Shown one piece after another: positions 1 through 64,000 of a stretch of DNA of 64,000 bases. Each line of letters starts with the position of its first letter. The first letter of the stretch is position 1. The stretch lies in NCBI GenBank assembly GCA_000165345.1, contig CM000436.1, forward strand, positions 800,001-864,000, read 5' to 3'. Under the pieces are notes generated by a model. The model had not been told where the DNA came from and made no database searches. It saw nothing but the letters and a program-made list of their open reading frames with translations. The translations under genes were made by a program, and so were the position numbers.

Positions 1-1586
1 GAAATGCAACATATTTACAGTTGGCATATCAAAATAATTTACTTTCATGTATTGTTATGCTTTCAGATAGTACAAATAAGAAAGAACTGTTTAAATATTC
101 CGAAAAAGAAGAGGAAATAATGCTTTTATGCAACCTTGCGGCATCCTGCCTTAACAAATGGTATGAGAAGTATTCGAGTGTAAATGATGAATCGATTGAA
201 TTATTAAGTGAGTTTGTAAATAACTACTTTGTAAATTCATCAAATACTGAAAATGATTCCCAAGAAAATGGAATGGGTAATAATGAATTGAACAATTTAA
301 AAAATAATCAAAATGATTTCTTGATATCCGAAGAATCGAATATTTTAAACGGCTTAAAACCTCAAGGCTATACAAGTTTATCTAACCAAGTGTTGGATAA
401 TTCAGATTCTTCATGCTCGTTTGAAATGGAAGTTGATCCAGATTTGTTTGACGTAACTTCTAAAGTGAATGGAAATAGCTCATGCAAAATTGTTTTAAAC
501 CAAGATTCATCAGTTGAGAATAAGTTTATCGAGGAAGGAATTATTGAAACTTGTGATAAGGATATAAATTTAACGGCAATTGAGCCAAAAACTATTAAAA
601 TTGATTGTGTCGAGGACTCAAACATGAGTGAGATTGAAACAATTGAAACAAAGTATAGCTTGTTAAAAGAAAAATACTTGTTTCTTGTTCAAAAAAATGA
701 ATATTTATTATCTAGATTAGAATATTACGAGGATTTTAATTTGCTTTCCAAAAGAATTACAAGAGACAATCAAAGCCTAAAAAAGAATAATTTTGAACTA
801 TTTAGTAATTTACCAAACAATATTGATTTAAGCAGTTCCTTTCTAGAAAATTTTGGCAATCTCATACTAAATAATGATTGGGTTTTATTTGAGGATAACC
901 TCATTCAAATGGGTGTTAAATTTCAATTTTCGGAAAATATTGGTAGTTTTAGTTTGTATTTAGGAAACAAACTCCCGAACAGACTAGAAGATTTCACAAT
1001 AACATTCGACTATTCTTATATACATCCTAGGACTTTATCAATTATAAAGAAAAATGAAATAGAGTATCCAAGTTATGTTTCAGGAAAACAACAAATATGC
1101 CTAATTTTTAACGTAGAATGCAACGATGTATATTTTGGAGTTCCAACAGTGATAGTCAAATTCTTGTTGGCGGATAATACTCCTAAAGTGATAGAAATCC
1201 CATTTCCACTATTGGTGAGCAAATTTTCGTATGAGGAAGAACAATATTCAAATGATTTCATCTCAAATCTCTGGCATTCAGAAGTATATTTAATGTCTCA
1301 AGCGTCTACAGAAATAAATACTAGGTCTTCTATAAATCGAATATCAGATGTAGTAAATAAATGCAAGCTAAACGAATCTTTCTATTTATTGATTGAAAAC
1401 GAAAATAATGAAGAAACAGACAAAATAATTTATTTACATGGAAATGTATTAAACCGCAAAGTAATCATTCAAATTCGTGAGTCCACCCCAAACAGCTATA
1501 TTTTGCGTGTAAGATCAGATTCTGGAATTCTTTCTAATTCGATTCTTTCCATAGTGATATTCCAAATAAAAGATGATACTTTTTAA
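1..1586 (+). CDS. AP-2 complex alpha subunit (alpha-adaptin), C-terminal hinge plus appendage (ear) domain; the 5' part of the gene lies outside the window
   Basis: The frame is open to the window edge with no stop before position 21, and the track M at position 21 is TTG. The low-complexity N/S/E-rich hinge is followed by VLFEDNLIQMGVKFQFSENIGSFSLYLGNKLPNRLEDFT, which resembles the alpha-adaptin appendage sandwich motif VLFENQLLQIGLKSEF...FYGNK. A platform-like C-terminus follows. Confidence 0.5.
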   Translation, partial: NATYLQLAYQNNLLSCIVMLSDSTNKKELFKYSEKEEEIMLLCNLAASCLNKWYEKYSSVNDESIELLSEFVNNYFVNSSNTENDSQENGMGNNELNNLKNNQNDFLISEESNILNGLKPQGYTSLSNQVLDNSDSSCSFEMEVDPDLFDVTSKVNGNSSCKIVLNQDSSVENKFIEEGIIETCDKDINLTAIEPKTIKIDCVEDSNMSEIETIETKYSLLKEKYLFLVQKNEYLLSRLEYYEDFNLLSKRITRDNQSLKKNNFELFSNLPNNIDLSSSFLENFGNLILNNDWVLFEDNLIQMGVKFQFSENIGSFSLYLGNKLPNRLEDFTITFDYSYIHPRTLSIIKKNEIEYPSYVSGKQQICLIFNVECNDVYFGVPTVIVKFLLADNTPKVIEIPFPLLVSKFSYEEEQYSNDFISNLWHSEVYLMSQASTEINTRSSINRISDVVNKCKLNESFYLLIENENNEETDKIIYLHGNVLNRKVIIQIRESTPNSYILRVRSDSGILSNSILSIVIFQIKDDTF

Positions 1587-1817
1587 CTTGACGCTGATAG
1601 ACTGAATACGTTGCGATGCACCCCCCCCCACCTAAAGAGGTGGAATGCGGCGCCACATGTAAATATGTGGCTAATAAGCATGTATTTTAGGATATAATTT
1701 CTGTTAATGCTTCAATAATTCAATCTATTTGATTCATTTTATGAGAGTCTTGTCACAACATAAGTTTGTTAATGTAACTAATTACGTTTATCTCAGGGCT
1801 TTTCTTGTAAAGTAAAT

Positions 1818-3353
1818 ATGCAAGGAAAATGTACTCTTCATGGTTTAAATAGATACAAAACAATTTGCGAAATAGGTGAAGGTGCATTTGGGGTCGTTTT
1901 CAAATGCATGGATCTTGTTACTAACGAAATTGTTGCGCTTAAAGAGTTTAAAACAATCTATTCAGACGAGAACGAAAATTCATATGTTACAAAAAATTCA
2001 GCAAATGGTAAAGTAAATACAAATTTTTCTCATAATAAAATTCTAAGAGAAATTGCAACACTTAGGAGACTATATGGTCAGAAGAATATCATTCAACTAA
2101 AAGATTTTTTTTTACATGAAAACAGATATTATTTATCGTTAGAGTATTTTCCACAGACGCTTCTGCAATATTTAGAAAAAAGTCCCAAAGGGCTACCTAT
2201 AGAAATAATTAGATCAAGTATTTACCAGTTGTTAACAGCATTGAAGAAGTGTCACTCTATGGGAATTATTCATCGTGATGTTAAGCCTGAAAATATTTTA
2301 ATTAAAGAAATTGAGAAAAACATGAACTTGGAACTTAAGCTTTGCGATTTTGGGTTCGCAAGGTTCATTCAACAAAACAAAAGTTATTCAAATCAATTTA
2401 AAGATAGTTTGTCAAAATCAGTGGATAGTTTATGCGTAGCAAGCCGTCCACTTACAAGTTACGTTTCTACGAGATGGTATAGAGCTCCTGAGCTGCTCGT
2501 AAAAAGTACGGAGTATGGGCCTGGAATAGATGTTTGGGCAGTTGGTTGTATAATGGCAGAACTGATTGATGGAGAACCGCTGTTTCCAGGAACAAGCGAT
2601 ATTGATCAACTTTATTTAATAAGAAATACTATAGGAAAATTAGATAGTAAAAGTCAAGGCATTCTCGAATCAGACAAAAGGCTCTACGACGCGTACAAAA
2701 AACATTTTTATAATGGATTTATATCGGGGTCAAATTCAAGATACAACACTGAGTTAAGCCAATCAAGCGCAGTAATTCCTCCATACCAAATAATTTCAAT
2801 CAAAGAGAGGTACGAAAAAAAAGTTGATCTTATAGCGCTTGACTTTTTACAAAAATCTCTAACAATCGATCCGAAGATGCGGCCAGATTGTCAAGAGTTG
2901 TTGTTACATCCGTTTTTCTCCTCAATTAACGGGACTGAAGGCTTTGCTAAATATGAGCTGGAGTGCGCTTCATCTTCACTTTTAAATATTACAGATTCAT
3001 CGTCTAAGTCACTTTCATTGCCAATTTTTTTTGAGTCTTGTCATTCCTCCGCAAAACACGGAGGAAAAAATTATGATTGCGAAGACAATGATGGTGTAAA
3101 TAAGTTCTCGGAGAATTTTGATCAATCTTACGCAAAAAATAAGTGTGTCTTGAACGATGACAAAACCACTGCCCCTTCTACTCCGGACGATAAATCTACT
3201 CCTTTGCCACACAGCGGTATATTTTATAATTCAAAAATTTGGTGCGAAAAAATTTCACTCCCTAAATTTCCACACATTTTGCCACCCCCACCTAAAAATA
3301 TAAACAATTTGAAGAATTTGTCGAATATTGATACGCAAGAAAATATAAAGTAA
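1818..3353 (+). CDS. Serine/threonine protein kinase, CDK-like (CDKL) family
   Basis: The protein carries the glycine loop GEGAFGVV, the VAIK-like lysine motif VALKEF, the catalytic loop HRDVKPENIL, DFGFAR, and an activation segment VSTRWYRAPELL typical of CDKL/MAPK-like CMGC kinases. The C-terminal extension is low-complexity. Confidence 0.8.
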   Translation: MQGKCTLHGLNRYKTICEIGEGAFGVVFKCMDLVTNEIVALKEFKTIYSDENENSYVTKNSANGKVNTNFSHNKILREIATLRRLYGQKNIIQLKDFFLHENRYYLSLEYFPQTLLQYLEKSPKGLPIEIIRSSIYQLLTALKKCHSMGIIHRDVKPENILIKEIEKNMNLELKLCDFGFARFIQQNKSYSNQFKDSLSKSVDSLCVASRPLTSYVSTRWYRAPELLVKSTEYGPGIDVWAVGCIMAELIDGEPLFPGTSDIDQLYLIRNTIGKLDSKSQGILESDKRLYDAYKKHFYNGFISGSNSRYNTELSQSSAVIPPYQIISIKERYEKKVDLIALDFLQKSLTIDPKMRPDCQELLLHPFFSSINGTEGFAKYELECASSSLLNITDSSSKSLSLPIFFESCHSSAKHGGKNYDCEDNDGVNKFSENFDQSYAKNKCVLNDDKTTAPSTPDDKSTPLPHSGIFYNSKIWCEKISLPKFPHILPPPPKNINNLKNLSNIDTQENIK

Positions 3354-3639
3354 TAACGATCCAAAAATAATAATGTAGACAGCCAAAAGGAATTAATTAG
3401 ATTTATATTATAAGCTGATATATATAGAATTTCTAATAATAAATACCACCAACTTGTTATAGTAGCAATCAGTTACTATTAATATTCATTCTCTATATTT
3501 TAGTTATTTTTTTAATTAATTGCGTAATTTGCCCATTCCCGCTGTGAATATTTGTAGTTTTAAATGCTTCTTAATGAGTTTTGAATAAATTACTTATTAA
3601 TGTTAATAGAGGCTGGTAATATTGGCCCTAGCTCTTACT

Positions 3640-6600
3640 ATGTCTAAAATTAGGTTCCAGAAAAGTCAATTATCAATTGAACCAGAACCTCCAAAAGAGA
3701 TAGATGAGGATCATCGCGATTTTTTAATTAAGGAGTCTAAATGGATGTATGGATGTTTCATAGATGAACACAAATGGAAAATAAAATCATTTAAAGCAGT
3801 TGCTCAATGTGCAATTAGATACCTTCAGACCAAAAACCAACGATTAAAAAAACGAAAAGAAGAAGAAGATAAACGTCTAAGGATTGTTTCAAAAAATATT
3901 TCAGTAAACATCAATAAATTCTGGAATAATATTTCTAAGATTGTGAGACATCGAAAGCTAAGCGAATTAAATAAGCTTTTGAGAATCAAGCAATTCGAAA
4001 AACTTGATAAACTTGTATCTGAAACTGAAAAATTTTATTTTGGGACTAATGAGGATTCAGGAAAAAAAACTCAACCAAATGATAAATACTGCAAAATAGA
4101 TTTAAAAAGTAAATCTGATAGTGAAGATGATCTCGAAACAGACAATTGGGACTATATTGAAAAGGTTGACAATAAATTAGATCTAGAAATGGAAAGTTCT
4201 GACTTTGATAGTGATGAAGTTAATGCTGAGTTAGATGAACTGAATAACGATGCAAGCTTAAATTTAGAAGAGTTGTACTTAAAGTATTATGGTAATCCTT
4301 ACGACAAAAAAAATAATTTAAAAAGAGATAAATCAGACCATGCTTATATTGGAGATGCAATAAAACGTAAAAAAAACGACTACTGTGAAGAGTATGTTGA
4401 AACCACTATTAGCAAACATATTGAAGAAGAGTTGGGTACGGAAAAAGAAATGAATGACACAGATAAAAAAAATGATTTTAGTCTGAAAGATGAATTTGAA
4501 ACATTGAGCAATGTTGCAAACACTCCAATTGATAAAGCTATTGCAAACCTAGAAGAAAAAAACAATCCACAAAATTGTTTGGAAACTAATAATGCTCTCG
4601 CAAAAGTTTCAATCGATCAAATTAAAATCCCTTTTCTTCTAAAAAATAATATGAGGGAATACCAAGTTGCTGGACTCGAATGGATGGTCAAATTGTACAA
4701 AAAAGGATTAAATGGAATCCTTGCTGATGAAATGGGTCTTGGAAAGACAATTCAAACTATTTCGCTCCTTGCATATCTTGCTTGCTATATGAAAAATTGG
4801 GGGCCACATTTAATTGTTGTACCTACCAGCGTAATGTTGAATTGGGAAATGGAATTTAAACGATGGCTTCCATGCTTCAAAGTTATCACGTACTTTGGAA
4901 CTCCAAAAGAGAGACAGAAGAAAAGGATTGGATGGAACGATCCTAATGCATTTAATGTATGTATTGCGTCATATACTTTAATTTTACAAGATGCACATAT
5001 ATTTAAAAGGAAACAATGGCAATATTTAATTTTAGATGAGGCTCAAAATATCAAGAACTTTAAGTCTCAAAAATGGCAAGTAATGTTATCATTTAATACT
5101 GAAAGAAGACTTTTGCTTACAGGCACACCATTACAAAATAACTTAATGGAACTTTGGTCATTGCTGCATTTTTTGATGCCTCATATATTCACATCGCATC
5201 ATGACTTTAAAACTTGGTTTTCCGACCCTTTAACGACTGCCATTGAAAATCAGCAGGTTGAAAATGAAAGAAATTTATTAAGTAGACTTCACTCTGTGTT
5301 GAGACCCTTTTTATTAAGAAGATTAAAAAAGGATGTGGAAAAGGAAATGCCATCAAAAATTGAACATGTAATTAAGTGTCCCTTAAGCAAGCGTCAAAAA
5401 GAGCTATATGATGAATTCCTTGAAAGTAAAACAACTCAAAATACTATTGCTGGCGGAGATTATATTGGCTTGATGAATGTATTAATGCAGTTAAGAAAGG
5501 TTTGTAATCATCCTGATCTTTTTGAACCTAGGACAATTAAGACGCCAATTGTTGAAAAAAAACTAATGATAAATTATTCATTTAGCTCGCTAATATTCTT
5601 CCCAAATATATGTATTACAATGTCATCTAATGTGCCTGGACTGGGAAAAAATATCTCGACAAATAATTACCTATATATCGGCAAAAAAACTAATAAGTCG
5701 AAATACACGACTCTGTTTGACAAATTAACTAATCACAGGTTTGTGAATATACCAAATATTTTTATTTTATACAACGAAATCCATATGAGTAAGTTTCAAG
5801 CACAATCACAATGCGAATTAACTTACAAAAAATGGACTGGAATGCAATCCTGTAATTACAACATAGAAAATTCATTGTTCAGCAAACGTACTATAGGAAC
5901 TGAGAATCTGTTGGAAATAAACCGTTTTATAAGAATTGGTCTTGATAGATTAGCTTCTGTTGAATTCAACTCCCCCTTAATAGGAATGGATTCAAAAAGT
6001 ACCGAGTACACAAAAGATGTTAATAAATACATACTTGACCACATTTCTAATAACAAGGTGAAAAATAAATCTAATAGTGTTATTAACTCAACAGAGAGTG
6101 TTTCTTTATTTTATAAAGAGGATAATCGAAAGATTGCATCCGAATGGAGACCTTCGTGTGACTACCCACATTTATTGGATGAATCGGTTCAAATATTTCA
6201 TTCAAATAAAATTAAAAATACCAATTGTGATAGTAAACCATGCATAAAATTTGGTTCACCATTCAATGTTGTTTATGGAAAAGATTGTAGAAATTTTATT
6301 TTTGATCAAATACAAAATAAGTTAAAAATGGTTGGTGAAAAAACATTTTCATTCTCAACTTTTCCTAATTTATTTTCAAATCGAAAAAAATCTTATAAAA
6401 ATACAGCTATATCATATAAGTCAATTGATTACAATACTCTCAATGAAATGAATGCTAAATTAATTAATTTAGAAATGTTTCCAAGCAAATTATTATTTGT
6501 GAAACCTAATTTTCGCAAGCAGCTCCCAATGTTATCACAATTCAACATGATTCTTGAGAGAAAAGTTATTTCAACAAATTTTTCCATTCCTATAGAGGGT

Positions 6601-7755
6601 AAATATTCATTCGTTAAAAATGAGCTTTTTTGCAACTCATATATTTCTTTACAAGTTGATAATTTAATCAATTCTTCAAATGCATATTTACATAATATTT
6701 CCTTCTTTAAAAAGTGTATTGTTCCTCCTAGAAGAATAATTGAGGATGATTGCGGAAAATTCCAAATACTTTCTCGATTATTACATAAACTCTTTAATGA
6801 AGGGCATAGATGTATCATTTTCACGCAGATGAGCAAAATGCTGGATGTTTTAGAATCCTTCATAAACTACCGAGGATACAACTATCTTCGATTAGATGGA
6901 AGCACTAAAGTTGATGACAGACAAAAACTTGTGAATAGATTTAACAGAGATCAACGAATTTATCTATTTATTTCATCAACTAGGTCTGGTGGGGTTGGAT
7001 TGAATTTAACTGGCGCAGATACTGTTATTTTTTATGATTCTGACTGGAACCCAGCAATGGATAGACAAGCAATGGATCGCTGCCATAGAATTGGCCAAAC
7101 AAGAGATGTAAACATATATAGGCTAGTTTCTGAATGGACAATTGAGGAAAGCATTTTTAAAAAGCAGCTCCAAAAGAGATTATTAGATGATGTTGTTGTT
7201 GATCAGGGCCGCTTCACTTCAGAGTTTTTTTCAAAAAACGATATTCAAAAAATGATTGGGTCAAGAAATCAGAATATGCTTAATTCTGATAATAACAGTA
7301 TTTATGTCACAAGGGTACTCCATGAAAGCTCAACTGCCGATTCGAATGCTTCAGCAAATTTTAATGACAACCAAAAGAAAGAATTTGAAGATGTTTTAGC
7401 TGCAGTAGAAGATTTAGATGATATTAATGCGCTGAAGAAATCTTCTAGAGAAATTGCCACAGAGAATGATGATTTTATTAATGAATTTGAAGAAAAAATA
7501 AAGCATAAGGTTGAATCAAACAGAACCCTAGAAAAAGACAATGTTGGTAATTTTAATCAGTATGACATAACTACAAATATCACGCTGAATAACTTACTCA
7601 AATATTGTATTGAATTTTTTGAAAGTGTGTCAGTTCCTCTAGATATTCAAAATGAAGTTGATTTATTAGAATTTCAAATTAATAATATTAATAGTGACAG
7701 CTCAATTGAAAATTCATTATCCGAATATTCGCAGGGTGAATTGCCATACGATTAG
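3640..7755 (+). CDS. SNF2-family chromatin remodelling ATPase of the SWR1/SRCAP (split ATPase) type
   Basis: The N-terminal helicase lobe reads MREYQVAGLEWMVKLYKKGLNGILADEMGLGKTIQTISLLAYLACYMKNWGPHLIVVPTSVMLNWEMEFKRW. DEAQNIKN and LLLTGTPLQNNLMELWSLLHF are present. An insertion of about 500 aa precedes the C-terminal lobe, which contains LVNRFN, LFISSTRSGGVGLNLTGADTVIFYDSDWNP and DRQAMDRCHRIGQTRDV. The first ATG is at 3640; the track start at 3622 is TTG. Confidence 0.85.
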   Translation: MSKIRFQKSQLSIEPEPPKEIDEDHRDFLIKESKWMYGCFIDEHKWKIKSFKAVAQCAIRYLQTKNQRLKKRKEEEDKRLRIVSKNISVNINKFWNNISKIVRHRKLSELNKLLRIKQFEKLDKLVSETEKFYFGTNEDSGKKTQPNDKYCKIDLKSKSDSEDDLETDNWDYIEKVDNKLDLEMESSDFDSDEVNAELDELNNDASLNLEELYLKYYGNPYDKKNNLKRDKSDHAYIGDAIKRKKNDYCEEYVETTISKHIEEELGTEKEMNDTDKKNDFSLKDEFETLSNVANTPIDKAIANLEEKNNPQNCLETNNALAKVSIDQIKIPFLLKNNMREYQVAGLEWMVKLYKKGLNGILADEMGLGKTIQTISLLAYLACYMKNWGPHLIVVPTSVMLNWEMEFKRWLPCFKVITYFGTPKERQKKRIGWNDPNAFNVCIASYTLILQDAHIFKRKQWQYLILDEAQNIKNFKSQKWQVMLSFNTERRLLLTGTPLQNNLMELWSLLHFLMPHIFTSHHDFKTWFSDPLTTAIENQQVENERNLLSRLHSVLRPFLLRRLKKDVEKEMPSKIEHVIKCPLSKRQKELYDEFLESKTTQNTIAGGDYIGLMNVLMQLRKVCNHPDLFEPRTIKTPIVEKKLMINYSFSSLIFFPNICITMSSNVPGLGKNISTNNYLYIGKKTNKSKYTTLFDKLTNHRFVNIPNIFILYNEIHMSKFQAQSQCELTYKKWTGMQSCNYNIENSLFSKRTIGTENLLEINRFIRIGLDRLASVEFNSPLIGMDSKSTEYTKDVNKYILDHISNNKVKNKSNSVINSTESVSLFYKEDNRKIASEWRPSCDYPHLLDESVQIFHSNKIKNTNCDSKPCIKFGSPFNVVYGKDCRNFIFDQIQNKLKMVGEKTFSFSTFPNLFSNRKKSYKNTAISYKSIDYNTLNEMNAKLINLEMFPSKLLFVKPNFRKQLPMLSQFNMILERKVISTNFSIPIEGKYSFVKNELFCNSYISLQVDNLINSSNAYLHNISFFKKCIVPPRRIIEDDCGKFQILSRLLHKLFNEGHRCIIFTQMSKMLDVLESFINYRGYNYLRLDGSTKVDDRQKLVNRFNRDQRIYLFISSTRSGGVGLNLTGADTVIFYDSDWNPAMDRQAMDRCHRIGQTRDVNIYRLVSEWTIEESIFKKQLQKRLLDDVVVDQGRFTSEFFSKNDIQKMIGSRNQNMLNSDNNSIYVTRVLHESSTADSNASANFNDNQKKEFEDVLAAVEDLDDINALKKSSREIATENDDFINEFEEKIKHKVESNRTLEKDNVGNFNQYDITTNITLNNLLKYCIEFFESVSVPLDIQNEVDLLEFQINNINSDSSIENSLSEYSQGELPYD

Positions 7756-7910
7756 CTATTGATTACAGAGATGTTGATTGTAAAAGCAAGATGAATATTA
7801 ATTAATTAAAAAGTTTTATATTACTATATATTTGTTTTTATTGCCATTAATTAGGCGCCTAATCATTCTACACATCTCATTTTTAGTCAAATACAATATT
7901 TTTTTTTTCA

Positions 7911-8615
7911 ATGAATAAACGACCAAGAGAATCTACCCTTTGGAGTGAATACTCATCCATATCTCTCTCAAGTATTGAGATAATTGATTCAGAAGTTAAA
8001 AAGGGGTGCATGGAATTCCGGAAGGACTTGTCTGAGCAGGTTACGATACATTTAAGAGAACGGATTCCATCCAAAATAGTTCAACTAAACAATCGAATGA
8101 AAATTTCTGATAAACCAGGATCAGTTTTATCTTCTGAGGAGTTAAAGCCTGTTAATAACGGTAATGGCAAAGTTTATTCGAATCTGCAGATTAAAGAACT
8201 AGTCGCCTATGTTAAACAGGAAGTTAGTGAGTTAATTGAAATGGTTAGTTCTATAAAATTATGGGTACAACTAAATATTCCCCAAATTCAAGACGGAAAT
8301 AATTTCGGAGTAGGAATACAAGAAGAGACTATCCAGGAGCTTGGTAGAGTTGAAGATGCAACATTTTCATTGTACGAAAGCGTATGTAAGTACTATTCTG
8401 AAAGGGCGAGGCTCTCATCGAAAATAATCAAATATCCCAACGTTGAGGATTATGTGGAAGCAGTCAGAGAATTAGATGAGAGATATTGGGTCTCATTGCG
8501 TTGCTCGATAGCTGATATGAGAAACAACTATGCATGGCTACACGACCTTTTAACTAAAAATTGGGAAAAGCTGAGTAAGCCTCGTAATTCGGAAGGTGCG
8601 AGTATGGTTTATTAG
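7911..8615 (+). CDS. Proteasome activator PA28 (REG/11S) subunit
   Basis: The C-terminal segment KYPNVEDYVEAVRELDERYWVSLRCSIADMRNNYAWLHDLLTKNWEKLSKPRNSEGASMVY matches the conserved PA28 C-terminus (...NAY..L.D...KN.EK...PRG......MIY), including the C-terminal tyrosine used for 20S gate opening. Confidence 0.6.
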   Translation: MNKRPRESTLWSEYSSISLSSIEIIDSEVKKGCMEFRKDLSEQVTIHLRERIPSKIVQLNNRMKISDKPGSVLSSEELKPVNNGNGKVYSNLQIKELVAYVKQEVSELIEMVSSIKLWVQLNIPQIQDGNNFGVGIQEETIQELGRVEDATFSLYESVCKYYSERARLSSKIIKYPNVEDYVEAVRELDERYWVSLRCSIADMRNNYAWLHDLLTKNWEKLSKPRNSEGASMVY

Positions 8616-8913
8616 AACTATTTACAAATAATTCGTGTTTGACGTTTCTGCATTATAATTAGTATTTCAGCATTCCTATATAGGATTTATCTAGATAAAT
8701 TTTTTTCAATTTTTTTAAAAACTTTGTACGCCATTAAGCGTCTTCTGTCGAATTGTGAATTTTATAGTATTTAGCGAGAATAATTATTGCATTCGAAGAC
8801 AAAATAATATTCATAATAAATCACGAATAACTACATAAATATAAGCAATAAACTATTTATTCGATTTCTAACACATACACTGATTCCATTTTTATTATTT
8901 CTTTTTTATAGCA

Positions 8914-11900
8914 ATGGCAACTGATAAATTTAAGTTGTTTGCTGACTTCTTGAAAGACAAACCAAGTTTAAAACACGAAATGCCACTATCTTATAATCCA
9001 TCAGAAGTGGAGTCGCATTGGGACGCTATTTGGTGTGAATCAAAAATATATCTCCCAAATTTTGAAAGGGCAAGCAATCTACCTTTTGAAAATAAATTTG
9101 TTATTGCCCTTCCTCCCCCTAATGTTACGGGAAGGCTTCATTTGGGTCATACACTTACTGCAGCAATTCAAGATAGTTTATGCCGTTATAATAGATTAAT
9201 AGGCAAAGAAGTGCTTTGGATTCCAGGCACAGATCATGCCGGCATAGCAACTCAAACTGTCGTAGAGAGAATTATTCATCAAACAGATAACGTCACTAGA
9301 CATGATTTAGGAAGAGACAATTTTCTTAAAAAAGTTTGGGAGTGGAAAGAAAAACATGGATCTGCTATCTGTTCTCAATTTCGTAGACTTGGATGCTCGC
9401 TGGATTGGTCAAGAGAATTTTTTACCTTGGATGAAAACATGTCTAAAGCAGTGAATAATGCGTTTATTCAATTGTTTAATCAAGGGTATATTTTTAGAAA
9501 AACTAGACTTGTATCTTGGTGTTCATATCTCCGCACAGCCTTATCAGATATAGAGGTTGATCTATTAGAAGTTAACAAGCCTTCAAGAATTAGGATTCCA
9601 GGTTATGAAAAAACTGTCGAAGTTGGAGTTCTATGGCATTTTTCTTATCCATTAGAACAGCATGGCCAAACACATGAATGGCACTTCATGCCAGAAAACA
9701 TTACTAATATTGAAAAAATAACAGTTGCTACAACCAGAATTGAGACTATGTTGGGGGATGTCGCCATTGCAGTAAACCCAAAAGACAATAGATATAAATC
9801 TCTAATAGGGAAATATTGCTTACATCCATTTATCAAGGATCGTAAGATTATTATCATTGCAGATGAACACGTAGATCCAGAATTTGGAACTGGTTGTGTA
9901 AAGATTACCCCTGCCCACGATAAAAACGATTTTGAAATTGCATCTAGATATAATGAAAAGCATAAAAGCGAGCCATTATTTGAAAAACTCAAGTTCATTT
10001 CAGTATTCACTAATGACGGAAATATTGGCCCTGGTTTCGGAATTTTTTCTGGAATACACCGTTTCAAATGCAGAGAATTGGTTGAAAAAGAATTAGAAAA
10101 AATTAAACTACTAGTTGAAAAAACTCCTAATTCAAAAGCAATGCAGATTCCGATTTGCTCAAGGTCAAATGATATAGTTGAATTATTCCTTATTCCCCAA
10201 TGGTGGATGAACTGCAAACCATTTGCTGAAAAGGCATGCAAAGCTGTGAAGAATCATGAACTCCAAATCGAGCCCAAATTTCATGAACAAACATGGTTTT
10301 ATTGGCTGGAAAATATACAAGATTGGTGTATTTCTAGGCAACTTTGGTGGGGGCACAGAATACCTGCATACAAGATTATTTCAAGTAAATTAAATTCAAC
10401 AGAAGAAATTTGGGTCGCTGCCAAAGATGAGGAGACAGCGATTAAAGAAGCAATTCAAAAATATGGTTTAAGTGAATGTGACTTTCATGTTGAGAGAGAT
10501 AGCGATGTTCTTGATACATGGTTTTCATCTGGTTTAATACCATTTTCCCCTCTTGGGTGGCCAGATGAAGTTAACCAAAAAACTAAACTGAATGATCTTT
10601 CCACATTTTTTCCAACAACTCTTTTAGAAACTGGATCAGATATATTATTCTTTTGGGTTGCGCGAATGGTCATGTTGAGTTTTGCTTGTACTGATAAATT
10701 ACCTTTCAAAACTATTTATTTACATGCAATGGTACGCGATTCACAAGGAAGAAAGATGTCAAAATCACTTGGAAATGTAATTGATCCAATTGAGATCATC
10801 GAAGGTATTTCTCTTGATGATTTAAATAAAAAGCTTGATCAAGGAAATCTCCCTCTTCAAGAAATAAAAAAATCAAAGGAGAATAACCTTAAAGACTTCC
10901 CTGATGGAATTCCTGAATGTGGTGCAGATGCGCTTAGAATTGGTCTACTAGCTTACACAAAGCAAGGAAGGAACATTAACCTAGATACAAAACGTGTAGT
11001 TGCATATAGACATTTTTGCAATAAACTATGGAATGCTTGTAAATTTGCATTTGGTAACATTGAAAACGTTGCAAATCATATGAAACAAAACTTCGAAGCG
11101 ATAACGATTAACGAACTATTCTCAAACCATAGTGAAGACTTATTGTGGGAAGATTATTATATTCTTTATCGATTGATGGTCTGCATTAATTGTGTTAAGG
11201 AGTCATTCGATAATTTCTTGTTCTCAGATGTTGTAACAGCAACTTACAATTTTTGGCTTTATGAGCTCTGTGATGTATATCTTGAACTCATTAAGAGTAG
11301 GTTTAAAAATATTGAATCGTCATTTCGATATGCATACACAGCAGCACAAGTTTTATCTATTTGTATTGAGTACGGATTAGTGCTTTTACACCCCTTAACT
11401 CCATTTGTTACAGAAGAACTATATCAAAGATTTAAACAAGTAACACGATCTTCCATAATTAGTTCAATATCAACATCTGAATTCCCACAAATTTTCGTTC
11501 ACAATGGACTTATATCCTCCAGAGATCACGAATTTAAAAAAATGATGAATATTGTTACAAAGATACGCTCATTAACAGCTATACTAGGAATATCAAACAA
11601 AGACAAAATAAATATTAAAGTTCATGTAGTTTACAATGGAACAGATCTCGAATACATAGATCTCATTTCAAACGTTGCAGCCGCATTCGTTACAAAGCTA
11701 TCGCAAATAGGTGGAACAATGGTGCTTCTTAATCCAAGTATAGATGAGATTGATGAATTAAAAAAAAATTGTTTGCTAGACATTGTAGATGAAAAGACTG
11801 TTTATTATTTGAAGCCTCCAGAGTTTGTGGACTTATCTATAGCGCTTAAAAAAATAGAAAAACAAATTGATTCAAATGTTAAATCCCTTGAATCATACAA

Positions 11901-12042
11901 TAAAAAAAAGTCATCTTCATCATATGATAAAGTTCCAGAATCTGTTAAAAAGCTCAATGATGAAAAAATTGATCAGCTTGTTTCTACCATTGATGCACTT
12001 AGAGTCGCGCATTCAAATATAGAGAGCCTCATCAATCAATAG
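8914..12042 (+). CDS. Valyl-tRNA synthetase (class I)
   Basis: The HIGH region reads PPPNVTGRLHLGH and the KMSKS region reads RKMSKSLGNVIDP. The catalytic, editing and anticodon-binding architecture is typical of ValRS. The ORF of 1042 aa has no internal stops. Confidence 0.92.
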   Translation: MATDKFKLFADFLKDKPSLKHEMPLSYNPSEVESHWDAIWCESKIYLPNFERASNLPFENKFVIALPPPNVTGRLHLGHTLTAAIQDSLCRYNRLIGKEVLWIPGTDHAGIATQTVVERIIHQTDNVTRHDLGRDNFLKKVWEWKEKHGSAICSQFRRLGCSLDWSREFFTLDENMSKAVNNAFIQLFNQGYIFRKTRLVSWCSYLRTALSDIEVDLLEVNKPSRIRIPGYEKTVEVGVLWHFSYPLEQHGQTHEWHFMPENITNIEKITVATTRIETMLGDVAIAVNPKDNRYKSLIGKYCLHPFIKDRKIIIIADEHVDPEFGTGCVKITPAHDKNDFEIASRYNEKHKSEPLFEKLKFISVFTNDGNIGPGFGIFSGIHRFKCRELVEKELEKIKLLVEKTPNSKAMQIPICSRSNDIVELFLIPQWWMNCKPFAEKACKAVKNHELQIEPKFHEQTWFYWLENIQDWCISRQLWWGHRIPAYKIISSKLNSTEEIWVAAKDEETAIKEAIQKYGLSECDFHVERDSDVLDTWFSSGLIPFSPLGWPDEVNQKTKLNDLSTFFPTTLLETGSDILFFWVARMVMLSFACTDKLPFKTIYLHAMVRDSQGRKMSKSLGNVIDPIEIIEGISLDDLNKKLDQGNLPLQEIKKSKENNLKDFPDGIPECGADALRIGLLAYTKQGRNINLDTKRVVAYRHFCNKLWNACKFAFGNIENVANHMKQNFEAITINELFSNHSEDLLWEDYYILYRLMVCINCVKESFDNFLFSDVVTATYNFWLYELCDVYLELIKSRFKNIESSFRYAYTAAQVLSICIEYGLVLLHPLTPFVTEELYQRFKQVTRSSIISSISTSEFPQIFVHNGLISSRDHEFKKMMNIVTKIRSLTAILGISNKDKINIKVHVVYNGTDLEYIDLISNVAAAFVTKLSQIGGTMVLLNPSIDEIDELKKNCLLDIVDEKTVYYLKPPEFVDLSIALKKIEKQIDSNVKSLESYNKKKSSSSYDKVPESVKKLNDEKIDQLVSTIDALRVAHSNIESLINQ

Positions 12043-12117
12043 CATGTAATTACTTTTGCAAAAAGGGTATTGTTGCAATTAATTAATTAATTAAACAGAA
12101 TGAAAATAAAGCAAAAT

Positions 12118-12127
12118 ATGGCGCCTA
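12118..12127. promoter_or_regulatory. E2F-like GC box (aTGGCGCCta) in the spacer between ValRS and the UTP4-like gene
   Basis: A GGCGCC core sits in an otherwise more than 75% AT intergenic region. Similar copies occur at 1649-1655 (GGCGCCA), 7854-7859, 43805-43810, 22655-22663 (TCGCGCCAC) and 20275-20285 (TTTTGGCGCAA). Confidence 0.4.
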
Positions 12128-12273
12128 GTTTATTTACCCCGCTCTCCCGTGGAGCGCACCATAAACATCAATTTTAGACTAGATAATAATAGTAATCGAT
12201 AAATTGAGAGATAGGAGGAATTAATCTTTTTTTTATATGAAATTGTTGTTTCTACACTCTATTTGTTAATAAT

Positions 12274-15093
12274 ATGGAAGCTTTAGAATGCCAACTCTTT
12301 ATTGAAAGCAAAAATCAGGAAATTGAGTGTCTGGCAGTAACTCCTAATGGTTACTTTTGTGCTGTTGCCCAAAAAGAAGGAAGTATTACCATTTTTGATA
12401 CAATTACTTTTCATTCATGGCTGAAGATTCTAAGTATTGAGCAATATTCTTTGAGGAGTTTATTCTTTTTGAAAAAATCTAATTCAGATCTTGGGTTTCA
12501 AAATTCTCAATTAATCGACAGTAATTCATTTTTAGAAAATGAAAATTTGAGTGAAACTGATAGTGACTGTACTAATACTACAGCATGCACATCTCCTGCT
12601 AAATCTCCTTTGAGAAAATCTCTACACTCTGTATCTAGCAATTATATTAATATGTCTGATTTGTATAAATACAGACTTGTAGGTTTGGGTCTCGACGGAA
12701 GAATTATCGAGTGGGACTTGAGCACTGGCATGACCTTGGAAACTACTTTTTCTTATGGAGGTGCAATTTTTCAAGGTTCTTTATCTCCATCATGTGAAAA
12801 TTTAGCTTTGGCATGTGCAGATGGATCGATTAAAATGTTTAGTTTATTAAACAATGAACTTTCATTTTCGTATTCATTGCCAAAGCATAGCAATAAGCTC
12901 CTTTCAATTACATTTCTAAATGAAAATACAATAATAGCAGGATCTAGCGATGGAATAATTCTAGAATATAATCTGGAAACAAGAATGTGCATTAATAAGA
13001 TGTCGGTATGCACTGGTAAAAAATCAACTGATAAAAGAAATTCAAAAAATGTATCAATATGGTGCTTAGTGACTCTAGAGTCTGATAATATTTTATTTAG
13101 CGGAGATTCAAATGGAACTGTGGTAGTTTGGGATCTAATCACCTACACGGCAATAAATACATTTAAGCATCACCATGGAGATGTTCTAACGCTTTCAAAA
13201 CTCGGAAATATTAGCACTAAAGCCTCAGATACTACTATTGTTTCAACTGGAATTGATGGGCGTGTGGTAACATATATTAATACAAAAAACTTTGACCATT
13301 CTGAGAAATCTGGAAAGTGGCTTCCTAGTTCATTTTGTTATCCGCATTCATCTTCTATAGGTTCAGTTGCAACCGTAGCTATACCCCAAATAAATGGGCC
13401 ATTAGCCTTATCTGGAACCTGGGATGGAAAATTGATTATTTGGTTGACTCTTGAGCGCAGTAAAAAGAATTCTAACAATGATTACGAATTTGTATCTACT
13501 TCTTCGAAGCTCAAATTCTTGGCTCTTCCTACAGGAGTATTAAAAAACCCACAAAATATTCACATAGCAGAAAGTGAACGTTTAATACTTCACCAAAGTT
13601 TAAGAAATCTTGAATTATGGTTCATTTCAGATCCCGAAATAACTAGCATTAAATCAGGTTCCGGAAAAATTTTGATAAACCCATTTCAAATTACTTATAG
13701 TAAATTAAATAATATATGCTCAAATATCACTGATAACGATAAAAATGTCTCTAATTTAGTTCCAGTGCAACCAATCAAATTATTAGACATTAAACTTTCC
13801 AACAAAAAAAATGAAATTATTGTTTGCAGTGCCTTAAGCATAGACGGAGATTATATTGTAAGTTCATTTTCTGACTCTGGAATAAGAGCATTGCATATTG
13901 ATCTGCAAAGCCTAAATATTAATAATGTTCAACTTGAATCTTGCAACAATGTGATTGCTACCTGCATGAAATTTCTAACAAATACCGTTTTAATTATTGG
14001 TGGTTTTTTCATGCAAGATTGCAAGAATAACCCAAAAATAAGTCCAAAAATTTTTATTATTGACATCGAAAGAGATATTATTATTTATTCTTTAGAACTT
14101 AAACATCGGATTAATAATGAATATTCTAGAATTGGGAAAATAACTGAATTAAGTATTTCCTCAGATAATCAATGGCTTGCGGTGTTAACAAGTTTTGGTA
14201 ATACTTTTATTATTGACCTTGATTCATTTAAATTGGAAGCGGATCTAACAAATTTAGAAAGCGAAGTTTTTGATCCTTTCTCAAAAAATAATTATTCTAC
14301 ACCAATTGCTTCTATATCTTTCAATAATCGTGATAGTGATATTGTTTCTGTTATGATGTCCGACGGAAAGTATTACTTTTATTCGATAAGGTTGAAAAAA
14401 ACTATACCGAAGGAATACCTAAGAAATCATAAAGATTTCACAGATAAATCATCGAATATCTATAAAGTTCCTAAAAAGAAATATTCTCCAATTTTGCATG
14501 GACCGATATTGAATATTAAATGGATTATGCTGTATGATTGTGATTCAAAAGAAGATGAGTACAATATTCAAGATGTTATAATTATGAATACAATTGAAAA
14601 TACAAGTTACATTTATCTAAATAACTATGAAGAAGCAAATAATAACAAATATAACAAAACAAAAATCGATCCTCTCGAATCGAAACAAATAGAGAAAGAT
14701 CTTTGCGGTCCAGTATATAAATTACCAAGATTTAAAAAGATCGATGCATTTACATGTAATTATAAATTTTTCCCCGAAAGATCAATTGAGTTTTCTAGTT
14801 ATTTTAATAAAGCCAAATTTTTGCTTGATAGCAACTTAAATAAAGACTTTTCCAAAAGAGATTTATGTGAAAATTTTCTTTTTAATAATAAACTAATTTA
14901 CGGTTTATTTTACACAAATTCCACAAAGTGGCTTTCTTTATTAAAGAAGGGAGTTGGCTTGAGACAGAAAAAGTCACAAAAAAGTCAAATGAATGGTTGT
15001 TTGATTATCTTAACATGTAAATGTACTAACACAAAAGGTAATGAATACAATTCGGAGATTACGGTTAACAATAGAAGAAAATATGGCGAATAG
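12274..15093 (+). CDS. WD40-repeat protein, UTP4/cirhin-like (SSU processome / U3 snoRNP component)
   Basis: Multiple WD repeats are present. The segments GLDGRIIEWDLSTG...ALACADGSIKMFSL, SDGIILEYNLETRMCINKMSV and GDSNGTVVVWDL resemble the cirhin/UTP4 repeat arrangement. The long C-terminal extension is not conserved. Confidence 0.5.
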   Translation: MEALECQLFIESKNQEIECLAVTPNGYFCAVAQKEGSITIFDTITFHSWLKILSIEQYSLRSLFFLKKSNSDLGFQNSQLIDSNSFLENENLSETDSDCTNTTACTSPAKSPLRKSLHSVSSNYINMSDLYKYRLVGLGLDGRIIEWDLSTGMTLETTFSYGGAIFQGSLSPSCENLALACADGSIKMFSLLNNELSFSYSLPKHSNKLLSITFLNENTIIAGSSDGIILEYNLETRMCINKMSVCTGKKSTDKRNSKNVSIWCLVTLESDNILFSGDSNGTVVVWDLITYTAINTFKHHHGDVLTLSKLGNISTKASDTTIVSTGIDGRVVTYINTKNFDHSEKSGKWLPSSFCYPHSSSIGSVATVAIPQINGPLALSGTWDGKLIIWLTLERSKKNSNNDYEFVSTSSKLKFLALPTGVLKNPQNIHIAESERLILHQSLRNLELWFISDPEITSIKSGSGKILINPFQITYSKLNNICSNITDNDKNVSNLVPVQPIKLLDIKLSNKKNEIIVCSALSIDGDYIVSSFSDSGIRALHIDLQSLNINNVQLESCNNVIATCMKFLTNTVLIIGGFFMQDCKNNPKISPKIFIIDIERDIIIYSLELKHRINNEYSRIGKITELSISSDNQWLAVLTSFGNTFIIDLDSFKLEADLTNLESEVFDPFSKNNYSTPIASISFNNRDSDIVSVMMSDGKYYFYSIRLKKTIPKEYLRNHKDFTDKSSNIYKVPKKKYSPILHGPILNIKWIMLYDCDSKEDEYNIQDVIIMNTIENTSYIYLNNYEEANNNKYNKTKIDPLESKQIEKDLCGPVYKLPRFKKIDAFTCNYKFFPERSIEFSSYFNKAKFLLDSNLNKDFSKRDLCENFLFNNKLIYGLFYTNSTKWLSLLKKGVGLRQKKSQKSQMNGCLIILTCKCTNTKGNEYNSEITVNNRRKYGE

Positions 15094-15156
15094 CTTTTAA
15101 TATTCATTAGTTTCCAACACAATTTTCTATTAATTATTTTTGAATTAAATGTATTA

Positions 15157-16137
15157 TTAGTTTTTTTCTGTTTCAGTAGAATTCTTTGGGTTATTTAAAA
15201 TGAGGGATGTTGACATAGAGTTGAACTCGGACACAAAACTTTCATTTTGAGAATCTAATTTCTCAAACTTTAATATTGAATATTGAAAACTTTTGATTGA
15301 ATTGAAATTACTTTTGAATTCTTTCATTCTAACATTTGGATCTGTTGTCTCATCTTCATGTGGTTTGTTTCCTGTTATGTACTCTGGGTTTATTCTTATA
15401 ATTACGGGGAAACTAATTGCTTCTTGATTTGCCTCCTTATTTTCCGTTTCTTGACTTCTAATCGGTATAAATGGATTAATATATGGATGCTCATTAGAAT
15501 AATTTTTAGTTATCCTTCTAGCAAACAGACGGCTATTTTTTTTAGAAGACTGAGATTCATCGTAATTTGAAGATTCTTCCTCTGTTATGGCATTATCATT
15601 TAGCGCAAGTTTTGAATCCAAAGAAGTTGTTCCATTATAAAGGTTTGGTTCTTGATTAAATGAGAAAAAAAATGGACCATTAAGTTCAGTAGCCGGATAT
15701 CTCCTTGAGTGATAAATATCATTGTTAATCTTTTTTGTCTCATTTGCAGTTCCTGAATGAATTTCTTTCTCAGTTTTATTTAAAGTATCATTTTCTTCTG
15801 CTATTAATTTTAAGCCAAAGTGGGTTTGAAAACTTGCAGATTTTATTAAATTTTGTTTATTTGCTGTTTCTATTTCTGATTCTAAATAATTTGGACTATA
15901 GCCACTATTCAAAGTTTTATTTTTGTCTTCGTGTATTTGTATCGACACTTTCATTGAAACTTGGAATAGTCTCTGGTAGTATTTCTGAATCCATTATGGC
16001 TAAAGTTTACAGATTCCTTCTTCACTGACGGGGTTTAATTCTTTAATCAGGTTAATATGAGATCCTAAGGTATATCCATATATAACAGATAAAATAGATA
16101 TTATGGAGAATAATTTAAAAAATGACAATAGTTTCAT
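15157..16137 (-). CDS. Secreted low-complexity protein rich in N-glycosylation sequons (NxT/S). Two-exon model: exon 1 16137..16030 (signal peptide), intron 16029..15985, exon 2 15984..15157.
   Basis: On the minus strand an ATG at 16137 encodes MKLLSFFKLFSIISILSVIYG (signal peptide)...KELNP. A GTCAGT donor and a TTCAG acceptor define a 45-nt intron. The frame then continues into the 266-aa ORF 15157..15954 (KYYQRLFQVSMKVSIQ...). The donor is non-canonical at position +3, so the splice is uncertain. Confidence 0.35.
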
Positions 16138-16746
16138 ATTTATTATAGTAGCCAGTTATTGCCATTTTCTTTTGTTTCGTGTGATTATATTCGAGTGCAA
16201 TAAATGTGTGAATTATAACGGAAAAATGATTTATTACAAACTAAATAAAGAACAGGATGAGTTATTCTAGTCTATTCTTTTATTTCTCCTTTGAAATTCC
16301 GAAATGAATGTAATATATTAATAAAAAAAAAAAAAAAATAAATAAATAATAAACAAATTATATTTATAAATATATTTAATGATAATTAATAGATATAATT
16401 AAGTGTTTAGCATAGTCAAATAAGCAAATCTAACTAATTTTACTAATATTTGTAATATTTTTTTTTCTTATTAAATTGTATTTTTTGTTTTAATTAATAA
16501 AATTAAGATCTTCATTAAAGTGTGTAAGCGCGTGTTAGCACTACACACAATGATATTAAATAATTAAAGGGTGAGAGAATTGACTAAATCGATAGTTAAG
16601 TTGAACAATATTGATTTAATTCTTGGAAATAGGAGCACTTCTCATATTTCCCAAAATAGCTGAAGGAATAGCTGTATTCAGGGAAGAAAATTCTTTTAAA
16701 TAGATAGAATTATCCGTTTTATTAATTTAAACTCCAAGTATGAATA

Positions 16747-18303
16747 ATGACAGAACAGAATAATGATTTAGATTTCAAAGATGACAATATCAAAGATTTG
16801 CAAAGAAAGGAGGATTTAGAGGCAAATATAATTTCTCAAAACTACAGTATAAAAATTAGAGATACATCAAGAAATATGAGTTATACGAATAATAGAAGAG
16901 ATGAAATTTTCATGCAGTTACAAACAGAATTGTTTGATATTCTTTTAGAGATTTATAACATAATTCCTACATGGGGCTCATTTAAAGAAAACTTCTATTT
17001 TCATTGGAAGAGAATTATTGGTGCCTGCAATTTCAAAGATCTTCATGCATATAGGCTAATTTTTAGATGCTTGGGAAATTTACGCCCTTCTTCAATGCCT
17101 ATATTTATTCTAAGGCCAATAATTAAACAGCTAGATGAGTATAGAAAAATTTCAGAGCCTGAATATTCTCCATCTAATTTTGAATTTAACCCAAATATAC
17201 ACAGGAGCTTAGCTACAACTTCTAATGGCCCAATTGCCATGCTACAAAATTCACATCCCGTTAAAACATGTGCCCAAATTCAAAGTAAAAAAGAAATATT
17301 GCTTGAAGATAAAATAGGACGAGATTTTTTCTCCGATAAATGTAATTCTAGCTTTTTTCATGAAATTATTAAAGAAAATGCAAAATATTCAGGATTAGTA
17401 TTATCAGGATTAAATGAAGCAAATGTCATTCCATTTTCGTTACTAGAAAATGATATATTCAACTCTGTGCCGTCACAAAATAATAGTAATCTAATTGATA
17501 ATATCTACAATTCAATAAATAAGAATTTCTATTTTTCGATAACTAGACAACAAAACGGTAGTTTTACAAATGATAATGAAAAATTAGCCGAAGACAAGAA
17601 GATAAAAAATGAGCTAATTGATAGAAAGGAGCACATTCTTTCGGACGATTATAATTCTAATGAATTTATTAATAATTCATTGGTTATTTCGAATAATTGG
17701 AATTCAAACTCTGCAGTCTCTTCGCCTTATGGTTCGGTTTGCACTGCACCAACACTTTCACCTACAGAATATAAAATTGAAGGGCCTATAATGGCAGCTT
17801 TTCAACATATTCAAGCAGTAGCAGTTGCAACAGCAGTTGCAAATAATTCTAAAAACAAACTAAACTCCGCAGGTAATTTATCAAACGAACAAAATACAAT
17901 ACAACCAAAGAAAAGACCGAGGAGGAATGGTGAGATTCAAGGGGTATATTTCGACAAAATACGCAAACTTTGGCGTGCAAACTGGAAAGAAAATGGACGT
18001 GTAAAAACAAAAGGGTTTTCAGTTTTTCAATTTGGAGATGAGGGCGCAAGACAAAAAGCTATTGAATATCGTAAGAAAATGGAAAAAGAATTCTATGTCG
18101 TGCCTAATACAAAGCTTTCTAGAAGTTCAAGCAATAGTGGAACTATCTATATTAATACAGAAAAGACGTTTCAAAACAGTATCTCACCTAAAAAAAAAGA
18201 TATTGAACTTAGTTCAAATTTAAATAACACTTTGAGCAGTTCAAAGCTAAACTCTGAAAACACAAAATTATCAGAAAACACCAACTCTAATTTTAACAAT
18301 TAA
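16747..18303 (+). CDS. ApiAP2 transcription factor (single AP2 domain near the C-terminus)
   Basis: The AP2/ERF-like domain reads RPRRNGEIQGVYFDKIRKLWRANWKENGRVKTKGFSVFQFGDEGARQKAIEYRKKMEKEF. The rest of the protein is low-complexity and N-rich, as is typical of apicomplexan AP2 factors. Confidence 0.8.
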   Translation: MTEQNNDLDFKDDNIKDLQRKEDLEANIISQNYSIKIRDTSRNMSYTNNRRDEIFMQLQTELFDILLEIYNIIPTWGSFKENFYFHWKRIIGACNFKDLHAYRLIFRCLGNLRPSSMPIFILRPIIKQLDEYRKISEPEYSPSNFEFNPNIHRSLATTSNGPIAMLQNSHPVKTCAQIQSKKEILLEDKIGRDFFSDKCNSSFFHEIIKENAKYSGLVLSGLNEANVIPFSLLENDIFNSVPSQNNSNLIDNIYNSINKNFYFSITRQQNGSFTNDNEKLAEDKKIKNELIDRKEHILSDDYNSNEFINNSLVISNNWNSNSAVSSPYGSVCTAPTLSPTEYKIEGPIMAAFQHIQAVAVATAVANNSKNKLNSAGNLSNEQNTIQPKKRPRRNGEIQGVYFDKIRKLWRANWKENGRVKTKGFSVFQFGDEGARQKAIEYRKKMEKEFYVVPNTKLSRSSSNSGTIYINTEKTFQNSISPKKKDIELSSNLNNTLSSSKLNSENTKLSENTNSNFNN

Positions 18304-18480
18304 ATTATAATTATATTTGGAAACATTAAGTATATAAAAATACTAGTTTTCTTTTTCTAATTTGTAAGAAATATCTATGTTTGAGGTTTGAATACTTTCC
18401 ATTATGAAATGGTTTTAGTTGGGAGTGTGCCTACCAATCCACTTTTGCGGAATTAATAATAAAAGAGTTCATATTTCAAC

Positions 18481-19078
18481 TTACGAAATGCCTGTGTGAG
18501 CACGCAAAATTTCATCAGTTGTTTTCCAAATTTTAGTGGTTAGTTGCTTCAATAATTCCTCTGCTTCCTCCTAAAATTTGTCATATAAAAATGTTGCTAA
18601 ATTTGATTACTTACCGGTGTGGGAGTATCTTCTTGACCTTCTGAGTTCTGGTTCAACTCCTCGCTCTCGTTGTCCTCTTGATCGTCATCATTCTCAATAT
18701 CATTAGACGACTGTATCAGCAGCAGCCTAAAAGCCAATAAATCGATTTGGTAATGAGTGAAAACTCACCTTTTATTATTGAATAAATTAGATAAATCTTG
18801 AATATCGTTTTCCAATTCTCCCAATGAAATGAAAGCTTGAAGTTTCTCTGCATTATAAAAATAAGGTTTCTTTCGCACAATATTCACGAATCCTTACCTT
18901 GTAAATGCGATTCTGGAGCTTGAACAAGAATCTCTCTCATTTTATTAACTGTTGACTTCAATTCTTCAACAATATTCGAGGTCCCTGCAATTGGTTCAAT
19001 TTTGCCAGGGGCTGCAGAAGAAAGTGAAAATATTATACAAAGAATAGTTAAAAAAAAGACTCTCATATCAAATGTCAT
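18481..19078 (-). CDS. Small secreted acidic protein of about 156 aa, four exons: 19078..18898, 18847..18769, 18726..18615, 18570..18481 (stop TAA at 18483..18481)
   Basis: Exon 1 (track ORF 18884..19078) encodes the signal peptide MTFDMRVFFLTILCIIFSLSSAAP and ends at CAAG|GTAAGG. Three introns of 50, 42 and 44 nt follow, with GTAAGG, GTGAGT and GTAAGT donors and AG acceptors. The frame is maintained across all junctions, giving ...ESHLQ/EKLQAFISLGELENDIQDLSNLFNNK/RLLLIQSSNDIENDDDQEDNESEELNQNSEGQEDTPTP/EEAEELLKQLTTKIWKTTDEILRAHTGIS*. Confidence 0.55.
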
Positions 19079-19176
19079 TATTTTACTTGTTATTTTAAAA
19101 GTGGTAGTATTAAAATTTCAGTTGCATGCACTTGCATTGCTGTGGGGAGTTGTTAATAATTGCGCATGAAAAAAAT

Positions 19177-20244
19177 TTAGTTAATTTTTGATTGGTAAAT
19201 TATTATATCAACTAATTTTTTAATTCCGATTGAAGATGGCGACTGGGGGAATTTTTCGCAGATAGAGAGACCCAAATCGCATACGTACAGTAATTCTTTA
19301 TCCCATGGTATTTTATTAAGATATTCTACTTCCATATTGTCACACATATCTTTAACTGAAGAATCATGCTCAGCATTTTTAAAAATCATCCCCATATTTT
19401 CAACAACCCCAAGGATATTTAAACCCACTTTCTTACAAAAATTAATTTCCTTCCTAACATCTTGTAGTGCAATTTCTTGCGGAGTGGTTACGATCAGAGC
19501 TCCATTCACATTTGAACCATTTAAATATGAAACTATAGAGAGATGCTCGTCGGAAGTACCTGGAGGAGTATCAATGATTAAGAAGTCTAATTCACCCCAA
19601 ACTACATCTGAAAGGAACTGTTTTATTAACCCATTTTTTTTTGGGCCTCTCCAAATTACAGCATCATCAGATTGAGGAAGTAAAAATGCAGTGGACATAA
19701 CTGAGAGATTATCATTAACATATACTGGGGACCAGCCATTCGCAGAAATGTGTACATCATTGCCTTGCACTCCCATCATTTTTGGTGCGGATGGGCCGCA
19801 AATATCGATATCTAAAAGCCCAACATTAAATTTTTTCGATGATAAACACCATGATATTTGCGAAGATATAGTTGATTTTCCTACACCTCCTTTACCAGAT
19901 AGAACCAAAATAATATTTTTTATTTTTGATAAGTTTTCGATATTCTCTGTAGGCTTTTTCTTTGCTTGTCCAGAAGCACATATTAGTGCATTTGGGCATC
20001 CTGCACAAGAGTCTGCGATTCCTGCATCTGGAGAATCAACTCCTACGCAATTGCCAATTTGAATATTAAAATGATTTTGGTATTTAGAATTAACTGAATC
20101 AGTTTTTATATAAGAAATGGAAAAAATAATAGATTTTAAATAGTTTATTGTTAACCTGGAAAATGTCTTGAAATAATCCTTAAATATAATACCAGATATT
20201 AGTCCACCGAAGAAAATTGCAATTCTATTAGAGGCTATCTTCAT
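19177..20244 (-). CDS. NBP35/Mrp-family P-loop ATPase (cytosolic Fe-S cluster assembly factor) with an N-terminal hydrophobic anchor
   Basis: The protein has an N-terminal CxxC cluster (DSCAGCPNALICASG), a Walker A/deviant P-loop (ILVLSGKGGVGKST), the ParA/Mrp core and a C-terminal CxxC (CPQS...). The first ATG (MKIASNRIAIFFGGLISGIIF) at about 20244 is followed by a hydrophobic segment. The track start at 20286 is TTG. Confidence 0.85.
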   Translation of the reverse strand: MKIASNRIAIFFGGLISGIIFKDYFKTFSRLTINYLKSIIFSISYIKTDSVNSKYQNHFNIQIGNCVGVDSPDAGIADSCAGCPNALICASGQAKKKPTENIENLSKIKNIILVLSGKGGVGKSTISSQISWCLSSKKFNVGLLDIDICGPSAPKMMGVQGNDVHISANGWSPVYVNDNLSVMSTAFLLPQSDDAVIWRGPKKNGLIKQFLSDVVWGELDFLIIDTPPGTSDEHLSIVSYLNGSNVNGALIVTTPQEIALQDVRKEINFCKKVGLNILGVVENMGMIFKNAEHDSSVKDMCDNMEVEYLNKIPWDKELLYVCDLGLSICEKFPQSPSSIGIKKLVDIIIYQSKIN

Positions 20245-20448
20245 AATTGCATTTAAAAGTAAATTTATAACAGAATTTTGGCGCAATAAAATTTCAAAAA
20301 AAATATTATTTCAATTATTATGAGTAGATTAGATAAAGATAAAGAGTTTTCAAGGTGAGTTATAGATATATAGAAAATAGCGTTTTATTCATTATTTTGT
20401 CTTAACTTTCAACTTTATTATTCAGTATTACCTTACCTCTAGGTTTTA

Positions 20449-21070
20449 ATGACATTTATTTATCATCCTTCGGGAGCAACGAGTTTGATACGCAAAGGCC
20501 TTCGGTAAGTTCATAATTCTTAATGTTAAACGTTCATACAATTCATTCTTGATTAAGGGCATTATTGAAATAGGTAAACATAAATTAATATTTGATAAGC
20601 AGAGTGCGGTACCAAGATATAAATTAGAATCGGATTTGGTATGTAGTTTTACCAACAATCTCGAAACAGGGGAATTCAAGAGCAATAAAAAGCCAAATTT
20701 ATCATCTTGGCACAATTTTCATGATCATGAAAAAACAGAGCAAGAAAAGTTCGAGTTGTTGGCTCTGCAATTACGAAATTCTACAGCCCCAGGGAGATTT
20801 TATAAGTCCGAGCATTTAACTAAAAAACAGATAAAGTTTAACTTCGGGGTCGTAATTGACGGAAACAAAATGAAAACTGGCCTATCTGATGATTCTTCAA
20901 CTTATAGATCTAATAAAAAGATATCTGGAATATCTCTTTTACATGAATTAGTCAATAATTCAGAAACCCAAAGATGGACGAATAAAAAGTACTCCGAGAT
21001 ACAAAAAACAAAGCTAAAGGGTGGAAAAAAGTGGTATAGAAAGCAGGTTTTAAAAAGAAATAGATATTAA
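20449..21070 (+). CDS. Hypothetical basic protein. Candidate two-exon model: exon 1 20449..20504, intron 20505..20604, exon 2 20605..21070.
   Basis: The 173-aa ORF 20549..21070 has no ATG at its start. An upstream ATG at 20449 (MTFIYHPSGATSLIRKGL) ends at CG|GTAAGT. An AG at 20603-20604 restores the frame into AVPRYKLESDL.... No family was recognised. Confidence 0.25.
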
Positions 21071-21086
21071 TTAATTAATAGTTTTT

Positions 21087-21455
21087 CTAAGTTTCTCTGT
21101 GCAAAATATTAAAATTGTGAATAACATTTAGAAATTGAGGAATATCATCCGACTGTTTAATCTCGTCATCATAATTCCAATATGTTACTTGGTTAAAAGA
21201 TTTATCAATAATTAAATCCATTTTTTTTTGAGAATTATTTTTAGATAAAATCAATATTGAATGGCTTGATTTACTCAAATGAATTATTCTTCCATTTAAC
21301 TTTCTTCCACGAAAAGATTTACTTAATACTATGTTAGTTACTTTATTACTAACACTTAACTGAGACTGAGTGCTGTTATAAAGTCTATTGAAGGGATTTT
21401 CCTTTGGCAATCTCCCATCAAATAGGATTTGGAATGGAAGGATATTAAATGACAT
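21087..21455 (-). CDS. Hypothetical protein (122 aa)
   Basis: The ORF is uninterrupted between two other genes. No recognisable motif was found. Confidence 0.3.
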   Translation of the reverse strand: MSFNILPFQILFDGRLPKENPFNRLYNSTQSQLSVSNKVTNIVLSKSFRGRKLNGRIIHLSKSSHSILILSKNNSQKKMDLIIDKSFNQVTYWNYDDEIKQSDDIPQFLNVIHNFNILHRET

Positions 21456-21555
21456 TTCCTTATTTTTATGAAGTACTTATTTATGGCGCATGAAGTAAAA
21501 AAAAAAAAAAAAAGAAAATTCTAGAAAAATACGAAAACTCAGTTTTGATTATTTG

Positions 21556-22105
21556 TTACAAAAGCTTATACTCTCCTGTAATTTCATCTATTAATTCTGA
21601 TGGACCTGGACCAATTGCTATCGCTGTGTACTCTCCTGCCGCAATTTGCGTCCTTCCAGCGTCCTTGATTAAACAACTTGTAATATTTTTTTCTTTTGCT
21701 CTCCTTTCAGATTCAAGTAGCTCTTTGAAGCTAACTTTCAAGACAACTTTAGCCTGCCCAGATCTTTCCCAGGCTTCTACCATTTTGGGGTGTCTTTTTA
21801 TCGCTTTTTTATAAGCACCTAGTACTGCGTGCCCACACTGTGAAGCAACTTTTCCTCTACCCATTCCTAAATCTGTTCATAAGCGTGATGACAGTTTAAT
21901 ATTTAACATTTAACTTACCTTGTCTTATGCAAATTGTCATTTTAAAATCGGAATGGTGCCTTAAATTCTCATCTTCAATCTGAATCAACTCGTTTTTTTC
22001 TCTCTTAAATTTTACAAAACTAAATAAAATCACAAAGGAAAATATTGAAATAATAAAAGAATATGAACATTTAATTCCATCACGATATATCTCAATTATA
22101 TTCAT
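21556..22105 (-). CDS. Peptidyl-tRNA hydrolase PTH2 with an N-terminal transmembrane anchor. Two exons: 22105..21919 and 21872..21556, with the intron at 21873..21918.
   Basis: Exon 2 (track ORF 21556..21864) carries the PTH2 core GKVASQCGHAVLGAYKK...IKDAGRTQIAAGEYTAIAIGP. Exon 1 (track ORF 21896..22114) encodes the hydrophobic helix IISIFSFVILFSFV and ends at CAAG|GTAAGT. The 46-nt intron ends in ACAG, and the frame joins ...ICIRQ/DLGMGRGKVA exactly. The first ATG is at 22105; 22114 is TTG. Confidence 0.8.
21873..21918 (-). other. Spliceosomal intron (46 nt) of the PTH2 gene
   Basis: GTAAGTTAAATG...GAACAG joins the track ORFs 21896..22114 and 21556..21864 in frame. Confidence 0.75.
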
Positions 22106-22150
22106 ATTTATCAAAACAAATGAATTCCGCCAACATGATTTTTCATTAAA

Positions 22151-22589
22151 ATGAAGTTAATCAAGAGACGGACTATTTACTTTGAAAATGAAAATATAAA
22201 TGTGATTGTTATTGATTTTGGAGCTTCATTCTATGTATGGGTTGGGAAATTTTCTAACATTGAATTGTTATCTGTATCATTTCCTCTTTCGGTAAGTTGC
22301 AAACGTCAATTTTTTGTGGCTAAACGAAAAATTTCAAGAATAAAAGTATATCCGATGAATTCGCATCCTCATCATTATTAGGAGAGGATGAATTGTGTAC
22401 ATCTATTTCATCGTATTTGTGTAAGTAATTATTTTAAATTTTTGATTTAACTAATTCAATATAGGCAGACAATTGAAAGCACCAATATTACTGAGCATCA
22501 ATACAGGAAATATTGAGATAAGTGATATCAATATTAATGAATTCAAACATTTAATAAATAAAAACATAGTAGATTTGATCATGGAGTAA
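22151..22589 (+). CDS. Proteasome assembly chaperone 3 (PAC3/PSMG3)-like small protein, three exons: 22151..22291, 22339..22420, 22465..22589
   Basis: Exon 1 (track ORF 22151..22381) ends at TCG|GTAAGT, followed by a 47-nt intron. Exon 2 ends at TTTGT|GTAAGT, followed by a 44-nt intron. The frame is continuous to TAA at 22587-22589. The product is MKLIKRRTIYFENENINVIVIDFGASFYVWVGK...SSLLGEDELCTSISSYLCRQLKAPILLSINTG.... ENINVIVIDFG..VWVGK and LLGEDE resemble the PAC3 motifs (VVVTQFGK, LLGQDEP). Confidence 0.4.
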
Positions 22590-22822
22590 TTTTTAATGGT
22601 ACTCTAAGCTAATTAATGTATAGGTGTCTGGCATTTCTACAACTGCTGTTTTATCGCGCCACTGCCCCCACATAATAAAAGCATGTATATACAAGCTTGT
22701 TTGAACAGTAAATTTATCAAGTTTTAACAGGATTGGTGCTTAAATAGCTATAATAGTTGACGCAGCATGCTTTGATTGGGATAATAGAATTATTAATCAT
22801 TTTCTCAATAATCTTTTAAAGT

Positions 22823-25318
22823 ATGGATCGAATTCGAAGTAAAAAAAGAAATTCTTTTAGAGTTGCAGATATATGTTCGTACAATAGAAAATTCGATGAA
22901 TTCATTAAAACTAGAAGTGAAGACGAACTAAATAATATTTTAACCTCCTGTTTATATTCTTCTACTATTGTAAAGAATGTTGAAGGACAGAATTTTATTT
23001 CAAGAGTGATATCAAAGCTAAGTATCGACATACATAATGAATTGGTCAATATTATAAAATCTTTTGTTCCCAAGCTAAGTTCAAGTTTATTAATATGCTA
23101 TGGAAATATTTTATTTATTCTTTGGCTAGACTATAGTAATCAGAGTAATGAAGAAAGAATGCAAAACCTCGAGGAAGCGATACAAAGAACTTTTTGTATT
23201 GGGTCAATTAAGTTGAACCCCTTAATTGCTCTCAGAATGAGGCTAATTTTACACGGTTTTCATAGTAATCGTGATGACTTTCGAGTAAATAAACTATTAT
23301 TAAGGTTATATGATCCATTAATTTGGAGATATATTTCAGTTGCCAATTGGAAAGTTAGGCTCAATACAACTGCTCTACTTGCAATATTATTCCCATTAAT
23401 TGACCCATCACTTTCTGCAGGAAACTATAATTCGGAACTAGATAATCAATTTTCAATATTACAAAACTTACTTGTTGATAACCATTCGGAAGTAAGGGTA
23501 GCAGCCATTCAGTCTGTTTGTCGAATATTAACATTATATTGGGAGATAACTCCAATTGAGAGAATTCATGAAATTTTATCAACGCTTTCACTAAGATGTA
23601 TTGAAGACAAGCATTCAATTACTGCCAGAGTCGCAGTGGTAAATGGAATTAATGCTATTATAAATAACCCATTATCGCAAAAAATAATAAATGGCTATTT
23701 GCCAAAAATATTTACGTATCTACATGATTTGGATGTTGAAGTAAGGTATTCTGTTGCTTTACTCATTCTCAAAATTTCTAGAATTCAAGGGTTCGATTAC
23801 TCAAAAATTATTTCAAAAAAACAAATTCTTTCAAGGATTTCTAAGGAGTTCATAATTTATCAGCTTAAACAGTCTACGTACTTTTTGAAAAATGGAAATT
23901 TGTACAAACATTCTGAAATAATAATAGACGAAATTTTTGCCAGCGATCAGGAATCTGTATGCGAATCTTTAAAAGTTGCAAGGGTACTTGCAGAGTTGTT
24001 AAACCCTTCAATATTTAACGAAAAGACAAGGGAGCAACTCAAAAACTGTTATTTTTTTTGCGACCTTTGCCCAATAGGGATGGTTGGATATTTTTGTAGC
24101 TTAAAAATTTTGGTAGATGAGACTATTGGAAGAAATATAGAAAATTCTGATCTTTTACGTTTAGCAGTACTTTTGCTCACAACAACAATAGAAAATTACC
24201 AAAAAGATAAAATTACATACAATAAGGCAAAGATTCTGTTGGCATCAAGCAAGGAAATCTTATCAATTTTATTCTCAAACGACTCATCTTTAGTAGATTC
24301 AAACAAAGATTACTACTTGATTCTGAAGTCTAGCGATAAAATAGCAACAAACACCATCCAAATCGCTATTAAATATTTTACAAATACGTGCAATGATGAT
24401 TTTTTGTTAAAAATTGATCCAAACGACAGAATTTGGATAAGTGTACTGCAGTTATTGCAACACCAAACTGTATTGAGATCGAGCTATTATCCAAAATTCT
24501 CAAAAAAAATAATATCAGAATTTTGGAACAATTCTTTATTGGCTTTTAGAAACAAATTAGACGAAAAGGATGCGAGAATACGTTTGGGTGCAATAATTTT
24601 GTTATCAAAGAATTGGGGATTACTAGAAAGTATTGTTCCAATATTGATAGATAGCGCTTGCAATATAATTTCAAATGAATTATCGGCAGATCATGAATTT
24701 AACACAAATTTTGATACCGAGCTTGGCCCCAATGAGTCTGGAGCTTTGTGTATTAACATGCTTTTAAACATATTGGAGTACAATGAAGTAAGGGAATATC
24801 TTTCGAGCAATTTTTCAATACTTAAATACTTAGAAAGTCTAACGAAAAGCATTTTTAATGTTCATTTTTATAAAACTTCACATATATTAGAATGGGATTT
24901 GATGCAGCTAACAAAGAAACTGCTGATATTCTCTTTGACAGTAATTAAGGGCAAGAAATCTTTCTATGAGTTTATTCTAATAATCATTCAAGAAATTGAT
25001 TTCATAAAAAATGATAATAACTGTTCAATTGATAAATTTCTTTTACTGTTCGAGATGCTTGGAATAATACTTTCCATTCCGGATAGTAGTCTTTCTAATG
25101 AAAAAAGAATTATCGAAGAAGTATTGAAGGCATTGGAAAATTTGTCAATCATAATAACTATTTTGGAAAAGAAAGATCAAAGCAATGCATTCAAAATCCA
25201 AGTTAAACAACGAATAAATACATGTTTATCTGCGCTAAAGCAAATTTTAGGAAGCTCACATTTTGAATCGGACACTTATGTAAAAGAAATAAGATCAGGA
25301 TTAGGTAGATTTTCATAA
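22823..25318 (+). CDS. HEAT/ARM-repeat protein, function unknown
   Basis: The 831-aa ORF has a repeating amphipathic helical pattern (e.g. ...NHSEVRVAAIQSVCRIL..., ...LDVEVRYSVALLILKIS...) and no catalytic motifs. Confidence 0.45.
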   Translation: MDRIRSKKRNSFRVADICSYNRKFDEFIKTRSEDELNNILTSCLYSSTIVKNVEGQNFISRVISKLSIDIHNELVNIIKSFVPKLSSSLLICYGNILFILWLDYSNQSNEERMQNLEEAIQRTFCIGSIKLNPLIALRMRLILHGFHSNRDDFRVNKLLLRLYDPLIWRYISVANWKVRLNTTALLAILFPLIDPSLSAGNYNSELDNQFSILQNLLVDNHSEVRVAAIQSVCRILTLYWEITPIERIHEILSTLSLRCIEDKHSITARVAVVNGINAIINNPLSQKIINGYLPKIFTYLHDLDVEVRYSVALLILKISRIQGFDYSKIISKKQILSRISKEFIIYQLKQSTYFLKNGNLYKHSEIIIDEIFASDQESVCESLKVARVLAELLNPSIFNEKTREQLKNCYFFCDLCPIGMVGYFCSLKILVDETIGRNIENSDLLRLAVLLLTTTIENYQKDKITYNKAKILLASSKEILSILFSNDSSLVDSNKDYYLILKSSDKIATNTIQIAIKYFTNTCNDDFLLKIDPNDRIWISVLQLLQHQTVLRSSYYPKFSKKIISEFWNNSLLAFRNKLDEKDARIRLGAIILLSKNWGLLESIVPILIDSACNIISNELSADHEFNTNFDTELGPNESGALCINMLLNILEYNEVREYLSSNFSILKYLESLTKSIFNVHFYKTSHILEWDLMQLTKKLLIFSLTVIKGKKSFYEFILIIIQEIDFIKNDNNCSIDKFLLLFEMLGIILSIPDSSLSNEKRIIEEVLKALENLSIIITILEKKDQSNAFKIQVKQRINTCLSALKQILGSSHFESDTYVKEIRSGLGRFS

Positions 25319-25441
25319 ATTAGTAAATAAAAAGCCACCTTTAGCAGTAGGTTTTTGATATTGAAAATTATTTAGTTAATCTAGGATAAGTGGCCGCCAT
25401 AAGAACACTTTGCTTGCGAGCTTGAGATTTCTGTTTGAGAA

Positions 25442-26635
25442 TTGATAATGCGTTTAATAGCAGCCCATATTTTATCGTTTTATCTGACGGTTTTAGAACT
25501 TATTGGAGACGGAAATGTCATTTTTATATTCAAATCATTACAAAGAAATGGATTCCGTCCAGATTTACGTTTAAATGGGCTTCCAACAACCAATGAATTG
25601 TTTCAAGATGCACAAATTTTACAAGAAAAAATGGAAAAAATTAGACTTATGAATTCAATTCGCATTTTTGCACTTGATTTATCTCAGAACTGTATTTTTG
25701 AAGAAAACAAAAGAAACTCATGTGGTGACACGGGAAAGTGTCAGGTAATGGGAAATGAAAGCGACTTGTCTTCAACTCTATTTGGAATTGATAAAGCCAA
25801 TGACATAAATATTGCTGATAATGGGAATTGTAATGAGAAAAAAACGAAGGTAGACATGCTTAAAAACCCACCATCAAACACACAGTATAAAGGTGGCGAA
25901 GTTTGGCGTCACATATATTATGAAATAGAAAAAGTTGATTTTCCTTTACTTAAAAAATTAATATCAGGAGTCCAGAGTAATATTGCTATTCATGCATCTG
26001 AAAGATATAGAAAGATTCGTGACGATGATTATGATTATAGTTTGTTAAATTTCATTAACAAATTTGTATTATTTGAAGATCGAGGAGTAAATCTTTTAGT
26101 TACGTTTCATTATATTGTTCAATCAATTTGTATATTGGGTCCATCATTTGATAAGTTTATGAAAGACTTAGATAACTCGGCTGAAAACACTAAATTAAAA
26201 GAAGAAGTTAAGGATATTTTCAACAAAAGTCATTATTATTCATGCAGACCAGAATACAAGAGAAATATTATTCCTCCTCAGTTTCTTCCAAAACTAGAAA
26301 AATTTTTCAAAACTTTTATTTCTACATTAGGCTGCGTTGAATGCGAAAAGTGTATATTACATGGCACAATTAAAGGCAATACACTCGATTTAACAGTCAA
26401 AGCTTTGGGAGGCTCAAAAAATATTATATTAAACCCCACATATTTTGTAACATATTTAAATGGACTTTACATATTTTCATCCTCAATCACAATAATTGAT
26501 TTGTTCACTTTTAGAGTGAGGATATTCTTGGCTTTCTCATTATTTATTGCAATTGTTTTCTTCTTCTGTTTGAAGCGTAGGGTCAGTTCTTATTTAAATA
26601 AGAGAAGAGAAATTACTCACAAGAAAAAAGAATGA
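25442..26635 (+). CDS. ERO1-like endoplasmic oxidoreductin
   Basis: A CxxCxxC active-site region (LGCVECEKCILHGTIKGNTL) matches the ERO1 motif C-V-G-C-x-K-C-R-L-W-G-K. There is an N-terminal hydrophobic leader and a regulatory Cys pair (CGDTGKC). The C-terminal tail is hydrophobic. The start is uncertain because the track start is TTG. Confidence 0.5.
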   Translation: MIMRLIAAHILSFYLTVLELIGDGNVIFIFKSLQRNGFRPDLRLNGLPTTNELFQDAQILQEKMEKIRLMNSIRIFALDLSQNCIFEENKRNSCGDTGKCQVMGNESDLSSTLFGIDKANDINIADNGNCNEKKTKVDMLKNPPSNTQYKGGEVWRHIYYEIEKVDFPLLKKLISGVQSNIAIHASERYRKIRDDDYDYSLLNFINKFVLFEDRGVNLLVTFHYIVQSICILGPSFDKFMKDLDNSAENTKLKEEVKDIFNKSHYYSCRPEYKRNIIPPQFLPKLEKFFKTFISTLGCVECEKCILHGTIKGNTLDLTVKALGGSKNIILNPTYFVTYLNGLYIFSSSITIIDLFTFRVRIFLAFSLFIAIVFFFCLKRRVSSYLNKRREITHKKKE

Positions 26636-26662
26636 TCGAAAAATAGTTAGCATTTATATCTA

Positions 26663-27346
26663 CTATTTTATACACAATGCAACAATAGCTATTTTGCCAT
26701 TTATTCCTATTGGCAAAATAAAATTTTCTTTTATGATTTTTAGTGTGTTTTTAAGAAATTCATCACTTTTGCATACTCCGTGGCTAATTGGACAGGGAAG
26801 CCTTCCATCTAATTCTATTATATGCCCATGATTATTTACAAAAGATACATAATGGAACTCTGATTGATCACAGTCCTTAGTTAGATCTCTTGATGATAAT
26901 TCTTCGTGTAGATACTCAATATTCTTGTCATTTATTAAATAAAACCCTCTTTCTTCGGGTAGATCATTTGGATCACCTTTTAAATTCAATAACATTTTAG
27001 CGATGCTTTCTTCTTCAAGTTCTATTTTATCATTATTCAAAATTGAATGTAAAAGCGCAACTGCACTGCAAGAATTCGTAATGTATTGTTTCATGAACCA
27101 AACGCTCTGGGAGATATTCATTTCACATCCTAATTTATTTCTCTTTTTGCAAATTTTTTCATCATTAATTGGTACTAAAGCTATTAAAGAAATTGGATTT
27201 ATACCACAAAAATAAAATTCAGTCTCTTCTGTTGTGTAAATATCAATAAAGCTAATTTTAGATTTAACACCTAATCCAACGGAATACTCTTCAAGTAATT
27301 TTGGATCAGAAATAAGAGGTTTCCATATTTTGTTTTTTTTGTTCAT
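26663..27346 (-). CDS. Ubiquitin C-terminal hydrolase, UCH (peptidase C12) family
   Basis: The N-terminus reads WKPLISDPKLLEEY. The catalytic Cys context QYITNSCSAVALLHSI resembles NACGTIALLH of UCH-L3/L1. The catalytic His region is in the C-terminal half. The first ATG is at 27346; the track start at 27364 is GTG. Confidence 0.7.
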   Translation of the reverse strand: MNKKNKIWKPLISDPKLLEEYSVGLGVKSKISFIDIYTTEETEFYFCGINPISLIALVPINDEKICKKRNKLGCEMNISQSVWFMKQYITNSCSAVALLHSILNNDKIELEEESIAKMLLNLKGDPNDLPEERGFYLINDKNIEYLHEELSSRDLTKDCDQSEFHYVSFVNNHGHIIELDGRLPCPISHGVCKSDEFLKNTLKIIKENFILPIGINGKIAIVALCIK

Positions 27347-27429
27347 AAATCTGAATTTTTTCACAGCTGGCGGAAAACTTTGGAAAATTTTTCATTTCAG
27401 CAGAAATGATAATATAAAAATAATAGTTC

Positions 27430-30183
27430 ATGATGAAAGCATTTAATGAACAAAATAAAGAGGAATTTAAAAACCCTCTAACACATTTTGGAAAAGATGA
27501 CAAAATTCATAGCATGCTGTTTGGGCGTTTAACACTGGAGCAAAAGAAGGCAGTATTTACCAACCATGAAAGTTCATTGCTAATTGTTGCAGGTCCAGGG
27601 ACTGGAAAGACTGCAACATTAACATCTAGAATTGTTCGTTTTTTATTGAGTGGATATTCACCAATACTTGCACTAACATTTACTAAGAAGGCAGCAAATG
27701 AACTTAAAAGTAGAGTTTCAATTGTTTACTCATCTTCTTCAAAGATTATTTATTCTAAGTCAAAACAAATAAAGAATGATTTAAGAAATGAAAAGGGTTT
27801 TTCAGATTTTGTTCCGACTCCAGAAATATTTATCGGAACTATTCACTCATTTTGTTGGAAGCTTCTCAAAGAATATGGATCTTTCATCGGCTTACCAAAA
27901 GATATTGCGATAATTGATAAGGAATTGGCAATTAAATTGCTGAAGTCTTGTTTATCTGAAAATTTAAGTAAAGTAACATCTCAATTATCAAATTATTCTT
28001 CACTTATTTTTGATCCAGTCAATTTCGATGAAATCGAGAGAGACGATTTTGATGATGATAACATTTATGATCAAACTCACGATATTAAGGCTGAAAATGA
28101 ACAATGTAGAAATTTATATAATGTAAACAATATAAAAAAAGAAACAGGCATTGACCAAACTACAAAAAATAACGAGTTTGAAAAAGTATTTAAAATTATT
28201 AAACTGATGAAAATAAAAAAATTTTTAAATAAAAGTGAATGCACAATAGATGATGTTAATGGAAATCATGAATTACTAGGAATTTACTACTTATATACCA
28301 AAAAGATGGTGACTCATAAACCTTATTTAGTAGATTACACAGATTTGATTACACTTGCATTAAATTTATTAGAAAATAATATTAATATAAGGGAAAAAAT
28401 TCAAGATTCGTACCCTTATATATTTTGTGATGAGTTTCAAGATACATCTAAATTACAGTTTAAAATACTTGAATTGTTAACTAAAAGCATAATTAATAAA
28501 AAAAGAAAATTTGAAGCTGAGAAATTCACTAGAGATCAAAATCTAAGGAGAGGAGGAATTACTGTGGTTGGTGATGATGATCAAGCAATTTATAGCTGGA
28601 GAGGCGTCGAAACTGGAGTGTTTTCTCGGTTTTCTTCTATGTTTAAAGATAACATTAATTTAATTTATCTCAGCACAAATTTTAGGTCGACTAAATCTAT
28701 AATTCAAGTTTCAAACAACCTTGTAAAAAAAAATAAATTTAGAATATCAAAATTATTAATCAGTAATAATGATTTTGGTGTAGAACCAGTAGTTTATTAT
28801 TTTCCAAAGCAAATTGATGAAATGCATTGGATTGCATCCACAATACTGCTTTTAAAAATGAAGTTTAACTATTCGTGGAGTGAATTCGCTATTTTGGCAA
28901 GAACAAATGATACTCTTTTTTATGTTGAAAAATTATTAAGTGATAAAAAGTTTTTAATCAGTTGTTTGGAAATGCTCCAAGATACTGAGAATATAAACAA
29001 TGAACGAGGCTGGTTTAAGATGATCTCTAATGATTTATTAGATTTTGATATTGACCAATTGAGTCGATACAAATCTGCTGAAATTACTTTTCCTCTCGAA
29101 AATACATCTAGAAATAATCCAAAATTTGCATCTGACTTGCTGTACAGAGCGGAGATATTAGATATTTTATCTTACTGCAGACTGATGATTGATGAAACTG
29201 CAGATGATTGCTTTTTGAGAATTTGCAATCGCCCAAAAAGAGGTATTGGCGATAATGCTATAAAGTTAATAGAAGAATATGGTGCTAAAGGAATCTCGTT
29301 AATGAGGAAATCTACCCAGCCCTTGAACGGAATTTGTGAATTAGACACTTCTGTTTATGGAAATACAACAAACGTATATACATCAATAGTGAGCGTATGC
29401 AGAATGTTAGTATCAAGTAAATTTGAAACAAAATCTAAAATTAATTATAAGTTGCATAAAAAGAGCATAAATTCTATTAAAGCATTCTTAGATTTCTTAG
29501 ATGATTTAAAACAATTCATTAAGAATAAGGTCTCAGTATCAGAAATAATTAATTTAATAGTGAAGAAAATGAATCTTGATAATCAAAATGAAATAATGGT
29601 GAAACAATCTAAAAACAAGAGGTTACTTCAATCTAATTTAGTTGATAACATTAATTCTAATACAGAAGATTCTGAAAAAATAAATTCAAGAAAATTGAGC
29701 ACTTTAAGTTCTATCTCTACCCTTTTAAAGTATTCAGAACCTTACACACCAAACGATGAACAACCTACTGGGTATGAATGCTTACTCTGCTTTCTGCAAG
29801 ATGCATCTAATGGTTTATTACAAATAAAAAAAGGAGAAAAAATATCTTTATCAACTATTCACAGAGCAAAGGGACTTGAATGGAAAGTTGTTTTTATCCC
29901 TAAATTCGTTGACAAAGTATTCCCTTTATATAGAGAATCAGAAAATTTGGAGATAAAGAACGAGTTCGATGAAATCACTATAGAAGAAGAAAGAAGAATT
30001 GTTTATGTGGCATTTACAAGAGCAAAAGAACGACTTTTTGTTAGCGTTCCATTAAATGTTGGAAAACCTTCACCATTTATACAGGACGCAAATCTTTCCA
30101 GTTATAATATAAATTCAAAGGAAAGGGAATTAATTAAACAATTTCCGAGAATAGTAACTGGGAAAAATTGGATAAAAAGTTAG
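27430..30183 (+). CDS. UvrD/Rep/Srs2-type superfamily-1 DNA helicase
   Basis: The seven SF1 motifs are all present: AGPGTGKT (I), LALTFTKKAANELKSR (Ia), YIFCDEFQDTS (II), ITVVGDDDQAIYSWRGV (III), STNFRST (IV), STIHRAKGLEWKVVFIP (V) and RIVYVAFTRAKERL (VI). Confidence 0.85.
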   Translation: MMKAFNEQNKEEFKNPLTHFGKDDKIHSMLFGRLTLEQKKAVFTNHESSLLIVAGPGTGKTATLTSRIVRFLLSGYSPILALTFTKKAANELKSRVSIVYSSSSKIIYSKSKQIKNDLRNEKGFSDFVPTPEIFIGTIHSFCWKLLKEYGSFIGLPKDIAIIDKELAIKLLKSCLSENLSKVTSQLSNYSSLIFDPVNFDEIERDDFDDDNIYDQTHDIKAENEQCRNLYNVNNIKKETGIDQTTKNNEFEKVFKIIKLMKIKKFLNKSECTIDDVNGNHELLGIYYLYTKKMVTHKPYLVDYTDLITLALNLLENNINIREKIQDSYPYIFCDEFQDTSKLQFKILELLTKSIINKKRKFEAEKFTRDQNLRRGGITVVGDDDQAIYSWRGVETGVFSRFSSMFKDNINLIYLSTNFRSTKSIIQVSNNLVKKNKFRISKLLISNNDFGVEPVVYYFPKQIDEMHWIASTILLLKMKFNYSWSEFAILARTNDTLFYVEKLLSDKKFLISCLEMLQDTENINNERGWFKMISNDLLDFDIDQLSRYKSAEITFPLENTSRNNPKFASDLLYRAEILDILSYCRLMIDETADDCFLRICNRPKRGIGDNAIKLIEEYGAKGISLMRKSTQPLNGICELDTSVYGNTTNVYTSIVSVCRMLVSSKFETKSKINYKLHKKSINSIKAFLDFLDDLKQFIKNKVSVSEIINLIVKKMNLDNQNEIMVKQSKNKRLLQSNLVDNINSNTEDSEKINSRKLSTLSSISTLLKYSEPYTPNDEQPTGYECLLCFLQDASNGLLQIKKGEKISLSTIHRAKGLEWKVVFIPKFVDKVFPLYRESENLEIKNEFDEITIEEERRIVYVAFTRAKERLFVSVPLNVGKPSPFIQDANLSSYNINSKERELIKQFPRIVTGKNWIKS

Positions 30184-30195
30184 GGTAATTAAAAC

Positions 30196-31353
30196 TCAAC
30201 ATTCAGCACCATTTTCAATCAAAGCTTCCTCTAACTTAGAAGATAATGGAGGGTTTCTAGATAATTGTTGTAAGCATTTATTTATACTAAAATCTTCAAA
30301 TTCTTCAATGCCATCCGGGGATTTTCTGACAATGTAGAAACATTTGCTACATAAATCATCCTTGTTTGTAGAATTTTCGTGGATCCTAATACAGATTGAA
30401 TCTATTCCTTTGGTTTTCTTTTCACGTTTTGGGTGATACTCCAAGATTGAAAGAAGTACTTTATATGTTAAGCTTTCTTTTTCAAATACGGTATTAACTT
30501 CAGATTGCTCTAAAACTTCTTTAATACATCGCCTTAGATGTTCTATTGATGCAAATGTTTGCCCACCTACAACTATTGGCATTGACATAAATGCCATTTT
30601 TTGTTTATTAAGTTCTTTTTCTCTTTCTTTTTGTATATGTCTTGGAAAGACTGAATTTATTATTTTTCTTGCTTCATCTTGACTAGCAAGTGAAATAGAA
30701 ATATTTTCTTCACCAAATGCCAATTCCATATTCTCAATAAGCGATTTATCATTCTTAAATGGCTTAAGCAAAATATAACATGTACCATCTTGAGTTGTTT
30801 GTGATACATATCTTATTAAATTTTGGCTTTCCGGCTGCAATTCTTTAAGTTTCTCTTTTATAGAATCTTTAACAGAAGACCAAGATGCAGTTTCAGGCAA
30901 ATTTATAATTTTTAAAATACAGCCACCAGCGTGAAGATCTTTACTATTAATTAAATTCTTTTCTTTTGTTTTTTTCTTTGACTCTAAATCGGGTAAATTT
31001 TTATTTAATTTTATCATCGCTTTTCCTTCCTGGTTAAACTCAATCAAGATCACTTCATGACCTTTAAGCGCATCAATAATTTCCTCTTCTTTAGTAATAC
31101 CTAGATTCTTGATTTTTGAACAATTCAAAAGGTAAGAAACAAGTAAACGATTCTCAGGGTCTGAACGCATTATATTCTGGAAGAACGAGTCCGTTTTAAG
31201 ATTTTCATCTGAAAAATAGTACTCTAGTTGTTTAATCAACGAAAATCTAGTCTCTTTTCCAATTACAATTGAATCGGCTTTAATTCTTTTAGGCTCGCAG
31301 TTTCCTCCTATAGGAGAGGGCGATCGTGAGCGAATTTTCTTGATTTCGGTCAT
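30196..31353 (-). CDS. La-motif RNA-binding protein (La/LARP)
   Basis: The La motif reads IKQLEYYFSDENLKTDSFFQNIMRSDPENRLLVSYLLNCSKIKNLGI, and an RRM-like region follows. The probable start is MTEIKK at 31353. The track N-terminus MLLRAIAKKKKK comes from translating a poly-T tract and was discarded. Confidence 0.7.
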   Translation of the reverse strand: MTEIKKIRSRSPSPIGGNCEPKRIKADSIVIGKETRFSLIKQLEYYFSDENLKTDSFFQNIMRSDPENRLLVSYLLNCSKIKNLGITKEEEIIDALKGHEVILIEFNQEGKAMIKLNKNLPDLESKKKTKEKNLINSKDLHAGGCILKIINLPETASWSSVKDSIKEKLKELQPESQNLIRYVSQTTQDGTCYILLKPFKNDKSLIENMELAFGEENISISLASQDEARKIINSVFPRHIQKEREKELNKQKMAFMSMPIVVGGQTFASIEHLRRCIKEVLEQSEVNTVFEKESLTYKVLLSILEYHPKREKKTKGIDSICIRIHENSTNKDDLCSKCFYIVRKSPDGIEEFEDFSINKCLQQLSRNPPLSSKLEEALIENGAEC

Positions 31354-32156
31354 ATTGAATAAAGTATTAATTACAAAGCAGTTAGTAATAATTAACTTTT
31401 TTTTTTTTTTTGCAATTGCGCGTAGCAACACCTAACCATTTACTATAAATATTTAAATCAAAAAAAAAAATTGAAATAAAAAAAGTTTAAAAATTAGTAT
31501 TTTTACAAACCAGAATATTTATCACAGTTTCTAAGCGACTTTTTACAGATGTAGAACTTCCTAATCGTGAAATGAAAAAAAAAAATTAAGTAACAAAGTG
31601 ATGAGCAGGATAAACAAAATACTTTGTGAAATAATGCTTATTCTGTACAGCAAGTTTTAACCATTATTAATTCAAATTATCAATATCTTATTAATTAAAG
31701 ATTTCCCATGTAAGACGAAACGTATATTCGGCACCGGGAATAATATGGCGCTTTAATATATGTCTCAGAAAGCAATTAGTAACTGTTATAAAGGTAAGTT
31801 ATGTTAAAGGCAATTTGAGGATATACTAGTGCCAGTGTCTACGTACAGATCTTATGTATGCCTGAAATACACGCTATTAATGCATAGCTGGAGAGAGAGA
31901 AACGTATAGAGGGGTAGCAATTCTTATGGTTTCTAGTGACTGATACTAGCATAAAAATAACATATTACATACAAGACATCTATATTTATGCCAGTAAAAA
32001 GCAAAAATAAATTTTTCTGGCGGTTATACAATGCATTATAAAACTTGTCAATTTATGTGTCGGTTCTAAAATTCTGATAAATTTTAATTATTGCAATATA
32101 AACTCTAGAATTCAAATTATCTAGAGTCATTTGAATGCTCAGTTACATATTTAAAT

Positions 32157-34616
<2,460 letters not shown>

Positions 34617-34995
34617 CGTCACACAGACTCTAATACAATTTATCACTTAATATAGTCTTAAATTGTATTATTATAGTTTATTGCAATTTTTCACTAATCT
34701 GTATATTATTGTTTTAAAAATTTAGGAATAATTAGTAACTCACTACTTTAAAGTAATTTCTTATTATTGAATTATTGTCTTGGAGATATTTGTGCTAAAG
34801 ATCAAAATTTTTGAATTGAATATATATCTTTCACTCCCTTGAATGAGATAAATTTTTTTGTGGTTGATTCTTTCGGTTGTGTGAAAAAAAAAGAATTGAA
34901 TGCACACTTGTGAGCAAGAATATTTTTGGAAGAACATGAATGGAAAAAATAATTATATTTAATAAAACTTGATTAAATTATTGCTTTAGTGTAAA

Positions 34996-37245
34996 ATGCC
35001 TGAGAAAGGAGGTGTTGTCTTAAAAATTAAACATGCAGCAGAAAATTATAACGAAGATAAAAAAGATGGAAAAATTGCTGCAAAGAAGCAAATAGAGCTT
35101 GAACACAATGCAGCAAAAGCTATTATGAACTTGAGACATAGAAGAGATTGTAATGGAGAAGTCACCAGGTTTTCTTGGTGTAGCGACCCATTATGTAGAA
35201 TGTGGTACGATATGACTCAATTTTTTGGCTTTTTGGGAGAAGATATTATTGATACAGATATTGATAATGCAATTATTTCTGTAGCAGATGGAGGAAGTGG
35301 AATATATGAAAGGTTAATAGTTCTTGGGCACAGAATTCTTGACGCTACAGGAAAGGAATATGCAGTAAAAAAATATATGAATTCAGGTATAGATGGCATG
35401 CCTAAAGAAATTAATAAAATAGTTGGTGAATCTAATAAAAAGTTACTTGTCTTTTTAAAAATGCGTTGGTTGAGTAATAATGTATGTTCTATAGAATGCC
35501 TTTCAAAATTTGCAAAACGGTACTGTCATTATTGTAAAGCGGAATTGAATTCTGATTCAAATAAATGGGACGATATTAAATTATCTAAGTATGTCAAGTT
35601 TTGCATTTCATTTTGTATTTACGGTCAGGGAATAATAGATTGGAACAACCCACTAAATATTGAAAATAAACTTTGCCAAAGATTCCCTTGGTTAGAAGTA
35701 TTAATAAGAAGCATGGATATGAGCATACTTAATCCTTCTATGCAAGATGATGGAAAGTTCCTATCAGCTGAAGGTATAAGAAATGCAAAAATTTTGGGAA
35801 TTTTACACAGGCACTTTGGATACAATAGAGGGAAAAAAGATATTCCCCCCAGAGTTTTATTTGCATTAAACACGCCTGAAGGGTCTCAGCTACCTGAAGA
35901 AAAGACTGGACAAATGATTTTCAGTCATTATATCAGTCATTATTTCAAGGCAGTAGCTTCTGAGCATGGCTTTACTGGAATTGATATACTGCACTGGGTA
36001 GAGAAAGAAAAAAATATTTTATTACAAAGCAATGCTGTAGAATTATTTGCCTTAATAGACTTGGAGCTAGGTGAGGTTTACTCTAATGGCGTATCATCAA
36101 AAATAGAGGAGAAATTTTCAAGATATAGAGGGTTATTTTTTTCGTTAATTGCAAATATGTTTGTACTATGCGAAGATGATAAGAGTGCACAAATATGGTT
36201 GCAAGAGTTAGTTACATGTGTTAGGCAGATACAACTTTACATAATTGAGTTTTGTGAGTACAGTAATTCAGAGTCCATGCAAAAAGTTAATAGCATTCCC
36301 CAAAATGAGGTTTTCACTATTTCAGAAACTTCACTTGATCATACTCATGTCCCTGACATTTTTACAGATTTGGAGCCTGAAGAAATAATATCATTTATTA
36401 GTTTACTTGAAAAATGTAAATCACCAGCAATTGTTGACGCATTAAAAGATGTAATATCAAGTTCAAAAAACTGTGTCAATGCAGTTACTGAAATCGCCTC
36501 CATTCCACACAAATGGTTAAATGAAGCTATCATTAAATTTGCAAAGTTTTCTAAGCATGAAGCAAAGAAAACAGTTAAGAAGTGTAATAAATTTAACTTG
36601 TTTAGCGAATCTTGCAATGTAGAATCAGATAGTAGCGAACAAGAGCACTCAAAAAATACAAATTTGGAGAAACACGACAAAAGGAGCAAAGAAACTACAT
36701 CAAAGGATAGTAAATGTAAAAATTCAAATAAAGATATAGACTTTAATTTAAAAATAGAAAGTTCGAAAAATATTCACTGTGCGAAGGCTTTAGGTCCAAT
36801 TTTAAGACCTGTGTCTCTTAAAGCACGAGATGATGAACTTGGCCTCGAAATTCAGCCGGTTTCTCTAACATTTATTGATGAAGAAGGTAACCCTGTACAT
36901 TATACTTTAACTCCAAACTCTAGTGTCATTCCAAATGGAATAGTAAAGCCGATAGGTGAAATAGTTAATGAAAATACAAAAGATAACGCAATGAAGGAAA
37001 ATGACAACTCAACACCTAAAAATAAATCATTACATGTTTTTTCGAGAAATATTGGTAGAAGCAGATCGCCCAATCAAAGAAATTTCGAAAGAAGGGAACA
37101 CGGAGTGTTTATATGTGGTGATTTCTCTGACCATACTGAGGAAAATAATCCTATAAGAGTTTATAAAGACCAAAGGGATTACATGAAATTTAGCGGATAT
37201 AATACAAATGATTTTCCAATCAACAATGGTTATTATCATGACTAA
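34996..37245 (+). CDS. Hypothetical protein (749 aa) with Cys/His-rich segments
   Basis: The ORF is long and uninterrupted with a clean ATG. The Cys-containing segments (CSDPLCRMW, CSIECLSKFAKRYCHYCKAEL) suggest a zinc-binding module. No family was recognised. Confidence 0.45.
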   Translation: MPEKGGVVLKIKHAAENYNEDKKDGKIAAKKQIELEHNAAKAIMNLRHRRDCNGEVTRFSWCSDPLCRMWYDMTQFFGFLGEDIIDTDIDNAIISVADGGSGIYERLIVLGHRILDATGKEYAVKKYMNSGIDGMPKEINKIVGESNKKLLVFLKMRWLSNNVCSIECLSKFAKRYCHYCKAELNSDSNKWDDIKLSKYVKFCISFCIYGQGIIDWNNPLNIENKLCQRFPWLEVLIRSMDMSILNPSMQDDGKFLSAEGIRNAKILGILHRHFGYNRGKKDIPPRVLFALNTPEGSQLPEEKTGQMIFSHYISHYFKAVASEHGFTGIDILHWVEKEKNILLQSNAVELFALIDLELGEVYSNGVSSKIEEKFSRYRGLFFSLIANMFVLCEDDKSAQIWLQELVTCVRQIQLYIIEFCEYSNSESMQKVNSIPQNEVFTISETSLDHTHVPDIFTDLEPEEIISFISLLEKCKSPAIVDALKDVISSSKNCVNAVTEIASIPHKWLNEAIIKFAKFSKHEAKKTVKKCNKFNLFSESCNVESDSSEQEHSKNTNLEKHDKRSKETTSKDSKCKNSNKDIDFNLKIESSKNIHCAKALGPILRPVSLKARDDELGLEIQPVSLTFIDEEGNPVHYTLTPNSSVIPNGIVKPIGEIVNENTKDNAMKENDNSTPKNKSLHVFSRNIGRSRSPNQRNFERREHGVFICGDFSDHTEENNPIRVYKDQRDYMKFSGYNTNDFPINNGYYHD

Positions 37246-37560
37246 TAATATGAGTTATTGAAATTATTATAGAGCAGTTGGGTAATCAGCGTTACTAGAT
37301 CATTTAAATAATAATATATTTTCAAAAATTTGTAAATTTGAATATTTTAAACAGATTGTTACTTTAGAATTTTTAAAGCAATTAGACTAATAATTATTTC
37401 TAATTACAAACATTATATTTGATAAATCAATTAAATCTATATGTTTTCCGAAGAAATCAACACATAGATGTCTTGATAGTTAATTTGTTCAAATTTTAAA
37501 ATTTGGGGTAAACATAAAAATGTCTTGGAGGGAATTATTAATTATTTAAATAAAAGAAAA

Positions 37561-39246
37561 ATGAGAAAATTTAAACTAATTTATGAACCAAATACTCTCA
37601 TAACAACCTTTTCAAAAAATAAATTTAGCAGATTTAATCAAATATTGAAGCTTTTAAAAAATTCTTCTCAATTTATCATTTCTGAAAAAAAAACAGGTTT
37701 ATTTTGGATCTCACATAAGAATAAAGGAGATTGGCATGAAACAGATAATTTAATACCTAAATATTCAAACTATAAGGACCCTAAAATAAGTATAATTACA
37801 AAAGTAAAATCAATAGAAAATCACCTTGCGTCTATAGAAACATCGAAAAGAGTAGAAAAAAAAGTGCCAACAAATAGCGCGGTTAGATTATTTCATGTGA
37901 GCAATATGGTAATAAAGCTCCTACTTGGATCTGCGAAAGAAACGTATAGTGATTATAAGCAGGGAAATGGATTTTCAGTAAAGGGAAAACTATTAGGAAA
38001 TGAAAATATTGAAGCAGTAAATCAAACAGTAAAGTTACTAAGGGGGGTAGCACTTAAGTTTGCACAGTTTATTAATCTAAATAATATTGGTATTCCTATT
38101 GAGTTATCGAATGCACTAAATGATGCAAAAAAAAATGCGTTTGCAATTCCAATCTGCCAAGTACATAAATTAATGGAATCAGAGTTTGGGAATGGTTGGA
38201 AGGAAAACATTTTTGCCTATTTTTGTGAAAATCCCTTTGCAGCAGCTTCAATTGGACAAGTACATCATGGAATTCTTAAAGATGGGCAGTCTGTAGCTGT
38301 AAAAATTCAATATCCTAACATAATGAAGGCTATTTTATCGGACATAAATCTATTTCAATTTGTAAACAGTTATTGCCGAATTTTCCCAAAAGGGCTATTT
38401 ATTAATGAGCTGTTGGCTGAGTTAAAAAAAGAATTAATTTCTGAATGTAATTATGAAAATGAACTTTTATTTTTGAAATATTACAGGGAAAAAATCATTC
38501 CCACTATGAATATGTATGATTTAAAAGTGAATTTTTATATACCAACAGCATTTAATCATCTTTCTACAAAAAAAATTTTGACAACAGAAAATATGAATTC
38601 AGAAAATACAATTGAAATCTCATCTTTGTTCCAAGATAATGTAAAAAGTACATTTGGCTTACAAAATACTATGGAGTTGAGGAATTCAATAGCAGAGTCA
38701 CTTCTTTATTTGACATTACATGAACTTTTTATTTTTAGAACGCTTCAAACAGATCCAAATCCTGCAAATTTCCTGGTGGATTTGAGGAAAAATCGAATAA
38801 TATTGCTGGATTTTGGCGCAGTAAGATCATATTCAGAGGATTTTGTTGATGATTACATTAACATGATTAGATTCGCAATTAGTGGATCGGAACCTGATAT
38901 CATTAAACAATTCATTAAAATGAAATTTATTTTGGGGACTGAAAGTGAAGATTTCATTAAATTGCACTGTGATGCAATCAAAATGGTGTCTGAGGTGTTC
39001 AAGTATTCTCCATCCCCATTTGACTTCTCAAAAAGTGAAATAGTTGCAAATATTTCAAAAATTGTCCCAAATATATTGCTAAACAGAGAAACGCCCCCTC
39101 TTTCTGATATTTATTCACTACACAGGCGTATCGCTGGATTCTTTATAATTTGCAGTCGTCTTGGAGCAGCGATAAACTCACATAAAATATTCAATCAAGT
39201 ATTGGAGAAATATAATACGAGAAGAGTTAAATCAACTCCTAACTAG
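37561..39246 (+). CDS. ABC1/ADCK (UbiB/COQ8-like) atypical kinase, probably mitochondrial
   Basis: The ABC1 signature reads AAASIGQVHHGILKDGQSVAVKIQYPNI. The kinase-like core with HELFIFRTLQTDPNPANFLV and ILLDFGAVR (DFG) follows. A basic N-terminal presequence begins at the first ATG at 37561; the track start at 37525 is TTG. Confidence 0.8.
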   Translation: MRKFKLIYEPNTLITTFSKNKFSRFNQILKLLKNSSQFIISEKKTGLFWISHKNKGDWHETDNLIPKYSNYKDPKISIITKVKSIENHLASIETSKRVEKKVPTNSAVRLFHVSNMVIKLLLGSAKETYSDYKQGNGFSVKGKLLGNENIEAVNQTVKLLRGVALKFAQFINLNNIGIPIELSNALNDAKKNAFAIPICQVHKLMESEFGNGWKENIFAYFCENPFAAASIGQVHHGILKDGQSVAVKIQYPNIMKAILSDINLFQFVNSYCRIFPKGLFINELLAELKKELISECNYENELLFLKYYREKIIPTMNMYDLKVNFYIPTAFNHLSTKKILTTENMNSENTIEISSLFQDNVKSTFGLQNTMELRNSIAESLLYLTLHELFIFRTLQTDPNPANFLVDLRKNRIILLDFGAVRSYSEDFVDDYINMIRFAISGSEPDIIKQFIKMKFILGTESEDFIKLHCDAIKMVSEVFKYSPSPFDFSKSEIVANISKIVPNILLNRETPPLSDIYSLHRRIAGFFIICSRLGAAINSHKIFNQVLEKYNTRRVKSTPN

Positions 39247-39371
39247 GCCTGTTCTACTAGAATTCGTGGAATCATATATAGTTTATATTTGAAAATGCTA
39301 AGTTTAGTGCATCAATAAAGTTAAATTCACCAAAATTTTTAGACCCATTAATAACGTTTTTCTGATAAATT

Positions 39372-41012
39372 TTACTCAAATTTAAAATCTACATTCGAAT
39401 CAGGATTATACTTAAATTCTGGCTCAGCACTTTCAATTGTGTCAAAAATTTCTTCGTGATCATCTTCGTATTCATACGGGAAATAGGAAACAATGATATG
39501 GAATGCCTTTTCGTAAATAGCCTTTGAAGGAGCTTCTTGAAGCTTCTCAAGCCTAGATAGTCCATAAGCTTGTTCTACAAGGGCGCAATATGGATTCTCT
39601 TGAAGGCCACGTTCATGTTGCCTTATCGCACCTGTCTTTAGAATATTCTCAATTGCCTCTAGAGCTACGTTGATTACCTTCGCATCCTCAATGCTGAGCA
39701 AGTCACAAAGAGGTTTGATCACCCCCTGGCTAACTAAATATTCAATTTGTTCGACAGTGCCTCCTGTTGTCGCATTAGAAATCGCCCATGCAGCTTCCTT
39801 TTTCACATCAAACTCTGCAGTGTTTAGTAGATTAACTAATGGAACAATTAATCCGTTATCAATAATTTCTTGGATTTGTTCTTTGTTTCCTGCTGTAATA
39901 TTTGACACAGTCCAACAAGCTTCTTTCCTAATTACCTTCTTGGGAGAAGATAAAAGTTGTAAAAGGTACTTTGCAGCTCCGCATGATAGAACCATCTGAG
40001 TTTGTCTATCATCACCCGTAACAATATTTCCAACACACCTAAGTGCAGGAGTCTGAACAAGGGGTGATGGATGGCCCAAAAGCTCTACAAGTCTGGGGCA
40101 TGCTTCGCTCCTTAGTACCGCCTCAACACGATCATTGGGCCCATCTGAGATATAACTAAGCGCCCAACAAGCATCTGTCATAACTTCCAAGTCAGAAAAA
40201 TATAAAAGTCTACATAGCACTGGTAGTGAGTGAGACACCATTTCGAATGGTGGCGGTGGCCTACCTCTACAAAGGTTGTTAACCGTCCAAGTTGCTGTCC
40301 TTAGTATGCTGGTCTTACCACTAACCTTGCCACCTACTGTACTCGGTGATTTTACATTCATCATTTGTTCGTTGTTGTCCAATGGGCCTATTTCTAGCGC
40401 AATTAATTGTAGGATTGGTGGAAGCGCACCTGCTCTCAATACTAGATCACGGCAATTCGCAGAATCACCCGCTATATTACCGAGCGTCCAAATAGCTTGT
40501 TCTTTAACTTCAAGTTTTGGACTATTTAAAAGTTCAACACATTTTGGAATCGATCCGTGTCTAACAACTTCACAAGTTTGCTCAGTAGTACCAGACGATA
40601 TATTTGTTAAAGTCCATGCAGCTTCGAACTGAAGATTTGGGTGGTCATAATCACTTAAAAAGTGAACCAAACGAGGGATCACCCCAGCGTCAATAACTGC
40701 CTGAATTGGTGGGTTGTGCTCTCTAGAAAGCAGTCTTCTTAAGCCTTGTGTTGCTTCAAACTGAGTAGTGAATTCTTGACTCATTATTCCCTGAGATAAT
40801 GCCGGAATATGCTCAACACCGTACATATTTCCTGATTGGATATTCATACCCATAGATATATCATTATTTTCACCATCGTTTCCTTGACGTCTCTTACTAA
40901 GTTGTTCATCACGTTGTTGTTTTCGAATTTGCGCTTGCTGTTCTTCACGCTTCCTTCTAGGGTCATCAAAGGTCTTTTTATAAGCCTTCTTATGGGTTTC
41001 CAACTTATCCAT
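39372..41012 (-). CDS. Importin alpha (karyopherin alpha)
   Basis: The N-terminal importin-beta-binding (IBB) basic domain (KRRQGNDGENN..., RRKREEQQAQIRKQQRDEQLSKRR) is followed by tandem ARM repeats with conserved W/N NLS-binding residues (WTLTNISSG, WALSNI, WAISNAT). Confidence 0.9.
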   Translation of the reverse strand: MDKLETHKKAYKKTFDDPRRKREEQQAQIRKQQRDEQLSKRRQGNDGENNDISMGMNIQSGNMYGVEHIPALSQGIMSQEFTTQFEATQGLRRLLSREHNPPIQAVIDAGVIPRLVHFLSDYDHPNLQFEAAWTLTNISSGTTEQTCEVVRHGSIPKCVELLNSPKLEVKEQAIWTLGNIAGDSANCRDLVLRAGALPPILQLIALEIGPLDNNEQMMNVKSPSTVGGKVSGKTSILRTATWTVNNLCRGRPPPPFEMVSHSLPVLCRLLYFSDLEVMTDACWALSYISDGPNDRVEAVLRSEACPRLVELLGHPSPLVQTPALRCVGNIVTGDDRQTQMVLSCGAAKYLLQLLSSPKKVIRKEACWTVSNITAGNKEQIQEIIDNGLIVPLVNLLNTAEFDVKKEAAWAISNATTGGTVEQIEYLVSQGVIKPLCDLLSIEDAKVINVALEAIENILKTGAIRQHERGLQENPYCALVEQAYGLSRLEKLQEAPSKAIYEKAFHIIVSYFPYEYEDDHEEIFDTIESAEPEFKYNPDSNVDFKFE

Positions 41013-41279
41013 TGTCGCTATTATCCCAATTTATAATATTTTTTTTAACCCACAGTTAACTATTACTCTCACTTACTTAAAAAAGTGGAATTTTGTGGCG
41101 GCAGTTTATTCCCGCATGAATGAATTTTTATCCATCTTAATCAATATACGACTCATTGAAAAATAATTTTGTATAAATACTAAAAAATTTAAATATACAT
41201 CAAGTACAATTCACACCGCCAAGTCTATCTCGATTATAAAATAATTTGTAACTTTATTATTTGATTTTGTTAATTAATA

Positions 41280-41809
41280 ATGAAGGATGTATCTGCTATA
41301 AGTGGATTGATGGGTTCATACCTTCTAAAAGGATGGATAATGTTAGGCGATGCTTGCCCATCTGTAAGTATCAAATAAATTCAAAATATTCTTAACTCAG
41401 CTAGTGTGAAGAGGTACCTTTATTAGAAGATCCTTCGAATGGACTGAAGTATTGTATGAAATGCTCTCCTCCAATGATATCCAGTAGAAGCTCAAATAAT
41501 AAATTAGCTGAATCGTTAAGCAACGAAGAAAAACTGAATATGTTCACTAATATCGAAGCAGACTGCACTAATAAAGAAAGTGGTAAAATAACAATTAAAA
41601 ACACTCTCGAAGAAAACGTTAACCATATGGTAGTTGAAATATCAAAAATAGGTGTGAGCGCATTAAACAGCGCAGATTTTAGTATAGAGAGGAGGTAAGT
41701 TATTTTTTTTCTTAAACTACGGTTAATTGCTTAAAGACTAGATATTGTTGACAAGGCGGCAAACACCATACACAAATTACTTAGCATCTATATGCTCGAC
41801 TATAAATAA
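41280..41809 (+). CDS. SSSCA1/p27-family zinc-ribbon protein (Auto_anti-p27 domain), three exons: 41280..41363, 41405..41694, 41737..41809
   Basis: Exon 1 encodes MKDVSAISGLMGSYLLKGWIMLGDACPS and ends at TCT|GTAAGT, followed by a 41-nt intron ending in CTAG. Exon 2 (containing track ORF 41456..41698) begins CEEVPLLEDPSNGLKYCMKC, completing the zinc ribbon CPSC...CMKC. Exon 2 ends at AG|GTAAGT, followed by a 42-nt intron ending in TTAAAG. Exon 3 reaches TAA at 41807-41809. Confidence 0.6.
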
Positions 41810-41868
41810 TGTATGTAATTGGCTCTAATTATTTCTGAAATTAAACTGGAATATTTGCACCTAACGGG

Positions 41869-43734
41869 CTATTTTTCATCTCTTTGTTGAGCAGCTTTAA
41901 TGAACGCCTCTTCAACTTTTCTTCTTGCATCCGGTTTATCGCCTTTTTCTTCTCTCTGTTGATTTGAATCGTTTGCTACAGATTGAAAAATTGAGCCAAG
42001 TTCTATGAGAGCTAGTGCCCTTTGCTTTCTTGTATTTAGATCAACTCCCATATCTTTCACTAGTTTCTTAGCAACTGTCCTGATTGTATCTTCAATGTCC
42101 ATTATTGTGATCTGAAGCATTGTATCCAATATAAGTGGTAACGTCTCTTCGAACTGCTGTTGTGTTCTTGCTGATTCCTCTGCATCTTGTTCCAAATTAG
42201 ATTCATAGGTGCGTTCATTTTCTGCAGTTCCACTGGATTTTTTTTTAATAGACGACTGCAGACTTTGAGCTGCCATAGCTGTTCTAATTGCAGTAGATGC
42301 CATTTTCCAAGTAGATGCAACATTCCTTGTCTTTGCTTGAAACTTGGCATACTTACCTCCTATTCCAAGAAAGGTGTCAATTTTTCCTAAGTATTGAGAA
42401 CCATAATTTTCATAGCTCCAGCCAATTGCCTCAACCATTGCGTCACAAAACGAATCGTTACATAAACTTTTTGCTTCTTGAGAAATCGATTCTCTCCAAT
42501 TAATAAGAATCTCTGAAGTTTCAATTGGAACTGATTTTTCAGCATCAAACTCTTGCAGTATAGGAGTAATTATCTTTCTCATTTCTATTGCGAGTAAAAT
42601 TGTTCTTTTATTTTGTTCGTTTTCAATTGCTTGCTCCATCTCTATTGAATTTCCAGCACCATTTTGACCATTATTGGTGGAGGCAATTTCAACAAGAGAA
42701 ACCATCTTCAGTTTGCCTACATACTTTTCTAAACTATCAGACCCAAATAAAATTGTGAAAATCAAATTCGAATCAATAACGGGCATATCATAAGTAGCAC
42801 CAATTCCATATTCATCATATCTTTTCCTGCGTTCAGGATCAGCAAGTATTTGATAAGCTTCGCCCAACTTTTGAAATTTATCTTTTGCGTCTGCATCATC
42901 AGGATTTTTATCTGGATGGTACTGCTTTGCCTTCCTGTAATATTGTCGTCGAATTTCATCTGCATCTGCATTTGGCGAAACAGATAACAAATCATAATAA
43001 GTTGTATCTACAACATTTTTTGAATCTAAATTTATTGATTCTTTTTTATCATAATCACTAGCTTCATAATTATCATTTTTTTGTGAATATTTTATTTCCT
43101 TTTCCTTAAGTCGCTGAATTTCATCATCTAACGAATAGTAATATTCAATCCACTGTCTGTTTTTTTTGTCCCATTTCCTCCCCTTATTACTTTCAGTTAT
43201 GGCCTCTGGAGTATTCGCTACTCCCCTCGCCATTTGGTATCCGGCAACTCCAACAGCAGTTACAGGTAATGCAACTGCTGCAACTAAACCAGCGCCCATT
43301 CCTTTGAAAAACCCAGATACACCTTCGGTAGCAGCTCCGACCACAGGTGCGGCGACTAATGTTGCAACACCAGCTGCAACGCCCTTCCCCACTGTCTTCA
43401 TTCCGCTGCTAAACCCTGCCATTGCATCTCTCGGCCGTCTTGTTGAAAACAAGCCACCCAAAACACCTTCATCGCTATATAATAAAGAGTTCATGTCTTC
43501 ACCTGAAATATTCCTAGATCCTGACTGAATAGCTAATTGATACCAAGAAGAAGTTGATTCATCAAATGAAGTACTTCCAGGCTCAATTTTAGAATACCTT
43601 TGGTTATAGGGCAGCTCCTCAATATTTGCCTCGGATTTGGATCTTTCTTCAGGCCTCTCATGCTCGACTATATTCGATGAAGTAGCATCCGACAAGAATG
43701 CATTATCTTTCACATTACTTCGTTCTTGCTCCAT
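41869..43734 (-). CDS. DnaJ (J-domain) protein with Gly/Ala-rich hydrophobic segments
   Basis: The J domain reads DYYDLLSVSPNADADEIRRQYYRKAKQYHPDKNPDDADAKDKFQKLGEAYQILADPERRKRYD (HPD motif). The hydrophobic tract GKGVAAGVATLVAAPVVGAATEG precedes it. Confidence 0.8.
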   Translation of the reverse strand: MEQERSNVKDNAFLSDATSSNIVEHERPEERSKSEANIEELPYNQRYSKIEPGSTSFDESTSSWYQLAIQSGSRNISGEDMNSLLYSDEGVLGGLFSTRRPRDAMAGFSSGMKTVGKGVAAGVATLVAAPVVGAATEGVSGFFKGMGAGLVAAVALPVTAVGVAGYQMARGVANTPEAITESNKGRKWDKKNRQWIEYYYSLDDEIQRLKEKEIKYSQKNDNYEASDYDKKESINLDSKNVVDTTYYDLLSVSPNADADEIRRQYYRKAKQYHPDKNPDDADAKDKFQKLGEAYQILADPERRKRYDEYGIGATYDMPVIDSNLIFTILFGSDSLEKYVGKLKMVSLVEIASTNNGQNGAGNSIEMEQAIENEQNKRTILLAIEMRKIITPILQEFDAEKSVPIETSEILINWRESISQEAKSLCNDSFCDAMVEAIGWSYENYGSQYLGKIDTFLGIGGKYAKFQAKTRNVASTWKMASTAIRTAMAAQSLQSSIKKKSSGTAENERTYESNLEQDAEESARTQQQFEETLPLILDTMLQITIMDIEDTIRTVAKKLVKDMGVDLNTRKQRALALIELGSIFQSVANDSNQQREEKGDKPDARRKVEEAFIKAAQQRDEK

Positions 43735-43907
43735 TATTATTATCTGATTAAATTACTAGTTACATTATGAAGTTTAGTTGAACTTGCAAAAAAACACTCA
43801 CATTGGCGCCTAAGTATCATTATCTCGCAAGATTGTCACTAAATGCATGACTTGAAAAGATAATTACAAAAGATAATTAATTAAAAATCTTATCTATCTA
43901 TAATAAT

Positions 43908-44468
43908 CTAAAGTTTTCTGTTGATAATTGCAATATCGTCTATCGAAAGATCTCGCCCAATTAATAGTCTTTTGCTAATAGCTCTGTGTAAGCTCTATCA
44001 AAAGTTATACAGTAAATTTACATAGAAATAATCAGTAATCGACTTACAGACAACGTAAACGCTTCCCCCCTAGCTCTATCGTTTTGCTCGTCGAGAAGCT
44101 TGAATAAATCCATTAGCCACGTGTTTGGTGATTTTCCTTCATCAATGTGCCTAATGACAATCACATGAAACGTAGAATCTATTAATACTTACTTAATGAA
44201 TCCTAATGGAATTTCTTCTTTTGATAGACTTGAATCCGAAAGAATGCTTTGCGCACTAACTAACAGGTTAATATATTCCTGGCTTAAAACAAAAATGATT
44301 AATTTAAATTTTAAGTAATAAAACTTACACATCGTTTTTCAATTTGTTTGAACTATCTGTATTTTTATGGCTACTAGAGATAACTATTTCGTTAGTAATG
44401 GTTGTTAAGTTTCTTATAATGTTAATGTAGCACTCTAAGAGAGGGTCTATAGATACCTTGTTCTCCAT
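43908..44468 (-). CDS. Mediator complex subunit MED10 (Nut2) homolog, four exons: 44468..44329, 44282..44193, 44150..44048, 43994..43908
   Basis: This gene is absent from the ORF track. Three introns of 46, 42 and 53 nt all carry GTAAGT donors and AG acceptors, and the frame is maintained. The product is MENKVSIDPLLECYINIIRNL...QEYINLLVSAQSILSDSSLSKEEIPLGFIKHIDEGKSPNTWLMDLFKLLDEQNDRARGEAFTLSSLHRAISKRLL.... The segment IPLGFIKHIDEGKSPNTWL matches the MED10 core (VPLEVFEYIDQGRNPQLY). Confidence 0.6.
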
Positions 44469-44563
44469 TCTTCCTATATTAATTCTGCAAATGGCTTAAC
44501 TCTTGATATATTTTAATATACAAAAATTAATCGGCAAATTGCCACGCGAAAAAAAAAACCTTT

Positions 44564-47317
44564 TTATTCAGATATTTTTGATTTAATAAATTTCATAAAG
44601 CGCATAGAATATTTATCTGGTGGAACCGCTGAAATGCCGTTTGATGATCCAATAATGATTGCTTTGTAAAGTCTTTCAAACTTCTTAATGGTGCTCCAGG
44701 TTGAGAAAAAGTCAATAAATCCCAGGTAATAAACTTTCTTTTGATCAGAAGAGAGAATTCCAACGAACTTTCTATTATTCTTATTTTCAATAAGAGACTT
44801 GATGTTCATGGCGTCATCCTGCACATAATGTATTCCAATCAGGAGCGAATAATCCATTATGTTATAAAGTTCAAAAAATTTACAGTCTACTTCTAGTTGC
44901 TTTAGCAAATCTATTTGATCTTGCTGATTAATGTGCAACATTTCCTTATTATTCTTCATGTCCAACTCTTTTAAAGCAATAGTCTTATCTTCCTGAAGAA
45001 TTAAAGGCGTCGACCTTCCAATCCAGCTTCCCTTTATATCGTATCTTCTATGTATTTCAACGGGAGTATGAAAAATATTCTCCATTACAATGAAAAAAAT
45101 TTTGTGTATCTTGCTTTTCCTTAATATTGAATTGCCATTACTCGAAATTTGTTCCCTAATTGTATTGAATGGTTGAAGTAGAGGCTTTTTAAATCTAAGA
45201 GCATGAAGCCCATATATTCTCGTTATTAAACTGTTCTGGTTGCTTTTAATATGGTTAAAATACTTGCTCAATATGCTTCTAAAGAACACTGCCGTCTTTT
45301 TTCCCACAGTTTTTATTAAAAATCTACCGTCTGTAGTATAGTAGAAAAATGCACCAGACTTTCCTTCGCTACATAATTCATTCATTGAAGACAAATTTCC
45401 CAATACCATATTTCCCAATAACTGTTCTGGGCCAACGCTTCTTACATATGATTCAGGAGAAATATTGCATATTTCGCGGATCTTTCTGAATACCATGGGA
45501 TTATAATCAATAAACTGTACAGGCTTCATGAATCCTCTATAATCATTTGACTTTTGAATTAAAACATTTGATTTAGTGTTTGATTCCCTTGAAGTCCTGG
45601 GAATTATAAAAAACTTTTCTTTCATTATAAAGTCATAATCTGCGACATCTCGGTTCGGTTCTGAATAAACTCTCCCAATTGCCAGCCTCATTCCAACCAT
45701 CATATTCAATACTGTATTCCAACTTTCATGGCCAATGTAAACTGCATATCCCTTCGTTATTTTCACTACAGGAACATTTATACCACTTATCGTGGGTGTT
45801 TCCTTTTCAGAATGAGAATGTTTGGACTTTATTGAAGATACATTTGCCCTGGAACCCTTCACTTTAATTTTACTTGATGTCTTTGCCATATTTTGGAATC
45901 CTCTGCTAATATTGCTTCTGCGCCTATAAGTGTGTATCAAGGAGACTCGCTTCCGATTATTAGAACAATAGCTGTTCCTAGTATAATCAAGGGTACTGCT
46001 CGACTTATGCATAAACGTTTTCTTAATCATTTCGCTTGCAGACATACGATGTTTAGTATTCGGAGCAACATTACCTTTATTAATGTACATTTTCCTTCGA
46101 TTATAAACTTTTTTTATTATTCCCAAATTGAAATTGTTATATGTTACGATTTGAGATGGTGGCACCATATTCTGCAAAGAATAGATACTTTTTTTGCAAA
46201 TTGAATCGAGCATCTCAATATTATTATTCAATACACTTTTAAGCAAGAGCATGTCATGAGTAAATATTTTTACTATGCTATTAGTATCAGTAAAATTTTG
46301 AGCTTCAAACATATTTGTGCTTTTATTGATATCAAAAAGCATACAATTTAATAAATTATTTTCATTTGGGCTACGAATCCATTTTTCTAGAGTGTTAAGC
46401 GAATCAGTTGTCTCTTGTTTAATGTTTTTAATGTCCTCTAAAATATTAAAGACCTGTAGTTTCAGTCGAGAAGTAAATTCCTTTTCAATAGACTCGTTAT
46501 ACTCAACTCTATCAATTGGTTGCCTATTAAAAATATTAATTCCCTCGAATATTAACGGCGATTTCCTATTTTCAATATCTAAGTCATAAGATTCAAGAAT
46601 ATTCGGGGTTATTATTCCAAAAAATGAGAGAAACTCTGGGGAGTCTTGAATAGCCGCTTTATAACTTTCAAAGTAGATTTTGGGTTCATTTTGTTCATCT
46701 TTCACTGTTGAATAGTCGTTGAAAAAATTTTTAATTTCTTGATCCGAGAAATTTAATATTTGCGGCCCAACAAGCATATATCTAGCACTATCAATTGCTC
46801 TAATAGATTTTAATAACTTCTCAAAGGTGATCCCATCACTCAAATTCATATAATTTTCTCCCTTGATTACCCTGTAGGAAAACCTTGCCTTTTCATCGAA
46901 ATTATCAGAAATCATTATCGCTAGTGCTCTACCAAACTCGTAAAAATCAAGCAAGTTATTGTTATCAGTGTCCATCGCGTTAAAAATCATTTGAGAAAGA
47001 AGCCCATCATCTAATAGCCCCAAAACGATTCTAAACCTCCGAATATCCATGAATCCTAGTGTGTGATGTCGAGATAAAATCAATTCAAATTTATTTTGGC
47101 ATTTAATATATATAAATATATATCATTATAGTTACGAAATACTAATATTAAAGAGTTAATAATATAACTTACCATTATCTGAGTTTGAGATAAATGTATT
47201 GTAAAAATCCCTAATTTGCTTTGTGGATAGGTTTGTCTCATTTTGGATTTTTGTAAAAATATCTTGTTTTAATTTGAAACTTGAACATTTCCTAAAGAAA
47301 ATTTTGATTTTATGCAT
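44564..47317 (-). CDS. Phosphatidylinositol-4-phosphate 5-kinase (PIP5K) fused to an N-terminal EF-hand/neuronal-calcium-sensor-like domain. Two exons: 47317..47173 and 47055..44564, with the intron at 47056..47172.
   Basis: The PIPK catalytic core reads GKSGAFFYYTTDGRFLIKTV...MDYSLLIGIH...LGFIDFFSTW. The upstream exon encodes MHKIKIFFRKCSSFKLKQDIFTKIQNETNLSTKQIRDFYNTFISNSDN and ends at AATG|GTAAGT. A 117-nt intron ends in CACTAG and joins in frame to GFMDIRRFRIV...DTDNNNLLDFYEF (EF-hand loop). The NCS-PIP5K fusion is the architecture described for apicomplexan PIP5K. Confidence 0.8.
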
Positions 47318-47562
47318 TTGTTCAAATAATAGTTACTATATATAGCATATCAAAAATCGAATGTATAACTTTCGATCAAACAGAATTATTAGATATAAAT
47401 CAATACAAGTAAAAGATATTTGAAACTCATTGCGCGGGAGAAAAGCTCAGAAACATGTAAATATTTCGAGAAATTAAGAGAAAATGACAAACAATTATTT
47501 AAGTTAATAGTAGATATGCTACATCAAAATTTGTCACATTGAGTTCAAGTATATCACAATAG

Positions 47563-48757
47563 TTACTTTGTGTCATATCTGTTCGTAAGTGACGTTCTCT
47601 CTTCCTGAATTGTTTTGGATTTGTTAAATTGAACTGGTTTTTTACTTGCAATAATATGGTACTGGCCTTCGCCTCTTATCATAGCGTTTAGTGGTATCCT
47701 CACGGTTTGACTATTTACAAGCCACATTAGAGCTCTTCCAATGTAACTTGAAGAACTTTTGGAATTAACCTAATTTTCATTAGTTAAAAAAAACATGTTT
47801 ATGTAATGACTTACCTTGGATAAAAAAGGCTCTACTTCCGTCTTCAAAGAATAAATGACGTTGGTAGTAATATTGAATTGCTTAATAATTTGGAATCCAG
47901 TATTTGCAATTGTATCCTAATCTAGTATTGAATGAAGATTCCTTAATATTTTGCAAGCTTACCTTTATATCTGGCCAGGCAATTGTGGGCGAAATATCTG
48001 CGAAGAGCATCATTCCACCTGGTTTAAGTAAGTCAAAAACTCCCTTTACAAACTTGTCAAAATTTGGATAACAGTGAGCGGACTCAACATTCAACACAAT
48101 GTCAAAAGATTCAGGCGCAAAGTAATTTTCAAGTTCCATACTGCTTCCAACATAAAATACTTTATTTCCAGCAGGAATCAAATCATTCCTATATATTTGT
48201 CTGCATAATTCAATCCCCTGATCACTAATATCAATCCCAGCATAAGACATCGGTTCAGCAACACTGCAAACTACAACCGAGCCTCCCCCTCTTCCGCAGC
48301 CTACCTCTAAGATGGATTTACCTTTGAAGTCATCATCATAAGTAGATAGAACTGCGGTATAAAGCTGCACTGAGTTCCAAACATCATTAAAGTTTGGCGG
48401 GGATTCTTTCTTTAACTTTTCCAATTTAGACTCGATAAATTTATCTAGCTCCGAATTTTCAGGAGGGCTATGAGGAGTTTTAATTGCATAGCCATAGTTC
48501 ATAAATGAGACATCAATGTTAGAAGTGTACTGTAACTTTGTAAATAGTGAATTGCAAGCATTATAACAAAATCTCCAAAATGACGGAGCAATGTTCAATA
48601 ACGACTTAAGGTGCCAATAAGTTAGCCAAACGAAGGTTAGTATTGAATCAATTACTGTAAGTATTTTCATTTCTCCTAAAGCCTTAATATCTGAGTAAAT
48701 AATTATTAAAATTGATTCTTTACCAAAAAAAAATGAATGTAAATGAAATATCCTCAC
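47563..48757 (-). CDS. SAM-dependent methyltransferase of bacterial (actinobacterial lipid/polyketide O-methyltransferase-like) type with an N-terminal transmembrane segment. Three-exon model: 48757 (or first ATG at 48670)..47963, 47881..47815, 47732..47563.
   Basis: Motif I reads ILEVGCGRGGGSVVV and the post-II/III region reads DIVLNVESAHCYPNFDKFVKGVFDLLKPGGMMLFADI. The hydrophobic N-terminus is KILTVIDSILTFVWLTYW. The track ORF stops at 47882 just after AAG|GTAAGC. Splicing an 81-nt intron to CAATTC... gives QFNITTNVIYSLKTEVEPFLFQ. That exon ends at G|GTAAGT, and an 82-nt intron joins to ALMWLVNSQTVRIPLNAMIRGEGQYHIIASKK...*. The frame stays open across both junctions, and the spliced C-terminus resembles the C-termini of this MTase class. 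Confidence 0.5.
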
Positions 48758-49288
48758 TTGCTTGGAGCGATAAACAAGTCGAGTGATAACCCTCTTAAGT
48801 TTCGAAAAAAAAACCGAACGCTTTTATCAAAGTTCAAGTACGAGCAAAAACAACTTTCGTATTTTCGAAAAAAAAAAATTGTAAATATGTTGCTTCATTA
48901 AAGCACTAATGAATGTAATACAAAGTTATACTTTACATTTTATCAAATTAACTACCCAGACAACTTAAATATACCAACCAGACATAAATGTGTGGCCAAG
49001 AAGAGTATTAATAAATACAATATAGAGCTTACTATATTTTATTTTATCCTTGAGCCTCTGCAATTACCAATTGATAAAAATTTGCAAAAAGAAAGAACTT
49101 TCCCGCAAAAATTTTAACAGAAAACCACCTCACAATACGTTTAAAAATATGTCTATACGAATGAAAGTGAGGTAAAGTGAGAATTCTTAGAAAAAAACTC
49201 TTAATCCAGTTAGATTTTTCCTACGAAAAAATTTATGGGAAAAGTTTGGATGGTATGTTTTGCAAAAAAATAATATGCAAAATAGAAA

Positions 49289-51121
49289 ATGAATCTTTCT
49301 CGTCCTGGATCATCTAAAGTTAGAACAAACGAGCATTTGAATTTTAATGTGAAAAACAAATTAAATAGAACAAAGATTACGGTTGTTGTCAGAAAACGAC
49401 CTCTTACTGATAACGAAATCTCAAGGAATGATGTTGATGTTGTAGAGGCTGTATGCAACGAAAATACTATTTATGTCCATGAATTGAAAACCAAAGTAGA
49501 TTGTACTAAATATATAGACAAGCATTCATATACTTTTGATCGAGTATATAGTGAGCAAATCAACAATAGAGAACTATATGAAGATATTATACGTCCTTTA
49601 ACTGAAAACATCTTTACCCCGGGATTTAAATGCTCCTGTTTTGCCTATGGCCAAACTGGAAGTGGAAAGACTTATACAATGATGGGAAGTGAAAATACGG
49701 CTTATTCTAATAGCTTACAGAGGAAAACTGAACGTGAACTTGGAATTTTCGAACTAGCAGTGAATAATATTTTTGAGCTTCTTGAACAAAGCGAACATGA
49801 AAATAAAGAAGTTTATGTTTCGTTTTTCGAAATCTACTGCGACAAACTATATGATCTACTTAACAATCAAAAGCTTGTGAGCGCAATGGAAAACAGTAAA
49901 CGTGAAGTAGTTGTCAAGGATCTAACTGAAAGGTTGATAAAAACCCGGGAGGACTTGTTATCTGTGATTAGCAAAGGATTAGAATATAGAAGAACTGCCC
50001 AAAATAGTATGAATGATATGTCATCCAGATCTCACGCAATTCTGCAAATTGAAATTAGATCCAGAATTTTTTCTACCACAAAAGAATCTACTCTTCAATC
50101 TCCCCTTTCTCCTAAATTCATTACATATGGGAAAATGGTATTTATCGACTTGGCAGGAAGTGAGAGGGGTGCAGACACAGTGCATAGCACAAGACAGACA
50201 CAACAGGATGGAGCAGGGATTAATCGCTCTTTACTTGCTCTAAAGGAATGCATTCGAGCTCTACACGACCAACAAAGCAGCCATGTTCCTTTTAGGCAAT
50301 CAGAATTGACCAAGGTTTTAAAAGATGTATTTGTTGGAAATGCACACTCTGTTATGATTGCAAATATAGGCCCTTGTTACTCTTGTTCTGAACAAACTTT
50401 AAACACTCTTAGATATGCTCACAGGGTAAAAGAACTGAGGAAAAAGTCAGTTATCAGATCAGATACTTTTCATAGCGATAAATATTCTTCTAAGCATCCA
50501 CTTTCTAGAAAAACAACTGCGCCTGCAAATATGTCTAAAAAAGATGCATCTTCCAGTAATGAAAGCCCGAGATCATGTACTGAAGAGGAATTTGAGGAAT
50601 CTAATGCTGACACTGAGTTTAGAGAAGATGATTTCGAAATTAGCCAGGAAATGATCAAATATGGAAATGCTGTAGAGCGTAACTTAAGCCAATCGTCTCC
50701 AAACATGCCTGATGAAGAGCATCTGTCAATCAGAAATGAATCTCCACAAATCGAAAAATTATTTGGAAGAAGCAGTATTTTTAACATTCCTGGTATTGGC
50801 ATTGTCAATACCGATACGATTCCGGAGGCTGATCTAAACAAACTAAAAAAATATTTGGGTGAATACTTTATTAAAAAACAAGAAGAACTTGCATCAAACC
50901 ATGCAACGCATTTGGGTGTGCTGTGTGAGTGTTTGAAGGAAGAATCGCTAATACTAAAAGACTTGTTAAAGAAAAACTATAGCAGAGAGAGCTCTAATGA
51001 ATACATCCAAGAATTAAAAAGTTTGGTTACGAGGAAATCAGAATCTTTGGAAAACCTAAAAAAAGAATTGGTAGAAATCGAAGAACTCATATCGATTATG
51101 GATACTATAGGAATCAGGTAA
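49289..51121 (+). CDS. Kinesin motor protein, kinesin-13 (MCAK-like) family
   Basis: The N-terminal neck plus KITVVVRKRPL is typical of kinesin-13. The P-loop reads GQTGSGKTYTM, switch I reads SSRSH and switch II reads DLAGSER. The KVD/KEC-like loop and the motor position near the N-terminal/central region are also consistent. An acidic, S-rich C-terminal tail follows. Confidence 0.85.
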   Translation: MNLSRPGSSKVRTNEHLNFNVKNKLNRTKITVVVRKRPLTDNEISRNDVDVVEAVCNENTIYVHELKTKVDCTKYIDKHSYTFDRVYSEQINNRELYEDIIRPLTENIFTPGFKCSCFAYGQTGSGKTYTMMGSENTAYSNSLQRKTERELGIFELAVNNIFELLEQSEHENKEVYVSFFEIYCDKLYDLLNNQKLVSAMENSKREVVVKDLTERLIKTREDLLSVISKGLEYRRTAQNSMNDMSSRSHAILQIEIRSRIFSTTKESTLQSPLSPKFITYGKMVFIDLAGSERGADTVHSTRQTQQDGAGINRSLLALKECIRALHDQQSSHVPFRQSELTKVLKDVFVGNAHSVMIANIGPCYSCSEQTLNTLRYAHRVKELRKKSVIRSDTFHSDKYSSKHPLSRKTTAPANMSKKDASSSNESPRSCTEEEFEESNADTEFREDDFEISQEMIKYGNAVERNLSQSSPNMPDEEHLSIRNESPQIEKLFGRSSIFNIPGIGIVNTDTIPEADLNKLKKYLGEYFIKKQEELASNHATHLGVLCECLKEESLILKDLLKKNYSRESSNEYIQELKSLVTRKSESLENLKKELVEIEELISIMDTIGIR

Positions 51122-51754
51122 CAAAAATTAATTGTTTGATTGTTAATTTAAGTAATATTCATCTTTAAAGGTTTTAAATTACCCATCTAATGAATTCCCA
51201 CGTTTATATATCTATTTTCAATTGTTAATTTATATAGTGTTCTTACAATTATAGAATTAGGTAATTTAATTAAAAAAATATAAAATAGAAAGAGAAAAGT
51301 TAGAAATGTCATATGCAAGTAGAGTTTTCTATCAATTGAAAGTTCGAATGCATTTAATTTTTTCCAATATAGTACTTTTAAGTCAAGTATTAGTTCAACC
51401 TTTCTCATTTAACAAGCTGTCAGGAGACCAGAACTGAATCCTTTACTTAACTCCTTATTTTTATTATTACAGCATAACTACAGCTCGAGAATCAGATGTT
51501 TTGTTAGAAAACTACCTTTACCAGTGGCAACCAGTATTAGGTATTTCTACAAAAAAATTAGTGATATCCAGACCAAACTTATGGAAGAGAGTGCCCAAAT
51601 TTCCCTATCAAAATTAAAAAGCCCAATTTACAATGCAATATAATGTAAGTTGCAAAAATTGCTTTTTAGAGCAGAATGGATCTAATGCCACAATATAACA
51701 GGTGTGCATTAAAAAAAAAAACAGCGGCAATACTGATTCACCATTTTTTTAAAA

Positions 51755-52876
51755 ATGTCGCTGTTCCAGCCGAGTAATCAAATCAAACTGACCAATGTTG
51801 CAGTTGTTCGCTATAAGTCTCATGGAAAAAGATTTGAAGTTGCGTGCTATAAAAATAAAATTCTGAATTGGAGAAGTGGAGTAGAATGGGATCTTGATGA
51901 AGTTTTACAGATTAGAACAATTTTTGCAAATGTCTCAAAAGGCCAATTGGCGAATTCCGATGATTTAAATACCGTTTTTGGAACAAATAGCATTGATAAT
52001 ATTTGCAAAACTATTCTGAGCAAGGGTGAGATTCAAATATCAGAAACAGAAAGAAGTTATATGCTAGACAAACAATTTACCGATATCTGTCACATGCTCA
52101 ACAGAATGACTGTTAATCCAAAAAATAACTTGCCACTATCCGTAAAAATTATAGAATCTGAACTTAAAGATTCTGGATTTTCTGTATCATTAAATAAAAC
52201 AACTAAGGAGCAAGCACTAAAAGCGTTTGACATATTAAAAAAGCGTATTCCTGATCAGATTGAAAGGGCTAAAATGATGCTAAAGTTATCGGTAGATATT
52301 GTAAATAAACAGAATATAACTAAAAAGCTTAATGAATTTAATGTATTTCCTATTTCATCTGAAGAAAAACATAATACTTATACCATTACGTTTCTTTGTG
52401 AGCCACGATATTATCGAGAAATAGATCAGTTGGATTGCAAATTACTCTTACTTGACTCAAATGTAAAAACTTTGGACAAAAATTCAAATTTTGATAATGC
52501 AGAAGCTATTCAACTTGAACTTTCTAACAAAAGCGATATATTGTTTAATTCAATAACTTCCGACCCCAGGCATATAATTGATAAAAAACTAGAAAAAACA
52601 GAAGTTAGTATTAAAGAAAATGCAAATGCATTTGTAAAACCGATTGTCTCGAGTTTGAATATAGAAGAAAGCAAACGTGAGATTAAGTCTAACATGCTTC
52701 TTTGTCGCAAATGTAATATTCAATTGATGGATCATAATGCGTTTAAACAACATTACCGATCTGAATGGCATATTTTTAATACCAAAAGAAATGCAAGAAA
52801 AATGGAGCCGATTAGTGAGGAAGAATTTCTAGAGCTTCAGCAAGATATAAAGTTGGGATTTCTTGCAGTAGAATGA
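51755..52876 (+). CDS. SBDS (Shwachman-Bodian-Diamond syndrome / Sdo1) ribosome maturation factor with a C-terminal C2H2 zinc-finger extension
   Basis: The N-terminal FYSH domain reads QPSNQIKLTNVAVVRYKSHGKRFEVACYKNKILNWRSG...DLDEVLQIRTIFANVSKGQLANSDDL. The C-terminal extension CRKCNIQLMDHNAFKQHYRSEWHIFNTKRN has C2H2 spacing. Confidence 0.85.
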   Translation: MSLFQPSNQIKLTNVAVVRYKSHGKRFEVACYKNKILNWRSGVEWDLDEVLQIRTIFANVSKGQLANSDDLNTVFGTNSIDNICKTILSKGEIQISETERSYMLDKQFTDICHMLNRMTVNPKNNLPLSVKIIESELKDSGFSVSLNKTTKEQALKAFDILKKRIPDQIERAKMMLKLSVDIVNKQNITKKLNEFNVFPISSEEKHNTYTITFLCEPRYYREIDQLDCKLLLLDSNVKTLDKNSNFDNAEAIQLELSNKSDILFNSITSDPRHIIDKKLEKTEVSIKENANAFVKPIVSSLNIEESKREIKSNMLLCRKCNIQLMDHNAFKQHYRSEWHIFNTKRNARKMEPISEEEFLELQQDIKLGFLAVE

Positions 52877-53333
52877 CTTCAGCCTATTATTGCTGAAATT
52901 CAATATTAAAACTTAAGATTTATTTCTATATATTTTATAATAAGTTAGATCATTTGAATGAAACTTAGAAATAGAAAATAATTACGTTTATATTTGATAA
53001 TCAGTTCAGTTACTGCATAATAAATCTATTCATTGAAAGGACTGTTTCATAATTTGTAGAACTTATGCAAAAAAATTTTAGGAAAAGGATATTTGAACTA
53101 TTGATTCAATCTCCGAGAAAATTCAAGAGCATAAATTTGTGGAAAGAAGTTTAAACACTGTCTTTGATTCAGTTTTATTGTCCGATTATTACTATTTCTA
53201 GACTATAGAACTAAGAAATTTGAATCCATGGAGGAATTTCAGCCATCATGCGCTTAACATCTAAAATTTGAAAATATTAATTCTGTTTTATGTGAATTAC
53301 CCTTTTTGCGTTTTGAAAAAGTTATAAAATTTA

Positions 53334-55280
53334 CTATTCATCATAGAAAAATGTATCTGGCCACAAATTCATAATAGGCTCAAGTCTCAGCTCTAACACA
53401 CTTGTTGGCAGAGTCAAAGAAAAATTGTTTAATACTTTAGGGTGAATAACGCCCATAATCCCAATAACAACTTGCTCATTTAACATTGTTTTTTCAATGT
53501 CAATACTCTTTAAACAGCTATTAAGTTCTACTTTTTGAATGGTAATTTTAACACTTCTAGTCGGTAGAAAAGAGGGGTCATTGACTTCGGAAAGTGAATA
53601 CATACCAATAATATTTGGGTGTATTGAATTGGGTTCATTAAGTGAATATTCTGCAACAAGACCCAGTTTACTTAGTAATTGGTCGAGAAATCCGTGAATC
53701 TCCTCAAGCCCACTACCGCTTGAATTACAATATGCTATTGACACTCGTTTATCATTCCTTGATCCGGATGGAGTATTATTATCCAAAATTACAACATCGC
53801 CCACTTCAAATATCTTTTGTGGTAGAGGCAAACTTTTGTTGGAAGCAATTGTTTTCAATAAAGATTGAATAAGTGTTGTTCTTAAGATTTCAAATTCACT
53901 TGTTTTTGCATCCTTAACTACAACTGGAGGGCAATTCAAGTTGTACTGTACCTCACTCTCGAATAAATTCTTTAACTTAATATTCTCAGTTCTAAATAAG
54001 CTTTCAAAGCAATCAGAGTGTTTGCAAAGAGCCCAGTTTAAAGACTCCGAAATTCCTAAAAGAGAGAGTTCACGTTTAACTTGTTCTGCCATCAAGCTTG
54101 ATTTATCAAGTTCGTAAAAACGTGACTTTTTCAACTCAATGTTATTAAACCCAAAAGAAATTCCAATATCTTCAATTATATCAACAGGATGTAATATATC
54201 TGATCTGTTAATTGGAACAAAACACTTCAAAGATTCACTGTCTTTAATAATTTCTGAGTCTATCATCATTTTGCGAAGCAAACTCTGAGTAACTATTGGA
54301 TCTAGAATTGGGTTGATACCAAGTAGATTTGATGCTTCAGATGCTTTAACCACAAATTCTAACCTCTCTAAATTCGGAGTTACCACATGATAATTACCAT
54401 TTGCTAAAACCTCGTATTTATGCGGAAATGGAGGATAGGTCGAATGTTCGTATTCAACCTTAACAGGTTCAATCTCAAATTTATTTTTACAATACATTGA
54501 GAAAGAAGAAACGATTTGGTTTAAGACTATGGATGCTCTACTATAGTCTGTTGCGGTTACTTCAATAAAAACGTTTTTTGTATTTAATGTGATTTTGCTT
54601 TGACTACCATTTATTAGTGGAGGAACTGATAATACAATTCCATTAGAATCGGTAACAACAGGCAAAAATATTTCGTTTTCCACCAGTGAGACATATTTTT
54701 TTAGCTGCTGATGTTTGTTAAGTAAATCTAATAGTTGGTTTCCATCAACCTCCGTTGAGCCAATCAAAGGTACAAATTTAATTTCACTGTGTGGTTTTGC
54801 ATCATAATAAAATGGGCCTTCAATCATATCAAGATCATGGGTACCAATTGATACCAAAGATCTCTTTCTGCAAATATTATTATGTAATTTTTCTTGGTAA
54901 TCGATAAAACTCTTATAAACATCTTCATTGAAGCTAAGATCTCTTAATATTGCGCATAAAATAAAGGGTCGTACTCTTGCTACATTTCTCTTTACAATGA
55001 TCTTTTGATCATTCCCCTTGGGTTTCAAATTAAATAAAGGAATATTTGAGTTTCCTATAAAACAACCTAATGCAATTACAAGACCCTCTAAGCAGAGAAT
55101 ATCAGGTCTATTTGCAGGTATTTCAATTTTTGCTACATTATCTTTTATTTCCTCATCGAACTCTATACAATCCAATTCCAGACCAAAGTTGAAGCAAACC
55201 TCATCTAACCACTCGCTGGTTACCTCCTTATTTAAATAAGAAGAAAGCAATCTTGTACTTACTGATATAACGGGCATCTT
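53334..55280 (-). CDS. Phenylalanyl-tRNA synthetase beta subunit (eukaryotic/archaeal type)
   Basis: The N-terminus MPVISVSTRLLSSYL matches the FARSB start (MPTVSV..LF). The B3/4 and B5 domain architecture is present. The length is about 650 aa with no stops. The track start at 55331 adds 17 poorly conserved residues, so the likely ATG is at 55280. Confidence 0.8.
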   Translation of the reverse strand, partial: KMPVISVSTRLLSSYLNKEVTSEWLDEVCFNFGLELDCIEFDEEIKDNVAKIEIPANRPDILCLEGLVIALGCFIGNSNIPLFNLKPKGNDQKIIVKRNVARVRPFILCAILRDLSFNEDVYKSFIDYQEKLHNNICRKRSLVSIGTHDLDMIEGPFYYDAKPHSEIKFVPLIGSTEVDGNQLLDLLNKHQQLKKYVSLVENEIFLPVVTDSNGIVLSVPPLINGSQSKITLNTKNVFIEVTATDYSRASIVLNQIVSSFSMYCKNKFEIEPVKVEYEHSTYPPFPHKYEVLANGNYHVVTPNLERLEFVVKASEASNLLGINPILDPIVTQSLLRKMMIDSEIIKDSESLKCFVPINRSDILHPVDIIEDIGISFGFNNIELKKSRFYELDKSSLMAEQVKRELSLLGISESLNWALCKHSDCFESLFRTENIKLKNLFESEVQYNLNCPPVVVKDAKTSEFEILRTTLIQSLLKTIASNKSLPLPQKIFEVGDVVILDNNTPSGSRNDKRVSIAYCNSSGSGLEEIHGFLDQLLSKLGLVAEYSLNEPNSIHPNIIGMYSLSEVNDPSFLPTRSVKITIQKVELNSCLKSIDIEKTMLNEQVVIGIMGVIHPKVLNNFSLTLPTSVLELRLEPIMNLWPDTFFYDE

Positions 55281-55602
55281 AACTGTATACAAACTTAATA
55301 ACTTTGGACACTTAATAAGAGAGAGCGGCACTTTGCAAATAATGAAACTATTTTGAGGTAACAGGGTTTTGTTTCATTTTCTATAACTGTCACATTCAGC
55401 AGGATTTATCATTAGTTACATACCGTCAGCTCCAAATCATCCCAAAGGTATATCAGAAGTTAAAAAAAATACTACTATAGGTGCCAAGACATTAAAATTT
55501 CCCTATCTCCTAAAGAAAGCCGCTAAGCTCCTAGTTTCAATTTGAATTTCTGTATAAATACAAGATTAAAAAGATTCGATGATATTAACCTATATTCATG
55601 AA

Positions 55603-56034
55603 TTAAATATCTTCTATATCTACTCCTTCTGTTTCATCAAACTCAATTCCAACTTCATCGTACCCATCCTCGAAAATATCAGACTCATTGATCTTTGTAG
55701 TTTCAGGAATTTCACCTTTAGATTTCAATGCTCTAGCCTCATCTGGAGTATACTTGAGAATAATATCGCCCTTTGAGTCTTGAAAGTCTCTGAGCGAAAC
55801 TAATACAATATCGCCAGGATTTACCCAAACTTTCTTTCTCATCTTGCCCCTAATATGGCAAAGACGTTTCTGTCCATCAAAGCAATACGCATCAAGTCGT
55901 CCGTTGCCCAACATTCTTTGGACTTGGCCATATTCTTGCCCTTCCTCTTTGAATACTAACTCTCTCTTGTCTCCCTCACTGTCATTTTTCCCTCTCCTAC
56001 GATTTTTACCTCCTTTTCCTTTATTCTTCGGCAT
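55603..56034 (-). CDS. Translation initiation factor eIF1A
   Basis: The N-terminus reads [17 protein letters not shown]. The S1-like OB fold reads [63 protein letters not shown]. The acidic C-terminal tail ends DIEDI. Confidence 0.9.
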
Positions 56035-56341
56035 AATTTTTGGGAGAAAAAATCAAGTATATATTAGCAAAATAATTTATCTTTGCTTTATTTTACTCGA
56101 TATATATAATACTGTATTAATGTAATAATTCAAAAAATTATGTGTTAGTTGATTTCTTAATTTAAATTAAATTTATAAATAATTTTAACTAGTTAAATAT
56201 TTGTACAAATATAATTTTCTTAATTATATTAATAAATTTTTGTTAAATATTAATAAAATATATAAATTAATTTTGAAATTGGACGCCAAAAAAAATATAA
56301 CGGGGTCGCAAATATACGGTAAATTTTAAAGATTTCAAATT

Positions 56342-57292
56342 ATGGAAATATTTGAAAAAAAAATTAACTTTAATACTCTACCACTCAATAAAGTAAGAAG
56401 ATGGATATCCTCAAAAACTGAACAAATTCTTGGAAAAGAAGATGAAATATTTATAGATTATTGCATTAACCAACTTGTATATAAGATTAGAAAGTCTGCA
56501 GCAGAAGAAGAATTACAAATATCGCCTAATGAGCTCATTAAGAATATTGAAGGATTTCTAGGTGAAAGAGCAATTGAATTTGTTAGTGAATTATGGGAAT
56601 ATATATCAAAATTCTCAGGAAATCCCATTAAAATTAAGTCAAGCAAAAACCATATCTCACCAAGAAATGTTGCAATAAAAAAAAATATTTTGCGTTCAAG
56701 TGATATATATAATAGAGATAAAAACAGTCTGATCACAAAAAATTCAAACATTAATAAAGAGATTGCATGCTGTCACATTTATAAAGGCAATGCAAGCTAT
56801 ATAAGTGCTATGAATAATACTGAAGATAGCTCAAAATTCATTCCATTAACTTCTAGGCATTCAAAAGAAAACAAAAGAGCTAGGTCTCTTAGTAGATCAT
56901 TATCTCCGGATCTATATGAATCATATGGCATTAAAAGTTATAAATATGAGAAAATACAAAAAATGGAAGAAAATTCAATTATAGGTGGAATAAGTTGCTC
57001 AAAAGTTTATACGAATAAATCTGAAAAGAAAAGCGAAAGGTTTTCTAATATAAATAAATATATAACTTCCATAGATGAAAAAGCTTCTTTTCCCGATATA
57101 AATCCGTTGAATAATTGTCAAACTGCTCTCGCGGCTCCAACTTCTGAAAAAATGCAAGAGCATAATCTGAGGATGAAAGCATTAGAACTGTTTAAACGAA
57201 AAAATCAAGCAAAAAATTTTAGATCAGAATCCGAAGAAATTCTGCGAGCTCGTGCTATTGAAAAATTTATAAAAAAGAAACCAAAAAATTAA
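56342..57292 (+). CDS. PWI-domain protein (SRm160/SRRM1-like splicing coactivator)
   Basis: The N-terminal PWI domain reads LNKVRRWISSKTEQILGKEDEIFIDYCINQLVYK...ISPNELIKNIEGFLGERAIEFVSELWEYI (compare PWITKRVTEILGFEDDVVIEFIFNQL...LTGFLNGKNAREFMGELW). The C-terminal region is basic and Ser/Arg-containing (KRARSLSRSLSPD). Confidence 0.6.
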   Translation: MEIFEKKINFNTLPLNKVRRWISSKTEQILGKEDEIFIDYCINQLVYKIRKSAAEEELQISPNELIKNIEGFLGERAIEFVSELWEYISKFSGNPIKIKSSKNHISPRNVAIKKNILRSSDIYNRDKNSLITKNSNINKEIACCHIYKGNASYISAMNNTEDSSKFIPLTSRHSKENKRARSLSRSLSPDLYESYGIKSYKYEKIQKMEENSIIGGISCSKVYTNKSEKKSERFSNINKYITSIDEKASFPDINPLNNCQTALAAPTSEKMQEHNLRMKALELFKRKNQAKNFRSESEEILRARAIEKFIKKKPKN

Positions 57293-57485
57293 AAAAATTT
57301 AGTTTCATTATCTCGAGAGTACTAATTTATAAGTTATTCTATTATTGTTTATAATTTTTTCTATAATTCGATAATAAAATTATTATATTCTATGTTTTTT
57401 CTAGAAAAAGTTGTAATTCTTTAATTTTTAATAAAAAATAAATATTAGGGGACTCCATATTTATGATATAATTTAAAACTGTCCC

Positions 57486-60149
57486 ATGTATTGGATTAGA
57501 TGGTTCATCTTTCTATTTATCATATATTCTTCAAGTAGAGACGTGGAAACAAAACCTGGAATTTCGGCATCACATGGTAAAATTATTATTTCCAGCACAA
57601 ATCACCAGTACGACCATAGTCAATTATCTTCAACCTCAAATGGAGTAAATGGAAGAACATTCATTCATGATAAAGGTTTAAATACCCAACCAAGGATTGA
57701 GCCTCCAATTTCTCCTAAGTTGTTGTGTCCAAAGGGTTACGATTTGGTTGATGAGAGTTGTTTTTTTTCTCATATTATTCCTGCAAACATTGAGTGTCCG
57801 GAGGGGTTTGAAGTACTTAAAACAGACCTTAGTGTAGAATGTATACACAAAACCTTAGTATCTGCGCAATTCAATTGCAAGAATGGAACTCCTCCAAAAA
57901 TATTGGATAATAACGCATATTGTCCAACAGAAATAACCGAGAGCCCATCAATAAATTGTCCTTCAGGTACTTTTCAGAAAGAAAATCAATGCATTGTTAT
58001 TGAATCAAAACCTCCAACTTTGAAATGTTTGGATGGTTTTTCTTTGGATAACAATTCTAATTGCAAACAAGTCATTGAATTAAAGCCTTTACTAAACTGC
58101 CCTCCAGATACAGTATTAGAACAAACAACGATGACGTGCGTTACAAAAGTTATTGTAGAACCTTTAGAGGTGTGCCCACCTGGAGCAGTCCCAGTCAAAT
58201 CCAGGGATCTTTCAGACATTAAAGGGTTACTGAACAGGATAGCAATAAATAACGATAATAAATTCAGAAGTTTGCAAGAAATCCCCACATTGGGATCTCT
58301 TGATAAATACAAAAATAATTTATCTTCAGTCGAAGATAATATAAATAATTCTCAAAAAGATAGAAGTTCTTTTAATTATTTTAATGAACAGAAGTATAAC
58401 AATAACAAGTTAGGAAATAAAGATTTTAATAACGAAAATAAAATTATTAACCCTGGATCAGGTAATATTAATGGCCAAATTAAATTGCCATCTAATACCT
58501 CAGATAAAAATAAAACAAATAATTCGGATTCTGTTTCAAATGTACGAGAACAGTTTTATGAAAATGAGAGGCCTATTGGGGTAAATCTTGGTCAGATTGA
58601 TACATTTTATCAGGCACTGTATGATTCAAGTAGAGACTTGAAAAATAATGGTGGAATAATTAATGAATCATTAATTGGAGATGAAATAGTATGTTTAGTG
58701 CTTCAGTTTACAAACCCGAAGGTAGAGTGTCCTCCAGGACTTAGTCTTGGTGAAGATGGAATTTGCGTTCATTCAGATATATTCACACCTAAAAAAACTT
58801 GTGAAGGCGGAATCGAGCCTGATAGTGATAATATGTGCGTAGTAGAAAAGTTACTTCCCGCAGAGGTTGAATGCCCAAAAGATTTTACCTTAGAAATTAT
58901 AACAGGTATGTGCATAAAAAGAGAAATAGAAGAACTTATTTGTCCGGAAGGAACAATATTAAATAGATCCTCACTGAAATGCGAATCTGATCCCAAATGC
59001 CCCGAAGGATTTACTTTGAATAACTCAACTATCAGTTGCGAATATGAGAAATCAGTACCTCCTCATCAGAAGTGTCCTGAAGGGACTGAATATGAAGAAT
59101 CTTCTAGCTCCTGTAAGGTGAAGGACGCACAGCTACCATTAATCATGTGCCCAGAGGGTTATGAACAAAGAGGGGATGATTGCATTTTAGATAAAAGAAT
59201 CCCTGCTTCTTATTACTGCCCACCAGATTATTACCAGACAAATAAAAATGATTGTGTTAAATGGTACCAGGATTACTTGCTTCAATGCCCTCCATTTTTA
59301 GACCTCAAGGATGAGATATTTGCTTATAGAACCGATCTAATTCCTCCGCCTGCGGCTGGGAGAGGACCTGTCCTTCCATATGTGGAATTTGGAAGAAGAT
59401 TACAGAAAATTTCTTACGAAAACTTTAGTCAATTTTCGGAACAAAGAAATATAGATCAAACTAAAAATATTAAAAATAGAAATGGGGTTGTCAATCTCAA
59501 AAACACTAATAGTATGAATTCAAGAAAACAATATGATGACTTGAGTTCATCAACTCCTATTGTAATAAGAAGTTCAAAAACTAGAGGGATGGTCTGTTTT
59601 GGATGGGGAAAAAGATATAAAATGATTGTAAATTGTCCTGAAGGAACTATTTTGTTAAATGAGAAATGTATTGAAACCAAGTTAACTTCACCACAATTTT
59701 TCTGCACAAAAGGTTATACATTTAATGAACTTGACTCAACGTGTATATATGAAGAAAAAGTTAATCCAAACATAGAGTGTCCTGCATATATGAACTTAAC
59801 GTTCGCTAGTACTGGATCCCCTATTTGTATTGGAAGCAGGAGGGAGCCTGCAGAAGTAAATTGTCCTGAAGGATTTGAATGGTTATCCGAAACATTGAAC
59901 TGCCAATCACAGGAATTTTCACAGCCAAGAATTACATGTATTAAAGGGTATTCAATTGTAAAAGAAAGTACTGGGACTTTTTGTAAAAGAACTGATTCGA
60001 TCAAGCCCACACCTAGCTGCCCACCAGAATATAGATACGACGACTTGAATAAAATTTGTATTTACGAAGTAAAACTTCATGAAGTGAGAGAACGAGATGA
60101 AAACTTAAGAAATTCAATTACAAACATTAGAACAAATCTGAATTTATAA
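57486..60149 (+). CDS. Secreted cysteine-rich repeat protein (CPxG two-Cys modules), possibly of the oocyst wall protein (COWP)-like family
   Basis: The signal peptide reads MYWIRWFIFLFIIYSSS. At least 20 modules of about 23-27 aa follow, of the form C-P-[EP]-G-[FY/T]-x-L-x(5-9)-C-x(9-13), e.g. CPEGFEVLKTDLSVEC, CPPGLSLGEDGIC, CPEGTILNRSSLKC, CPEGFTLNNSTISC, CPEGTEYEESSSSC, CPEGYEQRGDDC and CPPDYYQTNKNDC. An Asn-rich low-complexity insertion of about 180 aa sits in the middle. Confidence 0.6.
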   Translation: MYWIRWFIFLFIIYSSSRDVETKPGISASHGKIIISSTNHQYDHSQLSSTSNGVNGRTFIHDKGLNTQPRIEPPISPKLLCPKGYDLVDESCFFSHIIPANIECPEGFEVLKTDLSVECIHKTLVSAQFNCKNGTPPKILDNNAYCPTEITESPSINCPSGTFQKENQCIVIESKPPTLKCLDGFSLDNNSNCKQVIELKPLLNCPPDTVLEQTTMTCVTKVIVEPLEVCPPGAVPVKSRDLSDIKGLLNRIAINNDNKFRSLQEIPTLGSLDKYKNNLSSVEDNINNSQKDRSSFNYFNEQKYNNNKLGNKDFNNENKIINPGSGNINGQIKLPSNTSDKNKTNNSDSVSNVREQFYENERPIGVNLGQIDTFYQALYDSSRDLKNNGGIINESLIGDEIVCLVLQFTNPKVECPPGLSLGEDGICVHSDIFTPKKTCEGGIEPDSDNMCVVEKLLPAEVECPKDFTLEIITGMCIKREIEELICPEGTILNRSSLKCESDPKCPEGFTLNNSTISCEYEKSVPPHQKCPEGTEYEESSSSCKVKDAQLPLIMCPEGYEQRGDDCILDKRIPASYYCPPDYYQTNKNDCVKWYQDYLLQCPPFLDLKDEIFAYRTDLIPPPAAGRGPVLPYVEFGRRLQKISYENFSQFSEQRNIDQTKNIKNRNGVVNLKNTNSMNSRKQYDDLSSSTPIVIRSSKTRGMVCFGWGKRYKMIVNCPEGTILLNEKCIETKLTSPQFFCTKGYTFNELDSTCIYEEKVNPNIECPAYMNLTFASTGSPICIGSRREPAEVNCPEGFEWLSETLNCQSQEFSQPRITCIKGYSIVKESTGTFCKRTDSIKPTPSCPPEYRYDDLNKICIYEVKLHEVRERDENLRNSITNIRTNLNL

Positions 60150-60151
60150 AA

Positions 60152-61933
60152 TTAATTCAAGATAGGATTTTTTTTTCCATTTTTAGATAATTTTTCTAAT
60201 CTTTCTATTTCCAATCTAAAAAATTGTTCAAGTCTATTTTTTGAAAGCTTTTCCTCACCATTCATTAGAGCCTGGACTCTCGCAAGCATAATCCAAGTAT
60301 GCAATGAACTTGCATGAATTAAATTGCAGATATTTGATTTTTGCCTAATATTCACAAATGTTTCCGCGATATAATCTTGTGTTTGCTCATCAAATTCTAA
60401 CATATCAACACAACTGCCTACAATAGAAATAAACAACTTTAAAACAAAGGAGAAGTTTGCTTCAGAACAATTAGGAACCAAGTTTCCAGATTTATTCCGG
60501 GGATTCAAAATACCATTATTTTCTTCAGCATATTTGGCATTCAAACTAATCGAAAGATTACTTTTATTTGCAAAAATACTCTTTTCATTACTAGTTAAAA
60601 TGATGTAGTTTGATTCAGTCTTTATCGGGACTTTGTAGTTCGTAAAACCATAGTTCACATATCCGAAATTAGTCAGTAATGAAATATTGGAAATATTTTC
60701 CAAGCCTTTTTCAGACAATTTTCCATCTTCAAGAGAAGTTTCATTAATTACGATTAAGTTTCTCAAAAGTGGAACTTGAAGAATCCCCGTAACAAATCTG
60801 TCCTCTTCAACATCAAAATATGGGGTTAAACGACCATTATTCAGGGTTGAAATATCGGCATTTATCCAATTTAATCTTGGAAAGTGGTTCAACAAAAATG
60901 AATTTAGTCTTTCAACAAACTCTTTATTACACATAGATATATGCAATACAATCTGAGGTAATTTTGAAATACAGTCTGAGACATTTTCTTCATATGCATT
61001 AAACTCTAACTTTTGCCTACTACATATACATAACAAAATATACTCGGATAATAAATAGTTTCCATCACAAATTTCATTAGCAATATGTTCAATAGAGATA
61101 TTGTATAAGTCTGAAATACCATTTAAATTAGGGCATTTATATTTTACTAATCTTTCAAGAAGCTTGCAAGTTCTAGATGGAGAATAAAACTCCCCGAGAA
61201 ACCCATAATATTCTATTTCCTTGCAGAAAATCGAAGAAAAGTTTGATATACGCTTAAAGGAAATGGCGTGTAGCACAAGTTTTCTTTGAGTTCTTTGGCT
61301 TAACTTGATTAATTTGCTATTGTATAGCTTCTCTTCCATCTTAGATAAATACTCGAAATTGTCTAAATCTTGGAGTTCAACGGTAGTTAATATTTCTAAA
61401 AGTTCATTAATTTTTAGTTTGTTTGTAGTTCCTTGATCAATTTTTAATTTACTTGTAGTGTCAATCATGTAATCAAAGAAAGCCTTTCTAGTTTCAACTT
61501 CAATTGAAGAAGTGCACTCAGGTAATTCTACGCTAAAATCGTAAGTCTTTACTATACATTCATCAAACTTGTGATAAACATTTGAAAAATAGTCTTGATC
61601 GTTTTCTACAAAGTTGTGATTCCAATGTAATCTATTTTCGAACGGAATTGGCACAAATCTGTATACGTTTCTGAAGCTATAGCTGTTCCCGTTACTTCGG
61701 TTCTTTCGAGCCAAATTATTGCAACCATAAAAAATATCAGAACTTGCAGGGCTTCCATGGTCAAGGTCCTCATCTGAGATGAATAGTTCTTGCTCTTGAA
61801 AATACTCAATCATTCCCCTAGCTATAAAATAGCCCTTTATGGGCTGTTTAATTTTTTCATCAGAGATTAGCCTATTTATGTCGCATTTTCCATAATTTAA
61901 TTGTTCAACAAATTTATTTAATAAATTTAACAT
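60152..61933 (-). CDS. MCM-binding protein (MCMBP)-like
   Basis: The 593-aa ORF has an N-terminal MIEYFQEQ segment (compare MCMBP VIEYFKEK). The central region reads NETSLEDGKLSEKGLENISNISLLTNFGYVNYGF (compare [34 protein letters not shown]). The C-terminus reads LHTWIMLARVQALMNGEEKLSKNRLEQFFRLE (compare [32 protein letters not shown]). Confidence 0.5.
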   Translation of the reverse strand: MLNLLNKFVEQLNYGKCDINRLISDEKIKQPIKGYFIARGMIEYFQEQELFISDEDLDHGSPASSDIFYGCNNLARKNRSNGNSYSFRNVYRFVPIPFENRLHWNHNFVENDQDYFSNVYHKFDECIVKTYDFSVELPECTSSIEVETRKAFFDYMIDTTSKLKIDQGTTNKLKINELLEILTTVELQDLDNFEYLSKMEEKLYNSKLIKLSQRTQRKLVLHAISFKRISNFSSIFCKEIEYYGFLGEFYSPSRTCKLLERLVKYKCPNLNGISDLYNISIEHIANEICDGNYLLSEYILLCICSRQKLEFNAYEENVSDCISKLPQIVLHISMCNKEFVERLNSFLLNHFPRLNWINADISTLNNGRLTPYFDVEEDRFVTGILQVPLLRNLIVINETSLEDGKLSEKGLENISNISLLTNFGYVNYGFTNYKVPIKTESNYIILTSNEKSIFANKSNLSISLNAKYAEENNGILNPRNKSGNLVPNCSEANFSFVLKLFISIVGSCVDMLEFDEQTQDYIAETFVNIRQKSNICNLIHASSLHTWIMLARVQALMNGEEKLSKNRLEQFFRLEIERLEKLSKNGKKNPILN

Positions 61934-62333
61934 TTATTTCTGAATATTTAGTACTCAAACATGAAAAAAACAATATAGGTAGCAGCGAAGAATAATCTAA
62001 TTAAAATGTTTGGCAGATAGCAAAATCAATAAAAAGTATATCAAGTACTAACATGTTCAAATTCAGCATGTCAATTTGGGATGATCAAATTATAAGTAAA
62101 ATACCGGTATGTAGGGCGTCTTGTCTTTATATGAGACGGTCGCCATAATTAACACTTGTATAGAGACGAAAGCGTAGTCGCATTTTTTGAACAACATAGC
62201 TTGAAAAGAAATTGTGTAAAGTTGATCTTAAGACAAATTAGCTCGAGTTGTATGCGAATTTTGTCGTACATTATTGCAGTAAATTGTTACACATTGGCGA
62301 TTTTTCTCTATTCTGTCTCTTTGACGAGAGAAA

Positions 62334-63776
62334 ATGGATCCGCTGTCTGCTAATCCTCGTAAGTTTAAAGTTTATGGGTGTGAGTAATATAAATTGTGTA
62401 GTTAAAATTGCCAACCTTGGTTGGTTCAATTTTCTCTGATCAAGTTAAGATTGATCTAATAGAGTGAGTGATGGTAATTTTTGCGAGTCCTCAGCCATAC
62501 ATTCAATTTGACGTTTCTACTGTAATTTATTATTCATACCTTTCTTCTTTTACTTGATTTATTAAATAATTTAGGCAAAGTTTTTGTCGGAAATTTACCA
62601 CCAGGCTATGCTGAACAGGATTTGAAAGATTTTTTTTCCAAGGTTGGTGAAATAAAAAAATTAGAGCTCAAGCAAAGGTTCTGCTTTATTGAATATGAAG
62701 ATGAAACACAGGCAGAAGCAGCTCACCGAGAATTAGATGGGGTTGAATTTGGAGGACAAGTTATTGCTGTTCAACCTCACGATCCAATGGTTAGAAATAA
62801 GGAGACAAATGCTGCTAATAAGCCCCAATATAATCGACCATTACCTTCTGATGGTCGAGGGCCTCCAAGAAAACACTTTCGTGTATGCGTTTTTAACTTA
62901 GATGATAACGCTTCGTGGAGAGATCTCAAAGATTATGGGAGGCAGATAGGCGAAGTCAATTACTCAGCAGTCTTCCACTATCAAGGGCAGAAAGTTGGAG
63001 TTGTAGAGTATCTAACTGTTGAGGAAATGAAGAGAGCACTAGAAGAGATACCTAATCTACCATTTCTGGGAAAATCTATCCGTGTGGAAGAAGATATTGG
63101 GCAGCTTGACCGTGAACTTGCAGCTGCAAACGGGTACGGCGCTAAGAGAAGATCACCGCCTCCATTCTCATCAGGGCCCTATAATACAGGAGGTAGAGCT
63201 CGCGGAAGATACCCTTCGCCTTCAAGGTTTAGAATGCGCAGCAGGTCTCCCAGACGCGATCCATATGATAGGCGTGAACGCTCTCATCACTATCCTGATG
63301 ACCGATATCGTAGAGGGTATGAAGACCGTATTCCACCACCAAGGGAGGACTACTATAGGAGGGATGAAGTAAGGGGCGGATACCCGGGAGAGAGATACCC
63401 CCCACCCCCATATGAAGACCCTAGAGAAAGATATATGCACGGGTCTGAACGCTTTGATGACAGGTATCCAGGGAGAGCGGTCCCGTTTGATAGGAGAAGC
63501 CCATCTCGCAGTGGAATAGGAGTTGGGCCAATTGGTGGGAATGGTAGTATGAACGTACAAAGGAGTGGCCATTATGGAGGCTCCACCAGAGGCTACTACA
63601 GAGATGATGATCGCGATCGAGAGCGTGATCGAGAGCGTGATCGTAGATCAGCCAATGATCAATATTCTAACTCTTATTATTTAAGGGATGATAGAGATCC
63701 TCCAGGTTCTAGACCATCGGGTGGATACGTATCTAGTGGAGTTCCATCTGGTGGCCGTCCGAACGTTGCATATTAA
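62334..63776 (+). CDS. SRSF1 (ASF/SF2)-like splicing factor. Two RRMs plus an R-D/E/Y/S-rich C-terminal domain. Two exons: 62334..62358 and 62575..63776, with the intron at 62359..62574.
   Basis: The track ORF 62622..63776 lacks the RNP2 motif. The upstream exon ATGGATCCGCTGTCTGCTAATCCTC|GTAAGT plus the acceptor AATTTAG at 62574 restore it, giving MDPLSANPRKVFVGNLPPGYAEQDLKDFFSKVGEI.... The second pseudo-RRM carries SWRDLKDY (the SWQDLKD signature of SRSF1). The C-terminus contains RSRSPRRDPYDRRERSHH and RDRERDRERDRR repeats. Confidence 0.75.
62359..62574 (+). other. Spliceosomal intron (216 nt) of the SRSF1-like gene, the longest intron in the window
   Basis: GTAAGT at 62359 and TTTAG at 62570-62574 restore the RNP2 motif RKVFVGNLP. 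The intron contains in-frame stops. Confidence 0.7.
63607..63645 (+). repeat. Tandem 12-nt repeat (cgagagcgtgat)x~3 encoding the RDRERDRERDR dipeptide repeat in the SR protein tail
   Basis: A direct read of gatcgcgatcgagagcgtgatcgagagcgtgatcgtag. Confidence 0.8.
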
Positions 63777-64000
63777 TTTCTATTTTACCATTGGACGGTA
63801 CATGGAGAATAATTGGCAATAATTATCGGATTTCTTGTTACTCTCTTGGCGCTTTCGGGGTGGAATAAGTATAATCTTTTAATTGAAAACGGTTGAGCTT
63901 TAATGGAGGTATTAATTAGCTCTAGCCAGTATGGCCAATTTTTTAATTGGGACATTAAAACCTGAATAAAACCATTAATAGATTCCTCATGTTATTACAA

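What the first reader, a model, noticed from the sequence alone, without database searches (positions are those of the whole stretch)
57486..60149. 887-aa secreted protein built from about 20 CPxG two-cysteine modules with a central Asn-rich insertion
A clear signal peptide is followed by a highly regular array of modules of about 25 aa, each beginning C-P-[E/P]-G-[F/Y/T]-x-L and closing with a second Cys 9-13 residues later. These occur in two blocks separated by a low-complexity N/K/S-rich region of about 180 aa. The CP(P/E)G-containing Cys modules are reminiscent of the type I repeats of Cryptosporidium oocyst wall proteins, but the strict two-Cys periodicity and the long insertion are distinctive. 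It could be an uncharacterised structural wall or surface protein with an intermolecular disulfide lattice.
Basis: partly seen in the sequence, partly recalled or inferred. Interest (0 to 1): 0.6.

Follow-up and report, generated by a model that had tools for sequence, protein, structure and literature searches.

The report
Cryptosporidium oocyst wall protein COWP4
This gene is the already named Cryptosporidium parvum oocyst wall protein 4 (COWP4), a secreted cysteine-repeat protein recently shown to sit at the oocyst's exit seam and to be needed for parasite release, so the finding is real but not new.

Summary
The ORF at 57486-60149 (+) is real. It is 100% identical over all 887 residues to C. 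parvum oocyst wall protein 4 (COWP4, cgd8_3350), and the published primer, peptide and codon details all match.

There are 44 cysteines at a 10-16 residue spacing, which resolve into 22 two-Cys modules. The details are off. There are three Cys blocks and two insertions (172 and 102 aa), not two blocks and one insertion. Both insertions sit inside a module, between its two cysteines.

The COWP guess was correct. A COWP4-only profile retrieves COWP1, TgOWP3 and chromerid and gregarine OWPs. The two-Cys period and the long insertions are family traits, not distinctive features.

The protein is characterised: named in 2004, localised to the oocyst suture in 2025, and knocked out in a 2026 preprint, where oocysts fail to excyst.

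A confident 7-module model (pLDDT 82) has no significant PDB analogue.

Two side observations may be new. An R-x-L-[G/A/S/Q] motif is enriched in the large loops of alveolate OWPs and is invariant in both COWP4 loops. The same module also occurs in bacterial TraN proteins.

Verdict: already known; low interest.

The parts
57486..60149 (+). COWP4 (cgd8_3350) coding sequence, 887 codons plus stop, no intron
   Evidence: ORF. 100% identity and coverage to 'oocyst wall protein 4 [C. parvum Iowa II]'. The same gene and neighbours lie on a 1.34-Mb chromosome record, CM109968.1.
57293..57485 (+). 193-bp AT-rich upstream intergenic region (presumed promoter and 5'UTR)
   Evidence: This is the gap between the stop of the PWI-domain gene and the COWP4 ATG. 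PMC1779779 lists 197 bp upstream for COWP4 and reports a shared 12-bp COWP upstream motif, whose sequence is not given in the text. Its function is inferred.
57486..57551 (+). Signal peptide, aa 1-22 (MYWIRWFIFLFIIYSSSRDVET)
   Evidence: It contains the most hydrophobic 15-aa stretch of the protein. The published signal-peptide-truncated construct starts at aa 23, and its primer matches 57552-57573 exactly. The cleavage site is inferred, not measured here.
57726..58175 (+). Cys block 1, aa 81-230: modules 1-6 plus the C1 half of module 7 (13 Cys)
   Evidence: AF2 model of aa 74-236 with pLDDT 82.1. Each module runs C-P-x-G, strand b1, turn, strand b2 starting at C2-1, Pro, strand b3.
58176..58691 (+). 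Loop-out 1, aa 231-402 (172 aa) inside module 7. It has a conserved N-flank (231-270), a variable N/S/K-rich core (271-371) and a conserved C-flank (372-402).
58266..58277 (+). R261-S-L-Q264 motif at the end of the conserved N-flank of loop 1
   Evidence: R, L and Q are invariant in 10 Cryptosporidium orthologues.
58692..59288 (+). Cys block 2, aa 403-601: C2 half of module 7, modules 8-15, and the C1 half of module 16 (18 Cys). It contains the published antibody epitope, aa 440-451.
   Evidence: In the first AF2 model, C403 is followed by the standard b2-Pro-b3 pattern (low confidence).
59289..59594 (+). Loop-out 2, aa 602-703 (102 aa) inside module 16. It has a conserved N-flank (602-640), a variable core (641-685) and a conserved C-flank (686-703).
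59394..59405 (+). R637-R-L-Q640 motif at the end of the conserved N-flank of loop 2
   Evidence: Invariant in 10 orthologues. It is the only segment that hhalign aligns between the two loops.
59595..60059 (+). Cys block 3, aa 704-858: C2 half of module 16 plus modules 17-22 (13 Cys)
   Evidence: Cys845 is encoded by TGC, as stated in PMC12548878.
60060..60146 (+). Hydrophilic C-terminal tail, aa 859-887, conserved in orthologues, with no GPI or TM signal

Best explanation
The ORF is Cryptosporidium parvum COWP4 (cgd8_3350), one of the nine-member COWP family of secreted, cysteine-periodic oocyst wall proteins.

Shown here:
- The protein is a signal peptide followed by 22 tandem two-Cys modules with the consensus C-P-x-G-[FYT]-x(6-11)-C-x(6)-P-x(4).
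- Each module is predicted to form three short beta strands.
- The modules are homologous to the type I repeats of COWP1, TgOWPs and other alveolate OWPs.
- Two large, partly low-complexity loops are inserted into the C1-C2 turn of modules 7 and 16.

Inferred:
- Each module is stapled by one intramodule C1-C2 disulfide, 22 in all, which uses all 44 Cys.
- The three 'clusters' would therefore form one continuous elongated beta-ribbon rod with two disulfide-closed loop-outs.

From the literature:
- The mRNA is made in female stages.
- The protein appears after fertilisation in a single vesicle-like body.
- It is deposited specifically at the suture (the exit seam) on the inner face of the wall, where it binds COWP6.
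- Without it, oocysts form but cannot excyst or infect, and they lose viability in storage.

On this reading, COWP4 is a structural and organising component of the suture rather than of the bulk wall.
For: Identity:
- 100% identity and coverage to NCBI 'oocyst wall protein 4 [C. parvum Iowa II]'.
- The same gene with the same neighbours (PheRS-beta, eIF-1A, PWI, MCM_bind, RRM) lies on a 1.34-Mb chromosome.
- The published cloning primer matches 57552-57573.
- The published epitope EGGIEPDSDNMC = aa 440-451, and Cys845 = TGC.
- The published description '887 aa, 44 Cys (4.96%), three clusters' matches.

Family:
- The orthologue profile finds 253 proteins at E<=1e-3. They include CpCOWP1 (2.5e-22), TgOWP3, and Chromera, Vitrella, Colpodella, Selenidium and Cardiosporidium 'oocyst wall proteins'.
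- The COWP4-only di-module HMM scores 209 bits with 36 domains on COWP1, against at most 6.8 bits on shuffles.

Architecture:
- Module table.
- All 44 Cys are conserved in the full-length orthologues across the genus; the C. canis sequence is truncated and lacks three.
- AF2 model of 7 modules at pLDDT 82.1, all-beta.

C1-C2 pairing:
- The array starts with a C1 and ends with a C2, so only intramodule nearest-neighbour pairing uses all the Cys.
- The C1-C2 segment resembles the C5-C6 hairpin of EGF: Pfam cEGF is hit by 12/41 family segments, best E 1.5e-7.

Function:
- Suture localisation (PMC12548878).
- Suture-specific immunolabelling, post-fertilisation appearance, knockout with 0% excystation and no infectivity, and COWP6 binding (bioRxiv 10.64898/2026.05.05.722909).
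- Late and female transcript.
Against: - The functional data come largely from one 2026 preprint that has not been peer reviewed.
- The two localisation studies differ slightly: 'suture and small puncta / wall and suture' in one, 'strictly suture' in the other.
- The transcript is used as a pre-fertilisation female marker, while the protein is reported only after fertilisation. This is unexplained.
- Disulfide connectivity was not observed. I could not read model coordinates, and the strand register of the model does not by itself place C1 opposite C2.
- The preprint describes the loops as separating clusters, not as loop-outs of a continuous rod.
- Signal peptide cleavage was not computed with a dedicated predictor.
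Confidence: 0.9

Rival explanations
1. COWP4 consists of three separate cysteine-rich rods joined by flexible, functionless low-complexity linkers. Its cysteines mainly form intermolecular disulfides that weld a wall lattice.
For: - The Cys fall into three visible clusters.
- The loop cores are variable in sequence and length among species and are rich in N, S and K.
- The literature hypothesises both inter- and intramolecular disulfides.
- The inner wall is reported to be highly cross-linked.
Against: - Both gaps start at a C1 (CPPG, CPPF) and end at a C2 that is followed by the normal 11-12 aa linker. Without the loop closure, blocks 1 and 3 each have an odd 13 Cys.
- Each loop has 30-40 aa flanks that are strongly conserved across the genus, so the loops are not mere spacers.
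- An even count of 22 C1/C2 pairs leaves no spare Cys.
- COWP4 is removed from walls by mild pronase faster than COWP6. This fits an exposed protein rather than a buried lattice element.
Confidence: 0.25
2. The two disulfide-closed loops are regulated cleavage sites. A protease recognises the invariant R-x-L-Q motifs, either a PMV/ASP5-type aspartyl protease in the secretory pathway or an excystation protease. Nicking, with or without reduction of the C230-C403 and C601-C704 bridges, would mature the suture or unlatch it.
For: - R261-x-L-Q and R637-x-L-Q are invariant in 10 orthologues. Each sits at the boundary between the conserved flank and the variable core, 31-36 aa after C1.
- In alveolate OWP-family hits other than COWP4 and COWP1, 19 of 30 large loops carry RxL, against 6.2+/-2.0 in shuffles.
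- Across all non-COWP4/COWP1 hits, R.L ranks first of the 400 a.b patterns (z=5.0, family-wise P about 0.001).
- There is no enrichment in the periodic arrays or in bacterial TraN loops.
- The residue after L is G/A/S/Q in 23/31 cases, against 31% expected (P=8e-7). Comparable motifs are published: the TEXEL is RRL and the PEXEL is RxLxE/Q/D. Their P1' preference is from my own knowledge.
- Excystation has been linked to proteases and reducing conditions.
- COWP4 is the more protease-accessible suture protein.
Against: - No cleavage has been observed. The preprint reports a single band of the expected size with an antibody to aa 440-451, although reducing conditions are not stated.
- The C. 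parvum protease closest to PMV (CpASP2) behaves like PMX and its substrates carry a different motif.
- Known PEXEL/TEXEL sites are usually near the N-terminus.
- The motif was found post hoc, although it was re-tested on held-out proteins.
- RxL could instead be a sorting or binding motif.
Confidence: 0.15
3. The protein is a generic EGF- or growth-factor-receptor-type adhesive surface protein that works mainly as a ligand or adhesin rather than as a wall component.
For: - Database names for COWPs include 'growth factor receptor cysteine-rich domain containing protein' and 'EB module'.
- The preprint annotates a central GFR-CR domain.
- There are weak cEGF, EB and TIL Pfam hits in family segments.
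- The paralogue COWP6 binds host cells.
Against: - COWP4 itself hits no Pfam family above threshold; the best is CBM_14 at E=0.41.
- No PDB sequence relative was found.
- COWP4 is not detected on sporozoites or on intact oocyst surfaces, and it localises to the suture.
Confidence: 0.03

Closest known systems
[quoted passage not shown]
   Same: It has a signal peptide and no TM segment. Its arrays are built from the same alternating C1 (CPxG) / C2 module. The COWP4 profile hits it at E=2.5e-22 in 13 stretches, and the COWP4 di-module HMM scores 209 bits with 36 domains. Its large insertions start at CPPG and each of them carries an RxL.
   Different: COWP1 is 1622 aa with 124 Cys. It has a strict 65-aa, 6-Cys type I super-repeat and type II repeats with His-rich spacers. 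COWP4 has no 3-module super-period, no type II repeats and only 9 His. COWP1 is spread over the inner wall, whereas COWP4 is at the suture.
COWP2 and COWP3 (suture-enriched) and COWP6 (binding partner)
   Same: They belong to the same family. COWP2-4 are the first suture markers. COWP6 binds COWP4 in BiFC and far-western assays.
   Different: COWP2 and COWP3 carry type II domains according to the literature. COWP6 is 538 aa with 40 Cys, is made before fertilisation in wall-forming bodies, and is also secreted by sporozoites. I did not obtain the sequences of the C. parvum paralogues.
Toxoplasma OWPs (e.g. TgOWP3) and OWPs of chromerids, colpodellids and gregarines
   Same: They have the same module and are significant profile hits (TgOWP3/Hammondia OWP3 P0050 at E=1.6e-17; Chromera, Vitrella, Colpodella, Selenidium, Cardiosporidium). 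Many have large loops with RxL[GASQ].
   Different: They have different lengths and loop positions. No clear one-to-one orthologue of COWP4 was found outside Cryptosporidium; the next best hits after the orthologues are at E about 1e-50 or weaker.
C-terminal (C5-C6) hairpin of EGF-like domains (Pfam cEGF, PF12662) and the 'growth factor receptor Cys-rich' superfamily
   Same: The C-P-x-G-[FY]-x-L...C segment resembles the C5-C6 hairpin. 12/41 family segments hit cEGF, best E 1.5e-7. The C. canis COWP4 carries a precomputed PF12662 hit. Databases use the GFR-CR label.
   Different: There is no 6-Cys EGF unit with C1-C3 and C2-C4 bonds. C. parvum COWP4 gives no EGF, Furin-like or TNFR Pfam hit. 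No significant structural match to EGF, ErbB or TNFR chains was found. Each module adds a constant 11-aa Pro-containing linker that forms further strands.
Cys-rich repeat arrays of bacterial F-type conjugation protein TraN (PF06986)
   Same: 14 of 148 non-orthologue hits are TraN-like; five were scanned against Pfam and all score above the PF06986 cut-off. They hold modules such as CPSGYSDVDGRCRKTLIVPKTAQ, that is C-P-x-G-Y-x6-C-x6-P-x4, the same layout as COWP4 modules. E-values reach 1.6e-19.
   Different: They are bacterial outer-membrane mating-pair stabilisation proteins with a TraN C-terminal domain. Their large loops show no RxL enrichment. Whether the shared module reflects common descent, transfer or convergence is open.

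Membership tests
COWP/OWP family (Cryptosporidium oocyst wall proteins) | Identity with a named member (cgd8_3350, COWP4) | tested here: met
   100% identity over 887 aa. Primer, epitope and codon-845 details from two papers match. Same chromosomal neighbours.
COWP/OWP family | N-terminal signal peptide and no transmembrane domain | tested here: met
   There is a hydrophobic N-terminus, no other TM-grade stretch and a hydrophilic C-terminus. The literature states the same. This is a heuristic only, as no SignalP was available.
COWP/OWP family | Tandem arrays with a Cys every 10-12 residues (type I repeat pattern) | tested here: met
   40/43 gaps are 10-16 aa and the mode is 12, far beyond shuffles.
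COWP/OWP family | Sequence similarity of the repeats to COWP1/TgOWP type I repeats | tested here: met
   (COWP1 at E=2.5e-22 and 209 bits; TgOWP3 at E=1.6e-17).
COWP/OWP family | 65-aa, 6-Cys type I super-repeat as originally defined on COWP1/COWP8 | tested here: not met
   There is no lag-3 excess of module similarity in COWP4. 22 modules and 44 Cys are not multiples of 3 and 6. COWP1 shows the exact 65-aa period. This is a property of some members, not a requirement for membership.
COWP/OWP family | Type II repeats with His-rich spacers (COWP1-3 only) | tested here: not met
   COWP4 has only 9 His in 887 aa and no 12,11,8,5,12 Cys pattern. The literature says type II repeats are restricted to COWP1-3, so their absence is expected.
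COWP/OWP family | Expression in female or zygote stages and localisation in the oocyst wall | not testable with these tools
   Literature only: suture localisation, late and female transcript, post-fertilisation protein.
EGF-like domain proteins | About 40-aa unit with 6 Cys (C1-C3, C2-C4, C5-C6) recognised by EGF family models | tested here: not met
   COWP4 gives no EGF-type Pfam hit at E<=1. Family segments give only weak cEGF (half-domain) hits. The unit has 2 Cys, not 6.
TNFR / growth-factor-receptor Cys-rich (furin-like) fold | Structural match of the module array to solved TNFR, ErbB or insulin-receptor CR domains | tested here: inconclusive
PEXEL/TEXEL substrates of PMV/ASP5-type aspartyl proteases | An R-x-L-x-[EQD] or R-R-L motif | tested here: met
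   RSLQE (aa 261) and RRLQK (aa 637) are invariant in their R, L and Q residues.
PEXEL/TEXEL substrates of PMV/ASP5-type aspartyl proteases | Demonstrated cleavage after Leu by the protease | not testable with these tools
   A single band of the expected size is reported, with the redox state of the gel not stated. No RxL-specific protease has been shown in Cryptosporidium.

The most novel reading that the evidence does not exclude
The large loops inserted into the Cys arrays of alveolate oocyst wall proteins carry a conserved R-x-L-[G/A/S/Q] short linear motif. It is invariant in both COWP4 loops, present in all four large COWP1 loops, and found in 19 of 30 loops in other alveolate OWPs. The proposal is that this motif is a PEXEL/TEXEL-like processing site. 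In COWP4 the two sites lie inside loops that would be closed by the inferred C230-C403 and C601-C704 disulfides. Cleavage would then give a three-chain, disulfide-held protein of 26, 42 and 28 kDa. The integrity of that protein would depend on two S-S bonds, which would make a protease-plus-reductant latch for opening the suture at excystation.
Probability: 0.12. Interest if true: 0.65.

Novelty: already known. Interest (0 to 1): 0.15.

Why it matters
The gene matters biologically. The oocyst suture is the gate through which Cryptosporidium sporozoites leave, and COWP4 is reported to be essential for excystation and transmission.

That knowledge already exists, so re-finding the gene adds nothing by itself.
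- The protein reads as one continuous array of 22 modules with two loop-outs, rather than three clusters joined by linkers.
- A confident module model has no solved structural analogue.

It also adds two leads that I could not find in the searchable literature:
- The loop-specific RxL[GASQ] motif across alveolate OWPs suggests a concrete, testable route to how walls or sutures are matured or opened.
- The same two-Cys module occurs in bacterial TraN proteins.

Tried and rejected
- The single-module alignment was too short for the word-indexed protein search. The di-module profile found only 12 candidates and nothing significant there, which wasted a capped search. The exhaustive representative search and local HMMER answered the question instead.
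- MAFFT staggered overlapping di-modules, so alignment A3 was discarded.
- The first AF2 model (aa 398-606, 10 orthologues) was poor (pLDDT 59.5) and its Foldseek hits were meaningless. A 41-sequence family alignment of block 1 gave pLDDT 82.1.
- hhalign of loop 1 against loop 2 gave no homology beyond the 7-residue RxLQxI match, so the idea that the loops are duplicates of each other was dropped.
- I tested whether large insertions preferentially start at C1-type Cys across the family. They do not: 24/51 against a 43% background, P=0.31.
- I tried to infer disulfide pairing from the parity and termini of Cys runs across the family. The result was inconclusive.
- The founding paper (Templeton 2004, PMC321576) is not held in the library. 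The type I and type II definitions were taken from PMC2867935 and PMC4514997.
- The sequence of the 12-bp COWP promoter motif is not given in the text of PMC1779779, so the upstream region was not scanned for it.
- No DNA-level tandem repeat underlies the modules.
- I rejected a bacterial or phage origin. The window has 30% GC, dense long ORFs and eukaryotic housekeeping neighbours.


Full report
**Observation.** The window holds an uninterrupted ORF at 57486-60149 (+) of 887 codons. Its product has 44 Cys (4.96%), against 0-2.8% for the other long ORFs of the window. Of the 43 Cys-to-Cys gaps, 40 are 10-16 residues, against 8.2+/-2.5 in 20,000 shuffles (maximum 19). The dipeptide CP occurs 18 times against 3.2+/-1.7. 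The periodic cysteine pattern is therefore real and far beyond chance.

**Module structure.** The cysteines alternate between a C1 type (followed by P and/or with G at +3) and a C2 type, which gives exactly 22 modules.
- C1-C2 loops are 10-15 aa.
- The C2-to-next-C1 linker is exactly 11 aa in 17 of 22 modules and mostly has a Pro near positions 7-8. This linker is the most regular feature.
C1-P occurs in 17/22 modules, G at +3 in 16/22, CPxG in 11/22, and the strict CP[EP]G[FYT]xL in 3/22.
- No DNA tandem repeat underlies the array.
- Modules are only about 25-35% identical to each other.

There are three Cys blocks (81-230, 403-601, 704-858) and two Cys-free stretches (231-402, 172 aa, N/S/I/K-rich; 602-703, 102 aa), not two blocks and one insertion. 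Both stretches begin at a C1 (C230-PPG, C601-PPF). Both end at a C2 (C403, C704) that is followed by a normal 11-12 aa linker. They therefore read as loop-outs of the C1-C2 turn of modules 7 and 16. In the first, low-confidence model, C403 is followed by the same strand-Pro-strand pattern as other C2 residues.

**Identity.** The protein is 100% identical over its full length to 'oocyst wall protein 4 [Cryptosporidium parvum Iowa II]'. Orthologues of 52-87% identity exist in nine other Cryptosporidium sequences.
- The same gene sits on a 1.34-Mb chromosome record between PheRS-beta, eIF-1A and a PWI-domain gene upstream, and MCM_bind and RRM genes downstream. The window has the same neighbours.
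- The gene-specific part of the published COWP4 cloning primer matches 57552-57573, which is codon 23 onward.
- The published antibody peptide EGGIEPDSDNMC is aa 440-451, and Cys845 is encoded by TGC as stated in PMC12548878.
- A 2026 preprint describes COWP4 as '887 aa, 44 cysteines (4.96%), three clusters'.

**Family test.**
- COWP4 itself hits no Pfam family; the best is CBM_14 at E=0.41. It has no sequence relative in the PDB.
- A profile of the ten orthologues, searched exhaustively against 1.84 billion representatives, found 253 proteins at E<=1e-3. All of them match through the Cys blocks.
- The named hits include CpCOWP1 (E=2.5e-22, 13 stretches), Toxoplasma/Hammondia OWP3, Cardiosporidium OWP3, and 'oocyst wall proteins' of Chromera, Vitrella, Colpodella, Selenidium, Blabericola and Rhytidocystis.
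- A di-module HMM built from COWP4 alone scores 209 bits with 36 domain hits on COWP1. Composition-preserving shuffles of the same proteins never exceed 6.8 bits.
- The published type I domain is 65 aa with 6 Cys spaced 10-12 apart. COWP1 shows Cys gaps of 11,12,11,10,11,10 repeating, which sum to 65. That is three two-Cys modules.
- Across the family, the C1-like signature occupies one phase of the Cys series (0.86) and not the other (0.02).
- The two-Cys unit is therefore the family's unit and is not a peculiarity of COWP4. What COWP4 lacks is the 3-module super-period and the type II/His-rich repeats, which are restricted to COWP1-3.
- Large Cys-free gaps inside arrays are also common: 51 in 148 hits. 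In COWP1, three of the four large gaps start at CPPG.

**Structure.**
- With ten orthologues only, AF2 gave a poor model of block 2 (pLDDT 59.5).
- With a 41-sequence family alignment of block 1 (aa 74-236), AF2 gave pLDDT 82.1.
- Each module runs C-P-x-G, a 3-4 residue strand, a tight turn, an 8-9 residue strand that starts one residue before C2, the Pro, and a 3-residue strand before the next C1.
- The only local resemblance is to the C5-C6 hairpin of EGF. Pfam cEGF is hit by 12 of 41 family segments, best E 1.5e-7. Database labels such as 'growth factor receptor cysteine-rich' agree with this.
- I infer one C1-C2 disulfide per module, for three reasons. The array starts with C1 and ends with C2. 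All 44 Cys are conserved. The cEGF analogy implies it.
- If so, C230-C403 and C601-C704 close the two loops and the three clusters form one continuous rod. I could not read coordinates, so this remains an inference.

**What it does (from the literature).**
- COWP genes peak 48-72 h after infection. The COWP4 mRNA is used as a female-gamete marker and belongs to the first wave of wall genes in females.
- Tagged COWP2-4 localise to the suture (PMC12548878).
- The 2026 preprint reports suture-specific immunolabelling on the inner face and protein detectable only after fertilisation, in a single round body and then a curved line.
- It also reports faster removal than COWP6 by mild pronase, and direct binding to COWP6.
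- Its knockout makes oocysts that show 0% excystation, do not infect mice, and lose viability in storage.
- The best-supported mechanism is therefore a secreted, disulfide-stapled rod that organises the suture. Identity and architecture were shown here. Function comes from the literature. Disulfide topology is inferred.

**Loops and the RxL motif.**
- Each COWP4 loop has a conserved N-flank of about 40 aa, a variable low-complexity core, and a conserved C-flank.
- In both loops the N-flank ends with an invariant R-x-L-Q (aa 261-264 and 637-640), 31-36 aa after C1. This is the only segment that hhalign aligns between the two loops.
- All four large loops of COWP1 carry R-x-L-[A/G].
- I re-tested on held-out proteins with COWP4 and COWP1 removed. 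R.L ranks first of all 400 a.b patterns in 47 large loops: 20 loops against 7.9+/-2.4, z=5.0, family-wise P about 0.001.
- The enrichment is loop-specific. Loops have 32 occurrences against 10.8+/-3.1. The periodic arrays have 163 against 158.7+/-12.3.
- The enrichment is confined to the non-TraN hits, which the named ones indicate are alveolate OWPs: 19 of 30 loops against 6.2+/-2.0. TraN loops have 1 of 17 against 1.6.
- The residue after L is G/A/S/Q in 23 of 31 cases, against 31% expected (P=8e-7).
- The motif resembles the PEXEL (RxLxE/Q/D) and the TEXEL (RRL) cleaved by PMV and ASP5.
- Against a cleavage role, a single COWP4 band of the expected size is reported, although gel redox conditions are not given.
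- Also against it, the C. parvum protease closest to PMV behaves like PMX and its substrates carry a different motif.
- No paper in the searchable library mentions both 'oocyst wall protein' and 'TEXEL'. I treat this as an unexplained, possibly new, side observation.

**TraN.** Fourteen of the 148 non-orthologue hits are TraN-like by a C-terminal HMM built here. The five scanned against Pfam all score above the PF06986 cut-off, and sources name two of them conjugal transfer protein TraN. They hold modules such as CPSGYSDVDGRCRKTLIVPKTAQ, the same C-P-x-G-Y-x6-C-x6-P-x4 layout as COWP4. E-values reach 1.6e-19. A literature search found no paper that links TraN with oocyst wall proteins. Whether this reflects homology or convergence is open.

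**Verdict.** The COWP interpretation is right. The claims of distinctiveness and of being uncharacterised are wrong. The feature is an already known and recently well-characterised gene, so interest in the finding as given is low. The RxL loop motif and the TraN resemblance are the only items that might be new.

Noticed in passing
window 58266-58277 and 59394-59405; also P0026 (COWP1) aa 718, 920, 1092, 1454; P0050 (TgOWP3/Hammondia OWP3) aa 172, 187; P0036, P0017 (Vitrella); P0104, P0110: An R-x-L-[G/A/S/Q] motif is strongly enriched in the large Cys-free loops of alveolate OWP-family proteins (19/30 loops against 6.2+/-2.0 in shuffles, with COWP4 and COWP1 excluded). It is not enriched in the periodic arrays or in bacterial TraN loops. 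The motif is PEXEL/TEXEL-like and I found no mention of it in the searchable literature.
   Followed up: yes
P0081 aa 351-465, P0155, P0109, P0112, P0131, P0037, P0039 (hits): Bacterial conjugation TraN proteins (the five scanned against Pfam all score above the PF06986 cut-off) carry arrays of the same C-P-x-G-Y-x6-C-x6-P-x4 two-Cys module as COWPs. They are hit by the COWP4 profile at E values down to 1.6e-19. Homology versus convergence is unresolved.
   Followed up: partly
window 60152-61933 (-): A convergent MCM_bind (PF09739) gene has its stop codon at 60152-60154, two bases after the COWP4 stop at 60147-60149, so the 3' ends must overlap. This fits the report that endogenous C-terminal tagging of COWP4 failed, probably because the construct disturbed the close neighbouring gene (PMC12548878).
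   Followed up: partly
literature on cgd8_3350: COWP4 mRNA is used as a marker of female gametes in vitro at 40-48 h, but the protein is reported as undetectable in unfertilised females and appears only during oocyst formation. This suggests translational repression of a maternal mRNA. Translational repression in females is discussed in PMC13657310.
   Followed up: no
window 49289-63776: The surroundings are densely packed, intronless eukaryotic housekeeping ORFs at about 30% GC: kinesin, SBDS, PheRS-beta, eIF-1A (about 55603-56034, -), a PWI-domain protein, MCM_bind and an RRM protein. This is typical of Cryptosporidium chromosome 8. No other Cys-periodic ORF is present in the window.
   Followed up: partly
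P0026 (CpCOWP1) aa 1-700: The type I region of COWP1 has an exact repeating Cys-gap series of 11,12,11,10,11,10 (65 aa), whereas COWP4 has no 3-module super-period. The '6-Cys type I domain' is therefore a COWP1/COWP8-style higher-order repeat of the universal two-Cys module.
   Followed up: partly
P0017/P0177 (Vitrella brassicaformis, 866-868 aa): A Vitrella 'oocyst wall protein' of nearly the same length as COWP4 (47 Cys) has one 120-aa loop carrying RELQQ. It is among the best non-Cryptosporidium hits (E=1.3e-28) and may be a distant counterpart of COWP4.
   Followed up: no
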